From Lepidodermella squamata (taxonomy: Eukaryota > Animalia > Gastrotricha), in contig JBLDXI010000007.1 in the NCBI GenBank assembly GCA_047495785.1, positions 1,674,001-1,738,000 of the forward strand: a stretch of 64,000 nucleotides of DNA. The letters are read 5' to 3'. Below, one piece after another: positions 1 through 64,000 of this stretch. The position numbers and the translations under genes were made by a program. The notes beneath the pieces were generated by a model, which worked only from the letters and a program-made list of their open reading frames with translations, searched no databases and was not told where the DNA came from. Within the stretch, counting starts at the first letter, position 1, and every line of letters begins with the position of its first letter.

Positions 1-474
1 CTCGAAGAGTGCCGCCAGTTCGAATTTCGCGGCGGTTCTTCGCGGTCGTTTTGTTTCTGAGAAAAGTATTACGAATCGGCAAATAACCTTCACAATCCCG
101 ATAACATCGACTTAGCCTGGTGTCATTTTATTTCGCATCTCTTTTAGAACATCTGTTCTTGTCTTATTATTTCGACTATCTATTCAACAACAGGAGCGCC
201 TTTTGTTCTGATTGTTTCTCTTCTTATTGATTTCTTTCTCCTGTAAAAAGGACCGGAAAATGACTGCTTTGAGTTAGGAAACAGACGGATAACATCTTGT
301 TGAATGCGTTCAAAAAATCCTTGAAGGAACTTAAAACAGAAAGCTACTTTACTTTTTTGCAAGCACTTGTCGTTAAAAACAACAATAAATTACGACATTT
401 TTTGTATTTATTTTTTATGTCAGCTGTGAATATATTACTAGGATTAACAGGACGAATCCAGAGTTCAGATTTCT

Positions 475-2018
475 TCATTTACAGCCATTCGCCGAGCAAA
501 CAGCTAATCTGGGAAAAGGATAGAGGAATAGTTATGATCCTGAAGAAAGAACTGCTCACATTCAATCCCTCAAGTTGAAAGAGATAAGCATTCATTTGTT
601 AAATTGTTGTATTCACTTACTGTTGAAGCAATCTGGGCCCGTCCATCCTGCTTTGCAATCGCAAGTTCCAGGAGCTTTACAGCTGCCTCGGTTTTCGCAA
701 TTCTTGCAGTTAGCTGTTCATTCAATGGGTAACAATGAATTCCTACTAAATTGATCTTACGCATGGTGCAATCGGGTGGCAGCCAATTATTGCTGCAATT
801 GCATCGATTCGGTCGAACGCAAGTGCCACCGTTCGAGCAGCCAGTAGGACACAATGCTAAAAAGGGGATATCGAATTAAAGAATAAATAAACCTTTATGG
901 TTCCGCACGCGTTTCACACTGGCTACCAATCCAGCCTGGAGAACATCTGCAGGTACTATTAGGGCTGACGCAGCTACCACCAAGACCACAAGGTGGCGAG
1001 CAGATGGCTATTCAGATAACATAAGCTGGGAATTATTTTTAATAACCATGAAAACTAACGGACAGAACAATCCCAACCTATCCAACCGTCTTGGCAAGTG
1101 CAACGATACCCACCCATAGCGTTCAAGTCTCCGACGCAACTGCCAGCGATGCATTTTGAAGGGCAGGTGATCTCTGAAATCACTCTCAAAAACAGTTGAG
1201 AATATGCGAAATTTGAAGATTACGGTTGATAAGTTGACACTGTGATCGTAAAGTGGCAAGCTCCGCCTGGCTCAGCGCTGTGTTGAATACTGAAACACAG
1301 GCGTAAAGATTGTTGAACCCGCCGTCCAAAACACTTCCGTAGCTAAACAAGAGGTTTTTATGCATTTAGCAGTAGGTTTCTGTTAACAGTTCACATACCG
1401 CCTGCCCATAAGCAATGTATCTGCCAGTGGTGGTAAAGCAGCCTTTACCAGGGGCGAGCTGAACACATCATCGCAAACAGCCGTGATGGTTCTATTCGCT
1501 GCATTGAATGTAAACGCGACAAAACGCCAGTCGGAAAAGTCGCAAGGTAGTTGTAAGTAGGGCGTACTCCCGGCATACGCGCCTAAAAGGTTTGGATAAA
1601 GGCTATTCAGATTAGACGCATTGAATCGCCATAGAATCGAAAAATAGCTTGTTCCATTGGCGAATTCAAATATTTGCGCCCTCGATTTTATGATGGCATG
1701 ACCAGCCACAGTAAAAGAAGTCAGGGCGAGAAAGCCGGGCGATTTCGTCTCGAACCAACTCGTGTTGTCAGCTTTATTCGTCTCATATGCAGTATTCGGC
1801 ATTCCAAACGGTCCAGCAGCCAATACTGGGGCCGTTGTTTGGAAAGTCGCGTCTATCTTGTTGTCAGAAATGTCGCGAAAGCCGAACAAATTGTTCATTG
1901 GCCAATAAAGCAAAGGTGTCGGTAAAGCGGCGAAGTTGGATCGCACTTGTGCCAGATATTCCTGAGACTCTGTCGACGAGACCAGAGCTTCCAACAGTAT
2001 AACTAGTACGGTTAACAT
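475..2018 (-). CDS. Secreted protein with LamG/concanavalin-like domain followed by at least 3 EGF-like repeats (multi-exon, 3' end uncertain or truncated)
   Basis: Hydrophobic N-terminus MLTVLVILLEALVSS. LamG-like motifs (LLYWPMN, SFTVAGH, WRFVAFTFN, VFNTALSQAEL). Three single-exon EGF repeats, e.g. CPTGCSNGGTCVRPNRCNCSNNWLPPDC, separated by short GT-AG introns. A possible fourth EGF start (PVCSANGCK*) ends at 475. Confidence 0.7.
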
Positions 2019-2403
2019 TTTTACACAAGAAAGGTGCTCTTTTAGTGAATACGGAGCAGCTTATTGTCGTAAAATGTTGGTCTTCATTGATTTTAGGATA
2101 TTGACAGGGTAGTTGTGATAGTTGCGTTGTCAAATCTGTACGGAGTTCACTGGTCGCAAGACGCGCACGGTTCAAAACTACTAGCTTTTCTTAAAAAATG
2201 AGTCGGCTTCACAGCGGAATAATATGATTTCCGCAAAAAGGCTAAAAAAACCCCGAACTGTAGCAAAACCGTCAGAACATTTCGATCGGCGACATCAATG
2301 AAATTTCCCAAATGCTTTGGTGCAACATAGTATAACACGAATTTCGACGATGAAAGAGCATATAGAATAGACTCATTGTATATGTGAACGATTTATTTCA
2401 AGT

Positions 2404-3637
2404 TCACTGGTCATCATTCAGGTTGATCTTCACATTGAAACTTGTCGACGCTTCATCTTTGCTCTGTGAATTCGAACTATTTCGCTTTCTATCTCTCTTA
2501 TAACACAAGCTCTTTAACCTTTGCCAACTGTCAGAACTCAAACTCTGAATTAGAGGAACAATAGCGTTCTCTAGCATAAATATCAGAACTGAATTCTTTA
2601 ACATCCCAGGCGAGACAATTTGCGGCCCCAAGGTTTTGTAAAACATTACAAGAATCATGGTGATCAGCAAGGGTATATGTGACAGACTGTAGGCGAACAA
2701 TGATACAATAGCTTGATTCATATAGAAAATCTCCCGTTTTTGCCACTTCACCGTTGCTCTATTCAGCTGCAATTTGACCCGCCGAATGTGGCGGAATATT
2801 ATCCTAATAAAAAGCCAAGAAGCATTTCTGCAAGGAATCACATATATTCTTTAAATATACTTACAAATAATTGTAAGAAATGGCAACGGTCGGTAGAAGA
2901 ACCACGAAAATTGCAAAGTAGCAAGCTGCTAAGGTATATGTTCCATATTCCTTATAGATTTTGTGGTCGAAAATGCCGCAAACTGTTGCTATTCTGCCGT
3001 CAGATAGTTGTGCGCCCTCCGCAGTTAGCACATCGAAAGGATAGAAAGTAAATGAAGAGAAAAATAGGAAACCGATTAAGAAAGATGCAACAACTAAAAT
3101 CAGCACCTAACAATGGATAACTTTAGGGTCAGAATTGAACATTGGAATCTTTTATCTTACTCTTGCAGTTTGAGCCGGAGGATTAGGAACAGTAGATGTC
3201 AAGCAAAGCCGCCGTTCGTAGCTAATTATGACGAAAATCCAAGTAGTCTGGCATCCCAAGGCCGCGTCGAGCAGCAAAACAATCTGGCATGACAATTTAC
3301 CATTTTCCCAAAAGCCCTTTGGCGTTGTAGCCGCGAGTGCGAGAGTCTGAATTATGCAAAACAAGGCTGAACTGAAACCAAGAATAGCTGTTAGCAGAAG
3401 GAAATCACGCCGCACATCTCTTTTGTAGTAAACCACGAAATTCGTGACATTTCCGGCTATTACAAAAATTGTCATGAAAGCGTAGGCCAGGTTGTAATAA
3501 AGCCTTTCCTGGACCGTTTTTGCCCCTAGGTCATGGTACCAGCCGATGAAGTAAGGCCTCGTTTCGTTGAAGCCACGTTCGGGGAAGTAGCCGTAAACCC
3601 ATGACTTTCCGATGTAATTCAAGGTGTCAGAAGCCAT
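2404..3637 (-). CDS. Divergent class A (rhodopsin-like) 7TM receptor, copy 1, 3 exons
   Basis: Seven hydrophobic segments across three ORFs. W..G.LSC before TM3, SYERR at the DRY position, ECL2 Cys, SHIP in TM6, VPLIQ at the NPxxY position. Intron 3160-3107. Confidence 0.85.
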
Positions 3638-4420
3638 TATCTCATGTCATAAAAAGACCTGTTGCTGATTGGTCGAAAGCTATTTTTCATTTTTAAAACG
3701 TGGGCATGTTAATCGTATTTTGCATTGTTTGCAGAGCGTATAGAGCAAAATAGCGAGCTCATCGCTCGTAGCAGGTATACAGAGCAATCAATTGAAATCA
3801 ATGGAATATTATTGCTGCACTGAGCAACGATTTATTGGCACTTGGTCAGTTTTAGCATGAAAAATCGATCGTCGGGTGTGAAATTAAAATCGCTGTAATG
3901 GAAAATATCCTAAATTGATTAGGATTAGCTCTATCAAAAAGTGCTCTCATAAATATTAAGGTTCTTATCGGCTGCTCAATATATTATTCGCAGAAGCTAC
4001 TGTAAGTCGATGAGATGCGCGGCTAGTAAAAAATGCCAATACTTGATTTATCATCAAGACGGCCATCACTCTGTATTTACAAGTTATTGATTTGGATGGA
4101 GTGAGCTGGATGGATTTAATCAGTCAGAAAATAGCCGGATGTTTTAATTAAGGAATGAAATGTTGCCGATAATATCTCTTTAGCCAACTCTAGCCCTGAA
4201 ATTCGCGTTTGTTTAGTTGATTCACTCATTCAACTGATCCCTAGCTTATGACGGTTTGAACCTTTCTTCCTTAAATCTCGAAACGTGGGAATGATCAAAA
4301 TCAACATGTAATTCTACAATGAAAGAGAAGATGAAATTAATTAATGAATTGAACGAATTAATGAAATTTATTGTGAATGATTTATTTCTCTTTTCTTCAC
4401 CTCTCTCTGAAAATTGAATA

Positions 4421-5663
4421 TTAGTAGTGTGCTGGCACAGTTTGTTGATCATCGTCTTTAAGGTTAGTTGTCACATTGAAACTGGTCGACGCTTCGTCCT
4501 TGCTCTGTAAATTCGTACTATTTCGCTTTCTATCTCTCTTATAACACAAGCTCTTTAACCTTCGCCAGCTATCAGAACTCAAACTCTGAATTAGAGGAAC
4601 AATAGCGTTCTCTAGCATAAATATCAGAATTGAATTCTTCAACATCCCAGGCGAGACGATTTGCGGTCCCAAGGTGTTGTGAAGCATGACCAGAGCCATC
4701 GTGATTAGCAGGGGTACGTGAGACAGGCTGTAGGCAATGAGCGATAGAATAGTTTGATTCAGGTAGAAAATCTCTCGTTTTTGCCACTTCACCGTTGCTC
4801 CATTCAGCTGCATTTTGATGCGCCGAATGTGGCGGAATATTATCCTAATAAAAAGCATAGAAACATTTCTCAAAATATTCTAAAAAATTACGAGTAATTG
4901 TAAGCAATGACAGCAGTCGGTAGTAACACCACGATAATTGCGAAGTAGCAAGCTATTAAGGTGGATGTTCCATATTGATCGTAGATTTTGTGGTCGAAAA
5001 AGCCGCAAACGGTTGCAATTCTGCCGTCAGAGAGTTTGGCAATCTCAACAGTTAGCGCATCGACTGGATAAAATGTGACTGAGGTGAAAAATGAGAACCC
5101 AATTAAGAACGAGACAAAGACTAAAATCAGCACCTTGAGATGGAAAAACAGGCTAAGAATGTAACATTTTGAATCATCGTTCTTACCCGGGCAGTTTGAG
5201 CAGGAGGATTAGGAACAGTAGATGTCAAGCAAAGCCGCCGTTCGTAGCTAATTATTACGAAGATCCAGGTAGTCTGGCATCCCAATGCAGAGTTCAGCAG
5301 CATAACAATCTGACATGACAACTTCCCATTCTCCCAATAGCCACTTGGCGTTGTCGCTGTGAGGGCGAGAGTCTGATTTAAGCAAAACAGAGCTGAACAG
5401 AAACCGAGAATGGCTGTCAGCAGTAAGAAATCACGCCGCACATCTCGCTTGTAGTAAACCACGAAGTTCGTGAGATTCCCGGCTATAACAAACACTGTCA
5501 TAAAGGCGTATGCCAAGTTGAAATATAGCCTTTCCTGGACAGTTGTTGCCCCTAGATCGTGGTACCAGCCGATGAAGTAAGGCCTTGTTTCATTAAAGCC
5601 ACGTTCGGGGAAGTAGCCGTAAACCCATGACTTTCCGATGTAGTTCGAGGTATTGTGAATCAT
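4421..5663 (-). CDS. Divergent class A 7TM receptor, copy 2, 3 exons (recent tandem duplicate of copy 1)
   Basis: Protein nearly identical to copy 1 with the same intron positions (5186-5134). Upstream non-coding DNA is also duplicated (about 3670-4180 vs 5690-6250). Confidence 0.85.
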
Positions 5664-6863
5664 TTTTTCATTTTAGCTTTTGCAGAAAAATCGAAAGCTA
5701 TTTCTCTTTATACAGCATGGTGTAAAATAATCGTATTTTACATTGTTTGCAGAGCGTGTAGTAATGTGTGTAATGTAGTGAGCTCATCGCTTGGAGCAGG
5801 ATTACAGAGCAATAGATTGTAATGAAAACAAAACACTTGAAATCGATGGAATATTATTGCTGCACTGAGCAACGATTTTTTAGCAGGCAGTTGGTCAGTT
5901 ATAGCATGAAAAATCGATCACGGGGTGTGAAATTATAATCGTTGTAATGCGCTGCTCCAATTGTAAAATCTTGAAATGATTATGATTATCACTATCAACA
6001 AGTACTCGCACGTTATGGATCTTCTCGGCTATTCCATGGGTAATTCGTGAAGGCTACTGTATGTAGAGTCGACGAGATGCGTGGCTAGTAAAAAATGCCA
6101 ATACTAGATTTAACATAAACATGGCCGCTCCTCAGTACTAACATTAATTTATTGATCTGGAGCGCACATGATCTGGAAAGATTTAATCAGTCAGTAACAC
6201 ACTATTCTCCAATTAAAATGAAATGATGCCGAAAATATTTACTTCGCCCAACAGACAAAGAACTCAAAACTGGAAAAAGTAAAACTTCGCAATTGTTAGA
6301 AATTTCAGTTCTGCCCGAATTGTTGGGGCTGTCCTTTTTCAAACCAAGTCTAAATACCCGTCTTTATATTTGAGACCGCCCTATTTTGAAGGTTGACCGT
6401 TATTATTTCGAATCTTTCTCGGCTCATCACAAATCGTCATACGACGCTTTCAGTCGCCTCTGAATGGATTATCGAATGGATTACGCCATTCGTTTTCCAT
6501 TTCCGGCACACTGTTCTGGCAAGTCGCGATATGATCGTCTTAAATGACAAAAAGAGCCCTGTCGTGTCGCTATAAAAAGACTGGTGTAAATAGTATTCTG
6601 AATTATTGTAATTCTGTAATTTTGTGAATTTTGTTGAGTTATGTACCAACAAACTTGGCTTGGAGGAGCTAAGATGGTCGAGTGCTTATGGTGAGTCACC
6701 ACCAAAGCAGGCGGCCATGAACGTGACTCGATCTGCGTCGCAATCACCACGTGGCGGTCATCTTATAGTTGTTATTTTATTTCCGCATCGAAATATTCAA
6801 TATAACAAAACTGTCGAAACTGTGGTCGAGCTGAAGTCATTCGTTACCTGTTATTTGTCCTAA

Positions 6864-7492
6864 GCAAGACTCCCTACACTGACCATCGTTTCGGCGGCGA
6901 GGAATGGACCAAGACGATTAAGGCTACAATGCCATTGGGCCAAGTTCCTACCCTCGAGGTCACTAAGGACGGCAAAACGTTTCACATTGTTCAAGGCGGG
7001 GCCATTGCCCGCTATGTTGGCCGAGTAACTGGTATGGCTGGAAAATCGCCCGAAGAGACAGCTAGACGAAGCCTTCGAAAGCCTACGAGAACTTTTGGAC
7101 TTCTTCGGGAAAGTTTATGGTGAAAGCGATGCGGAGAAGAAAGCCAAGTTGGTAACGCAGTTTACGGAAGAATCGATTCCTCGCATTCTCGGGTTCTTGG
7201 AACGTCGCGTCAAAGAGAACGGCGGTAGAAACCTTGCCGGTGGTGACGGGGTAAATCAATTCTTTTTTCATTCCTTTAACTGAAAATTTTCGAGTTTTTG
7301 TTTATTTTAGTACACTTATGCTGACGCTTTTTTGCCACAAATTTACCATGCTTCACCACGGGACAAAATTGTGGATGCCCAGAAAATATGGGAGAAATTT
7401 CCATTGCTAACTGATCTGGCCAAGGTTATCAATGAGTCGCCGCAGGAAATTTCAGCCTACATCGCCACTCGTGACAACAACACTCCGTTTTA
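6864..7492 (+). pseudogene. Sigma-like glutathione S-transferase pseudogene (5' end missing, frameshift near 7064)
   Basis: KTPYTDHRFGGEEW..MPLGQVPTLEV..QGGAIARY, then the frame changes to DEAFESLRELLDFF. Intron 7251-7310, then YTYADAF..YIATRDNNTPF*. No N-terminal catalytic exon found upstream. Confidence 0.8.
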
Positions 7493-7529
7493 GCGGCGCA
7501 TGCTGACGAGCTATACACGATCTTGCTTG

Positions 7530-7567
7530 AATAATAAGAAATAAGAATAAAGAATAAAGAATAAAGA
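7530..7567 (+). repeat. Short (AATAAAG)n tandem repeat
   Basis: aataagaaataagaataaagaataaagaataaag. Confidence 0.7.
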
Positions 7568-7903
7568 TATGCAATATTTTTAAGGTAGCGTTTTTTTTCT
7601 TTCGGTCACGCTTATTTTATTTGACCCATACCGTCCTTAGGTACCGTCATTCGGGACTATCCCAAGATAAGGGGTGACACGTTCCTTCAAGCAGTATAGA
7701 ATGATTAGGCATACTCGAAAACTAAGAAGTCGATAGAGTTTTGCAGGGAGATACCTCGATAGATATATGCGATTGATAGGGACTAACAAAAGTATGGGCT
7801 CGAAACTAGCGGAAAAGTCAACAAATCGAGGCAAAAAATCATATTTTCAAACAAAATCCAAACAAGATAGAGTCATACAAATTCAATGATGAGAGATGGA
7901 AAG

Positions 7904-9114
7904 TCATGCACGGTGTAAGAACGGGAAAACGGTTGTCTTGCGGCAGCGAAGCATCTTGAAAAGACGTTTTAGATCATCGATAAAGCTAGGTTTCAAACAC
8001 TGGATAACAGGCGCAATAGCCATCTCGATCGAGTAAGCCAGAAAACACATCTGATGAGCTGTTGATGATAGGTAATCTGGTCCAGCGCCGTTCCAGAGTA
8101 GTAGGCAGATCAAACTAAAGGTTAGCGGAATGTGGAAAAGCGAGAAAGCCCCAAAGGACACCAACGACTGGTACATGTAGAACATTTCAAGCCGCTGCCA
8201 GTTAGCCAAAAGGGCTTGAGGACGAACAATTGAACTCAAGCTTGGTGATACCGTCCCAGTTCTGTTCTTTGAGATCAAATCATTCTTGAAAGCCCGAAAT
8301 TTGCGGAATATTTGCCTGTAAAGAAATATAATTGATTTACATTAGACTAGTCTGGCTCCAGTTATTTGAATACTCACCAATAATTAATTGCGATTACGTT
8401 ATTAGGAATGACAACTGAAAGCATTGCAAAGTAAATGACAAGCAGTAGTGATGTGTCGATGTTTCCGATAAGCTTGTGGGTAAATACGCCGCAAAACAAA
8501 ACTTCGGTACCGTTAGCTATCCACGGGACTGTAGCATACTCTGCCGTAGCACTATCGAATGGATAAAACGTGACAGTTCCAAACACGATGAAGCCTAACA
8601 GGATAGATAGAAATGCCATCACCGTAACCTTTCTAGTATTTGCCGTTGTATGAGAATTGTTGGATAAGAGACATAGGCGGCGCTCGTAACTGATAAGCAT
8701 GAAGATCCAAGTTGATTGACAGCCCAGAGTCGACATGACCAGAGAAATTCCGGGACATAACCAACTTGGGGCTTCCCAATAACCACTTCGAACAGGTATC
8801 CACAGGGCTATACATATCCCAACAGCGTGAAATATCGACACAGCAGCAAGAATCGCGGTTAGAACTAAGAAATCACGGCGGACTTTGCGCTTGTAGTAAG
8901 TAACCACGTTCACAACGCTCGTAGCAATCACGAGGATGGTCACGATGAGGTAGATTATCGGGAACATAGCGCGTTCCTCTATAGTCCGTCCGCCTAAATC
9001 GTGGAACCATCCGACGAAGAATGGTCTGGATTCATTATAGCCCCGCCTGGAGCTCGAAGCAAGAACCCATGCTTCATTTATGTAAGCACGCTTCTCAAAG
9101 CTAAGGCTGCTCAT
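7904..9114 (-). CDS. Divergent class A 7TM receptor, copy 3, 2 exons
   Basis: Same family motifs (RGYNESRPFFVGWFHDL, SYERRLCL, FSLFHIP, EMAIAPVIQC). Single intron at about 8375-8318. Confidence 0.85.
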
Positions 9115-9592
9115 CGCTTGAAAAACAGTTTAGGATTCTACCTCTCAGTGCGCATACACAAATATGTGGACGATTTTATGCAGGATAATACGATAATACT
9201 CAACACCGTTCGCAACTAAACACCATCGTCCGTTCATCAATTTGTTATTCGCTCGATGTTTCCATTAGGACAGGCTCGATCGCAGGTGGAATTTCCTTGT
9301 TGAATGCTGACTGATTGCAAAAAGCTTCCGCTCTGGAAATTCAAACTGAATAACAAGCAACAACAAGAGAAGATCGTATCTCATACAATTTGTTCATCCC
9401 GCTGCAGTTTTTCGCGATAATCTAAATATCTGAAAGACGTTTCTTGACACCTGCATTTAAGCAGCTTGAAATCTCTTTCGGATGACCCATGAAAAGTGTC
9501 ATGGATAATGAACTCAGGGTGTTTATTATCCGGCACGAATATTTCCCGTCGGCGTGCATTTGAACAGCCAGGTTAATCTTTTTCAAGCAAGT

Positions 9593-10774
9593 TCAATCAG
9601 TTTGCATTTTCGCGATGTATATAGCGGACGAAGCTGTAATGACTAGAGCACAGAAAGAAAAGCACGCCAAATCGCTGATGTTGACGGCTCTAATCAGAAA
9701 CAGTTTACGGTCCTGCTTGTGACACTTCTTTATCAAGTTGTTGTAGACATAGCAGGAAATTGAGGCATAAACTGTGATGACAGTCGCAATGCCGAGTTGA
9801 ATAGTGAAAATTATGCAAATGTAGCTCAGCTGCGAAGTTGTTGGCATTTTGCTATCTATGTTTGTTTGAAGAACCCCCAACGCTAGTTGGCAAGTCATTG
9901 CATAAGCGGACCGGTCCGAGGCATTAGCCGGAATTCCGAAAGTAGCTAACTGGAGCAGCATCAGAAAAGCCATGGGAATTACTGCTTTGTAAATGAACTG
10001 TAACGGGCGGCGTTTGAGCGTGAGGCTGAATTGGGCCGCCTCGTAAAACGCACCGCACTTCCTATTCAGAATCGCTCGACTATCAATCACGTACCACTGT
10101 GAGCTTTCCGAAGAGAACTCGATTTTCTTCGATGGACTACCAACCTGAACAGCTACACTGCCTAGTTCGAGGTCAGCGCATGACTCCATGAAGCCGAATT
10201 TGAAAATGCAAGTCTGCTCATCGAAAGGGAAGCGGAGAAAGTCGAGCGGGCAAACTGTTGTAATTGCTGGCACAGGTGGGTAGAATAGGACAACACCATC
10301 ACGCATCGCGTGGATCGAATCAAGGTCTTGTTCGTATTTCACCGTTGTATAAATGTCTTCGGCGTTGTTCATATGTATAAGCTTGGGTACCCAGTTGTTT
10401 CGGGGGCTCATAGCCAGCTCTTTGATACCTTCAAAGTCTTTGATGTCGTCCCATTTCGAGAACGGGTCCTGCCATTTGAGTAGGAAATCTGGCAGAATTG
10501 TGAGTGTTTCGCCTATTTCATCTAAAGAAATGAAAACCAGTGCTCGAAATGTTAAGTTTAGGGATATCACATCCCGTTCATTTAATCTTGGCGGGTCGCG
10601 TCCTGTCACGTGGGCATTATCCCGGCGTTGTTGTATGAGAGTGTGAAGCCTTGAAATGTTCCAGTTTGGGTTTCGAGCAAGCGCGTATTCCGCGTTGAAG
10701 AGCGCCCAAATTAGGCTGTAGTAAAGCTTCATATAAGGAGTTGAACTTTGAGACTGGTTCACGTCGTTGCGCAA
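9593..10774 (-). CDS. Intronless atypical Cys-loop ligand-gated ion channel (nAChR-like, non-alpha)
   Basis: Cys-loop CPLDFLRFPFDEQTC, LKWQDP, pre-M1 LKRRP and four TM helices. Probable start at the signal peptide MKLYYSLIWALF. No vicinal Cys in loop C. Confidence 0.9.
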   Translation of the reverse strand: MRNDVNQSQSSTPYMKLYYSLIWALFNAEYALARNPNWNISRLHTLIQQRRDNAHVTGRDPPRLNERDVISLNLTFRALVFISLDEIGETLTILPDFLLKWQDPFSKWDDIKDFEGIKELAMSPRNNWVPKLIHMNNAEDIYTTVKYEQDLDSIHAMRDGVVLFYPPVPAITTVCPLDFLRFPFDEQTCIFKFGFMESCADLELGSVAVQVGSPSKKIEFSSESSQWYVIDSRAILNRKCGAFYEAAQFSLTLKRRPLQFIYKAVIPMAFLMLLQLATFGIPANASDRSAYAMTCQLALGVLQTNIDSKMPTTSQLSYICIIFTIQLGIATVITVYASISCYVYNNLIKKCHKQDRKLFLIRAVNISDLACFSFCALVITASSAIYIAKMQTD

Positions 10775-11225
10775 AGTTATTTCAAGTTTAATCTCAGAAT
10801 AAAGTACTTTGTAGAAGTTAAATCTCCGCTGATTTTATTTGCATTCCGGTTTATTTGCAGATTCAAGCTTATTTATACAAGGCGCTCGTGTAATAGAATC
10901 TTCTTTAAATCGGGCTACTTGCTACATACTTGCTGCGTTTTCTTTCTAAATTTAGCCAAATCAGGATTCAATACACGGAAATTCCAATTACACGGTAAAA
11001 GTAAATACTGTAACGCGGCAAACTACTGCGTTCTGGTAAAACAGCCTTCACTGTAAATGATTGAGGATCCGGGCATCACGATAAAATTAACTTTATTTCC
11101 GCGCAATTTTGCTCTCAAGCCAATACATATGAAAAAGTCGTTTTGAGATCATGCAGAATGCATGAAATCAAATTATATCGGAGTTTCTCGTAAATGCAAA
11201 TCGGAAAGATATAAGGGGAATCGTT

Positions 11226-11655
11226 TTAATAATCTGTTGCGAAACAGTGATGTATTCTCAAAGGGTTAACCGCAGTCGTACGGCAACGCAACATCTTGAA
11301 AAAACGCTTGAAATCATCCGTAAAACTAGGTTTCAAACACTGAATAATCGGCGCGATGGCCATTTCGATGGTGTAAGCCAGAAAACACATCTGATGAGCT
11401 GTTGTTGATAGGTAATCTGGCCCAGTGCCGTTCCAAAGTATGAAACAAGTTAACGACATTTGTTACGATTACGAGGATGGTCACGAACATGTAGAGTATT
11501 GGGAAGGTTAAGCGCTCACCAACACTTCTTCCGCCCAAGTAGTGGACCCATCCAACAAAGAATAGTCTTGGTTCGTTGTAGCCTCGCCTCTGGCTTGTCA
11601 TTAGAACCCAGGCCTCGTTCTTGTAAGCTCGGTTTGCAAAGCTGGAGCTGTTCGT
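11226..11655 (-). pseudogene. 7TM receptor family copy 4: internally deleted pseudogene
   Basis: Start codon is ACG (11655-11653). The N-terminus and TM1 join directly, out of frame, to TM6-TM7 near 11450, so TM2-TM5 are missing. Confidence 0.85.
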
Positions 11656-12198
11656 AGCTTGAGAATGCAGTTATAATTTTGACTCTTAATGCGAAGATGA
11701 TTTAGCTGGTTTCTACTCGGATGTTGTGTTACTTTTTTTGCTTTTTTGCACCTGTATGACTTGTGCGTTATGCGCGATGTTCATAGTACGCATGCTCAGA
11801 TTGCATTGAGTGGAATTCAGACGGATGCAAAACGGTCTAATTCTCAAGAAGGCATTAGCGCACGCCCAACAAAACTTTAAATGTCGAAAACATAATCAAT
11901 ATTCAACATTTTTTAAGTTTTAGTTTGCTTCATGAACTAATGCAGTTTTCAACCTACACTGATCTGAAGACTATGAAGACTGCTAATCGTGGATCGCTGC
12001 GCGCTGTAGACTCTAGATCCTAGATCACCCGTAGCAACATGTTGATGTTGTATCATAGATTATGAACAGTTGCGGATTTCGAAGAGCAAGATTTCAGGCC
12101 GACCAGGAACGGTCTCCTAGGCTGGCCCTCCTATGACACTGTACTGTGTACATTTATTTTGTTCGAAACGTGCTTTAAAAAATAAAGAAAATGTTGTG

Positions 12199-13548
12199 TC
12201 ATGTATTTGAAGAGCAATAAAAAGGGCCAGTTTCAGCAAGTTTACTAGTAGATAGCTTTCGGTCCACCTGCGCCGGCTTCATAACGGCTGAAGATTCCGG
12301 TGAGTGCCATGGGTTTGGGTTGGGTCGCGAATCTGGGTAAGTCGGTGTTTTCCGACCTGTTTTAAATCTAATCTTGCTGCACCGGAGCATCTTGAAAAAA
12401 CGCTTGAAATCATCCGTGAAACCAGGTTTCAAACACTGAATAATCGGCGCGATGGCCATTTCGATAGTGTAAGCCAGAAAACACATCTGATGAGCTGTTG
12501 TTGATAGATAATCTGGCCCAGCGCCGTTCCAAAGTATGAAACAAATCAAACTAAACATAAGCGGCATGTGGAATAGCGAGAAAGCTCCGAATGACACTAG
12601 TGACTGGTACATGTAGAACATTTCAAGCCGCTGCCAGTTCGCCACAATTGGCTGAGAACGAACGACTGTGCTCAATTGAGGCGTTACTGTCCCAGTTCTG
12701 TGCTTTGAGATTAGCTCGTTCTTGAAGGTCCGAAATTTGCTGAATACCTTCCTGAAAACAAATAGAATTTTCAATATAGATGTAACCAGTTCATAATTTG
12801 TGATTTTATACCAATAATTGAGCGCGATTACGTTATTTGGAATTATAACAGAGAGCAAAACGACGTAAATGGCGAACAATAGTGCAGTGTCGAAGTTTCC
12901 GAATAGCTTGTGGTTATACAGGCCACAAAACAAAACTTCGGTACCGTTTGCTATCCACGGAACAGAGGCATATTCAGCAGCAGAGGCATCAAATGGATAG
13001 ACAGTGATAGTGCCGAAAATGATGAAGCCCAACAGTATAGATGAAAATGCCATTATTAACACCTTTCTGGTATTGGCCAATGTGTGAGGATTGTTTGAAA
13101 GGAGACAAATACGCCGCTCGTAACTCATCAACATGAAGATCCAAGTGGATTGGCAACCAATAGTTGGCATCATCCAGGCCAGCCCTGTGCATAACCAGGC
13201 AGGAGCGTCCCAGTAACCTGTCCTAACGGTTATCCACAGCCCTATACACGTACCAGCAGCGTGAAGTATCGAGGCTACAGCGAGAATTGCCGTTAGAATA
13301 AAAAAATCGCGTCGGACATGGCGTTTGTAGTATACCACCAAGTTGGCGACATTTGTTACAAGTACGAGAGTTGTCACGAACAGGTAGAGTATTGGGAATG
13401 TTAGGCGTTCTTCTGCTGTCCTTGCGCTCAAATCGTGGAACCATCCAACAAAGAATGGCCTCGGTTCGTTGTATCCTCGCCTTGGACTCGGGATTAGAAC
13501 CCAGGCGTTATTAATGTAAGCTCGTTTATCAGAGCTTGATGTGTTCAT
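12199..13548 (-). CDS. Divergent class A 7TM receptor, copy 5 (60-bp in-frame intron, divergent extended C-tail)
   Basis: Full family motif set. The GT-AG intron 12811-12752 is stop-free and a multiple of 3. The tail after KMLRC is unrelated to the paralogues. Confidence 0.85.
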   Translation of the reverse strand: MNTSSSDKRAYINNAWVLIPSPRRGYNEPRPFFVGWFHDLSARTAEERLTFPILYLFVTTLVLVTNVANLVVYYKRHVRRDFFILTAILAVASILHAAGTCIGLWITVRTGYWDAPAWLCTGLAWMMPTIGCQSTWIFMLMSYERRICLLSNNPHTLANTRKVLIMAFSSILLGFIIFGTITVYPFDASAAEYASVPWIANGTEVLFCGLYNHKLFGNFDTALLFAIYVVLLSVIIPNNVIALNYWYKITNYELVTSILKILFVFRKVFSKFRTFKNELISKHRTGTVTPQLSTVVRSQPIVANWQRLEMFYMYQSLVSFGAFSLFHMPLMFSLICFILWNGAGPDYLSTTAHQMCFLAYTIEMAIAPIIQCLKPGFTDDFKRFFKMLRCSKIRFKTGRKTPTYPDSRPNPNPWHSPESSAVMKPAQVDRKLSTSKLAETGPFYCSSNT

Positions 13549-14247
13549 CTCTTAAAAAAACAGGCTCGTGTGTCGTCTATTGGTGCAAATATCTTCTCGA
13601 TTGTATGACTGATGTCTGCACGGCGTTTCGGTAGTTCCACTTATATGTCAAGTTTCAAGAATTCGCGTGGTGTAAACACGCTCTCAGATTTCGCTAGGTG
13701 GAATTTAATTGTGAAATAATGACTAATGCTATAAAGCTTTTCCCACTTTTGCATCCGGCTTTTGGCTTTTGCTTCCGCTCGGGGAAATTCAAATCGTTAC
13801 CTTGAATGTCATGCAAAATCAATATTCATAAATTGTCATTAGATCCCGGAAACGCTCGACAGAGAACGATGATGTCATGAGCTAGTGTAGTGTGCAGTTT
13901 CCCACGTTTATCGTTAGAGAACGGAGAGATCGGAAATGTATTACATGTATTATGCTCATCTCGGAAGATATTCAATTTGGCGCATTGTCCTCCCTTTATT
14001 AAAACGCGGAACGCAGATGAAGCTGACGACGGTAATGAAATTGATGGATATTCTTGCCAAGCGTCGATCTAAAGGATCATACAAGTCATAATATTATGCA
14101 TCAGCGGAATATGGAATATTGCTAAAGGCAATTTCAAGATTGTAATCCAACTTCGCTGAAGTGTGAGGTACATTCCGTGTTAGGTGTTAGCGTGTGCGGT
14201 TGACTTGATGCTTGATGCATAGTGGCTGGCGATAAGTGCATAGTGGA

Positions 14248-14960
14248 GGCACTGTCATCCCGCAAGTCTCTGTACTTCGAATTCTGGGCATTCCGTTCGA
14301 TGAGAAGTTGACCTAACAACCGAACTCCGCTCGGTTGTTAGCCGGCCAGGGCTGTCTTTCCGATGGCGCCGCACCGCTTACCTGGCGCTCGTCCGTTCCA
14401 TCGCCACCTTCGGCTTTGTTACCTTTGCGTCTGCTGCGAAGACACCGCTCCGCCGCCTAGACGTGCTTCAGAATAGCTGTCTGCGCGCCATTCTCCATGT
14501 CCGTCTCGCTGATCGTGTTCGTGTTAGTGCGCTGGAGGAGCGCTGTCGCCTACCCAGTCTGTCCTCGCACTTACAAGCCATACAGTGCCGCTATGCCGAC
14601 AACGTCGTCCGCTTTGTGCTGCCGCTTCGCGAAGACATCGAGAATGTTCGGCTTTCCGCGTCGCCGCCTGTGAAGTCACCTGTCTTCCTTCTCAACGCTC
14701 GCCTGCCGCCCGGCCCGCTCCCTGTCCCACAATGTTAGTCTCTCTCCTCTTTCTTCTTCCCCTTCCTGCTTGTTTCTGCTTGTTCTCTACCTTCCGTCTC
14801 TGCTGTCCTATCACTAATCACTAGCCTTCTGTCTTCTGCTGTGTCTGATAATTCCGCTCCTTGTGATAATTTAAGTATGTGCCCGTCCGGTGTTATGAGT
14901 GGCGCACTGTCCCGGACACGCGCCTTTTCGTGCTGTGCCTGCGCCTTTTTTCTTACCTTC
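14248..14960 (+). mobile_element. 5'-truncated, decayed non-LTR retrotransposon (end of RT domain, thumb region and 3' UTR)
   Basis: VLRILGIPFDEKLT, then RTAYLALVRSIATFG..LDVLQNSCLRAIL..DRVRVSAL..RLPSL, the typical LINE post-RT pattern. GC-richer than the flanks, with a pyrimidine-rich tail. Boundaries approximate. Confidence 0.75.
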
Positions 14961-15414
14961 CAAATTGTACATTTTCGTTAGGCATCATTCATCTGGAAAA
15001 AAGGACAAAAAGCTTTTCGTTTCGTTTTCGATAAGCTCAAACCGTGCAACTTGTACGGTTGCGACGGAGCGTCAAACACGCTCAAAGTGCGGAGGTGCAT
15101 TGCCGTATTCCTCGACGACAATCACTTCACACGCCCCGGGTTAAAGAGGAAAGCGCTATTTGAGGAAGTTTTTCCGGCAGGTTTCACCTCTCATTGCCTA
15201 CTGTGTCGTTCCTGAATTTGACCTATTCTGCTGTGAAACGGGCTGAGGGCCTTGTTATTCTCTAAGCAGACGTAGCTTGAACGCTCAAAAAAAATGTAAA
15301 CCAAATATTATCAACTTTACCCAATCTTGACACCAATATGGACGAACACAATATTATATTATAGGTAATGTAAACCGGTTAATTTAAAAGGCCATTAATA
15401 GGCCGCATTGAACC

Positions 15415-16606
15415 TCATATAGGTACGACGGCTTTCCCGCGCCAGTGAAGCATTTTGAAATAGTGCTTGAGATCATCGGTGAAGCCTGGTTTTAGACACT
15501 GAATTACCGGCGCGATTGCCATTTCGACGGTATAAGCCAAGAAGCACATCTGATGCGCAGTTGTGGACAGATAATCTGGCCCGGCGCCATTCCACAGGAT
15601 CATACAAATCATTGCGAACATCAGTGGAAAGTGAAATAACGAGAAAGCTCCGAAGGACGCTAACGACTGGTACATGTAGAACATTTCACGCTGCTGCCAG
15701 GTTGCTAGTAGGGTTTTCGAGGAGCGAGCATTCAAGCTGGAATGGAACGATTCAGTTCTGTACTTTGATTTCAACTCAATCTTGAAAGCTCGAAATTTGC
15801 TGAATATTTTCCTGAGTAAATACGCAAAGAACATAAGTATTTTGGCTCGAATTATCCTACAAACTATACCAGTAATTCACTGCAATGACGCTGTTAGGAA
15901 TGGCAGCTGAGAGCATTGCATAACAGATTGCCAGCAGTAGTGATGTATCGATATCGCCGAATAGCTTGTGATGAATCAGCCCGCAAAACAAAACGTCTGT
16001 CCCGTTTGCTATCCAAGGAACAGAGGCATACTCTGCGGCTCCAGCGTCGAATGGGTAGACAAGAACTGTCCCGAACACGATAAAGCCGAGTAATATAGAT
16101 AGAAACGCCATCGTCAACACCTTCCGGGTATTGGCCGGTGTATGCGGGTTGTTTGATAGGAGGCAAAGACGCCGCTCGTAGCTGATCAACATGAAGATCC
16201 AGGTTGCCTGGCAGCCCAGATTTGCCATCACCCAAGAAAGACCAGTGCATAGCCCAGCAGGAGCGTCCCAGTAGCCAGTCCTAACTGGTATCCAAAGTGC
16301 TATTGATATCCCAACAGCGTGTATTATCGAAGCAGCCGCTAGGATCGCAGTTAGTATTAGGAAATCGCGGCGAACATCACGCTTGTAGTAGATGACCAAA
16401 TTAACAACATTTGTTACAATTACGATGACGGTCAAGATGAGGTAGATAATTGGGAACGTAATGCGTTCACGAACAGTCCTTGCGCTCAAATCTTGGAACC
16501 ATCCGACAAAGAATGGTCTCGGTTCGTTGTAGCCTCGCCTCGGGCTAGTAATCATGACCCAGGCGTCATTTATATAGGCTCGCTTGTCATAGATGGAGCT
16601 GTTCAT
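15415..16606 (-). CDS. Divergent class A 7TM receptor, copy 6, 2 exons
   Basis: Family motifs intact. One intron after the TM5 NYW. Confidence 0.85.
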
Positions 16607-16877
16607 ATTTAAAAGCAGAATTTGCTATCTTTATTTATGGATGTAAGCAGCTATAAATTTCTTCTAATTCGGTTCAATGATGCGCTATTTCATGTGATGC
16701 CTCTGGCTTGAAGTTCTCAGATTTCGGAAGGTGGAGCCCTCTTGAAAGGCTGAAAGGCTACAATAGAAGTGCACGACTTCCTTGTTTTCCTTGCTAAAAT
16801 CGACATATATCTATGATTAGATTAAAGCCATTTGGAGGATGAAAGATGACCCTATAAATGGGCAGAAAAGATGAACA

Positions 16878-17309
16878 TGTCGTATTTAAAGTTGATAATC
16901 ATTTATTCTTGATAATACATGGCCAAATGGCCAGAATGGCCTATGTAATGTGGATTCTCGCCCAGATTTTTGAAACCCCATGAAACCCAAGTTTGACCAC
17001 TAGGTAGAGTCGGCATCGAGGATTTCAAATCTGCATTTATTTTTTATTAAGGCAAAAAATTGGGCATGATATCGAGAAAAATCGAAAAATCGATCAGTAT
17101 CGATTTACGAAGATCGATGATTTCAGTATAGTTTGAAGGATCGTGACATCTTCCAAAATAGCGAAATTGAAATCCTCGATGCCGACTCTACCTAGTGGTC
17201 AAACTTGAGTTTCATGTGGTTTCAAAAGTCTGGGCGAAAATCCACATTACATAGGCCATTTTGGCCATGTATTATCAAGAATAAATGATTATCAACTTGA
17301 AATACGACA
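16878..17309. mobile_element. Foldback/MITE-like element with about 150-bp inverted arms
   Basis: About 16878-17028 is the near-perfect reverse complement of about 17167-17309 (e.g. tttgaccactaggtagagtcggcatcgaggatttc / gaaatcctcgatgccgactctacctagtggtcaaa). No clear TSD. Confidence 0.8.
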
Positions 17310-17639
17310 AATATAATACTCCTTAAAGTGTGTAGCCCAACCGAACGCTTTTAAAAATTCACGAGCTATTTCGGTCCGGAAACAAGACACTTATGATGCC
17401 GATGACAGATAGTATTGCTTGGAAAAACTATCGATTCAGGCCTCACCATTTTACAATTTCTGCGGATACCAGAAAAGGTGTACTTACAACAATAAAAAGT
17501 GTGGCATGGCAAATGGGACTGCGTAAAATGACTGCAAAATGACCCTTCGTGGGCTTTAGAGACGGCTTCTGAAGTTATCGTTCACTGTTTTCCAGAAAAC
17601 TTTACGTTGCTTGACGTTACGGGATATTTTTCAGTTATA

Positions 17640-18108
17640 CAGTGTGATTCAGAAATCAGAAAGGCCGCCCAAACCACGATTATTAGTATTTGTTCCCTCT
17701 TGTTTTTTTATCAAACAGTTTTTCCAAGCCCGCGCGTTCCGATTCAAAACAAAAATGTCTCGAAAAAATAATAATAGCCAAGAAATATAATGCATGGGAG
17801 CAGTGCTTGCTGTTCTTAAAAGCACTGAAAAAGCTGAAGAAAAACCTAAAACCGCTTAAAATAGGACCTAAATTTGATTGATTACTGCAAGCTTTTTTGC
17901 TATCCGTCGTGATTGGCGTGATCGAGTTGATGCTCTTAACCGGCGTCATCGGCATGATTTGTGTGATCGTCATGAAAAAAACGCCAAAATGAACGATAAT
18001 AATACGCGTTCCTTCATCACAAAAACTGATGAATCCGATCCAATTTTTTCTACGGCCGTGTCAAACACTTCCCATGATGCGCCGGGGCGCCTTTTCTGAA
18101 TCACACTG
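17640..18108. mobile_element. Non-autonomous MITE of the Tc1/mariner family at 40057
   Basis: TA|cagtgtgattc...gaatcacactg|TA. TIR sequence matches the 40057-42544 element, and both share an internal 9-bp-period array. Confidence 0.85.
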
Positions 18109-18274
18109 TAAGATAGCTTGAAGCTTTCAAAGCCTCTACTTAGCTCCGGTGTTGGGTTTCACAGCTATTTGTTCGAAGGTTGACGTTGGCGGAGAAAAAG
18201 TTTGGATTATCCCATAAAAATTGCAGCATAGGGAAAATGTGTGTACTTGGGTGATGTTGGCGGGATGGGTGATG

Positions 18275-18528
18275 TTACGTGTAGTAGACGACAAATAGTT
18301 CCGTCCAAAGTCATTCCAAAGAATTGTCGAAATCATCGGAAGCATGACAGGGACATGGAACAGCGAAACAGCACCAAACGAAGATAACAATTGGTACATG
18401 TAAAACATTTCTCGCATCTGCCAATTCGAAAGAATGTTGTTCGATTTATCCGCTATTATATCAAAAATTTATGATTGTGCCCAGGTTTGATGTCTTGAAG
18501 TTATCGAGCGAAATTTATTTAAAACCTT
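18275..18528 (-). pseudogene. 7TM receptor family fragment (decayed duplicate of the last exon)
   Basis: KVLNKFRSITSRHQT..WQMREMFYMYQ..SLFHVP..GRNYLSSTT with a frameshift. Truncated before TM7. Confidence 0.75.
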
Positions 18529-18801
18529 ATTAGTAATCTTCCTAGATCTTCCTAATCTTTCGGGCATAAACTCGATTTCAGCCCTTGAAAATACCCTCGC
18601 TTCGCTACGCTCTCGGGCATTTTCACCGGGCCGAAATATCGTTTCTGCCTTCAGCACCGTTAAAGATTCCTTAAATCGATCATCAGTAACGCCTTCGATT
18701 TCATCGCTTGCCTCGATGACATCACATCTTTCTACAGCAATTATAGTAGGTTCTGACAATATCATTAGCACGCGCAGCCCTGAAATTCACGAAAATTTCG
18801 A

Positions 18802-19997
18802 TTATGAATCCAAAGCAGAAATCTTTAAATGTCTAAAAGCAGGCGATAAAAAGCGTTTCATATCTTCAGTGAATCCGGGTTTCAAGCACTGAATAACCGG
18901 CGCAATCGCCATTTCGATAGTGTACAGCAAGAAACACATTTTTTGAGTAGTAGACGACAAATAATTCGGTCCAAAGCCTTTCCAAAGAATCGTCGCAATC
19001 ATCGGAAACATAAGGGGTACATGGAACAACGAAAAAGCCCCGAATGAAGCTAACGACTGGTACATGTAAAACATTTCACGCATCCGCCAATTCGTAAGGA
19101 TTCTGTTCGAGTTAGCCGCTGTGGTATTCAAACTTGATGGTAGGGTTGGGGTTTGATGCCTTGAAGTTATTGAGTGAAATTTCTTTAAGACCTTCCTGAA
19201 TATTGACAAAAATTCATTAATGTTAAACCGTCGTCACCTTGTAATTTTTCAGATCTTACCAATAGTTCATGGCAATGACGTTATTTGGTATGCATATTGC
19301 CAGCGTTATGAAATAGATAGCCATCAGTAAGGATGTGTCCAGGTTATCTGTCAATTTGTGATCTAAAAAGCCGCATACCAAAAGTCCCATTATTGACCCA
19401 AGAAATTGATACGTAATCTGCAGTCATTACGTCAAATGGGTAAATCGTAAGGGTAAAAAATGCTGCGAAACAGACGAGGAACGATAGGAAAGCTAAGATC
19501 AGGACTTTTCGAGTATCGGCCGGGCTGTGAGGGTTGTTTGATAGGAGACAAAGCCGTCGTTCGTAGCTGATTAGCATGAAAATCCAGGTCGACAGGACTC
19601 CACAAGTTGAATTCGCCAGCTGAAGCCCCTTACACAGCCCAGCTGGGGCGTCCCAATATCCAGTTGGGACAGGTATCCACAGTGCGATAGCTAATCCTAC
19701 AGCATGTTGTATTGATACGGCAGCAAGAAGTGCTGTCAACACGAAAAAATCTCGTCGAACGTTCCTCCTGTAGTACACGACTAAATTGGCGACGTTGGTG
19801 AAGATGACTAAAATCGTCGCGATTAGGTAAATGATGGGGAATGTGAGCCGCTCCGAAACTGTTCTTGCGCTGAGGTCGTGAAACCATCCGATGAAGTAAG
19901 GCCTAGGTTCGTTGTAGCCTCGGCGAGGGCTGGCCATTAATACCCATGCCTCGTTTATATAGGCGCATTTAGAGTAGTCGGTGCTGTTCGTTGTCAT
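18802..19997 (-). pseudogene. 7TM receptor family copy 8 with a frameshift in ECL2 (about 19380)
   Basis: About 5 nt shorter than copy 9 at NNGT..CG. The downstream VCGFLDHKLTDNLDTS lies in another frame. The last exon is intact. Confidence 0.75.
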
Positions 19998-21998
19998 TTT
20001 TGTAAAGCCACATCTTAGGTTGTCGGTATTGTTCATTTTCTGAGCGGATCAATGCAATCAAACAATTCGACTATAAACTGACAAGATAAAAGGTCATGAT
20101 GTGCGATTTGCGTATGTTACATCAATCAACTACTCAATTTTCTCCACGATAAGTGCTCGGGGGCGGGAAAGTTAGGACCTAGGAATGCCGATATAAAGAG
20201 GACGAATAAAGAGCTAGCGATGAGTAATAAGTGTGTACAGTACCTTAAGCCAAGGATTATTGTCCTAATGAAAGTCCGTTTTATTGCAAGTAGCTATAAA
20301 GTTTTCTTCTCAGTTGCTAAGGAGACGTTTTTACTAGTTAGCCATATCTAACACAACCGGGAGTCATTCCATCTTATTTGCTATGAGTTTCAAAGCTTTT
20401 AACGACAAATAAAAACGTCACGAGTAAAACCGTAAAAATGATCATATTATTCAAATTAAGAGTGATTAGTTTACTGTAAGATGTCAATTCGATTGTTGTT
20501 AATTTTCAAATAAATGAAAGGTTTGAAATTTGTGTTTATTGCCTGCAACGTGTAGAATCTAGAACCAGCGATGGCAATCGCTTCCTATCATTATTCGGTC
20601 TTTCAAAGTGAATGTTAACAAATAATATACGACGAGCCCCATGTTGACGGAAGTCGTTTAATCCCACGAAGCACTCTCGAGAAGTGTTAAATGTCATTGT
20701 GAGACGAAGGATCTAGCCGGAAACAGGCTACGAAGATCAAAGCGCGTGAGTTGTGAACAAAAAAACAGTTCCTCCCATCAGAAGAAATGAAATCAATCAT
20801 CAACCAAACCTAAAACCTTGACAATTCTGCTATCAATGTCGACAGATCCAACCTTTACATGTTACAGTCAGACCTCACCTCGTTCACCTCGTCAGGTTGC
20901 TTTGGCTCTTCCAATACTGTTCCTCCGACAAACTGAAATCACCATTCTTTATATCCAGACTGAAAAGCGCTGTAGACAGAAGAGCGCTAAGTGGAACTTG
21001 GCCGCCAAAAATAACGCACCGCCGGTGTTTCCTCCGCGCGCGCGCGCGCTCCTATTAGCTGGGCCTTGTTGCGCAACAACTAAGATAATTACAGATAATT
21101 ACGAAAAATTTGACAAAATTTGGATTATCTTATATTTACCGATTGAATAGAAAATAGAACATAGTGCGCGCGCAAAATTCAAATTTAGGTGAATTTTCAG
21201 TGAATTTGGGGTAATTTCATCAGAATATATCTTGAGACTCTAATCATTTGATTATTTTCGCGCTACATCGAATTGATTGCTTGGAAATATTTTCCAGCAC
21301 CCTGTCGATTGTAAGGCATCATTATTTCTCGCATATCTTCTCGATTTGCAATTTTTTGAAACTTGGTACTAATTGAAAAATGTACTCTCGATGCGCGCGC
21401 TTTACATGATATACTGGACTTGTTCAATTCGGGCTAGCTGACTTGTAGTTTTCTTGTGATTTTGCAGCACGCGCGTAGAAAGCTGCAATTATTTGTTGCG
21501 CAATAAATGCGCGCGACGTGCGGTTACGCGTAAATTTAACCAACCATAATAGGAATGCGCCGTGGAGGATGTGGCGGATGGGGCAATGTGCAAAAAAAAA
21601 CAAATAAATATGGCGTCCTTTCTGTCTGGCCCCTTCAATTTTTCGTCATTAACCCCGCGCTCATTTGCCTTCCGCTCGGCGCCCTTTATGCCCTTTATGC
21701 TATAGAACCAAAATTGGCGAATAAGCGATTTTCTTTTCAGATTTTTTTCAAATTTTGCTAATACCATTCAGTTGACCTGAATTGGATTGCCTGACCCCGC
21801 TCACTCTGCTCGCTCCGTCTCGTTGCGATCTCGCGCGGCCGAGCAAGTGAGAGCGGATAATGACAAATCACATACACCAATGTTATTAACTACGTATTAC
21901 GATATTAGCGCCAAATTAAACTATTGCTAAAAGTAATACATCTAACGGTGGAACCTTCCCCCGTCATCAACTCAGTTTTGCTGAAACAACCATAACAG

Positions 21999-23340
21999 TT
22001 GACCGTTAACAAGTGAAAAGTGGGCTTTGGGGAATTTTCTGTATTTTCCAGCAAATCTCAAAATTGGTTCAAAGAGGGACGATTCTTAGATTACAGAATG
22101 ATCCTACACAGTTTTTCGTGAGGATTTTGAATTTCCAAATTTCAGGCCTATGGGAGGCTTCGATTCTCCTTAAAAGACGAGGAACCCCAAAGCCCGAAAG
22201 GTTGATCGATTTAGGGATCTGCGTATCGATTTTCGAATTCTAAGATAGGAGACGTTTATATAAGTACTGTGTACGATCATGGCAGAGATACCGATATCCA
22301 GGAAGGCTTTGGAGAAAATGGACAAAGCGCAAGTCATCGACTACTGTCTCCAGCTCCAAGCACAAGTTGCGGATAAAGAGAAATTGATTAGTAAACTGAT
22401 CAACAACGAAGAGACCCTAGCTGGGGTATCGAAATCGCTGCAAACCCTCGTTACCGTCTCAAAAACCGTGGAGCAAAAAGCCAAAGATGAGGCCAACAAG
22501 GATACGGTCGTTGTAAACAACGTTGAGGAAATCGACGACGATGACGACGGAAAAAAGCTAAAGGAGAAAATTGTAAAGTTAATCCCCCTCCTCAAGGACA
22601 AGAAGTTCAAGGTCCGACGAATGGGCAAGCCGAGAGCTGCTGTGGCTGGTGGCGACCCTCCCAGACCGAGACCTATCCACATCATACCTAATGATTCAAC
22701 GCTTCTCCGAGGGAAAATATCCGAAGGCAATACCTGAAGATGATAAAGCCGTAAAAATCAGACCGTGGCTGTCCGACCAGAACCGCGACATGCGGAAGAA
22801 GTTGTATGACCACGGTATCAAATCCAAGCAGGATGAAGCCTGCGACCTCTTTCTGATCCGCCGTAATCGAATTCAGCTGACCACAGATGGCGCCGTGGTT
22901 GGGCGGTTCGCTGCAGTCGCTGATGGTGCCAGCTTTAAAGTTGTGCAAACACTTGAAACCCCGGAGTCTTTCGACTCGCATTTTGTGAAGCGCACGTAGG
23001 ACTTTTTCCGCAGCCCGTCGGACGTGTTGTGTGGCTACTGGAACCTAAATGGATATTCAACTATTAAATCACCTTTTATTAGCTATCTAAGCTCAATATG
23101 TCATTTCTTTGTTGTAACTGAAACTCGCAAGGATGATTCGTGGTCACCCCCTACTATTGATAACTTTTCTAATTTGACTGTACCTGCTAAGCTCAATACC
23201 GAGCCAATACTCAAACCCCTATGACTATCTACCTCTTTTTGATATCGTTCGACTCCTGGTTTCCGAACTTGAATGTGGCGTCAAAGTCTCACGATGTCAA
23301 AAATGTCGCTAAAACCCACTTTTCATTTGTTAACGGTCAA
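21999..23340 (+). mobile_element. Segment bounded by inverted repeats, containing a LINE 5' fragment (ORF1-like plus start of an APE endonuclease)
   Basis: About 31-bp IR ttgaccgttaacaa(g/a)tgaaaagtggg at both ends. ORF 22279-22999 has one frameshift and shows a coiled coil, VRRMGK..PRPRPIHI and VKIRPWLS..R..RKKL, resembling LINE ORF1. Then 23024-23224 gives YWNLNG..K....VVTET, an APE N-terminal motif. Confidence 0.7.
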
Positions 23341-23344
23341 TTAA

Positions 23345-24547
23345 TTAAGAGTCCGATGCAGAAATCTTGAAATTTCTGAAAACAGGTGATAAAAAGCGTT
23401 TGATATCATCAGTGAATCCGGGCTTCAAGCACTGAATAACCGGCGCAATCGCCATCTCGATCGTATACATCAGAAAACACATTTTGTGCGTAGTCGACGA
23501 CAAATAATTCGGTCCAAAGTCATTCCAAAGAATCGTCGCAATCATCGAAAACATGACAGGTACGTGGAACAGCGAAAAAGCTCCGAATGAAGCTAAAGAC
23601 TGGTACATGTAAAACATTTCTCGCTTCTGCCAATTCAAGAGAATTTTCTTCGATCTAACCGCTGCTGAGTTCGAACTCGATGGTATCGTCTGAGTTTGAT
23701 GTGATTTTCTTGAAGTTAACTGGTTCTTGAATGAGCGAAATTTATTGAACACCTTCCTGAAATTGAGAGAAAAACTTCACGAATAAAACCTGTAATTTTT
23801 AAAATCTTACCAATAGTTCATTGCAATGACGTTATTTGGAATAAAAATTGCGAATGTGATAAAATAAATAGCCAACAGTAAGGATGTGTCCAAGTTACCC
23901 GTCAACTTGTGATCGAATAAGCCGCATATTAAAACTGGTGTCCCATTATTAAACCAAGGGATTGATACGTAATCCGCAGCCAATGAATCAAACGGGTAAA
24001 TCGCAACGGTGAAAAATGCTACGAAACCGATGAGTAAGGATAGGAAAGCTAATATCAGGACTTTTCGGGTATTAGCCGGCGTGTTAGGGTTGTTTGAAAG
24101 GAGACAAAGTCGTCGTTCGTAGCTGATCAGCATGAAAATCCAGGTTGACTGTACACCGAGTGTTGACATTGATAGATAAAGCCCTTTGCACAGCCCAGCC
24201 GGGGCGTCCCAATACCCGGTTGGAACAGGTATCCACAGTGCAACAGCTATTCCTATAGCATGTATGATCGATACGGCAGCGAGAAATGCCGTTAAAACGA
24301 AGAAATCTCTGCGAACGTTTCTCCTGTAGTACACGACTAAATTGGCTACGTTGGTGCCGATGACTAAAATAGTTGCGATTAGGTAAACAATGGGGAAGGT
24401 GAGCCGCTCGGAAACAGTCTTTCCACTGACGTCGTGAAACCATCCGATAAAGTAGGGCCTAGGTTCGTTGTAGCCCCGCCGAGGGCTGGCCATTAATACC
24501 CATGCCTCGTTTATATACGCGCATTTTGAGTAGTCGGTGCTGTTCAT
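23345..24547 (-). CDS. Divergent class A 7TM receptor, copy 9, 2 exons
   Basis: Family motifs intact. Closest paralogue of copy 8. Confidence 0.85.
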
Positions 24548-25239
24548 TTATTTTGAGCGGATTGAATTAGTTCAAAAAAATCACAGATAAAATACTAGGC
24601 TTACACGAGGTGAGATCTGCGCTTTTGGAACATCAATAAAAATCTCAAATTTCTTCTAATATAGCTGCCAGCGGAAGTGCAATAGAGTAGTACACTTGTG
24701 ACCTGTCAAGGTGCCTCTTCAAAATAAGCTGATCGATTATATTGTAGTCCGCGACATTGACATCAAAAATGTGAAATTTAATTATGATATTGTCCTATGT
24801 ACACCATGGGTCCCATCTTTCGGCTTCTGATTTCTTACCTCGGAATTTTTTCCGGTAAGTTCACCTTATTTTAGGGGAAACCTTTCGAAGAGCTTTTTCC
24901 ATTATTATCCGAGATTTCAGTATTAAAAGTAAGCTGATAAATCCCATAATTGCTGCTTGTATATAGCGCGTTCAGTGTTTACAGATATTTCACCCGATCG
25001 GACCGATTTTTTAAGGATTTCATGCTAACAATTTCCTAATGTAAAAATTAGCGATCGCAATTGTGTGCGTGCATAGCTCGATTATTCGAAGCCGATTTTT
25101 ATGCGGATATTTTGCGTGCTATATGATAGCGGAAGTCGTTCACTTCGAAAAAGCACTGTCGGGCATGTTCGATGAAATTTCAAGATGTGTGAACTAGAAA
25201 CAAAAGATTCGAAGTACGTTATCAATCGACTAAAGCCTA

Positions 25240-25491
25240 AACGAATTTCGCCCAGGTTCGCCCAGGCCAAACGTGCTTCGACTAGGTTCGGCTAGCCAGT
25301 GCCAGAATGTTCGAACAGGCAAAAACAGCTTCGGCTAGGTTCGACCAAACTAAAAAAGCTGCGGCTAGGTTCGACCAAGCTATAAAAGCTTCGGCTAGGT
25401 TTGACCAAGCTAAAAAAGCTTCGGCTAGGTTCGACCAAGCTATAAAAGCTTCGGCTAGGTTTGACCAAGCTAAAAAAGCTTCGGCTAGGTT
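25240..25491. repeat. 30-bp minisatellite (about 8 units, consensus aaaaagcttcggctaggttcgaccaagcta)
   Basis: Direct tandem units, well conserved 25320-25491 and degenerate upstream. Confidence 0.9.
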
Positions 25492-26309
25492 ACGGATTCG
25501 AATATTTGAATATTATCCGGAATAGATAGCTCTGAGTATCCTCTTGCGAATGACGCCTAGAACTTGAAAAACTGCGAACAATATTTCAAATTATTCGGTG
25601 GCGTTTTCCCTTCGAAAATGTCCCACTTTTTGCAGGGCAGCAAATCACAGTGAAAAATTGGCAAATTAGCGATTTTCATGTCAGATTTTGCAAAATATTG
25701 CTATAAACATTCATTTGTCCTGAATTGGATCGCAGAGGTTCGACGCCCTGCGATAAATTGACTAACATTTCTGTTAAGGGTTTGAGATTTGAGGTCGAAA
25801 TATTGAGGATTGTGATTTATGATTTTTATTACATCACCCTAATTAAGTTCACTGTTAGCGTAACAATCGAACATCGCAACAATGACGACAACGCAATGAA
25901 CTGAAAATCTGCTCTTTGCTCCGTTTAATTTATCAAAATAGCAGTTTCATTACAACGTTCTTTTTCAAAACATTTGAGTTCGTTTTATCTCATTCAAATT
26001 ATTTCGAAAATTCTGCTTCATTAATGACTTTCGTGTTTGAATTTGTCAAAAACCAAGTGAAAAGATTTGGAGGCTATATCAAATCGACCCTTTCATTAAC
26101 CGCTTTTGTCGGCGTGGTTAGTTACCTCCAAGTTTTTTATCGACTCCGCAAGTTCTTTTCTAATCAATACCCCTTTGTTTGAGTTCCGAGATTTAGAAAT
26201 TTTTTGCATATTCCTGAATAACTGAGGCAATAATTTTTCATCATTATTTCAGGTAATTTTAAACTGGTTTTCTTTTGTTCAAAGATTTTTATTTGAATTG
26301 TTTACCAAC

Positions 26310-28329
26310 ATGGACACGATCAAGAACAAGGTGATTGAGAAAGCAACCGATGCCGTGACGGACAAGGCTAAGGAGAAGGTTCAGGAGAAGCTCGGCGACA
26401 AGAAAATCGAAGACCACGTTCCCGAATCGTTGAAATCATCCTACCAACATGTCAAGGCGATTGCAAAGGGCGAGGAAAGCATGATGCCGAACCTTGGCGA
26501 AAAGCTCGGCAGCATGGGCATTGGTTCAGGCGGGGGTGATAATGAACGGCCGCGGCTTGATCTGAAAACTTTCGGCTGGTCGATGCTGTTCGGAGGCGTT
26601 TCAGCAACCCTGGCTAAAACTCTGGTGGCACCTATTGAAATGATGAGCCCAACTCCGCATGAAACCAGCGTATCTACTCAGCAAGGTAAAACTCATTGGT
26701 AGCCCAAAAACATTATTTGGAAATGTGGAAATTTTCTCAATATGCATATGCAAATTAGCGTCGAAAATTATCGGATATATTTTAAAAATTGGGCGAAAAA
26801 TCAGGAAAATTTGGGGAAATTCACAAAATTTACAGGAAAATCTGGAACCACATTGCCCACCTTAATTCCAAATTTCAGATTTTAAGAGCAAAAGCTGATT
26901 TTTTTTCAAACTTGGGAGCTGTATTTTAAAAAATTCCAAATTTTAAGGCGGAATTTTAAAAAATATTTAAAATTTCACGTAATTTTGCTTTGAATTTTTT
27001 TTCAGGCTACATGACCTATTGGCGTGGCAATTTGTCGAATGTTGTGCGTGCTTTTCCGAACGAGGGTCTCAATTTCGCCCTTCGCGACTACTACAACGCA
27101 ATGTTGGGTCTGCGTGACATTGACGCCCGTCGTGAGCCATTCAAGTACTTTTGGACCAGCTATATGGGCGGCGGTGCTGCTGGTGTTGTCTCGCTAGCCG
27201 TTTTGTACCCGATCGATGCGGCTTATGGCTCACGTTTGCCGACTGATATCAGCAAAACGCTGACGCATGAACTTCACCTGAATGGAGGCCACGTCAAGGA
27301 CAGGTTCCCCAACAACAAAATCAGGATATTTGAATAAATTATATTACATTTAAAAAAATTTAAAAAAAATTAAAATCAAATTAAAAATGTTTCGAAGTTT
27401 TTCAAAAATAGTAACAAAAATTAAATTTGTAAAATGTGTCTTGAGCGGAATTTTCTCCAGATTCTTTACTCCAAGAAATTTATCAAGCTAATTAGTTTTT
27501 AGTTTTTTTAATTTTTAATGTTTTTTTAATTTTATGAGTTTTCTGAAATTCTTGAACAATTGAAATTCTTTAAATTTATTGAGATCGATTTTTCGGAATT
27601 CTTTGAAATTTTTGAATTTTTGATTATTTTGAATTTAGTATCAATTATGACATCGGTCGGATGAACAAAATCGACCCGGTTGAAGCTGGTCGCGATATGG
27701 TGAAGGCGGCTAAGAACGCTGGCAAGAACATGACTCAAACCGTCAAGGACACGGCCGGTCACATGGGCGAAAAAATGACCTACATGGGCGAGAAAGTGCG
27801 CGAGACGGCGCAAGAAGTCGGGTCAAAAGTTCGCGAAACCGCACAAGAAGTTGGGTCGAAAGTGCGCGAGGGTGAACTGCGCGGCGCCGCTCACAAGCTG
27901 TCCGAGGCCGCTGGCATACCGCAGCAGCCACCCGGCGGCGGCATGTTCGGCCTGTACCGCGGCTTTGTCCCATCTGTCATGGGCGCTTTCGTCTACCGAG
28001 CTGCTTATTTCGGCGCCTACGACACTGTTCGTGCGATGTACCCGGAAAAATCGTCGATCCTGTGGACGTGGCTCATTGCCCAGGCGACTACGACTGGCGC
28101 CAGCTATTTGTCTCACCCGTTTGATGTCATTCGTAACCGGATGATGTTTCACCGCGATGCTTATACTGGCACTATGAACTGTTGGGCTAAGACGTGGCAG
28201 CACGAGGGCATGTCGAGCCTGTACCGCGGCGCTTCGTCGAACATGGTCCGCAGCACTGGTGGCGCCTTGACCCTGGTGATCTACGACCAGATGAAGAATT
28301 ACGTGTCGAACAGCAAGAAAATGATTTAA
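26310..28329 (+). CDS. Mitochondrial carrier (SLC25), ADP/ATP translocase-like, with N-terminal extension and LEA-like loop insertion; 3 exons, about 454 aa
   Basis: Exons 26310-26685, 27006-27303 and 27639-28329 join in frame. ANT-like motifs GGVSATLAKTLVAPIE, YWRGNLSNVVRAFP..LNFA, GGAAG, LYRGF.PSV.G..VYRAAYFG.YDT, PFDVIRNRMM, YTGTMNCW, SNMVRSTGGALTLVIYD. The exon 2 donor (gttccc) is weak. Confidence 0.85.
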
Positions 28330-29714
28330 TCACAGGCAATCGATTTTCGGATGTGGATGACTGCATTTTTTTCATCAAATTTTTATCACTTCTTTTTTAA
28401 TATTGTACAAATGATTTTAGTTACGTGACGTAGAAATTTAGTATTACGGCCATTTCAACACAACGCTCAAATATTGCCAAAAAATATTTGTAAATACGAA
28501 ATTCATTTCACGAAATAAAATGGCTTTGTTTTACATCATGCCTTTGAAATATTATATGAATCGGGAAAATTCGTGCAAAACTTGATCGGCTTTGCAGAAC
28601 CTTTGTAACGCAAAAAACCATCGCAAGTTGCTGTCCAATATTTTTCAGTTTCATCAGTTTTTCGACTGGCATAGAATTCAAGGTAATTGGCGGTGATTGG
28701 GGCCATTTTTAGATTCCGGTAGGAATTGTTGTAGTAGCTTCGTTTCTACGCTTGTGGCCTGGCGATTTGTTTCGGCAACGGAACCGCACGATAGCCTGGT
28801 TCGGATTTTGAACGGTTAAAAAGCGACAAATAATATAAACCACTGATGTTCTCGAGATGCCCTACTGTAGCTCAGGAAAATTTTAAAAATATTGAAGAAG
28901 AATAGCTTTTGTTGAAAGTGTTGAATGTGCGCGATAGCTCGTTTTCCTCCTGATGATGATTTCCTTCTCTAGGTTTGCCTATAATGAATCATCAATATTC
29001 ACAATAGTTTAGACGCGTTTTATTTCCTGATGAGCTGTGGAATGATTTTATTAAGCTCGCAATTTTAGATGCATCCATCTAGTTCACTTGGACTGATTTC
29101 CGGCTCGAGGTAGTTATGAAATCGAAACTCGCACGCACTTTCGGACGTTATTTTTGAACATCACGACTGTATAGTTTGGGATGACCTTTGAGTTATTATA
29201 ATAAAGCAATGCGCACAACATGAATTTTGTGTCCCAGCGATAATTTGAGGCATAGGTATCTAATTTAAATTGTCTTCTCATTAAGTTTTAAGTTAAAGTA
29301 AAATATGAGTTTTATTGGCGAATCCTGGGTGAGCATCTCCAGCCCCAAACGTGGCTACGACGCGCCTCGTCCTTACTTTGTCGGTTGGTTCCACGACCTT
29401 CAAGCGAGGACGGTCGTCGAACGACTGCCATTCCCGATGGCCTATCTCATCGTCACAATCCTCGTCATTGCAACAAATGCCATCAACCTCGCGATTTATC
29501 GCAAACGGCAAGTTCGCAAAGACTTCTTTGTACTCACCTTACTCAGCGCTATTGTCTCGATCATCCACACATTGGCCCAAACTATCGCGATTTGGATACC
29601 GGTTTCGACAGGTTATTGGAACGCTCCGGCCTGGCTATGTGGCTTCATCTTCACTGTTTCAGCCAGTTCGGGCTGCCAGGGTACCTGGATTTTTATGCTT
29701 ATCAGCTACGAACG

Positions 29715-31249
29715 ATTCAGAGGTAGATCCGCACGGTATATTCGTACAGTGGAATTTTCCGCACGTATTATTTCCGCATAGAATAATGAGTGATGGGAAT
29801 TTTGCGCACGAGTTCAGATTAAATAAATCGCGGAATTTTCCGCATGAAAAGAAAAATCGCGGAAATTTCCGCATGGCGTTGGTGTTGCGTAATCGACAAA
29901 AAATTTGGAGCGGCAATTCCCGCACGCGACAAGCTTAACCCGTTGGTCACCGTATCATTCTTGTTAATTTCTCCCTTTTTATTTGATGAAATGGAGCTTA
30001 AGTGCGATATATGCAATGATGGAAAGACTTATGCTTCAGCTAGAGGTCTCGCTATTCACAAAGGTAAAGCGCATAAGCAACTACAACAGACGCCGGCGAG
30101 TCAACAATGTTAAGGCCTTCCCACAAACTCGTTTCTTTTTTTTCTCATGCGTATGCGAGTAAACACATACACATACAGCAAAAAGCATACAGCCCCCGTT
30201 CACAAACTGATTTCTTTTTTCCTTGTACGTGATTTTCTTCTGGCCGAAGAGGCCACTGAAAAAAGGGATGGCGGCACGTCGAATCGAACCCTCGACGACT
30301 TCGCACACATCGATAATTATATCGACATGGCTAAGCCGTCAAGCTTAATGTGTGACCTATAAATTAGGCTTTAAGGCAAAAAATTCATTGATGAAAACGT
30401 CAACAAACAAGTCGAAGATTAATGATTCATGCCCGCACTTGACCCAGAAAACGCGGATAGCTTTTATAGATATTAGCAACCAATAATTAGGCTTTTTATA
30501 GCGACAGATAAGTATGATGGCAACATAGTGCAGTTGCTATTGACCGGCCTGTTCAACGGGCGGACGGGGTTCGAGCCCCATCGAAGTTGGTCATTTTTTT
30601 CAGCGGCCTCTTCGGCCAGAAAAAAATCACATACAGGGAGAAAAGAAATCAGTTTGTGAACGGGTCTGTATGCGATTTTTTTTCGCCAACACATACGACC
30701 CCGGCAAAAAACTTAATACAAATCACATACACATTTTTTCATACGAGTTTGTGCGCAGACCTTAAGATCAGGCTATTATTTGATCTCGAGTCCCATTATA
30801 AATTCCACTTCTACAGCTATAGACGAGTCTTCCTCTTACACCGGCCGGTCATTTATCGCCTCCTCTTCAAATTTGTTACCCCCGGCACAGCCTGAAATGG
30901 AAAAGAAAAGAAGGAAAAGAAGCCGAAGCCTGAAACACTTATTCTCGATGAGGTCGATATTGACGCCACCAGCGCTTTTGCTGATATGAGGGACCGCTCA
31001 GATTGTGCTGATTAAAACTCGCATTTATTCTTTAATTTCTCGTGCGGAAAATTCCTCTCTAAAATAAAAGTTGTGCGGAAAATTCCACTCAAATTAATTT
31101 TGGGATTTCAATTTTGAATTTTGACTTCATGCGGAAAATTCCGCTCAATTTGAAAACTGATGCGGATAATTCCTATTTAAATCGTGCGGAAAGTTCCAGT
31201 CCAGATGCGGAAAATTCCACTAGCGCAATATACCTACGAACGTTTCACC
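29715..31249. mobile_element. Non-autonomous DNA transposon with 9-bp target duplication (Mutator-like, tentative)
   Basis: ctacgaacg at 29706-29714 and 31250-31258. Imperfect TIRs ggtatatt..agtggaattttccgca. Many subterminal gcggaa(a)attcc motifs. Internal C2H2 finger at 29991-30113. Confidence 0.75.
30114..30761. mobile_element. Nested TTAA-flanked MITE (GG..CC termini, Kolobok-like) with long internal inverted arms
   Basis: ttaa|ggccttcccacaaactcg ... cgagtttgtgcgcagacc|ttaa. About 30186-30265 is inverted relative to about 30594-30673. Confidence 0.75.
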
Positions 31250-32519
31250 CTACGAACGTAGGCTATGCCTGCTTTCCAACAGCCCAAACTCGCCGGCTAA
31301 TACGAAAAAGGTCCTGTTATTAGCGCTTGCTTCCCTAGTTCTAGGCGTTGTTACCTTTGGAACGCTAACAGTCTATCCGTTCAATGCACTGGCTGCTGAG
31401 TATGCGGCCGTTCCTGGGCTGAATAACGGTTCGGAGGCCTTGTACTGCGGAATGTTCGACTACAGCCTTGGTCCTCATATCGACACGTCCCTTCTTTCAA
31501 CAGTCTATTTCACAGTTTTAGCTGTCTTGATACCAAACACTTTGATCGCCCGAAACTACTGGTGAGAGTAATTTTATTTTTTGATCATCCCAACATTTAT
31601 TAATTAATTTTTTAAATTAATTCTAAAATTAATACAAACTATTTGAAAAAAAATCATAAATTTTAGTTAATTTCGAAATTAAATTGGAATATTTTGTTTT
31701 AGGATGATTTTTAGTAAGCTTCGATCGTTCAGCAAGTCCAGAAGAAGGGATAACACAGGCTCGATTTCCAGCAGTCAGCAATCGCTACCTGCGGTTTCAA
31801 ATAGCCTGTTGGCTAATTGGCAAAAGCGTGAAGTTTTCTACATGAAACAATCTTTACTGTCGTTTTTCGCATTTTCCCTATTTCATTTCCCCATTTTTGC
31901 ATCGCTGTTGCTTGTCGTGCTGTGGGACAGTGCTGGACCGGATCACCTGTCATCGACGCTGCATAAGCTGTGTCTGCTGACGTATACCCTCGAGACGGCA
32001 GTGGCGCCTGTTATACAGTGTTTGAGACCCGGATTCACGAACGACTTCAAGCGGTATTGGAGGGCTATTACTTGCAGGAAAAATCGCGACATAGCTCCAT
32101 TTCCTTGAAGACCTGGTCAACCATTTGTATTTTGAATCTAATTTCCATCCATAATTTGTAGATTTGATTTCATGTTTTTGATTTTGGGATCAGGATGTGA
32201 GAGGGAACGAAATTTGATTTTGATATTGATTTTAATAAAATCCCCAACACTGTTCGAGGGATGACGGTATGGAGTCGAGTTTCCTCTTCCAAATGGATGT
32301 AGCCTCGTGACAAAATTCCACGAACTGACGAAATGATGTGCAAAAAACTGTAGCCTAAATTTCTCGGAAACACCGTACTTGCAGCGTTTACTTTTGATCG
32401 ATACAGCCGGAATGACAGAGTTTCACGTTTCGCCCCTTTATAGATTTCACAAGACAGGATCTGCAATCTCTGCCAGAGCTATTTCCGCTGTTTCTTGTCA
32501 TGAGAGAGCTAAAACACTT

Positions 32520-33199
32520 GACAGTTGGCTTATTATTTCACATCTCATCCACCAAAGTTGTCATGCGACTCATCCTACTGGTCGGGCTAGTCGTACCTAA
32601 TTTTGCTAGTGGGAAGACGTACAACCTATCGCTTCTGGGGCTGATGTCATTGGACATATTTCGATGAGTATGGAAGGTTGCGCCCATTGTCCAAGACGGC
32701 GGTTCCAAATTTTACACAAATCGATTACAAAGCAGCGGAGGAATTGAGCTTTGCTTGGGTGCTGATTTTCACACTGGTTAACGCAGCACTCGTTGGATTT
32801 TGGTTACTTGGTGACCCTTTGAGGTGTGTCTACACTACCAAAGCGCCGGAATATGTCGAAGAGGAGGATTTAGTAATTGAAACTTCTTACTGGTTATGCG
32901 ATTCTGGTGCTAATCACCTGAACTGGCTGGCTTCTCTCCTAGCTCTCAATGTTTCTGTTTTGGTGATTGGATGCATCTTCACTTTGAGGTTGAAATTCAA
33001 CAGGAAGGCCACTGTTCCTGAGCTTAAGCCTATGTCTCTTGGTTTGGCTAATTTTGCGTTGATTTTCGTTTGCGGGGCTCTCATTGTTGCTGCTGTTGGC
33101 GAGATCGTTGCGCAGGAGATCACTATAGCTTTTGCTCTCCTGATTACTTCAGCTACAACATCTGCATCTTGGCTCTACCCACTCGCTGTTGAGATGTGA
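32520..33199 (+). pseudogene. Decayed class C (GABA-B-like) GPCR 7TM fragment
   Basis: TM4-TM7 pattern FWLLGDPL..YWLCDS..WL..L..VLVIGCIFT..VPELKPMSLGLANF..SWLYP. The upstream TM3 region has stops and frameshifts. No ectodomain seen. Confidence 0.55.
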
Positions 33200-33610
33200 A
33201 TTGCGCCATTCATGCTCTTAACCAACTCATGTAATGTTGTGCTGAGGAATCTGTTGTGGTTGTTTTCATGATCGTTCAAGACAATAAAAGTCGAGAACTT
33301 TCATGAGTAATTAGGTCATGTTTATTACACCATGGCTCGGAAGTGTTGAGTTCATTTTCATGATGAGTGTGAAGTGCGATGTTCAACTGCTCACTGAGCA
33401 ATAGGTAAATGGTAAATAAGTAAAAACGGCCTGGGTGAAGTGTTATTTACTATCATTGTATTGGGAATGTATTTCATGCAACGTAATAAAATTAATTCGC
33501 TTAATGAGAATCAGGTTACTAAGCATTTTTCAGTTTATCAAGTTACCTGATGGGCTGCATTAGCCTTTTTTATCCGCGATTTTCAGGAGGCATATTATTG
33601 CTTGCAGACT

Positions 33611-36600
33611 ATGCGTGGTTTCTCGATCTTGCCCTGTTTGATAGCATTTCTTATTGTCGGAAATTCTGTTTCTTTGGAGGAAACTGGTACCCATTTACCG
33701 AATGAGCCGAATGACGACGAGAACGAAAATTCAACCCAGTCGATCCCAGCTTGCATTCCGCCTGCTACAGAGAGCAAACCTCCATCACCCGAGCAACTCG
33801 TCCACGAACTCGAGCGGTCAATTCGAACGGAGGACAATGATTACTTTATAGAAATAATCTCGAAATTTCCAGATCTTGTAAAAGTAAGGAGTGATGGAAA
33901 CGGAGCACTGCTGCTTCACTCTGCCGCTGAATTTGGAAACTTGATAGCTCTTCGCGAATTATTGTCGTACAATGAAACCAAACTAAACCCATCAAATTGG
34001 TTAGGAGAAACTCCTTTGCATCTTGCTGCAAAAAATTGTCATTACGAAGTCGTGAGGGAGCTGATTTTAGAAATGGAGGAAAATCATGCCGATGATCTGA
34101 GTAGAATGGTCGAAACGAAGCCTAGATATCCATCTCAAACTGCGGTTATGTTCGCTGTGAAAAGCAAAAATTCGGAGGAGGACCAAATAAAAACATTGGA
34201 AGCACTGGTATCACTCGGAAATGCAACCCTGGAAACATGTGACAATCTTTTGCAATCGCCGGCTTTGGTCGCCCTGGAAAATGGACACTGGGATGTCCTA
34301 AAATGGCTATTGAAAAACCATCCTGGTCTGGCAAAATTCATCTGCCCCGGGGAACATGCCGACACCCTGGGTCATTATGTCGTAAAAACGGGTTCAATGG
34401 AATTTCTCGAGAAATTACCTGAATTTTTCGATTTGACAGCAACCGACCATTACGGCCAGAATCCACTCTGTAACGCTCATCTTATCGGAAATTCAACGAT
34501 TTTACGTAAAATTCTCGAATTTCCGAAAGCTGTTGACCTCCTAAATGAATCGAAATGCCGGTTATTCGGTAGATTGACCCACATTTCAGCTTCAGCACTG
34601 CATTTAGCAGCGATTTCTCGGAATACTGAAGCCGTTAAAATTTTCCTCGAATTAGGGGCAGATATCTCTTCACAAAACAGCTTGGGCGGCAATGTTTTGC
34701 ATTCGATGGCTATTCATGAAAGTAGTTTCAGAGCCGGGATGATTCAGTCGAGGCCTGAATTCGAAGACATGTTACTTCACGAGAGTGAACAGGAAACGGA
34801 GTCGAAAATTATGAAAATTATTCTTGAGAAGGATCCAAATCTTATAAACCAACCTGACTTCACCGGTAATGTCCCATTCCGTTGGGCTGAACTGGGAGTT
34901 TCAACAGACCCGACGACGATGATTGACGTTTTGGTTGCAAATGGTGCTAGAACCTCGGCTCTTGAAGTTAAAACTCGAGTTAGACACGAGATTTTCGAAG
35001 CAATAGACAAGTTGACAGATCAAGATCGACTGTGCGATATGGCCGAGATGAATCTGACAGTGGAAGATGAGTTCGGGCGAACCCCGTTATTTTACGCCAT
35101 TGACAAGGGCAATTTGATGGCTGTCAAACAAATAATCGCCGCTGATTGGACTTCAAATGTTGTCTTCGAAAGACCAGAAAAATTTAACTACACCCCGCTT
35201 CACCGAGCCATTGATGTTTACAAATGGGATATTGCAAGGTATTTGGCCTACAGATGGCCGGGTCTTATTTTGGAACGAGATGAGAACAATGAAACTGTCC
35301 TGCATTATGCCGTTTCTGGCCACGACGAGTCGATTTTCGAACAATTAATCGGTTTACTTGATTTCAATACGGCCAAGGAAGTGGCTATAAGTAATGTGAC
35401 TGGCGATTCACTTCTGTCCTTAGCAATCAAGTTCAACTGCCCTCAAAACGTTGAGGTTCTCATTTCAAAATTCGGCATCGATTCTTTTGAAGACCTATCG
35501 CCTAACGTGAGAATACCGCATGGAATATCTTCTATAATTTCCCGAGCGAAAGCCTGTTATAAAGAAGAAAGCTGCTCTTTGGACCACGTTGACGCCTTGA
35601 TCAGCTACATAATGCCGGTTAAGGAGTGGGAAAAGTTGCCACTCAACGCTACGATTCATATACGTTGTCAAGATGATCAAATTTTGATTAGTGGAGCTTC
35701 CGTTTCCACTTGTGTTAGAGATCCACGAAAATGTCCTACATGGCAACCAATTCCTGGTAAATGTGTTAAGGTAAGGCAAAAAATAACATGAAAAACAAGC
35801 CTTTGTTCAATTTAAACTCCAGGTTTTGACCGAGACAGAGCTACAGTATGCTCATGAGAGATTGAAAGATGCAGCTTACACTGGGAATCTTGCTGAATTC
35901 AGGACATTCTTTGAACAAATTCGGCTATCAATTGTCGCACTGGAAGAAGCTGGCGAAGCACTGGACCATACAATCCTCGGATCACTTGAATCAATCACTT
36001 CAGGCCACTCTGGGGAGATGTTAAGGATAGAAATCGCAAAGCTGTTGATATCCAATGGCGTATCGATTCGAGGCGATGATACTTTTTCGCCTATTCGATC
36101 AGCAATGTGGAGCAAAAACTACGAATTGGTCAAGTTTCTTGTGAAAAATGGTGTCGACGTGAATGAGGATTTCGAAACCGTTCCAATCGCTGATGTTGAT
36201 ATTCTCAAATATCTTATCGATAATGGGGTTGATTTTTCGAATCGAAAGGCCTTTGAAACGCAGCTTTCATCCGGACAGTTAGATGCGGTAAAATACTTCG
36301 TGAAACGGGGAATTCATCACATCCGCGATTCCGATCTTGAAAAGGCTGTTACCGCTAGACCAAATGGTTTGAATGCGCTAATTTTAGAATACCTGCTCGA
36401 TCAAGGAGCTAACGTAACTTGGCGTAATGAAGCTGGCGTTCCCTTATCAATTTTGGCAGTCAATGAGAGAAGAGATCTGAGGATTTTCCAACTATTATCA
36501 AAACGTGGCGTGGATCTTGCCAACGAAACAGATGCTAGCAACAAAGACTTACTAACTTACGCCGTGATAGAGGGTAGATCAGACTTGGTTCGGTATCTTA

Positions 36601-36929
36601 TCGATATGGGAGCTAGCGTTAGTCATTCAGACGATTCTGGTATGACACCACTGATTCATGCAGCTATTCGAAACAATCGTTACATCGCGAACATGTTGAT
36701 AAAGGAAGGTGCAAGCATTAACCACAGAAATGTGGAGAGCGACTCCGCTCTTAAAATAGCTGCTCGAGATGGGAATCTGGAAATGGTTAGGCTACTTTTG
36801 GATAATGGTGCCTCTGACTTGGATGAGGCTGTTAAGATAGCGAACCAGCATCAGCATCGTTTTACAGTCAAACTTCTCTTACAAAGGGGTGCAACTATAG
36901 AGGATACGAGTGTTGAATACCTCTGGTGA
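33611..36929 (+). CDS. Signal-peptide ankyrin-repeat protein with central sushi/CCP-like module; 2 exons, about 1088 aa
   Basis: Signal peptide MRGFSILPCLIAFLIVGNSVS. Many ankyrin motifs (GETPLHLAA, GRTPLFYA, GMTPLIHAA). CCP-like C..RC..TC..W..C pattern. Intron 35771-35822. Confidence 0.85.
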
Positions 36930-39900
36930 TATTTGAGATGGATTGTTTTTGCATTTTAATTAACTCAGGCAACACTACGGTAGTATTTGAAATAAAAAAT
37001 TCCAGCGGCCGAAAACTCATTTTACATCCAGTTCAGTTGATATGACCCATTATAAGCTATGTATATGATATAAGTTTAACCGTGATATTTGTTTGCTAGA
37101 TCAGTAATGATTCGATTTTCTGTAACTTTCTTCATCATAAATGTGGTTGCTATCACCATCGCCAAATGCCAGTATTCCATTCAGTCGGATACTGTTGAGC
37201 TAAGTCCCCCTCCACGATGTCCAGAGCTCCCAAAGGTACTAACGCCCACAGATATAGACGGATTGGAAAGCGAAATGCGTTATTACTTGAACGATAATTT
37301 TGTGAAAATTATCGAGAAAAATCCCGGTGCAATCAATCTCAGGAATTCAAAAAACAAGACATTGCTCCGTGCCGCAGTTGAGAGGTCTTATGTAGATACG
37401 TTGGATTTACTACTGTCTTACAACCATACTGAACTCAATGAAGTTGACTCCTATGGTCGAACATTGCTGCACACTGCTGCCGAGGAATGTGAACCTGAGG
37501 TTATCGAGCGCCTTGTCCGAGCGATGGTCACAAAGTATCCTGACGACTATCAGAATATCATGAACCTTCGCTCAAGCTCATTGATGCAAGCTGCAGTCTC
37601 TGTTGCTGCCTCTAGTTATGACAAGACGGAAGATAACATTATCGCAGCCTTAGAGTCCCTCGTCAACATAGGAAATGCCAGCCTGGAGACTTGTACAATA
37701 CTCCGTGAATCTCCTGCGCTCATTCTACTCGAGAAGGATCGGTACAAAGCACTGGAATGGGTTTTAAAAACTCAACCACGGGTCAAGTCATTCGTTTGCC
37801 CCTATAATCAAAGAGGTTTAGCCTACGCTTGTCATACTACCACCTTGCACACTCCTGCCGAGAGCATCAGTCATTACGCCATTCGGAAAAACAAATTCGA
37901 GTTCTTCGAGAAGTTTCTCGATTTCTTGGATTTAACAGTTGAAGACTCGCTGGGACAAACTCCGCTGTGCTATGCTTGTCTTTTGGGAAACTTCACAATT
38001 TTGCGAAAAATCCTTGAAAATACTTCTGCGGTTGACCTGTTGAGCCGTTCAAAATGCCAGTTTCCAGGGCGAGAGGGCGATGAGTTTCAGCACTTGTGGG
38101 GGCCAGCGCTTCATTTGGCAGCTATCCATCGTAACACAGAAGCGGTGAAGCTTTTCATTGAAAAAGGAGTTGATGTAACAATCCGAAACTCGCTGGGAGG
38201 AACGGTGTTTCACTCCATGTCATTGTATGATGGTAGTTTGAGGAAGGATCTGATGAAATCAAGCCGAGATTTCGAGGACATGCTGCTTTTTGAAAGTGAT
38301 GCCGAATCTGAGGCTAAAATAATTGGCATGCTTCTGAGAAACGATCCATCCTTGATTCATCAAACTGACTTAGCCGCGATGACACCATACGACGTCGCCG
38401 AGGTCGCAATTTCTGATCGACATAAACCAAGCAGTTTTATGGAGGTTTTAGAATCTATCGGAGCAGCTAATCGATCTGTAAGCATTGAAAATTCAGAAGA
38501 ACATCCCATTTTCAGGGCAATCGATGAATTGTTGAGCGATAACTATTATCGCTTATGCGACGAGGCCGAAATGAATTTGACTGTGCTCGATTCCGAAGGA
38601 AGAACACCGCTATTTCGAGCGATTGACATCGGAAATGTTTACGCATTTAAAGAGATAATTTGGGCCGATAGAACGTCCAGAGTTGTCAGAGAAAAAATTG
38701 ATCCGTTCGATCAGACCCCACTTCATAGAGCGGTTTCTTTACAACGATGGGAAATGGCAAGGTATTTGGCCTATAGGTGGCCTGATCTCCTCCTAGAGCG
38801 AGATAGCTACAATCGGACTCCCATTCATTTCGCAATTCAATGCCAGGATACATTGGCTATGGAACAATTGCTGGGATACCTCGATATTAGGGTTGCCAGA
38901 AGTCTGGTTGCTGACAACACAACAAAAACTTTGCTTTCTCTTGCCGTGGAGCACAACTGCTTTTCGGCTGCTGAACTCCTGATTTCGAAGTACGAAGCAG
39001 ATCCGTATGCAACAGATGCATCCGATGGCCTGTCGCCAATAGATCGTGCAAAATCTTTAGGCTTTCGTGGCATCGCGGATTTGATGACGAGCAAGATGAA
39101 GTGCAAGACTGCAAATTACTGCAAAGTACCGCTGCAAAACTTGGGAATGACATCCCACTTCATTGTTACAGTTAGACCCGGAGAAAGGTTGCCGATAAAT
39201 GCGACGCTAACCATTCACTGGTCACCCGTAATCCTAACAAAGATTGAAGTTATGAAAACTACCTGTGTGAAGGAGCATGGTAAGTGCCCGGAGTGGATTC
39301 CGAATCCTAGAAAACGTTATGAGGTAAGAACGATTTTCCTATTAGTAAAGCGCTGAAAGCGACCTCATTACAATGTAGGATCTTACGGGAAAAGAGTTGC
39401 AAAACGCTTACATGAGTCTAAGCGACGCTGCTGCAAATGCTGACTTGCTACAGGCCAGAGATCTTATCGATAAAATAGGGATGGCGACTAACGGGAGGAT
39501 GAATTTAGCTCAGTGGCGCGATGAGAGAGAATTCAGCGATGGATTTTTTGACGCCGTTAAAACGCCGTCAATCTTTCAGCGTTTGTGTCACAGCCAGGAG
39601 GATGAGATTTTACGAATTGAGATTGCTAAGCTGTTGTTCGCGAATGGAGTCACGCTATCAGACGATGAGTACTTCTCCCCCACTCTTACAGCCTTCCGCA
39701 AGAAAAGCTATGAACTGGTAAAATTTTTTGTTAGACGAGGAGAAAATGTCACCACGGAAAGGTTTAGCCGCGAGATAAGTCAAATGAAAATCGAAGACAT
39801 TGACGTTTTGGAGTTTCTTCTAAATAATGGTCTCGACCTATCAAACCGGGATGTATTAGAAAACCAGCTTCGATTTGGTCGATTGGACGCTGTGAGATAT

Positions 39901-40270
39901 CTGGTCGAACACGGCTTGTTCCTAATTCGAGACTCTGATTTAGAAACAGCTATCGATGGTCAAGGGCATAACTACCATGCGAAGCTTCTCGAATATCTAC
40001 TCGACCAAGGGGCAAATGTCACATGGCGGAGTGCTAGAGGAACTCCCCTAGCTATACAGTGTGATTCAAAAAGGCCGCCCGACCGCATCATTTGCAGCGC
40101 GAGCCTAACCTAACGCGTGCAAAAAATTTGGCTTAAAACGCAGTAAACAGAGTTTTTCTTTCGCGAGTGATAGGCAAGAAGTGTTGGAGCTGCTCATTAA
40201 TTTTATCACTATTTATTGCTTTCTATTTTTTAATCCCAAGTTATAGCGCCGCTCAAGAATAAAAGAAACA

Positions 40271-40851
40271 TTAAGCCGCTGGATTATCCTCATCCATTTG
40301 TTCTCCTTCTTCTTCTCCCGTTTCAGCTTGTTTATTCTTTTTGGCTTGATTTTTCTTAGGGGCCGCTTGCTGTTTCTTAGCAGCGCCATTTGTGGCTTGC
40401 TTGTTGACAGCCTCGTCCGATTCCTCATCACCCTCAGCTGATGCAGCCTCCTGACCCCTTTTGCGATTTTGGGTTTTCGATTGGTGCGAACGCCAGAGCT
40501 CAGTAGCAGCTCTCGATTTCGCCTCGGCAACCCGCGTCTTGTAGAGGCGTACACATTTTTGTGTTATAGCAGTAATAGACCTGTTGAGGCGGTCGCAAAG
40601 CATCGGATAGTAATTGTTAATGTAATTGCCAACGACCGTCTCGTTCGGTGGCACTCCGACTTCAATCGCGGCTTCAACAATAGCCTCGATAGCAGCTACT
40701 TGATCCGAATTCCATTTGCTCTTTACACCATCAACTTTAAACAATGTGTTTATCGTTATATTCGTCAATAAATAATATAATATAAATTCTCACATAATTT
40801 CGCACGTTGCTTGGCATTCAACTTAGGCAATGGTGGAAAATCGGCAGACAT
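40271..40851 (-). CDS. Transposon passenger gene (173 aa): Myb/SANT-like helical domain with basic/acidic tail
   Basis: Exon 40851-40794, GTGAG..AAAG intron 40793-40735, exon 40734-40271. Gives MSADFPPLPKLNAKQRAKLFDGVKSKWNSDQVAAIE...NRSITAITQKCVRLYK. The domain call is by eye. Confidence 0.65.
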
Positions 40852-41113
40852 TTTGCAATAATTTTTCAATACGTGAGTTATAATGTGCGCTAGCTTTTTT
40901 ATTTTTTGAATATTTGCGATATTTTCTAGCTTTTTGATGCGGACGCGTGTGTGTGTTTTTTTCATGAATGAGTGTAAACGTAAATCGCTGTGATTCTCTT
41001 GATCGGCATGATCGGGGTGATGCTCTTGTTGAGCTGACTTGGCAAAAAAACGCTGGAATAATAATAACACTCGCATTTTTATTTTTCTCGCTACTCACTA
41101 CTCATAGGTAAAG

Positions 41114-42347
41114 TTAAAGTAGATGCTCAAAATGACCTCCTTTGGCCTTAACGCAGGCTTCCAGTCGTTTCTTCCAATGGAGCCTCACCTTTTGAAAAGT
41201 TGATTTTTTGATACAACTGCACGCCGCTTCGATTCGCAGCTTTAACTCGGAAATTGATTCAATTTTCGGCTTTTTAGGATCGTAAATTTTGTTTTTTAGA
41301 AATGCCCAGAGAAAAAAGTCGGGCGGCGATAAATCGGGTGACCTGGCTGGCCAGAAATGACGCTCCTTGTCGTCTTTAGTGCATCTTCCAATCCAGCGAC
41401 CATTGAATCTGCGATTTAGCCATTTTCGAACGTCACAATCAAAGTGGGCCGGAGCACCGTCCTGCTGGAAAATGATCTTGCTTCTAACAAACCATTGATT
41501 GTAACGACCTGGCGGATGAAGGGGAACTTGATTGTTCAGCGCCGGCATCACCTTAGTTTGAAGCAAATCGAGGTATGTTTTCCCATTGACGGTTATCTTC
41601 TCATCGTTTTCATCCGTGAAATAAAAGGGCCCGATCAGTTTGTTATTCAAAATTCCGCACCAGACCATCAAGGATTTCGCGCTTTGGTCTTTGATAGCAA
41701 CTGCCGTGTCGCGGCGATTTTCCTTTCTGCTTCCTTTTTTTGGTTTGATGAGCCACATTCTATTATTCTGCCTGTTGAAAAGGTTTGCAGTTGAAAACAT
41801 ACACTCATCTGTTGTTAAAATTTTCCGGAAAAAGTTTTTGTCCTCGCGTAGCATTTTCAACAACCATTTGCAGAACATTAGTCGGCGCTTAAAATCTCTC
41901 GGCAGCAAGACTTGAGTTGGAACTAGGCGATACGGATGAAGCTTCATGGCTTTCAACAACCGTTGCAGCGTTGAATACGTCAGATCCAGTTCTGGACACG
42001 AAGCACGAAGGCTGGCGAACGGGTGCTTCTCGAAATAATTCAACACCTTCTTTTTCAAACCTTTGATCTTCTTCACAATTGGAGTGCGACCTGGAATAGG
42101 TCTATTCAAACAGGAGGCTAAACGTAAGACCTTATTGACGCAAATTTTCAGATAATAACAGATAAAACTCACAGGTGGCCATGAACTTGGCATATAGGCG
42201 TTGGATGGTACGACGGTCAGGCTCTCGGCCTAACTCAGGGTAACGTTTCCTAAATTCCATTCTAGTACCCCTCCAGTCTTTGATTTTGTCATAGATCAGC
42301 ACGATATCGCGCCTTTGCTCCTTCGAATAATTCGCTCTCTTGACCAT
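41114..42347 (-). CDS. DDD transposase, DD41D/rosa-like with DD46D spacing; 2 exons, 392 aa
   Basis: HTH N-terminus YSKEQRRDIV. Intron 42172-42118 yields FMATSSCLNRPIPGRTP. Catalytic motifs TTDECMF, QQDGAPAH, WIGR..WPARSPDLSPPDFFLW. C-terminus GGHFEHLL. Confidence 0.92.
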
Positions 42348-44302
42348 ATTATTTTACTTGAAAACTTGACAATTCGATATTATACTTTTGTGATTATGCG
42401 TGCTTGTTGTGATTTTCCTATTTTTCCTATTTTTTTTGAGTTGTTTATCTTCGACATAATAAAGCCACGCGATTTTTATGAGGCAAAAAATTCTACGACG
42501 CAGAGCCCTGACGATGGGTTGGGCGGCCTTTTAGAATCACACTGTACTTGCATGTTACAAGAATTGCGGCCTATCGTTTATGCAGTTATTGGAAAGTCGC
42601 GGCGTTGATCTTATGAATGTGCGCAATTCCGGAGGCACAGATTTACTGGCATACGGTGGGGTAGATCTTGTTTCTTACCTCATTAGTAAAGGAGCAGATG
42701 TTAATCGCGCAAATGATTTCGGTATGACTGCAGTAATGCATGCCGCTTCGTTCAACATAATGCAACTCGTGAAGCTGCTAATAAAACATGGTGCTGTTCT
42801 AAACCACAGAAATGCCGATGGAAATTCAGCTTTAATGATAGCAGCTAGAGATGGGGCGGTCGAAATGACTAGGCTGCTTCTGGACAATGGCGCCAGCGAG
42901 TTGGACGAAGCTCTCAATCTCGCAGCCCGTTACAAGGAACGTCTCACAGCTAAGCTGATGATCCACAGAGGAGCAAGGAAGGATTCCTGCACTGACGAAT
43001 TTTGCTCTACCATTTGATCGGCGAGTCATCTTGCTTTTCAAATCTCCTACATGAACTCAGTATTATCTATTATCGATGAATGATGAAAATAGGATATTTC
43101 AGCCACACCACGAGAAAAGAGCTCATATATTGAATTTTCGTTTTTTTCTAATATTGCACCCACCTGTTCGCTATTTTGCAACTAGACCTACCTGGTTTCC
43201 AGCAAGTTTTTTCTTTCCTCAGCAAATTTTCTCGCTTTCCCATTTCCCAGTAAAACTTCTTTCATCAGGAATGGGGTCTTTTTACCAGTTAATTTACTTG
43301 CTTTGTCAGTAATTTTAAAACAACTCGCAGAATTACAAAAATATGTCCAAAATTGTTGGCCGCTTTCCTTGTTCCCGAAAATGTTTGTATAAGTACCTCT
43401 TTTAAAAGAAAAAAATCAAGAGGTAAAAAGTTTGAAAATCAAGTCCGCTTGGTCAGTTATTTCGGTTTCAGAAAAAATTGCTGTTGGAGCGCTTTGGCAA
43501 GCCCACATCCGACTGCATGAATACGCGCAAACCCAGGTGACAACCCGAGTGCGGCGCAGAAAACAAGTAGGCTAGTGTATTGCTGCAGGCGCGCTTACCT
43601 CGGCCGGGTTCGGGCATCGGCATTGTATCCGAGTGCGGAGAGCAAAGATAACAAGCGCGGTTATCGAGGTCCACACCGCGGGTTCAGGAGGTCATGGGCC
43701 CTGAGTCCATACTAGAAAAAAACACGAGAAAAGTAGTACTTGATAAAACTCTCTTCGTTCGGGTCTTGAGATATTAGGAGCAAGAGCCCATAGCCCAGAC
43801 ACTTCCCAGGCAGAAATAATAGGGCAAAAAGCTGTAAGACTAGCACGTGGCATAATTTCTTGTTCCCAAAATATTGACCGAAAAAATCTGGTCGTTTTCA
43901 ATTACTCTATTAAACAGGCTCCATCGCGCGATTTTCTCGGTCAAATCGGTAAAAGCGACGCGCTATTTTTGAATAACCTTGTTACTAGGTCAAACTTGTT
44001 AACAGCCTTGGACGACATTGTGACAAGGGGAAAGCTGAAAGAGATATGCGCTTGATAACCCGGATTATTTGAGCCCTCAGCAGGCTAAATTTATTGTGAT
44101 TTCAGTCGTACGGGGGTGGTGTTTGGACGTTCCTCGCGATGCAGACTAATTAAAGATTACAGAAACATCAGCGATGTGATAAATGGGCAATCACAGAACA
44201 GAACACGTCGTCCACGTCGCACTTTAGGGTTCACAAAGCTGTATAATTACCTCAAACGCAAGATGTCAAAGATGAGGTGGTAATTCTCAGTTATATGAAA
44301 TT

Positions 44303-45561
44303 ATGTCTGCGACGTTTCAGCAAAATTGCGAAGTATTTTTTTGCCATGATCTCTTTTCATACAAAATCCATATCTCTTCAACAGATCTGTGGTAGGGTTG
44401 CCAATGAAGTTCGTCTGGGTATTGTCATGTGTGATCCTTGCAAGGTTAAGTTCGGAAATTCATAGACTCAACAAATGCGTTTTCGTTTTCATACCAGAAG
44501 TTTTACTACCGAGCTAAACAACGTGCGTACTCTTGCTGGTGGGGGAGGGGGAGCTGCACAATAGAAGTGAACTCCAAGTCGAAGCTGTGCTCTGCTTGCC
44601 GCTATAAAAAATGCGAAGCTCTGATTGAGACCGCGAGGCAGAAGCATTGCACGCCAAGAAAGAAAACTGCCATCATAGATCAGCCCATAGAACTTACTCT
44701 AGTTGAGAAAGAGCACGATCTCCGTTCGATAGTCAAGGCTTACTCATCATTGAATCAACTACTAGAAATCGTAAGTTCTCCTTAAATGCCATTGCAATTC
44801 AATTTGAGGCTTAATAACAGGCTGAGGAGATGAGAAAAGCGGACGTTACATTTCATGGTCTAGAAGTGATGGTCAGCTGGTCATGCGAATATCTTATGCG
44901 TAGGTATTCTCTGGTAACCAGCCAATTCGTTCGAGCATTACCTAGGTATTCGAATTTCAATATTCATGAAGTATGCCAATCGTTCAGTAAATCCTTCATG
45001 GCTATCACAATGCTGAAGTTTTTGGATGCGGGCGAGGAAGGCTTATACGGTCTGAGTCAGCATCTGCAAGCAAAAATCGTTCAGTTATTCCCATTCTCGA
45101 TTGTAAGTTATTTTTATAACTTCAATCGAGTTTTTACAAACTGATGTGCTAATGACTGATGATAGCTGACGATCGAAGACTTGGAGGATCTTCATAGCCG
45201 GTTTAAAGAGTTGGGCCCACTCTCACAAGCTGACATGGCATTGCTCTGTGCTTTCGTTTTTCTTAACGGTAAGATTACAGGAAGTTAAATAGCTATTACA
45301 TGTTCTCTTCCTCCAGATCTAGGTGGTGCGGACCGAAATAGAGTTATCACGGAGGGATATTTGTCTATAACGCTGGGGAGCAATGAAAAGGCTAAGCTGG
45401 CCCTTATGTTAGCTGATCAGCTCAAACTAGCCATGGCTCGCCATTTTCAGCGCATATTAACGTTTGTGGACTCAAGTGTTCTGCAGCGCCGAGCCAATAC
45501 GATTTCCAAAGATATATTGTCCTATTTTTCCTTTGACAGGACTGAACAGAATAACACTTAA
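44303..45561 (+). CDS. Divergent nuclear hormone receptor, copy A (multi-exon)
   Basis: Spliced C4 zinc fingers CE/ICGRVANEVRLGIVMCDPCK/KFYYRAKQRAYSCWWGRGSC...LCSACRYKKC, followed by a short helical LBD-like region. Confidence 0.8.
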
Positions 45562-45779
45562 GCACTTGAGTAAACTAATCAATCGTTCTCTATAGTCGGC
45601 TATCTATAGTCATATATTCGTGTTGACACTGTTGTTGGTAGCTAAATTCCTAGCGGAACGCGCCCATTTTCGACAAATTACTAAACACTGTTGGCTCAAG
45701 CTGCAATTAAATTTACTGTAATTCAGAAATTTACGCCAAGTAAATTTATTAATTAGTGTTGATCGTTTCGAAATGATAA

Positions 45780-46195
45780 CTTGGAATGCATCAAGGCACT
45801 CAGTCTTCTTCGAGAATGAGAGTTCCGTTAGGATAACGTGCATTATCAGCCGATTCGGGCGGCCGTTGAGGAAACAAGGCTGTGAGCGAGTAAATAATTG
45901 ATAAGATGTAACCAAACAGAAATACTCGGTCGAGAACCATTGAAATCATGCGCCAGACTTCAGCACTCCGCCTATGCGTATCCTTATCAGCCATTTTTGC
46001 AATGAAGCGAGCAAGCATCTCGCGGATTGTCATGATTTCAACCCGAATCGCTAGCGCATACTGCTCTGGGTCGGCGCTATAGCCTTTCGCCGATGAGATC
46101 GCTCACTCTGCTGCAGCACAGCAGGTGCGGATCGGGCTGATCCTAAGATTTCTCCAGAATTCTGAGCCGACAGCGCCAGAGTGAAGCACGGAGTC
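45780..46195 (-). pseudogene. Duplicated 3' exon fragment of the nAChR gene (MA helix and M4) with deletions
   Basis: Near-identical to about 48770-49205 but lacks 13 nt (gtaatgagcggcc) and a second block. Confidence 0.85.
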
Positions 46196-47266
46196 CAGGA
46201 GAACAGGACTCGCGCAAAGCTGAAGCCAGCTGCGTCAATAATAATTTGTTTACACCAAGCCTTAATTGGAAAATTAGTATAGTCCTATTTGCTCGATATC
46301 GGAGTATCAGCCACTCCCCTTTGCATTCAAATTAGGTCGCGCTTTTCGTTACATGCCTGGGTTGTGATTGACCCATGCGCAGTGTCAAATAGGCATTGTT
46401 CATATTTCAAATTCGTTATATTTCAGTGTGCACGTTTGAGAGCCGTCAGAGCGGAGTGGTATAGCGCCGAGAGCACCGTCACCCAAACACGTACTACTAC
46501 GACAATTATTGTACTAAATTCAACAATTATAGGGATTGAGTTTAGGATAGTAATTGAATTTGAAATAAGTTCAATAGGTATAGCGTATCCCATGCGTATC
46601 CCCTTTTCCTCAATACGTCTTCTACCTCCTCCCAAGTTCCTTGCTGAGTAGCCTGAGCGAATTCGTATTATTATCGCGGTGACGGCAAACAGAACTAGCT
46701 TCTTTGAGGACTATTCCGTTTGAATACTATTAATGAAAATGTCCCTCGTGGGCGGTATTTGGGCATGCCTCGCTAGACAGGCGCCCGGCTATCTTGCGGT
46801 AAAATCAGTGAAGTGATAAATGGGCAATCACAAATCACAAAAACGAAACACTCTGCCTGTTGCCTACAGTGTCCTCTTCGAGCTTCGTAGTTCACAAATG
46901 TTAAATGTCTAAAATGTGAGCGTATCTGTCTTAGCTAATTACTCAGTCGTTCCAATCGGTTAACAGATCGGCACAGATAATTCCTGTCGCCTGACGGAAT
47001 TCGGGTGAAAAGATTGGACCTGAATTCAATTCATTTTGCAGGAGACGCGAGGGCTTGATTGCCTGCCTAGGCATGATTTTCTGTACTTTCTGAATACCGG
47101 GAACCCGTAATTTCATGGACCGTAAAAGCGTTTTTATGAGATTTAAGCCTTCTTTCAAACAGTCATAAATAAGGAATTTTTGTAAGCTTGGAATCAATAA
47201 TAGAGGCCTTAGTTCATGCCTTTCCCCCTTTTGATGAAGCGAGAAGGCGTTAGAAATATTTGAATT

Positions 47267-48545
47267 ATGCCTACAACCATCAAACAGGAGTGCGAAGTAA
47301 GTTCTTTGAGGCTGTCCGGTTTCCACATGTGGATTTCCGATTCCTTTCACAGATATGTGGTAGAGTGGCCAATGCTGTTCGACTAGGTATTGTCATGTGC
47401 GACCCTTGCAAGGTAAAAGGAAATACTTATTTTCACCCGGATCGGATTTTTCGTTTTCCGTTGCAGAAATTTTATTATCAAGCTAAAAAACGTGAATACC
47501 ACTGCTGGTGGGGGAAAGGAAATTGCAAAACAGATGTTAAGTCGAAGTCAAAGTTGTGCTCTGCTTGTCGCTATAAAAAATGTGAAGCACTTATAGAAGC
47601 CGCGAGGCAGAAACATTGTTCCCCAAGAAAGAACCCAGCCGTTATTGATCAACCAATACAACATGCCTTAGTTAAGAAAGAGCATGATCTTCTTTCGACA
47701 GTCAACGCTTACTCAATCTTGGATAAATTACTGGAAATCGTAGGTTTTACTGACATTTTATTGCAAGTAAATTCCAAGAACTTGTTAACAGGCAAAGGAG
47801 ATGGGAAAAGCGGGTGAGGCATTACATAGCCGGGAGGAACTCATCGGCTGGGCAAGGGAATATCGTACCCGTCGGTTTTCCTTGGTAACCAGCCATTTCG
47901 TTCGCTCGTTATCTGGATATTCAAATCTCACCATTCATGAAAGATGCCAATCTTTCAGCAAATCATTTATGCCTATTGCAATGCTGAAATTTTTGGATGC
48001 GGGGGACGGCACTTACGGTCTTTTCTTCTACGGTCTAAGTCAGCATCCGCAAGCAAAACTGATTCAATTGTTTCCGTTCATAATTGTAAGCTTTTTATAT
48101 TATTTAAAACACAATTGTCATCAGACAGCCCATGCAAGATGGCAATCGAAGATTTAGAAAATATTCATAGCCGATTCAAAGAGCTGGGCCCACTCACAAC
48201 AGCTGGCATGGCATTGCTCTGTGCATACGTCTTTTTTAGCGGTAAGTTGTTGCTGAAACCTTGGAAATCCCATGATCTCTTCTTATAGATTCAGGCGATG
48301 CAGGGCGATATAGGATGGCAGCGGAGGAATATTTGGTTATTTCGTTGGGGAGCAAGGAAAAGGCAAAATTGGCTCTTATGCTAGCTGATCAACTCAAACT
48401 AGCCATGGGGCGCCATTTTCAGCGGATAGTCACGCTTGTGGACTCGAACGCGTTACTGCACCGATCCGATCCAATTTCCCGAGAGATATTTTCGCAATTT
48501 TTCTGTAACAAAATGAGACCAGAGCATAACAGTGTTGATAAATGA
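47267..48545 (+). CDS. Divergent nuclear hormone receptor, copy B (multi-exon)
   Basis: MPTTIKQECE/ICGRVANAVRLGIVMCDPCK/KFYYQAKKREYHCWWGKGNC...LCSACRYKKC. Same exon layout as copy A. Confidence 0.8.
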
Positions 48546-48780
48546 CGTTTCTCCTTATATTGACGTCAAGACATGCATCAAAGTGGATGTCTGTATGTCG
48601 CTAAAATACCCAGCAAAATTAATCAAAAGCGACTATTTCCAGGTAGCTAATTCGGGTTACTAAGTTAGTCGATTCGAGCTGCGGTAATTTCAAGATAAAC
48701 TTGTGGTGAACGATAAGTAAATTTATTATTTTATTAACGTCAGCTTCGATAGTTCATGATTACTTATGGAATGCATCAAG

Positions 48781-51626
48781 TCACTCATCGTCGAGAATGA
48801 GAGTTCCGTTGGGATAACGTGCATTATCAGCCAATTCGGGCGGCCGTTGTGGAAACAAGGCTGTGAGTGAGTAAATCATCGATAGAATGTAACCAAACAG
48901 AAATACTCGGTCGAGAACCATTGAAATCATGCGCCAGACTTCAGCACTCCGCTTATGCGTATCCTTATCAGCCATTTTCGCAATGAAGCGAGCAAGCATC
49001 TCGCGGATTGTCATGATTTCAACCCGAATCGCTAGCGCATACTGCTCTGGGTCGTAATGAGCGGCCGGCGCTATAGCCTTTCGACGATGAGATCGCTCAC
49101 TCTGCTGCAGCACAGCAGGTGCGGATCGGGCTGATCCTAAGATTTCTCCGGAATTCTGAGCCGACAGCGCCAGAATCTGCCTATCAAGCTTATGAAGCAC
49201 GGAATTAAGCATATCGGCAGCAGGTGAAGACGGAGTCGAGTGCATCTGAAGAGAAATGCTTGATTTTTCATTCAAATTTCGCAGTTATAGGTACTTACCT
49301 CAAATTTATTGTAGTGCTTCTTGTCGAATGAAGTTGAAGGCATTACCCCCCTGTGGCTGAAGGAATGACGAATCACGGGAGCTGGATCCCTCGCGCTGAT
49401 GAACTTTCGAATTTCAACTCTGCTGTTAGAACTGCTGTCACGGCCTGATGCCGAGCTATCAATTGTTGACAACCTAGCACTGTTTGATCTCTGCCGCTGA
49501 GGTCCGTAACGACGTGAATCCACCGTCGCTCCGACAAATACACCTCGTTTCAATGGGGAGATAGTGACGCTTGACCCCCTCAAACGCCGCCTGGCCTCCT
49601 CTTGGCTATCCCTAGTTCGTACCGGAACTGAGAAACTGCTGCGATAGGACTTACTTGATGGCCCAAGGTAATCAGTTTTCTGCTCGCTGAACCTCCCAGG
49701 TATGTTCAAAGTATCTTGCCCGCGGTCTTTTCTAATGCAGGATGGCAGGAATTCATCACTTGAAGTCGATTCGTTCTCAAACAGGCGACGAGATGCGTTC
49801 GATTTGTTCCCAGAATCCTGACTGCTAGATGATTCATCATCCTCGTCATCGTCATTAACCGTAATCTTTGGTACAGGAAACTCGTTGGCTCCGGTGGAGT
49901 CGAAAACGTTAGTTGGCACGCTTGTCTTTCTGCTGTCAGGCTGGCTGTCAGACTCGTGAATTCGAACAACAACGCAGTTACACATTTGCTCCGGAATTTC
50001 CAAGATGCTCTCCTTCAGAGTCACTAGTGTTCGATGTTTCACGACGCTGCCACTTCGATTTCGTAGGCGAAGGATTTTTCGGACGGTGCTCCTCTTACGG
50101 CTGCGCTCTTTTTGGTCATCGATGAATCGTGCTATGTTGGGTGGAATGTGGATAAGCATTGCTTTTGCAATCACCTCAATTATTATCTATAAAAGTACCA
50201 AAATTTCACTCAAATTACACAAGATTTTTCTAAAATTTACGTAAGTTATCCATCTACTAGGTGGATTTCGCTTGTCAGCCCGGTAATGCATGTCGACAAG
50301 TATAGCGCAGAAAAAAGTGGAACACGTTGTCATCACCATGTTGAAGCAATAATAGGCTCCTAGGGGAAATTTTACATTGGATGAATCATCATAATTTTAT
50401 TAAGGCGGACCTAATATTGGAATGCGTTTTGCTGTTGGCGGGGTTGATTCTTTCAAAAGAAGTAGCAGCATGAAGAAGGCGATGTAAATGTTGATCCCGA
50501 GAAGCATCTTCGCCGGTGTCTCCGGAGGCAGCATGAAAAGCACCATTGTGATGAAGGATAAAAGAACGCAAGGCAATACCAGGGTATAGCTGTAGAACGT
50601 CGCTCGGCGGCGCAATTTGAGGTAAAACGTTAAATCCGGATACGGCTCATTCGGACAACACTGAATGGCAAAATTTAAAGATTGCATCATTAATCCAACA
50701 AATTACCTCGTAGATGTGAACATTTTTCTTGGCATTATGTTCAAGAATGATCCATTCCTGAGACGGCATGTATTCACTGAGATCAATAAATTCCTTCCCG
50801 TCCATGAAGTACGGATCGAGCGCGTTGCCGTTGTAAGTCCAAGAGCCGAATTTCATGTGACAAGTTTGCTCATCGAACGGGAAATTCGTCGTATCGATAG
50901 CGCATGAGCTTTTGAAAATCACGGGTGGAATGTAAGTGACCGTTCCTATAGGATCGACTAATGCCATTGTGTTGCGCTGCTCGGTTAATCGCTCATCGGC
51001 GTAGTTGTAAAGAACAAAGTCTGGCTTCCAAATATGGGTTATCGGGACTCTAACTATGGTGATATTGCCATGATTTTTTGGATCCTAAAATACAAAAGTT
51101 GAATTCAAAATCGAATCAATATACGATTTCAAACCCATTGCAGTGATTCATCTTGCCATTTCTGAAACGGAAGAAATATATTACAATGGCTTTCTAGATA
51201 TCATTCATCCAACTTACATATTTGCACCATATGTTTGTCGTCAGGACCTGATCCTTGGCATCAACATTCATGATTTGAATAAGGCTGATGCCGTAGCCAA
51301 CTTTCAGGGTCTTATTCCTATATTGATAGAGATCTAGCAATCCATCCACCTTAAAATAAGTGAACTCACATTGATTTGATGGGCCTTCCGAATTTCCCAT
51401 CCACAGTGTAGTTATCCATCAACTGCTTAATTAGTCGCTTTTCAGCGCTCAGGGCTATGTTGACCACTTCTACACCATGCTCCTCTGAAATGATCAATTT
51501 GAAGAACATTATGAATAGAAATTAAAACTCACTTATAGCGGATTCGAGGGACTCGTGTTCATGGATCTCAGCTGCGAAAATCCACTTGACATTAAGAAGG
51601 AGTAGAAACAGGTAAATCCAGCCCAT
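48781..51626 (-). CDS. Nicotinic acetylcholine receptor alpha-type subunit with anion-type PAK motif (about 8 exons)
   Basis: Signal peptide MGWIYLFLLLL, WKPDFVLYN, Cys-loop CAIDTTNFPFDEQTC, KFGSWTY, loop C YE/CCPNEPYPD across intron 50706-50661, M1-M2 LPPETPAKMLLG, long M3-M4 loop, M4 VLDRVFL. Confidence 0.92.
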
Positions 51627-53119
51627 TAGCTTTTGGAGTGTTCCGAGGCCCTGCAAAGTGCCTTGGCCGAAATTGTACTGAGTAGCAGCTGGTCAAACGC
51701 CGAGAGCGGCTTTGATTTTGAGAGTCGCCGCAGTTTTGAATTTGACACCTGCATTAGCTCTAATAGCGAGCATCAAGCTTCTTGCATTTGCCCGAAATTG
51801 AAATGCCGCCCGCTAAGTGCTTACACACTTGAGAGTGAAATGACAGAGCGCGCGCCGTTACTGTATTTCTGGTTGATTTATTTACTGCGCCACCGTGTAA
51901 TAATCGCAAATTAACAGTGAGTGTGTGCGCCCACTCACATGTGTGTATGCAAATCGATTATTGACAGGGCCACAAACAACAAACAACAAATTATTATATT
52001 GCCTGATAAATGTATCTGTCCGCCGATGCTGCGCGGTCATTGATGCGTTGTGGCTGGCATGGTGGACGGCGGAAATAAGCCAATGTCAAGTGACAGCAAT
52101 TTTCTAATGCATTCAACTTCACTACCTTATTAAGATCAATCATGAGTAACAAACAAGTAAAGTAATCCTCACATGAAAATCGAAAGTTTATTCGCTTTAC
52201 GCATTAGCTGACGCAAAAAATTTAGAATACAAAAAAATCGACGTGAAATTAGCCATCTCAATCTCAGTGACACCCCTTGCATGGGCTTCTTTTACACACT
52301 TCGCACTCCGTATGTGATATTTGCGGATAGTTGCACAAGGAAGGCATAAGGAAGGCGATAACTCCACAGATGGAACCACGAGCGGCCACTTTTGCCGAGT
52401 TATAAAGCGTGAAAATTTGTCAAAATAGACATGTAACATGTATATGCATCATATTCAAACATTTCAAGACTAATTTATCAGAGATTAGTATCCAACTTGA
52501 TCAATTTTTTAAATACTGCATGGTTATTTTTTGAATTTCCCATTGAGACTAAATATACATGCCAACATTTTCCCACGAATTTCGTTCCCTTGCTGCACCT
52601 GTTAGGTCGCATGAATGTTTATTTGCCGGGTACATGAAATGAACCTGATCTAACGACGCGAACGACATGTTCACTATAAATAGATCAGTCAGATGTTCGC
52701 CCTTCGCTCGAATTGGCATTTGATAATCATCGATCGTTGCCTCGCAAATAGAACACTCTTTTGCCACTCGGCCGAAAAAATCCTTGCCCGTAATGCTCTC
52801 TCTGCTCGCGGCGTAATCGTAATGCAAAAGCCAGAAAGAAGAAGATAAAAAGCTGTTGAGTCTCAGCCAATTAGACCTAAAAAACTAGACTCCTATGGTA
52901 CATAATTCGGTTGTGCTCCCTTTCTGAATGACAGCACTGTATATGCTTGCTATTCCCTAATGAATATTGATATATTGAAATTCACGAAGCAGAAGGACAT
53001 TTCCCTTCCGACTTCCGATTCATTTGTCTTAGTCGGACATTTTGGTCCAAGTCCTTCCAATCACCTGGCTTCAGCAAGTCCAGTTCGATTTCGCTGAATT
53101 GTTATTCAACTTTGGGAAA

Positions 53120-54439
53120 ATGAATTCGTCTTCTCAGCCCGCTTACATAGGCGAGGCTTGGGTTATGGCTATTCTGCCGAATCGTGGCTACTACGAACCA
53201 AGGCCCTATTTCATCGGATGGTTTCATGACTTAAGCAAAACCACCGTAAGGGAACGATTAGGATTCCCGATCGCTTACTTGGCCATGGCTGTTCTCAGTA
53301 TAGTGACGAATTTCACCAACCTGATTGTCTACTACAAAAGGAATGTGCGACGAGATTTTCTTATTCTGACCGCGCTAGTTGCCACTTGTTCGATAGTGCA
53401 TGGAATCGTGCAAACCGTAAACATTTGGGTACCAGTAAGAACTGGGTTTTGGGAAGCTAGTGACGAGTTGTGCACGGCAATGTTTTGGATATCGGGTTCG
53501 ACCGGAATCCTCGGAACTTGGATCTTCATGTTGATCAGCTACGAGCGCAGGTTGTGCTTGTTATCAAACAACCCAAATATCCAGCCAATACTAAAAGGGC
53601 AAGATTCGGATCTAGATAGTTCTATCACAGTTGAAGTTCTGTCCGGTTTTAGGTTTTGGGATTGGCATTAATTTCCGCAATTCTGTCTTTCATTGCTTTC
53701 GGGATCGATGCTATCTATCCATTCAACAGCATGGCGGTTGAGGAGGTAGTGGTGCCAGGTCTAAATAATGGCACGGCTGTGAGGCTTTGTGGCAATTTCG
53801 AATATCGTTTGGCCGAAAACATCGACACCTCGTTGCTATCAGCCATTGCATTCAGTTTATGTGCAATCTTGATTCCTAATAACCTGATCGCTTACAACTA
53901 TTGGTTTGTTAGCTTTATCACAGCTTAACTTTAGTTCCTTATAGGTTCCTTATCTAAGGCTGATTTTCACTAAGCTACGGGCTGTTAATGCGCAGTTATT
54001 TCCAAGGAGTCGAACGCCAACCGGAGATTCGGCCGATAAAATTGCGATTCGGAACAACAAGCTGTTAGTCACCTGGCAGCGTCGAGAAATGTTCTACATG
54101 ATGCAGTCACTGATTTCGTTTGTCGCTTTCTCAGCTTTCCACATTCCTATCTTCACTTCGTTGATATTTACATTACTTTGGGCGTCGGATGGGCCGAATA
54201 TTCTGTCAGCTCCGATGCATAAAATGTTCCTCCTGACGTTCAACTTCGAAACAGCCATAGCCCCAGTTATTCAGTGCGTCCGCCCGGGATTCACTGACGA
54301 TCTACTCCGTTTCGGGCGACGTCTCACGCGCAAAAACTTGGCTATTTCGGCTCGAGAATCTGTTTTAGAAGACGTGATTATGCCTGAGAACGAAAGCGAA
54401 TATCCCTTTGTTCCAAGTTATCAAAATGACCACGCCTAA
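53120..54439 (+). pseudogene. 7TM receptor family copy 11 (apparent 1-nt frameshift near 53580; probable GC-AG first intron)
   Basis: Family motifs present. PANTKR is out of frame with the preceding NNP. Putative intron 53599-53652 begins GCAAG at the same position as intron 1 of copies 1 and 2. The frameshift could be a sequencing error. Confidence 0.65.
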
Positions 54440-55015
54440 CTTACACATCAATGTATCCTAAGATGAAATTATCGTGAATTTATGCTCGCCAAAATTTTGA
54501 ACCCGTTGTAGTTCCATCGCAATGGGAAAATATAGAATGAAAAAAGGGATAAAACTAGTCTTATCGCATCTGTCTACGGATGTGAAGCCACTTCTGAGTT
54601 GAAAATCTGGTCTTTCTGCGTTCTATGTTCCGCTATCGCAAGTCTCCATACTGACATTCCTCTGACGAGGAGAAACAGAAATGTAGCTTTAAATCTTATG
54701 AGCTAAATTCAATGAAAATAAGCCAATATGTTTTTACGTGCAGGTGAAGATATAGTTTATTCCGGCAAGGGCAAAGCTATCTCGTCTTATTGGCTTAGGA
54801 ATGTTCATTTAAGTTGTCTTAATCTTGAATAAGTAGATAGGTACTTCCTGCCCTGAACATATTCTCAGTGGCACTCCTTTTTTTGCTGTAACTCTGCAAA
54901 TTTTGTGCAAATTCTAAATCTTGAAATTAGGGATCTGCATGGGGAAAGAAGTTCATTTTCTTCAGTCAGTGTTTCAAGTTTTTGGCAGTTGAGAATAGCC
55001 ACGTGTGCTGTGACC

Positions 55016-55777
55016 TCAAGGGTCGAACTTGGGACGATTCGCCAAGTACTTCTCGATCTCAGGCGACTCGACAATGTGCTTGACAATCTTCGCAATGCCA
55101 GGGTAGTCACGCTCGACCTGCTCCTGTTCTACCAGCTTGTGGTCGCGGAGACCCTCAAAGATCGACGCAAGGCAAACAGCCGAGTACAAGTGCCTTTGAC
55201 CGTCAGCCAAAGCCGTTTCCTTGTGCTCCTGGACACGGTGCTCCATGAATGCCAGATTGCGCTTCAGAACTTCGTGCAACTTGGCCTTGTTAGCCTCGCG
55301 TTTCGCATCGTCTGACTCCATAACAGCGGCATAGGAGTGTTCAACGATTTCACGGGCTCTAAACCGGAGAAGAAAGTGAAGAATATTTATGTCGTTGAAT
55401 GGTTCAAACAAACATCTCGAAATGCTCATCGGCGATTAGTGCCAGATTGTCGCAGTCACCGGCAAGTTTGTGCCAGTGTGCAATCGTGCGAATAATCGTT
55501 CCGGTTTGAGTGATTTTGTGGGTTTTGCCATCAACCTCGACCTCAAGAACTGGGAGTTGACCGAGAGGCATAGCTGAAAGAAACACAGTTTTACCTAAGT
55601 CAAAAAACTAAAATTATCTAGCATACTTGACTTGACATTAGGCCACTCTTCCTTGTTGTAGCGGATGTCTTCCCAATCAGCTCCGGCGTAGGCCAAGAGC
55701 CATCGAATCGGTTCAGCACGAGCTCGCGCGTTGAACGAATGCAGCTTAACCTTGCAAGCTTTCTTTCCCTCAGACAT
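55016..55777 (-). CDS. Sigma-like glutathione S-transferase, 3 exons
   Basis: KLHSFNARARAEPIRWLLAYAG..EEWP..MPLGQLPVLEV..QTGTIIR..IEKYLANRP. Two short introns join in frame. Confidence 0.85.
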
Positions 55778-56424
55778 TGCTCGATAAAAAAATGAATGGA
55801 AAAAATAAGGTAAACTGCGATGAGGTAATGAAGTTCAAATAATTTACCGAAGGGAGGGCCTTTTAAGCCATCGTCCAGGTGGTTGGGTAAACAAGGTTGC
55901 GCAGTGCGGATCAGGGTCAATATTTAACGATGCCGCAAAAACTCGGCACGAGCAATTACAAAAAACGAGCAGGTAAACATTGGTGAAATTCTGCGAGTGC
56001 GTAGTCATCGCAATTTAACAATTAAGGGATTAACAGCTTTTGACCACGTGACCAGCATTTTTCCAAGCGATTACGTGGAAAAAATGGGAAACCTGTTTTT
56101 CTTCTCAGTTTATCCTGCGATGCGAGCTCTTGTTTGCTTATTTTTTTGCACGTTGACCTGTAAAAACGAGTTGAGACACATTATTGAATCAATGAATTGG
56201 CATTGTTTTTATCTCACAGCGCAACAGTTCAGCTTAAATACTTGGATCAAACAGGAGTTGTTACAGGAGTTTTCATACCTTCATATAAAACCTATGCGCT
56301 ATACGACAGCGATGCGATTTCGGCTGTTTTGTTGGTTCATCGCTAATGTTAACTGATCATTAGTTTAGCTACATTGTGCCTCACATGGTGTAGAAAAAGG
56401 ATTCGGTGAAAGGTGTTCGGTTCC

Positions 56425-56950
56425 AAGTTCCAAGACGAAAAAATCACTGATTTGTAAAATCGATATTTCGAATCCATATATCGGTTCTGAATTCGGCTGA
56501 AGTATACCGTATACCTAACTCTTACAATGGCCACTAATAGCGCAAATCCTCGTAATATGGAGATCTATCGGTTAGGCGTGCGATAACGAAACAATTGAGA
56601 TTCTAGTGAAGACGTGAAATTCGAAAAACCATATTTAGTGAAACTTTAGTGATAGATGAGCTTCAAATTTAATGCTGGAACCGAAAACCCTTCACTGTAC
56701 TTATTTCCTCCATAACCTTTGAAGTTCAATTTCATCTACCTGATACAATTACTTACGTGGAGAAATGTTCGATGCTGGCTTCCAGGACGGCTGATTTGTA
56801 AAATCGATAATCGATACATAAAATCGATATATAGAATCTGCAAGCTGGACCACACTTCGTAGCTGGGCCGCTCATAGCGCAAAATAGTCTTCATATTAGA
56901 AGATTCGGATTTTGTGGAAGATCTGGAATTTGAAGGCCATGTTTTGGCAA
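56425..56950. repeat. Degenerate direct repeat, two units about 340 bp apart
   Basis: ctgatttgtaaaatcgata near 56447 and 56791. ggcc.ct.atagcgcaaa near 56530 and 56866. Confidence 0.45.
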
Positions 56951-57812
56951 AATCTGGTCATGGATTCTCAAATAAGTTCTGGAACCTTATACTTAAGATT
57001 TGCACGTGCTCATCCATACTTTGGGAGAACTGGCTGACAAATTCGGCCCTCAATGTTAATGAAATTCCGAGACTCTGTCTCGCTCTGAAATTTTCCAGGT
57101 CATGGAAACTAATTATTCACCGTGCCAGCCAACGAAGTTGGTGCGATTGCTATAGAATAAATAAAATAACAATTTCCAATTCATAAATTGATGAATTGTG
57201 AATCAATAAAACGATATATCGCGACAGATAATTGATTTTCCTAAAATATTCCTACCCTGTAGCAGCAAATATGTCTTGGGCGGTTCTAAAATCAACACGC
57301 TTTATTTAGCATCAAACTCGATCGTCACGTCTCGCACATCAAGCTAGAGTCTTGACGAATAATCAATCACATGCCGATCGATACAGTACAAAACACGCTA
57401 CCTGGCTCTGTTTTGTTGAATCTTTGTTAATAATTAATACACCTTACGTTATGATTAATACTGCCGCCATGGTCTAAGGCGCTAGGATGTGAACGTTTTT
57501 TACGCTCCCCTGCAGGGCTGTGAAAGAAAAACAAATACGGCTTCCCCAAGACAGAAGGCGCTTCTTCTCAATAGCAAACGAATATCACATAACCCAGATC
57601 TTTTTATGGCATTTAAGCCGTTTGGGTCGCCATCGCATTCATTGATAAGCAACCCGAGGAGTCGTAGTAATAGCATTCATAGTATCAGCAGTTTCCTTCG
57701 CGACCGATTACCGATGCATCACGGAAGTTTCTCGGCCAACACCTCCCCGACTGGTATCAACAACTTCGACATTTACTCAGCCATGCGATTGGTCAACTGC
57801 GCTTCTTTCATC

Positions 57813-58521
57813 ATGTCACCGCCTCAGGATGTCGCCAGCCTCGTCGATCCTAACGAATACGAACCTCCACCGGCTAAGCGGCAATGCCAAAGCCATGATT
57901 CAGGTAAATTAAGCTGGCAGGGTTTGTATCTCTAAGTTAATGCTTCCAGAGCTGATACTCGAGTCGATAGAATCGGCGAAAACTGAAATTATGAGTGCGA
58001 TCAAGTTTGGTATGTCAAACCCAAACTCCCGAAAGGCTTCTAACGAGCATTTAGACCTGGCTGCGAAATTAGCCGGGAAGTTGCCAGATGCTAACGGAAT
58101 GGTTTGCATCGGCAACACGCCTAGTTACGAAATTCCTCTCAAAACAATTGCTGAAATCGAAAAAATTTCCGGATGTCCAATCACGTTCGCCCGAAAGTTG
58201 CTGGAGTATTTCGCTGTTAATGGCCAGAATAATGGGATTAATGAGGGCGAAAAGGTTGGCAAGCTGAATGGCCAATGTGAGGAGAAAAAAGCTCATCGCC
58301 AATTGACGAGTGACGATCGACTGCTAGCAGCTGTAACTGCGGAGACAATGTCCCGCTTTGAGACGCAATCTATGGCGTTGTTTCAGTCGGCCTTGAAAAC
58401 AGCGGTTGAGAAACGGCTGTACGCCGAGGCGATGTATCGGCGTAACAAGGTTACAGGCTCAGCTGCTAGCAAATTGAACGAGCCTTCGACGAGTTACGAG
58501 AAATCTGAAGCTGTAGAATGA
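57813..58521 (+). CDS. BEN-domain-like nuclear protein, 2 exons (start uncertain)
   Basis: PPPAKRQ NLS-like motif. Intron 57904-57949. TFARKLLEYF...G...RQL..DRLLAAV..ETMSRF...AVEKRL fits the BEN pattern by eye. Confidence 0.55.
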
Positions 58522-58935
58522 GAATGTATCGCGATTCGGACCTCTCCTGGTCATGATTTTATCCGAGTGACTCTCAATAATCCATTGTCGTCATTCTCGA
58601 TTCTCGAATTCTTAGATTTTAAATATAACAGTTTCGTGTTTTATTGCAAATAAATAATTCGAATTGTATTATTTGGTCGGTATTAGAAAGTTTCTCAAGT
58701 ACAGTGCGAGCTTTGAAACACAGCAAAGCTTCCTAGATTATTGAGCAAGAGAGTAGAATAAGAGAGCAACTTCGCACTGGAAACTTGAAAAACTAATTCG
58801 GAGCGTTTTTATTAAGTTGGAATTTTCAAAAATGTGTGTTATACGCACAAACCTAGCAATATTCGACAAAAGTTTTCTCCGATAGAACTTCCTCAGATCG
58901 GACTCCCATTTTTAGTGATAAATATATTCGTTATA

Positions 58936-60056
58936 CAGTGTGTCCGTCAAATAATATGAGCCTATATATAGCATTTTAATTGCGCCTGTTCACGAGTCGT
59001 GCACGAGGCAAAAAAAACGCAGCACTGAATGATAGTACAGCTATTGTTGTTCATTGCTGGAAAAATATCAATTATTGCTCCGCCAAAATTTGTATCATTT
59101 AATCAAGATAAAGAACATTCTTCGGAACGAAAGCATTAGCTTCGGGATTTTCACCTGCAAGCTTTGTACATTGCTAAAGTTTTGGGGACAACGAGTTGCC
59201 CTGAATATTCATGCAATAAGATCAAACGCGCAACAATGTCAACCTAATATCTGGAAAAAATATAACCATTTAAATAGCAAATTTTCTTATCCAATTCAGT
59301 TAAAACTGTTTGTACTAGCCATTGGACGTATTCTTGCGGGTATGTGAAATTCACGTATATAACGGTTAGCCGATAGCGCCCCGGATGCTACACAAATTGG
59401 CGAAAGCGACATTACCCCTTTATTTCAAAACGCGGAACTCATTTCAAACAGATTACCAGGTCGTAATGGAAACTGCTTTAGTTGCTTTCATTGCATTTGT
59501 TGCATTTGTTGCTTTTGTTGCATTTTATGCTTCAACGGCAGTTATTAAATTAGACATGTAAGATTACGAAAAAATTTAGAAAATGTCCCGCGGCTGTTGA
59601 AGACCCAAGTCGATGGGCAAGTCGATGTAAGCGAAAAAGGGGAAACCCGATTCCAAAAAAGCGGTTTGTAAAACTGGCCATGGCCGAATTCAAAATGGCC
59701 CTTGCAAAACAAAAAACTGAAACGGCTCAGGGAGAAGATGGTGATGACGGAGATGAACCTGATAATTAAGATAATTTTTAAAGGCGCGGCTCGTTAAGAG
59801 GAAAATATTAGCATTCCTGATGGTCAGAACATCACCTTCTCTATCACCTGAAAGAATTAAGACGAAGAAAGTTTAATCATCAACACTAGCTGATGCATAC
59901 AAATTTTAACTAGCAGTAGTAAATAAAGCTTTCGATTTCATTGACGTATTATTTTTTGCATCTCATGAAAAAAATGAGACGCCAGATCTGGCACGCGCCA
60001 CGCTTGCTGTTGCTTTTGGACTATAAATAGCCTCATATTATTTGACGGACACACTG
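58936..60056. mobile_element. Non-autonomous Tc1/mariner-type element (1121 bp), TA TSD
   Basis: TA|cagtgtgtccgtcaaataatatgag ... ctcatattatttgacggacacactg|TA, a 25-bp perfect TIR. No transposase ORF. Confidence 0.9.
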
Positions 60057-60833
60057 TATTGAACTCCGAAAATCAAAAGAGCTAGTTCATTTAGCCTTGG
60101 AGCTCTTCTGAAAGTAAATAATTTAGCTTCAATTTTCCGCTAAAATAGCAAAACAAAATTCGTCGAACAGTTTTTCGCCGAATTTAACCCCGTTTTCATG
60201 GAATTTTCAAATGTAGGATACAACGGACTGCCTATTTTACCCGAAGGGAATTGTCCGTGTTATTCTCTTTTCTGTTTCCTGGCAGAGCCTTTTGTGCGTG
60301 ATAGATTCACCTAACTCCATTGTCTATGTTTTGCGCATTAAAAATTAAATTAGGTATTGGAATAATTTTATTGTTTAGTCGATCGGCTCGTTTGTCGGCA
60401 AGTTCCAATCAATATTTCGGCCCTTTAATCGCCGATTACGTGTTACCCTTTTAACTATTTTACCAACATTTTCTTCTTATTTATCATGAATCTCAGCAGA
60501 ATCTAGGCCGGAATTCCCCATAAATCCGGCTCAATTTCCCGTCCAACATTTTCTCAGACCACCTGTACAGACAAATCGTGCATTGGGAAGTATGAAAAAT
60601 TTACGATCCCCACATATTGATCGGCATGTCACATGACGATCTACCCACAAGGTATCGCGTATTTGATCATAATTATTTTATTAATTCAAATTAAAGCAAA
60701 TATCCTCGAGTGAGCTTCCCTGGCGCAATCAGTGCGAACTGACCCACTTTTTGCAGCACGTGGCATTCGTCGCACTATTTTTGAGCTTTAATGACAGTTT
60801 GACCCAGATTTGAAATGCTAATTGCCCTACATT

Positions 60834-62617
60834 TTATTCGACCTTTCTCTTCGCACAACACAGTCGGCGGAAAAAGCGAATAATCACGTAAAAGATGAGT
60901 ATTATAAAGGCAATCAAAGCAGCAAATAGGTCCAGATCGTAAAGCCGATAGAACGGAGCTGCGTCCTCGAACATTCGCAGGTGATCAGACCCAATCGTCA
61001 TTTCCATTTCAATAATATCAACCGCTCGTTTGAATTGTCGTGAGTTGTAGTACAAAGCTGCGCTAGCTTTCTGAAGGTTCGCCATCAGCGCAGGATTTTT
61101 CTCGATGTAGCGATGAATCAATGAATTCGACCTTTCGCAAAACGTTCTTTCCGAAGCCTCGCCATTTGCGTAGCTATCAATAACCTCGGCAATGCCCAGC
61201 TCTTTCGCTCGCATGCTCGTCAAGGGTTGTTCATTAACAATCGGATGGAGTAACATTGGTTTCCCAGCTAGAATTGCCTCCAATAATGTCTCTAAGCCAC
61301 CATGACTGACGAATAATTGAACAGCGGGATGATTGAGAACCTTCACATGGGCGACTCGCCTCTCAAGTCGTAAATTCTTGAATCCTCGCTGATTGTTATA
61401 AACATGCGGAGGAAGAGCCAAATCCAGCCTGGTATCGCCATGGGCCCATAAGATGTTGGTTTCAAACTCTTTGTTCCGCCTGCATAACAAGCCGCCGAAC
61501 AAATTTTGATAGGCCGAATACGTCGGGTTGACCAAAGTACCGAAGCCTATGTAAATGACAGGCTGGTTACGGGAATGGGCCTCGTCAAGCCATTTCAGGA
61601 GCCTAGAATCCATCTCCTGAGCATCAGGCTCGACAATCGGTCCTAAAACGTGGATGAAAGGCGATGCGTACCTTGCGTACTCGAAGCCCCAGTAATTATG
61701 GATGAAAATGTGTTTATTCCTGTACGGGGCTGTTTGGTCGAAACTATCCGGAATGCTGTAATTTGCTCGAATTTTCGACCTCTCAACCAGCCCAGGGTAC
61801 AGCCCATAAGCCATCTTAGCCGGATAGATGAACTTTGCGTAAAAGCGTTGTTGAAATGAAGCACCAAAAGGGCTGTAAGGTGCGATCGGAACTGGGATGA
61901 AGTTCTGAACCCCAGGTACGATTGGCAGGGACGATGAGAAGGCTGTTGCTACGTAAGGAATTTTTAGAACCGTAGCGACATCAGGACAGCTTTGAGAATT
62001 CCAGTCACAGACGATGAGATCAGGCCGATCGGCCTCACATAACTCTTTCAGGCTCCGGAAAGCTCCTTCGTAATTAATCTGAATGTTGTCGAAAAAGGTT
62101 CTAGATTGTCTCGAAATAGCTGGAAAGGTTGGCTGGTAATTTATTAATTTTTTCCTGATTTTTGTAAAATTTACCTTCATTTTGAGACGGAACTGTTTGA
62201 CTTGCATTAGCAGATCGCAATTTTAATTGCTCGCGAATTCTCTGCCGAACTGTTGGGTCCTCTGGGAATACGTATTCCTCGGTATACTTGAGCTGAACGA
62301 AGCTATTGAAATCGCCTGGTTTTATCCAGGCTTTAGCTGTTTCTGACAAAGCTGCATAGGTTGTTCGATGGCCGCGTTTTTGTAGTTCCCTTGATAGGAA
62401 TAGAATCGGCTTGACTTGGAACCTTGTGCAAACCTCGGTTGAGAATAGAATGTGCCCTTGTTTCGAGACAAGTTTCACGAGATCGGGTGACATATTCCCC
62501 TTGATTTCTTCCAGCTTTTCCGATAGATATCCGGGTTGTTCAGCCCGACTTTGATCATCTTCGGCAGCTGCTGAGAAAAATACCTGAGGCAAGAGGATGA
62601 CGAGAAATAACTGCATA
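60834..62617 (-). CDS. UDP-glycosyltransferase (GT1), membrane-anchored, 2 exons
   Basis: Signal peptide MQLFLVILL, ELQKRGH, RPDLIVCD, YIGFGT, HPAVQLFVSHGGLETLLEAILAGKPMLLHPIVNEQ, C-terminal TM and KRKVE. A 55-bp intron at 62174-62120 joins the two ORFs. Confidence 0.88.
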
Positions 62618-63201
62618 ATTGAACAGCGCAGTTGATAACTGCTAATAAATGAAAAAATGAAATTGTTCACTCTCTACTTCACTATAAATGATGATGTGGC
62701 ATTGTGGGGACGCATCGCACGTTAATAGTCCATTGTTGAGTTATTGGATGTAACCAAGTAGTAAGCCTTTATTACCGAGATATCACAAAAGCTAGGCTTT
62801 TATGTAAGTTAATTTTCAAAAGTAAAAAACATGTTTTAAAAACAAGGAAAGAACTACTATAGGTACATGCTACCTATCTGTTGTTCCGTGATATAAAAGT
62901 TATCATTTCATTTTGCTAAAAAAATTGAGAATTTTCTTTTCGTGCAACTAGGCTCATTTGATAGACCGCGAAATCTCGTATATATCTACCCAAACTCAAA
63001 AAAATTGAAAAGGGTCTATTAATTAGTCTGTGGATTTTTTTAAACGATTAATTTTATCATGGGCGGATAGGGCGTTTTGTGATCAAAATAGTAATCGCGT
63101 GCCGCGCTTTTTACAATAATAATAAATTCACTATAAAAAGATCGCTTGCATCCTATCTGTTAAAGTGCTTCTATTTAGACCAGATCCACACTGTCGTGAT
63201 T

Positions 63202-64000
63202 TCACATTTTATTTGTTTTCAAATATATTGCAAAGTCTTCAGGTATAATACGAATTATGAGGAAAGGAATAATAAGCAAAAATATAAAATTAGCGTATAG
63301 ATCCAAATCGTACAGCCTGTAAAATGGCACTTCATCTTCGAACATTCTCAAGTGGTCCGAACCGATCGTCATTTCCATTTCAATTATATCAACAGCCTGT
63401 TCGAAATTCTGGGCGTTGTAGTACAAAGCCGCTCCTGCTTTTAGAAGGTTCTCAATCAATATAGGATCTTTACGGCGATATCGAGCTATGATTTCTTGTG
63501 ATTTATCGCAAATATCCATCTCAGTCGCCTCGCCATTCGCATAACTGTCGAGAACATCAGCAACTCCAAGCTCCTTCGCCCGCATGCTTGTTAGATGTTG
63601 ATCATTGACAATAGGATGAAGCAGCATGGGTTAGCCAGCTAGAATCGATTCAAACAAGCTCTCCAAACCTCCGTGATTTACAAACAAAGAAACAGCAGGG
63701 TGTTTCAGGACTTGAATTTGAGCGACTCGCTTTTCTAGCCTTAAATTCGGGAATTTTCGTGGGTCGCTGTAAATCTTAGGTGGTAGAGCCGCTTCCAATT
63801 GTACGTTGCCGTAAGACCATAGAATATTTACCTTTAAATCCTGATTTTTCCGACAAAATAATCCACGAATTAATCGTTGCATTGTCGAGTTGGTAGGGGT
63901 GACTAAAGACCCGAAGCCCAAGTAGACCACGACTTCATTCCGAGAATGAGCATCATCCAGCCATTGATTAAGGCTGGGTTCCATTTTATAGATGTCCGGT
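63202..64000 (-). pseudogene. Second UGT paralogue (3' part; extends beyond the window) with in-frame stop
   Basis: HGGLESLFESILAG-TAA-PMLLHPIVNDQ: a stop at 63633-63631 where the paralogue has Lys. Confidence 0.75.

What the first reader, a model, noticed from the sequence alone, without database searches (positions are those of the whole stretch)
26310..28329. ADP/ATP-carrier-like protein fused to LEA-like 11-mer repeats
Seen: the matrix loop of repeat 2 carries an insert of over 100 aa with 11-residue periodicity (AGRDMVKAAKN AGKNMTQTVKD TAGHMGEKMTY MGEKVRETAQE VGSKVRETAQE VGSKVRE). The two KVRETAQEVGS units differ at 6 nucleotides, all synonymous, which points to selection on the protein. 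An N-terminal extension of about 85 aa begins with similar character (KATDAVTDKAKEKVQEKLG). Known: 11-mer K/E/T/A amphipathic repeats typify group 3 LEA desiccation proteins, and ANTs are normally about 300 aa with short loops. Inference: an inner-membrane-anchored LEA-like protectant or a stress-regulated carrier. I do not know of this architecture being described.
Basis: partly seen in the sequence, partly recalled or inferred. Interest (0 to 1): 0.85.

Follow-up and report, generated by a model that had tools for sequence, protein, structure and literature searches.

The report
Divergent ADP/ATP carrier with amphipathic-repeat loop
An unidentified small invertebrate has an intact three-exon gene for a much-altered mitochondrial ADP/ATP carrier that carries a roughly 95-residue membrane-hugging helical repeat in one inward loop, a design found in no other sequenced organism, though whether it is expressed and what it does are untested.

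Summary
Window 26310-28329 (+) is a three-exon, in-frame GT-AG gene for a 454-aa protein.

- **Family:** its membrane part is clearly ADP/ATP-carrier-derived (bovine AAC1, 1okc, E 1.5e-34).
- **Insert:** matrix loop 2 is 122 aa instead of 27. It holds seven 11-mers that form a class-A amphipathic 11/3 helix (moment z = 5.1).
- **Selection:** two 33-nt units differ at six sites, all synonymous (P about 7.5e-5).
- **Coding status:** the insert is exon-like in composition, continuous with the carrier exon, and cannot be skipped in frame by an alternative acceptor.

Matrix helix h12 is deleted, two of three matrix-gate salt bridges are lost, RRRMMM has become RNRMMF, and 57 of 141 ANT-invariant positions are changed.

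The insert is not a Pfam LEA_4 member and has no homologues. No protein with this architecture turned up among 1.84 billion representatives.

My best reading (0.4) is a carrier scaffold reused as an inner-membrane anchor for a lipid-surface-binding helix.

The scan noted the same architecture on another piece of this genome (s1-401988, unchecked).

The parts
26310..26685 (+). Exon 1: start codon, N-terminal extension (about 78-80 aa, 26310-26549) and transmembrane helix H1 with a degenerate signature (PIEMMS instead of PIERVK).
26686..27005 (+). Intron 1 (320 nt, 28% GC, GT...TTTTTTCAG). It sits exactly where 20 residues (matrix loop 1 and helix h12) are missing, and no ANT-like remnant lies inside it.
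27006..27303 (+). Exon 2: H2, H3 (PIDAAY instead of PLDFAR) and the start of matrix loop 2.
27304..27638 (+). Intron 2 (335 nt, about 21% GC).
27639..28329 (+). Exon 3: the insert, h34-like segment, H4, H5 (RNRMMF at 28132-28149), h56, H6 and the stop codon.
27685..27915 (+). Core of the insert: seven 11-residue units (protein 241-317) forming a class-A amphipathic 11/3 helix. AF2 predicts one 65-residue helix (protein 238-302).
27793..27870 (+). Youngest repeats: two full 33-nt units (27793-27825, 27826-27858) plus a 12-nt third. The full units encode the identical peptide KVRETAQEVGS with 6 silent differences.
27940..28326 (+). C-terminal carrier half (H4-H6), 46-50% identical to the ANTs compared by tblastn. 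It retains G182, Y186, R187, S227, R234, R236, N276 and R279 equivalents.

Best explanation
This is a lineage-restricted paralogue of the mitochondrial ADP/ATP carrier that has taken on a new function. I propose that the six-helix carrier bundle now serves mainly as a membrane anchor, perhaps still binding nucleotide, and that two hydrophilic appendages do the new work.

Proposed topology (by homology with AAC structures):
- The bundle sits in the inner membrane with both termini in the intermembrane space.
- The roughly 80-aa K/E/G-rich N-terminal extension therefore faces the intermembrane space.
- The 122-aa loop 2 faces the matrix.

Proposed action: the 7 x 11-mer core of loop 2 folds into one long amphipathic 11/3 helix with a narrow Ala/Val/Met/Gly stripe, Lys/Arg at the stripe's edges and Glu in the centre of the polar face. 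Such a helix would lie flat on the matrix leaflet of the cardiolipin-rich inner membrane. This is how exchangeable apolipoproteins, alpha-synuclein and mitochondrial group-3 LEA proteins behave on lipid surfaces. It would stabilise or shape the membrane, possibly under water or osmotic stress.

Canonical alternating-access ADP/ATP exchange is probably impaired. Repeat 1 has lost h12 and the end of H1, two of three matrix-gate salt bridges are gone, and the central arginine of RRRMMM is Asn.

Shown here: gene structure, ANT ancestry, position and periodicity of the insert, amphipathic pattern, silent-only divergence of repeats, loss of gate residues, absence of relatives.

Inferred: expression, inner-membrane location and topology, lipid binding, loss of transport, any stress role.
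For: - Intact 454-codon ORF across three exons with canonical, phase-compatible splice sites.
- Exons are 52-56% GC against 21-28% in introns. The insert is 59% GC with GC3 0.67, like the carrier exons.
- No in-phase AG acceptor lies between 27642 and 28000, and there is no GTRAG donor inside the insert, so it cannot be skipped in frame that way.
- ANT ancestry is supported.
- The insert maps between H3 and the h34-like segment.
- Lag-11 identity is 0.33 and the moment peak is at 98.2 degrees with z = 5.1.
- Wheel pattern: apolar positions 1, 5, 9, 2; Lys/Arg at positions 4 and 6; Glu at positions 7 and 11.
- AF2 gives a single helix over residues 13-77 of exon 3 with pLDDT 66-79.
- Six silent and no replacement differences between units, P about 7.5e-5, pS 0.72.
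- Both appendages are hydrophilic (GRAVY -0.85 and -0.89), 11-13% Gly, with no Trp, Cys or Phe.
- The N-terminus is rich in acidic residues, so it does not look like a presequence (my reading of the sequence).
- Degeneration of the carrier: a 20-aa deletion of h12, K32S, Q36H, R137Y, R235N, K95N, I183A, M239F. 57 of 141 ANT-invariant columns are changed. The terminal branch is 4.9 against a median of 0.22.
- Sub-threshold Pfam similarity points to lipid-surface helical families: ApoLp-III 9.3e-5, YtxH 5.4e-4, Apolipoprotein 1.4e-3.
Against:
- No orthologue is available to measure selection on the whole gene.
- Most central substrate-contact residues are kept (K22, R79, N87, G182, Y186, R187, S227, R234, R236, N276, R279). 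That fits a protein that still binds or even transports nucleotides.
- The apolar stripe is weak (Ala/Gly/Val/Met), so lipid binding is not assured.
- A 122-aa hydrophilic matrix loop would have to cross the inner membrane during carrier-type import, which is unusual.
- AF2 confidence in the insert is only moderate and rests on no alignment depth.
- The organism is unidentified, so no ecological link to drying exists.
Confidence: 0.4

Rival explanations
1. It is a working, if unusual, nucleotide carrier. The protein still exchanges or conducts adenine nucleotides (or protons, or another solute), and the long loop and N-terminal extension regulate or tether it, as the EF-hand domains do in Aralar/citrin and SCaMC carriers.
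For: - Eleven of the central binding-site residues are conserved.
- TM helices H4 and H6 keep 81-91% of ANT-invariant positions.
- Two of three cytoplasmic-gate pairs are intact.
- The carrier half models confidently on AAC structures.
Against: - R235N lies in the RRRMMM signature. All three arginines are reported essential in yeast AAC2 (my recollection of Nelson et al. 1993, not checked here).
- K32S and R137Y remove two matrix salt bridges.
- h12 and the C-terminal end of H1 are replaced by a Pro-rich stretch (MMSPTPHE).
- The branch is very long and the composition shifted.
Confidence: 0.2
2. It is a decaying duplicate. A redundant ANT copy drifts under relaxed constraint, and the loop insert is a tolerated minisatellite-like expansion with no function.
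For: - Many ANT-invariant residues are lost, h12 is deleted, and the branch is very long.
- The insert grew by tandem duplication of a 33-nt unit.
- No orthologue was found anywhere.
Against: - The ORF is open over 454 codons and three exons with intact splice sites.
- The repeat units have diverged only silently, to near saturation.
- The CDS has the highest GC3 (0.65) of all long ORFs in the window, which range 0.40-0.56.
- Binding-site residues and TM helices are retained.
Confidence: 0.15
3. It is a carrier relocated to another membrane. Like MTCH2 or SLC25A46 (outer membrane) or peroxisomal carriers, the degenerate carrier sits elsewhere, and the 11-mer helix faces the cytosol. There it could bind lipid droplets or other organelle surfaces in the manner of perilipin.
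For: - Gate motifs are lost and the appendages are unusual.
- A long hydrophilic loop is easier to accommodate if it need not cross the inner membrane (inference).
- 11-mer amphipathic repeats are the lipid-droplet-targeting device of perilipins (my own knowledge).
Against: - The closest relatives by far are inner-membrane AACs.
- The cardiolipin-type [YWF][KR]G motifs of H2, H4 and H6 are kept as WRG, YRG and YRG.
- Nothing in the sequence points to another compartment.
Confidence: 0.1
4. The gene model is wrong. The mature mRNA differs from my model through further exons, another 5' end or a non-canonical splice, so that the insert or the h12 deletion is not in the real protein.
For: - There is no RNA evidence.
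- Both novelties abut introns.
- A possible upstream acceptor (ttatttcag|) lies at 26252.
Against: - The insert has exon composition and runs on without a break into H4.
- No in-phase acceptor or good internal donor exists.
- tblastn with five ANTs finds no h12-coding remnant in intron 1 or nearby.
- Silent-only divergence shows the repeat is translated in this frame.
Confidence: 0.1

Closest known systems
Mitochondrial ADP/ATP carrier (AAC/ANT, SLC25A4-6; structures 1okc, 4c9g, 6gci)
   Same: It shares the three-repeat, six-helix Mito_carr fold. AACs are the best sequence and structure matches. K22, R79, G182, Y186, R187, R234, R236 and R279 equivalents are retained, along with [YW]RG motifs and two cytoplasmic-gate pairs.
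   Different: - 454 aa instead of about 300.
- A roughly 80-aa N-terminal extension.
- Loop 2 of 122 aa instead of 27.
- h12 deleted.
- RRRMMM is RNRMMF.
- K32, Q36, R137 and K95 are lost.
- 40% of ANT-invariant positions are changed.
Mitochondrial group-3 LEA proteins (pea LEAM, Artemia AfrLEA3m, tardigrade RvLEAM). Named from my own knowledge; PMC3353982 surfaced in the LEAM search but was not read.
   Same: Hydrophilic, Gly-containing and 11-mer-periodic. The class-A amphipathic helix has basic residues at the interface and acidic residues on the polar face, and is expected to lie on the matrix face of the inner membrane.
   Different: There is no LEA_4 HMM match and no detectable homology. 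LEAM-type proteins are soluble matrix proteins imported by a presequence. Here the helix is covalently built into a loop of an integral membrane protein.
Exchangeable apolipoproteins (ApoLp-III, ApoA/E), alpha-synuclein and perilipin 11-mer repeats
   Same: An 11/3 amphipathic helix with a weakly hydrophobic stripe. Nominal Pfam similarity to ApoLp-III is E 9.3e-5 at 23 bits, and to Apolipoprotein 1.4e-3. ApoE and alpha-synuclein appear among the non-significant PDB sequence hits.
   Different: All scores are below the curated cut-offs (36.3 and 90 bits). The likeness is one of repeat class, not ancestry. Those proteins are soluble and bind lipid reversibly.
Carriers with appended domains or new structural roles: Aralar/citrin and SCaMC (N-terminal EF-hands), MTCH2 and SLC25A46 (degenerate outer-membrane carriers), and carrier-fold subunits of Tetrahymena complex IV (7w5z M1-M3)
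   Same: These show that the SLC25 scaffold can carry extra domains, lose its transport motifs and be reused structurally. 7w5z and 8b6h carrier subunits appear among the structural matches.
   Different: Known appendages are terminal, not inside a matrix loop, and none is an 11-mer amphipathic repeat. Statements about Aralar, SCaMC, MTCH2 and SLC25A46 come from my own knowledge.
Bacterial YtxH-like general stress proteins (PF12732)
   Same: The concept is the same: a membrane anchor followed by LEA/apolipoprotein-like amphipathic helix. The hit is weak (E 5.4e-4, 20.8 bits).
   Different: The score is below the cut-off of 37.5 bits. YtxH has a single-helix anchor, is bacterial and is unrelated in ancestry.

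Membership tests
SLC25 / Mito_carr (PF00153) | Pfam Mito_carr repeats above the gathering score | tested here: met
   Exon 2 scores 35.7 bits and exon 3 scores 92.2 bits (two stretches each), against a cut-off of 22.3.
SLC25 / Mito_carr (PF00153) | PX[DE]XX[KR] signature on H1, H3 and H5 (matrix salt-bridge network) | tested here: not met
   H1 reads PIEMMS (K32 to S), H3 reads PIDAAY (R137 to Y), and only H5 (PFDVIR) is intact.
SLC25 / Mito_carr (PF00153) | Three matrix helices (h12, h34, h56) | tested here: not met
   h12 and its YKG motif are deleted, leaving 20 residues between PIE and WRGN instead of 40. There is no remnant in intron 1. An h34-like segment and h56 are present.
ADP/ATP carrier (AAC/ANT) | Closest solved and database relatives are AACs rather than other carriers | tested here: met
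   1okc scores E 1.5e-34 against UCP1 at 1.5e-12. Foldseek's top ten are all AACs. Named hits are ANTs.
ADP/ATP carrier (AAC/ANT) | RRRMMM signature on H5 | tested here: not met
   It reads RNRMMF at protein 390-395 (28132-28149). R235 and M239 are invariant in the nine reference ANTs.
ADP/ATP carrier (AAC/ANT) | Substrate-site residues K22, R79, G182/I183, Y186, R187, R279 (bovine numbering, from my own knowledge) | tested here: met
   All are conserved except I183, which is Ala.
ADP/ATP carrier (AAC/ANT) | ADP/ATP exchange, and inhibition by carboxyatractyloside or bongkrekate | not testable with these tools
   This needs reconstitution or yeast complementation.
LEA group 3 (Pfam LEA_4, PF02987) | Match to the LEA_4 profile | tested here: not met
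   LEA_4 is absent from the hmmscan lists at E<=1 and at E<=10 on the insert alone. HMMER filters may hide very weak matches.
LEA group 3 (Pfam LEA_4, PF02987) | Tandem 11-mer repeats forming an amphipathic class-A helix | tested here: met
   Lag-11 identity is 0.33, the moment peaks at 98.2 degrees with z = 5.1, and the wheel pattern fits.
LEA group 3 (Pfam LEA_4, PF02987) | High hydrophilicity, Gly-rich, lacking Trp and Cys | tested here: met
   GRAVY is -0.85, Gly is 13%, and there is no Trp, Cys or Phe in the core. It is less hydrophilic than typical LEA3 proteins (my own knowledge).
LEA group 3 (Pfam LEA_4, PF02987) | Induction by water loss, and a coil-to-helix change on drying | not testable with these tools
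   There is no expression data. This needs CD or FTIR on the peptide.
Exchangeable apolipoprotein (ApoLp-III PF07464, Apolipoprotein PF01442) | Profile match above the curated cut-off | tested here: not met
   ApoLp-III scores 23.0 bits against 36.3, and Apolipoprotein 18.8 bits against 90.

The most novel reading that the evidence does not exclude
A previously unseen way of protecting or shaping the mitochondrial inner membrane. A retired ADP/ATP carrier is kept as a permanent anchor that presents a LEA/apolipoprotein-like amphipathic helix to the matrix leaflet and a second hydrophilic arm to the intermembrane space. The gene exists in at least two copies in one invertebrate lineage, was built de novo by 33-nt tandem duplication at an exon edge, and is possibly tied to tolerance of drying or osmotic stress.
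Probability: 0.3. Interest if true: 0.75.

Novelty: new variant of a known kind. Interest (0 to 1): 0.55.

Why it matters
Mitochondrial carriers are among the most uniform membrane proteins known, at about 300 aa with short loops. The extra domains described so far are terminal.

A carrier with a selected, roughly 95-aa amphipathic repeat inside a matrix loop, combined with loss of h12 and of gate residues, would be new in three ways:
- It would be a natural example of the SLC25 scaffold being reused as an anchor.
- It would be a test case for how the carrier import route handles a large hydrophilic loop.
- If lipid binding is confirmed, it would be a membrane-tethered counterpart of soluble mitochondrial LEA proteins.

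It also shows a new protein segment arising by tandem duplication at an exon boundary and then coming under strong peptide-level constraint.

The value is limited for now. There is one gene (an earlier, unchecked note reports a second copy), the animal is unidentified, and there are no expression data.

Tried and rejected
- The Rfam scans and local BLAST databases were split around those places.
- **Orthologues or self in protein collections:**
  - The word-indexed search with exon 3 found only canonical ANTs covering 49-69% of the query.
  - Exhaustive phmmer over 1.84 billion representatives found no protein with the insert. The top hit, P0061, is a vertebrate ANT with a duplicated C-terminus.
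  - Exact look-ups of the exon-3 ORF and of a neighbouring 448-aa ORF found nothing on record.
- **Full-length spliced protein:** it has no reference form and I did not type it. So the search window of 0.55-1.75 times a 454-aa query, and an exact look-up of a spliced transcript product, were left out.
- **Homologues of the insert alone:** none in the word-indexed search, none in JGI metagenome contigs, no usable ESM Atlas hit, and only non-significant PDB hits.
- **P0096:** this lipase with about 25 copies of VGNKVRNTARN shares the VG.KVR.TA skeleton. It lies on a metagenome contig beside WD40, RING, Fic and SWIB genes, so I take it as unrelated and convergent.
- **LEA_4 membership:** rejected.
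- **Hidden exon for h12 in intron 1:** rejected.
- **In-frame skipping of the insert:** I found no in-phase acceptor and no good internal donor.
- **Second copy within the window:** none.
- **Organism identity:**
  - Rfam gave nothing.
  - The UDPGT ORF had no homologues by the word search.
  - The nearest ESM Atlas cluster of a Cys-loop ORF is mostly nematode.
  - The ANT tree leaves the protein unplaced on a very long branch.
- **Literature:** no paper describing an ANT with an LEA-like insert was found.
- **Bacterial promoter/terminator scan:** irrelevant here.
- **First MAFFT alignment (A1):** it misaligned the insert against the N-terminal half of the ANTs, so I discarded it in favour of A2.
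Full report
**What is there**

Window 26310-28329 (+) reads as a three-exon gene: 26310-26685, 27006-27303 and 27639-28329.
- The donors are AAG|GTAAAA and CAG|GTTCCC. The acceptors are TTTTTTCAG|G and GAATTTAG|T.
- The phases fit: one base plus two, then two bases plus one. The spliced CDS is 1365 nt, or 454 codons (about 50 kDa).
- Exons are 52-56% GC, while introns are 28% and about 21%.
- The CDS has the highest GC3 (0.65) of all long ORFs in the window, which range 0.40-0.56.
- AATAAA lies about 185 nt after the stop, and a possible upstream acceptor (ttatttcag|) lies at 26252.

**Family**

- Pfam Mito_carr hits exon 2 (7.4e-9) and exon 3 (1.7e-26).
- The nearest proteins are ADP/ATP carriers of arthropods, nematodes and unnamed eukaryotic transcripts. 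They reach about 48% identity, but only over the carrier part.
- Against solved structures, bovine AAC1 (1okc) scores E 1.5e-34, yeast AAC2/3 about 1e-29 and UCP1 only 1.5e-12.
- An AF2 model of exon 3 (mean pLDDT 76.9; the carrier half, from H4 on, mostly 82-93) matches AAC structures first.
- So the protein descends from an ANT.

**Anatomy against nine ANTs**

1. **N-terminal extension.** About 78-80 aa precede H1.
2. **Repeat 1.** It has 20 residues between PIE and WRGN where ANTs have 40.
   - The matrix loop, helix h12 and its YKG motif are gone.
   - RVKLLLQVQ is replaced by the proline-rich MMSPTPHE.
   - tblastn with five ANTs finds no remnant in intron 1.
   - The gap falls exactly on the exon 1/2 junction.
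3. **Matrix loop 2.** It is 122 aa (207-328) instead of 27.
   - The new material lies between H3 and an h34-like segment (REGELRGAAHKLSEAAG aligns with REFxGLxDCLxKxxKSDG).
   - It begins at the exon 2/3 junction.
4. **Loop 3.** It is 6 aa shorter.
5. **Central residues kept** (bovine numbering): K22, R79, N87, G182, Y186, R187, S227, R234, R236, N276, R279.
6. **Residues invariant in the references but lost:**
   - K32S, Q36H and R137Y. These remove two of the three matrix salt bridges and the Gln brace.
   - R235N and M239F, so RRRMMM becomes RNRMMF.
   - K95N, which removes one cytoplasmic-gate pair.
   - I183A.
7. **Overall divergence.** 57 of 141 reference-invariant columns are changed or deleted. 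In a maximum-likelihood tree, the carrier-only sequence sits on a terminal branch of 4.9 against a median of 0.22, and its position is unresolved.

The roles I assign to these residues come from my knowledge of the AAC literature, not from a test here.

**The insert**

In register from residue 241 there are seven 11-mers:

| Unit | Sequence |
|---|---|
| 1 | AGRDMVKAAKN |
| 2 | AGKNMTQTVKD |
| 3 | TAGHMGEKMTY |
| 4 | MGEKVRETAQE |
| 5 | VGSKVRETAQE |
| 6 | VGSKVREGELR |
| 7 | GAAHKLSEAAG |

- Lag-11 identity is 0.33 against a background of about 0.05.
- The hydrophobic moment over all 77 residues is maximal exactly at 98.2 degrees, the angle of an 11/3 helix. It has z = 5.1, and 0 of 2000 shuffles reach it.
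- On the wheel, positions 1, 5, 9 and 2 form a narrow Ala/Val/Met/Gly stripe. Lys and Arg sit at its edges (positions 4 and 6), and Glu fills the centre of the polar face (positions 7 and 11). This is the class-A pattern of apolipoproteins and of mitochondrial LEA proteins (my own knowledge).
- AF2 predicts one uninterrupted 65-residue helix (protein 238-302, pLDDT 66-79), but with no alignment depth there.
- The loop is hydrophilic (GRAVY -0.74; core -0.85), 13% Gly, and its core has no Trp, Cys or Phe.

**Is the insert coding and selected?**

- It is continuous with H4 in one exon and has exon-like composition (59% GC, GC3 0.67).
- No AG in the right phase exists between 27642 and 28000, and there is no GTRAG donor inside it. 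It therefore cannot be skipped in frame by an alternative acceptor.
- TRF reports a 33-nt period at 27793-27870.
- The two full units encode the same 11 residues but differ at six third positions. There are 8.3 synonymous sites, pS is 0.72 (near saturation), and there are no replacement changes.
- In simulation, six random changes are all silent with P about 7.5e-5.
- This is good evidence that the segment is translated in this frame and that the peptide has been held constant for a long time.

**The N-terminal extension**

- It is K/E/G-rich, hydrophilic (GRAVY -0.89) and contains many acidic residues, so it does not look like a presequence.
- It has no significant 11-mer periodicity.
- It has only non-significant Pfam likeness to HSP9/HSP12 and MT0933-like proteins (E 0.1-0.2).
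- The single-sequence AF2 model is of low confidence (pLDDT 55).

**Is it an LEA protein?**

- By the family's profile it is not. LEA_4 does not appear at E<=1 or at E<=10.
- The best hits are ApoLp-III (9.3e-5, 23 bits), DUF6781, YtxH and Apolipoprotein. All are under their curated cut-offs.
- The insert has no homologues in the word-indexed collection, in JGI metagenome contigs or in the ESM Atlas. PDB hits to ApoE and alpha-synuclein are not significant.
- It belongs to the physical class of 11/3 amphipathic repeats, and it evidently arose locally by tandem duplication.
- A striking look-alike repeat, VGNKVRNTARN x ~25, is attached to a lipase (P0096). It lies on an unrelated metagenome contig, and I take it as convergent.

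**Distribution**

- Exhaustive phmmer of exon 3 against 1.84 billion representatives found 5509 carriers but none with the insert.
- Structural searches found only plain carriers.
- No paper describing such an architecture was found.
- An earlier first-stage note (s1-401988) reports the same architecture on another piece of this genome. I could not fetch it, so it may be a paralogue or the other haplotype.
- Part of the stretch (26% of the sampled words) is held by a 2015 run of a differently labelled organism. I could not examine it.

**The organism**

- It is an animal: the window holds Cys-loop receptor, UDPGT and 7TM genes.
- The acceptors are TTTCAG-type.
- Earlier notes mention SL trans-splicing operons and 'probable nematode'.
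- The nearest ESM Atlas cluster of a Cys-loop ORF is mostly nematode.
- It remains unidentified, so no link to an anhydrobiotic way of life can be claimed.

**How it most likely works**

By homology with AAC structures, both termini face the intermembrane space and the odd loops face the matrix. The N-extension would therefore sit in the intermembrane space and the long helix in the matrix.

The helix's weak apolar stripe flanked by Lys and Arg suits shallow, reversible binding to an acidic, cardiolipin-rich leaflet.

The carrier core has lost h12, two matrix-gate bridges and the central Arg of RRRMMM. Normal alternating-access exchange is therefore doubtful. The binding pocket is preserved, which leaves room for nucleotide binding or a leak.

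I therefore favour (0.4) a carrier scaffold reused as an anchor for a membrane-surface helix. The rivals are:
- a still-working regulated carrier (0.2);
- a decaying duplicate (0.15);
- relocation to another membrane (0.1);
- a wrong gene model (0.1).

**What could not be done**

I worked beside those places and sent none of their letters to any search tool afterwards.
- The 454-aa spliced protein has no reference form, so I did not search with it.

**Verdict**

The 'LEA-like' reading holds as a way of working but not as family membership. I class it as a new variant of a known kind, of moderate interest until expression and conservation are shown.

Noticed in passing
window 23345-24547 (-) and 29305-32108 (+): The carrier gene lies between two paralogous GPCR-like genes that point away from each other. 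They share the N-terminal motif SP(K/R)RGY.(A/E)PRPYF.GWFHD and the C-terminal NWQKRE.FYM.QSL, and there is a weak 7tm_1 hit.
   Followed up: no
window 25309-25491: A 30-bp minisatellite of 6.1 copies at 90% identity also reads as an ORF of SARFDQAKKA-like 10-mers. It is probably non-coding.
   Followed up: no
L001:3001-4737 (P0096, JGI metagenome contig of 30.9 kb): A Lipase_3 protein has a tail of about 25 copies of the 11-mer VGNKVRNTARN, the same VG.KVR.TA skeleton as the insert's VGSKVRETAQE. Its neighbours (WD40, RING, Fic, SWIB) suggest a protist or giant virus. I take the likeness as convergent.
   Followed up: partly
window 26685/27006 and 27303/27639: Both structural novelties sit at exon edges. 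The h12 deletion is exactly at the exon 1/2 junction, and the insert starts at the exon 2/3 junction. This suggests splice-site sliding or exonisation followed by 33-nt duplication.
   Followed up: partly
window 26310-28329: The CDS has the highest GC (0.54) and GC3 (0.65) of 19 long ORFs compared in the window, where the others have GC3 of 0.40-0.56. This may be a codon-bias hint of high expression.
   Followed up: no
window 60834-62204 (-): A 456-aa single-exon UDP-glycosyltransferase-like ORF (Pfam UDPGT 1.9e-13) found no homologue at E<=0.001 in the word-indexed protein collection. This points to a poorly sampled lineage.
   Followed up: no

Follow-up and report, generated by a model that had tools for sequence, protein, structure and literature searches.

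A recent Tc1/mariner insertion with a putative accessory gene in Lepidodermella squamata, and the animal transposon clade to which it belongs

The element, its insertion site, and its transposase

The window, a 64,000-nucleotide stretch of a Lepidodermella squamata contig (JBLDXI010000007.1), contains a 2,488-bp Tc1/mariner element (positions 40057–42544) lodged in an ankyrin-repeat exon. The host exon is encoded on the plus strand, with the part upstream of the insertion at 39397–40056 and the remainder resuming at 42547–43017, and both insertion flanks matched Ank families in Pfam. The element is bordered by a TA target-site duplication, both copies of which (left, 40055–40056; right, 42545–42546) were assigned from the pairing of the terminal inverted repeats (TIRs) together with the single TA of the empty-site contig. 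One TIR (40057–40084; CAGTGTGATTCAAAAAGG...) lies on the side to which the 3′ ends of both genes point, and the other (42517–42544) on the side of their 5′ ends; the two were defined by pairing and chance expectation. With the flanking TA counted in, 40055–40084 pairs with 42517–42546 over 30 nt at 93% complementarity, and 0.00 chance occurrences of the 24-nt terminal pattern are expected in the window. The termini TACAGTGTG are common to the window element and its relatives L001, L009, L016, and L005. A TA duplication and short TIRs at both ends are structural features of the IS630/Tc1/mariner superfamily.

In silico removal of the element and one TA yielded a single uninterrupted ankyrin-repeat open reading frame (ORF) of 376 codons. 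The corresponding empty-site joint (40054 to 42545, skipping 2490 positions) is present in public contigs of sequencing runs X1 and X2, the latter from the same or a very close species, and the filled junction was also found in X1 contigs. Public contigs thus include the site in filled as well as in empty form, which makes this a recent, polymorphic insertion; the original prediction, which had deduced a recent event from the TIRs, the TA duplication, and the restorable host frame, is borne out by the restored frame and by the two alleles. No second full copy of the element was found within the window, where a 469-bp MITE with related TIRs is also located.

The transposase gene lies on the minus strand. 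Its first exon (42347–42173; 58 codons plus 1 nt) encodes an N-terminal DUF4817 helix-turn-helix (HTH), matched by Pfam PF16087 with 25.0 bits (cut-off 22.6), and is followed by a phase 1 intron of 55 bp (42172–42118; GTGAGT...TTTAG) and a second exon (42117–41114; 333 amino acids plus the stop codon) in which Pfam and alignment located a second HTH and the DDE_3 core. The spliced product comprises 392 amino acids, with neither stop codons nor frameshifts in the window copy. The intron was confirmed because the spliced protein is colinear with intronless relatives and gap-free at the junction; three relatives (L001, L008/L010) carry an intron at the corresponding place. The catalytic triad D162/D278/D325 is invariant among 112 aligned relatives; in the window transposase, 46 residues separate the second and third aspartate (DD46D). 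The Pfam DDE_3 match was below the gathering score (21.6 versus 28.6 bits), and 1,990 relatives were recovered at E ≤ 1e-5, the top match reaching 5.9e-70. With its DDE_3-type DDE/D core and intact triad, the protein is a transposase of the IS630/Tc1/mariner type, and the uninterrupted 392-residue product with a 55-bp intron has held up as first described.

The second reading frame and its predicted product

Downstream of the transposase, on the same strand, a spacer of 262 bp (40852–41113) separates it from a second open reading frame (ORF2), whose promoter it presumably contains. The spacer includes an AATAAA (41078–41083, minus strand) located 31 nt past the transposase stop. ORF2 is composed of a first exon of 19 codons plus 1 nt with a PPLP motif (40851–40794), delimited by sequence and motif comparison, a predicted phase 1 intron of 59 bp (40793–40735; GTGAGA...AAAG), and a second exon of 153 amino acids plus the stop codon (40271–40734) encoding a helical domain, a Lys-rich stretch, and an acidic tail, all on the minus strand. 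Another AATAAA (40212–40217, minus strand), 54 nt past the ORF2 stop, may serve as its polyadenylation signal. After the predicted splice, ORF2 encodes 173 amino acids. The splice receives indirect support from the exon 1 peptide, in which there is a D-F-P-P-L-P motif like the one found ahead of the helical domain in the ORF2s of L009 and L016; of the runs listed as containing the sequence, none is recorded as RNA. The same-strand 173-residue gene with its own predicted intron is upheld as far as the sequence reaches, and so is the Lys-rich, then acidic tail, residues 106–173 containing 12 K+R and 15 D+E.

Single-sequence AF2 modeling of the window ORF2 gave, for the part encoded by exon 2, a pLDDT above 90 for 76 residues, with helices at 9–25, 31–41, 45–49, and 53–99, and the protein is confidently predicted as a helical bundle that may be homeodomain-like. 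For the L009 ORF2, AF2 produced a low-confidence model with a mean pLDDT of 55, which was left out of the fold search. Searches for relatives of the window ORF2 returned only noise in Pfam, no relatives in a word-indexed search of 5.8 billion proteins, and no real relative when 1.84 billion representatives were searched exhaustively with phmmer, two matches being rejected as artefacts consisting of translated tandem repeats. Comparison with PDB sequences gave compositional matches only, the ESM Atlas yielded nothing exceeding chance level in either its feature or its shape search, and a metagenome scan was blank with either ORF2 or the transposase as the query. None of the ORF2s examined, whether from the window or from its relatives, could be assigned to a protein family in these searches.

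The description of ORF2 as Myb/SANT-like found no support in these comparisons. No Myb, SANT, MADF, or trihelix family of Pfam matched the window ORF2 at E ≤ 1 or the ORF2s of L009, L016, and L010 at E ≤ 5. Language-model neighbours bearing Myb_Rap1 or Myb_DNA-binding domains scored only 0.76–0.79, and the neighbours of the homologous domain in L016 provided no Myb lead. W27 opens helix 1 of ORF2 in a W-x-x-x-Q-V pattern that is found in L016 too; the later core positions are Tyr/Leu, at a spacing that exceeds the canonical 19–21. The look-alike pairs Y-S-K-E-Q/W-N-S-D-Q and RLYAKF/RLYKTR had suggested that ORF2 might be a diverged copy of the DUF4817 domain of the transposase. This idea was rejected, as a profile built from 112 N-termini ranked ORF2 481st among 2,000 shuffles.

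As for other copies of the element, run X1, the likely source run, contains multiple copies of ORF2 DNA, with a depth resembling that of the transposase. In some of the X1 copies, the ORF2 frame is broken by deletions (13 nt; 2+2+1 nt) or half of the gene is missing. Run X2 has coverage of the host flank and the TIRs as well as of most of the transposase, and zero depth over 40235–40983. Among the variants listed, the X1 copies differ from the window transposase mostly at synonymous sites, with eight synonymous and seven nonsynonymous changes, and the single ORF2 variant of the window family is nonsynonymous. Copies of the L009 type are 0–4 nt apart, and all four of their ORF2 differences are nonsynonymous. 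Neither the L009-type copies nor the variants listed for the window family demonstrated purifying selection on ORF2.

A transposase clade with a downstream second gene

In a tree of 52 transposases, the window protein formed a clade with P0123/P0201, P0124, and P0001/P0198 with a support of 100/100 (UFboot/SH-aLRT). The clade comprises four element types, three of which come from metagenome/Logan contigs, and its hosts are animals, judged by host genes. Its transposases are only 40–50% identical, and all four types share a five-residue insertion that yields the DD46D signature; the window transposase has a spacing of 46 residues, as do P0001 and P0124, compared with 41 in 103 of the 112 aligned relatives. 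The clade is nested among relatives with DD41D spacing, the relatives compared being metagenome/Logan proteins. Judged by alignment and tree, it is a derived offshoot of the DD41D group and not a canonical member, the 41-residue spacing being absent.

In all four element types, the transposase is followed on its own strand, and inside the TIRs, by a second gene. The L009 element (2,783 bp, perfect 24-nt TIRs) has an ORF2 of 193 amino acids at 1586–2167, the L016 element (2,563 bp) has a spliced ORF2 of 186 amino acids, and L010 has a spliced ORF2 of which 116 amino acids precede the contig end, located 294 nt into exon 2. Clade members with the transposase intron also have an ORF2 intron. Neighbouring DD41D relatives are single-gene elements of 1.77 kb (L005) and 1.9 kb (L003) from TIR to TIR, and most other transposase matches lie on contigs of 1.2–1.6 kb. 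The short ORF2 of L001 was considered unrelated to that of the window; this was discarded, as L016 shows L001 to be a 379-bp deletion derivative in which the ORF2 domain was lost. The second gene co-occurs with the transposase in every clade member with sequence available, and ORF2 DNA is multi-copy in X1, which argues against a one-off capture, one of the findings named beforehand as overturning the original prediction. Likewise, "passenger" is probably the wrong word for ORF2, which appears to have been inherited with the clade and not acquired by the window copy.

The ORF2s of L016 and L009 are, by their sequence similarity, clearly homologous (BLASTP E 1.7e-9, 35% identity over 80 amino acids, Smith–Waterman z 14.9), and the corresponding transposases are 49% identical. 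For the window ORF2, the similarity to both is marginal and concerns the PPxLP motif and the helical domain. Against L009, BLASTP gave E 0.021–0.022, the local Smith–Waterman score was 45 (shuffled 23.8 ± 4.4; reached by 1 of 2,000 shuffles), and a colinear semi-global alignment including the exon 1 motif scored 46 (shuffled 13.3 ± 5.9; 1 of 3,000). Against L016, BLASTP gave E 0.17. A hidden Markov model of L009 and L016 placed the window ORF2 27th by whole sequence and 2nd by best domain among 5,001 sequences, and hhalign returned P 0.036 with a probability of 1.4%. Since several such comparisons were tried, the best p-values are somewhat optimistic. No signal was obtained against the partial ORF2 of L010, the closest element (z −0.3). 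The L010 ORF2 is itself not significantly similar to those of L009 and L016, so independent acquisitions at one position may have taken place. A MAFFT alignment of the C-terminal tail of the window ORF2 on the N-terminal charged half of L009/L001 raised the idea of a circular permutation, which was rejected because the similarity is compositional (17 of 2,000 shuffles).

Relation to known systems and possible roles of the second gene

DD41D Tc1/mariner elements with a DUF4817 HTH correspond to the Visitor/rosa group (PMC5490172, PMC8472432, bioRxiv 10.1101/2022.10.13.512200). As in that group, the elements of the clade have a TA target, TIRs starting with CAGTGT, a DUF4817 HTH and DDE_3 domain with a D,D,D triad, and a transposase of ~350–390 amino acids. 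They differ in the spacing (46 versus 41), in size (2.2–2.8 kb versus about 1.3–1.9 kb), and in the presence of a second gene. Among members of the superfamily, only ciliate elements were found described in the literature with extra ORFs beside a DDE transposase, namely TBE and Tec (PMC7325037, PMC4724952) and Sardine, Thon, Anchois, and Tennessee (PMC3464196), and the extra ORFs of TBE are under purifying selection (PMC4724952). Compared by description, the ciliate elements are germline elements of 3.6–6.7 kb with two to three extra ORFs (a zinc-finger protein, a tyrosine recombinase, and hypothetical proteins), DD34E/DD35E transposases, and other TIR structures, whereas the present clade occurs in animals, its elements combining a transposase of the DDD type with a single small additional gene. 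Finally, PIF/Harbinger elements encode a DDE transposase and a Myb/SANT-like protein, both of which are required (PMC4482050, PMC5543537). They resemble the window element in having two genes within one TIR pair, the second being small and, in our case by structure prediction, endowed with a helical domain of DNA-binding type. The PIF/Harbinger genes are transcribed separately, and the two units of the window element are predicted from sequence. In contrast, the transposase superfamilies are unrelated, the TA duplication and TIRs of the window element are of the Tc1/mariner type while Harbinger duplicates 3 bp (TWA), and the window ORF2 has no Myb/SANT match in Pfam. As an analogy, PIF/Harbinger may offer the best functional model of how a helper bound to element DNA could recruit the transposase.

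The explanation that we favor, with a probability of roughly 0.55, is that the window contains an intact, recent, autonomous element of a two-gene DUF4817/DD41D-type clade, in which ORF2 was inherited and acts as a helper in trans. A five-residue insertion would have turned a DD41D-type transposase into DD46D, and ORF2 would go back to a single acquisition in the ancestor of the clade and would have been retained since, evolving faster than the transposase; ORF2 is thus most likely an inherited, fast-evolving putative accessory gene. It would possess a promoter and a poly(A) signal separate from those of the transposase, as well as an intron, and its product would be a small nuclear protein with a PPxLP motif, a helical domain of ~80 amino acids, possibly of a nucleic-acid- or chromatin-binding type, and a basic, then acidic tail. 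Such a protein could act in trans on the transposition of its own element, most likely as a helper or adaptor that would bind element DNA or chromatin and/or the transposase, in functional analogy to the second protein of PIF/Harbinger, and internally deleted copies lacking ORF2 would be mobilised in trans. A stronger version, which we consider doubtful, is that this animal clade represents a true two-component system, with ORF2 required for transposition or strongly modulating it. The ORF2 protein might, for example, attach to element DNA or chromatin and either recruit the transposase or bring about its import.

ORF2 could also be a real gene that acts as a brake or shield, its product either damping transposition as a small protein that binds DNA or the transposase, or countering host silencing, and thereby aiding the persistence of the element while taking no part in the transposition reaction itself. 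We regard this as unlikely, even though it draws on the same predicted fold and clade-wide retention as the helper model. Its appeal lies in the far more rapid divergence of ORF2 than of the transposase (35% versus 49% identity between L009 and L016, with the window ORF2 in the twilight zone) and in the finding that 4/4 recent substitutions are nonsynonymous, both of which would be expected if the protein were in conflict with host factors. Tc1/mariner elements are, moreover, the textbook one-protein transposons, and because their transposases are generally sufficient alone, a helper is not obviously needed. Nevertheless, the present data fit the helper model equally, and ORF2 shows no likeness to the DNA-binding domain of the transposase (481st among 2,000 shuffles); such a likeness would be the most straightforward basis for a competitor.

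Quite unlikely, in our judgment, is that the 3′ region is merely permissive, with unrelated ORFs arising or being captured there repeatedly, so that the window ORF2 would be a role-less passenger or de novo ORF and its resemblance to L009/L016 a product of chance and shared composition. The empty word-indexed and 1.84-billion-representative searches, the missing signal against L010, the hhalign probability of 1.4%, the lack of evidence obtained for purifying selection, the deleted or frame-broken copies, and the X2 contigs without ORF2 are consistent with this view. It does not easily account for a same-strand gene at one place in 4/4 clade members with co-occurring introns, a 3′ space of a size absent from single-gene relatives, ORF2s of L009 and L016 that are homologous across transposases of 49% identity, the colinear alignment of the window ORF2 over motif and domain (p around 0.0004–0.02), or a high-confidence AF2 fold from a single sequence, unusual for a random ORF. 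Very improbable is the last alternative, that ORF2 is not a gene at all, its 165-codon frame and GT...AG pair being chance features of the 3′ untranslated region in an element with a single gene. The splice is predicted only and ORF2 has no database relative, but a frame of 165 codons is improbable at 43% G+C (an estimated ~0.94^165 = 4e-5 per start), and the region exceeds the entire 3′ part of single-gene relatives by 1.0 kb. Additionally, AF2 confidence is high, the exon 1 motif and domain are colinear with L009/L016, and ORF2 has its own AATAAA besides the one after the transposase stop.

The favored reading of ORF2 as an inherited putative accessory gene concerns a family whose independence from host or accessory factors has been invoked to explain both its wide horizontal spread and its employment for gene-transfer tools such as Sleeping Beauty, Mos1, and Himar1. 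The novelty is a clade of four element types, each with a second gene, in a family thought to need one protein. If this clade has kept its second gene through deep divergence, Tc1/mariner elements can evolve accessory functions outside ciliates, and a true two-component system would break the rule of transposase-only Tc1/mariner elements. Recently active, intact elements for direct functional work are available in the form of the window copy and of the L009 type, which has perfect TIRs and near-identical copies. Should ORF2 help or control transposition, this would bear on regulation, targeting, protection from silencing, and possibly tool design; should it be inert, it would still be an example of a persistent orphan gene on a DNA transposon.

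Boundaries, insertion site and copies of the element

The 2,488-bp Tc1/mariner transposon at 40057-42544 of the window is enclosed by inverted repeats at 40055-40084 and 42517-42546, which are 93% complementary over 30 nt when the flanking TA is counted, and a TA is present on either side of it. Searching the window with the 24-nt terminal pattern (up to three mismatches) recovered nothing beyond the two element ends and, at 18085-18108, one terminus of a short related element, with a chance expectation of 0.00 matches. Removal of the element together with one TA joins 39397-40056 to 42547-43017 in a single open frame of 376 codons, both halves of which match ankyrin-repeat families in Pfam. 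The empty-site joint 40054->42545 (2,490 letters skipped) was found in contigs of two public sequencing runs, X1, the likely source run, in which 66% of the words sampled from the element occur, and X2, from this species or one very close to it. The filled left junction was also present in X1, where one contig spans 40014-40351, and several X1 contigs pass from the element ends into at least three other insertion flanks. These junctions show that the element exists in multiple copies and that its insertion in the window happened recently and remains polymorphic or heterozygous, bearing out the original observation of terminal inverted repeats (TIRs), a TA duplication and a restorable host frame.

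One X1 sequence family departs from the element immediately beyond the TIR, at 40091. The host genes in the window, encoding a Cys-loop receptor, a GPCR and a UDP-glycosyltransferase, are animal genes. A 469-bp non-coding element at 17640-18108 has a TA duplication at 17638-39 and 18109-10, and its TIRs (CAGTGTGATTCAGAAA...) are related to the TIRs of the two-gene element. It is probably a MITE moved by that element's transposase or a sister enzyme; its interior resembles the intergenic spacer of the two-gene element by eye, a likeness that blastn did not confirm. Directly upstream lies a foldback-like element (16878-17309) composed of a 138-nt centre between two arms that are each about 150 nt long and 95-98% complementary to one another.

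The two genes of the window element

The transposase is encoded on the minus strand by exon 1 (42347..42173) and exon 2 (42117..41114), separated by a 55-bp intron between 42173 and 42117 (GTGAGT...TTTAG), with a spliced product of 392 aa. Exon 1 matched the helix-turn-helix domain DUF4817 above the Pfam cut-off, and exon 2 gave a weak match to DDE_3. Approximately 2,000 related database proteins were identified, the best at 43% identity. The spliced product aligned with intronless relatives without a gap at the exon junction, and an intron occupies the identical point in the related loci L001 and L008/L010, which argues by homology that the intron is real and upholds the gene structure first proposed. 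The catalytic residues D162, D278 and D325 were invariant among 112 aligned relatives. Between the second and third of these lie 46 residues (DD46D), compared with 41 (DD41D) in 103 of the 112, owing to a 5-residue insertion common to the window transposase and the database proteins P0001 and P0124. Among the variants listed for other copies in X1, eight within the transposase are synonymous and seven non-synonymous, one of the latter being a stop.

The second gene (ORF2) lies on the same strand, starting 262 bp downstream of the transposase stop, and comprises exon 1 (40851..40794, 19 codons), a predicted 59-bp intron between 40794 and 40734 (GTGAGA...AAAG) and exon 2 (40734..40271, 153 codons). 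One AATAAA is located behind each of the two genes. Read unspliced, the ATG frame runs for just 32 codons, and the long frame lacks an ATG ahead of the helical domain. Besides the splice-site signals, the predicted splice draws support from a single correspondence, in which the proline motif of exon 1 and the domain of exon 2 match the unspliced gene of the related element L009 in order and approximate distance. AlphaFold2 applied to the single sequence placed 76 residues at pLDDT >90, with helices at 9-25, 31-41 and 45-49 and a long helix at 53-99 (exon-2 numbering), followed by a disordered tail that is Lys-rich and then acidic. The predicted 173-aa product, its intron and its tail agree with the initial description.

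The proposed Myb/SANT-like identity was not supported. Pfam contained no family for ORF2, and neither a word-indexed protein search nor phmmer run exhaustively against 1.84 billion representatives returned a true relative. The only two significant phmmer hits, P0121 and P0122 (E 3e-8 and 4e-7), were discarded as false positives, being long translated tandem (satellite) repeats with many repeated weak matches. Among its language-model neighbours are Myb_Rap1 and Myb_DNA-binding clusters, at scores of just 0.76-0.79, and Foldseek with the ORF2 model gave no significant match. Taken together with the AlphaFold2 helices, these results place ORF2 in a predicted fold class, the homeodomain-like helical bundle. 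Derivation from the DUF4817 domain of the transposase, suspected by eye, was rejected.

A second gene across a transposase clade

Relatives were searched with a profile of the window transposase and P0001, and cluster look-ups added further copies. The profile recovered two additional close relatives, P0123 (51% identity) and P0124. Maximum-likelihood analysis of 52 transposases united the window sequence, P0123/P0201, P0124 and P0001/P0198 in a clade with 100/100 support and a long stem, nested among DD41D-spaced relatives. Each clade member whose contig extends beyond the transposase carries a same-strand second gene, which speaks against ORF2 being a one-off capture. L009 (2,783 bp) has perfect 24-nt TIRs (TACAGTGTGTTCC...), an intronless transposase and an ORF2 of 193 aa at 1586-2167, while L016 (2,563 bp) has an intron-containing transposase and an ORF2 of 186 aa with a 53-bp intron. 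L010, with the closest transposase (50% identity), shows an 18-codon exon, a 62-bp intron and 98 open codons up to its early contig end. The L008 contig ends 116 bp past the transposase, with no TIR in that stretch. Outside the clade, the relatives that could be delimited from TIR to TIR (L005, 1.77 kb; L003, 1.9 kb) are single-gene elements with the right TIR shortly after the transposase stop, and most other matches lie on contigs of 1.2-1.6 kb with no space for a second gene. The host genes on clade contigs (Neuralized, NF-X1/R3H, carboxylesterase) are animal genes.

The 2,184-bp L001 (279-2462) is a deletion derivative of the L016 type (L016:236-2798), in which 379 bp including the ORF2 helical domain are missing and a truncated 129-aa frame stays open. 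L017 is a copy with shorter products of both genes (transposase 278 aa, ORF2 151 aa). The transposase-ORF2 spacers of L001 (1650-1770), L008 (1400-1495) and L010 (7020-7105) contain several octamer-like TTTGCATA / TTGCATAT repeats, which may serve as promoter elements for ORF2; they are absent from the window spacer.

The ORF2s of L016 and L009 are clearly homologous by sequence comparison (BLASTP E 1.7e-9, 35% identity across 80 residues; Smith-Waterman score 14.9 standard deviations above shuffles), their transposases being 49% identical. Both contain, in order, an acidic run, a D/E-x-P-P/N-L-P motif and a helical domain with K-H-L, N-L-K, Y-x-E and D-x-S-x-x-S-S-K-V. The case for the window ORF2 is much weaker. 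Against L009, BLASTP gave E 0.021-0.022 over the last helices, ending E-x-W-R-S; the local score was equalled by 1 of 2,000 shuffles, and that of a colinear semi-global alignment, pairing D-F-P-P-L-P-K-L-N-A-K of window exon 1 with D-L-P-P-I-R-A-N-A-R, was reached in 1 of 3,000. Against L016, E was 0.17, with a colinear W-x-x-x-Q-V match in helix 1. An L009+L016 HMM ranked the window ORF2 27th (whole sequence) and 2nd (best domain) of 5,001, and hhalign returned P 0.036, yet a probability of 1.4%. The partial L010 ORF2 showed no significant similarity to the window, L009 or L016 ORF2s. Common descent predicts twilight-zone similarity here, given that the window transposase itself shares just 40-43% identity with its L009 and L016 counterparts and that ORF2 evolves the faster of the two genes; descent of all four ORF2s from one gene is considered probable, not proven. 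Residues 106-173 of the window ORF2 also align with the charged N-terminal half of L009 ORF2 (22-99), as though the domain order were permuted; this similarity was dismissed as compositional (17 of 2,000 shuffles reach the score).

Retention, activity and proposed role of ORF2

L009-type elements (L009, L011-L015; SRR10912798/803/804, ERZ27332993, ERZ27333047, ERZ23486764) look currently active, being 99.8-100% identical over 2.8 kb with perfect TIRs. The 0-4 nt differences among copies from six samples indicate very recent movement and are too few to yield dN/dS; all four within ORF2 are nonsynonymous. In X1, depth over the ORF2 region is as high as over the transposase, and some copies have a 13-nt or a 2+2+1-nt deletion within ORF2. 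One X1 copy lacks 40591-41681, replaced by 16 filler letters (joint 40590->41682), and other internally deleted derivatives show the joints 42037->42444, 42043->42165 and 42200->42447. X2 matches the host flank at 99-100% and has an empty window site; its coverage takes in the TIRs and most of the transposase but falls to zero, with no contig, over 40235-40983, the whole of ORF2. Its copies may stem from internal deletion, or the ORF2 of this run may be absent or further diverged. Purifying selection on ORF2 was not evident from the L009-type, X1 or X2 copies; its retention is argued from a frame intact in four long-diverged lineages.

Among known systems, the ciliate elements TBE and Tec, of the same superfamily, possess extra ORFs (PMC7325037), the three ORFs of TBE being under purifying selection (PMC4724952), and so do Sardine, Thon, Anchois and Tennessee (PMC3464196). 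The literature found, incomplete in coverage, describes extra ORFs of this superfamily in ciliate elements only and contains no account of a second gene conserved across a Tc1/mariner clade of animals, which does not prove absence. The present clade resembles TBE/Tec in having an extra gene beside the transposase and differs in its animal hosts, as indicated by neighbouring genes. A two-gene system with a Myb-like partner is the hallmark of PIF/Harbinger (PMC4482050, PMC5543537); the window element shares the two-gene build, whereas its ORF2 does not match that partner class in Pfam. Of the bipartite system originally predicted, the two genes are confirmed and a conserved partner is probable, while its Myb/SANT character was not supported.

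ORF2 may serve the element as a helper, a brake or a shield. Its helical domain is of a DNA-binding type, the basic stretch is a possible nuclear import signal, and the acidic tail recalls chromatin proteins, HMG-D being among the compositional matches. The proline motif resembles ligands of SH3/WW/EVH1 modules. ORF2 is thus most likely a nuclear protein that binds DNA or chromatin or acts as an adaptor. In the proposed explanation, the 3' gene would have been acquired once, at the base of a DD46D offshoot from the DD41D-type Tc1/mariner group, and kept since then as an accessory gene that is transcribed separately and evolves rapidly, and its product would act in trans on the element's transposition.
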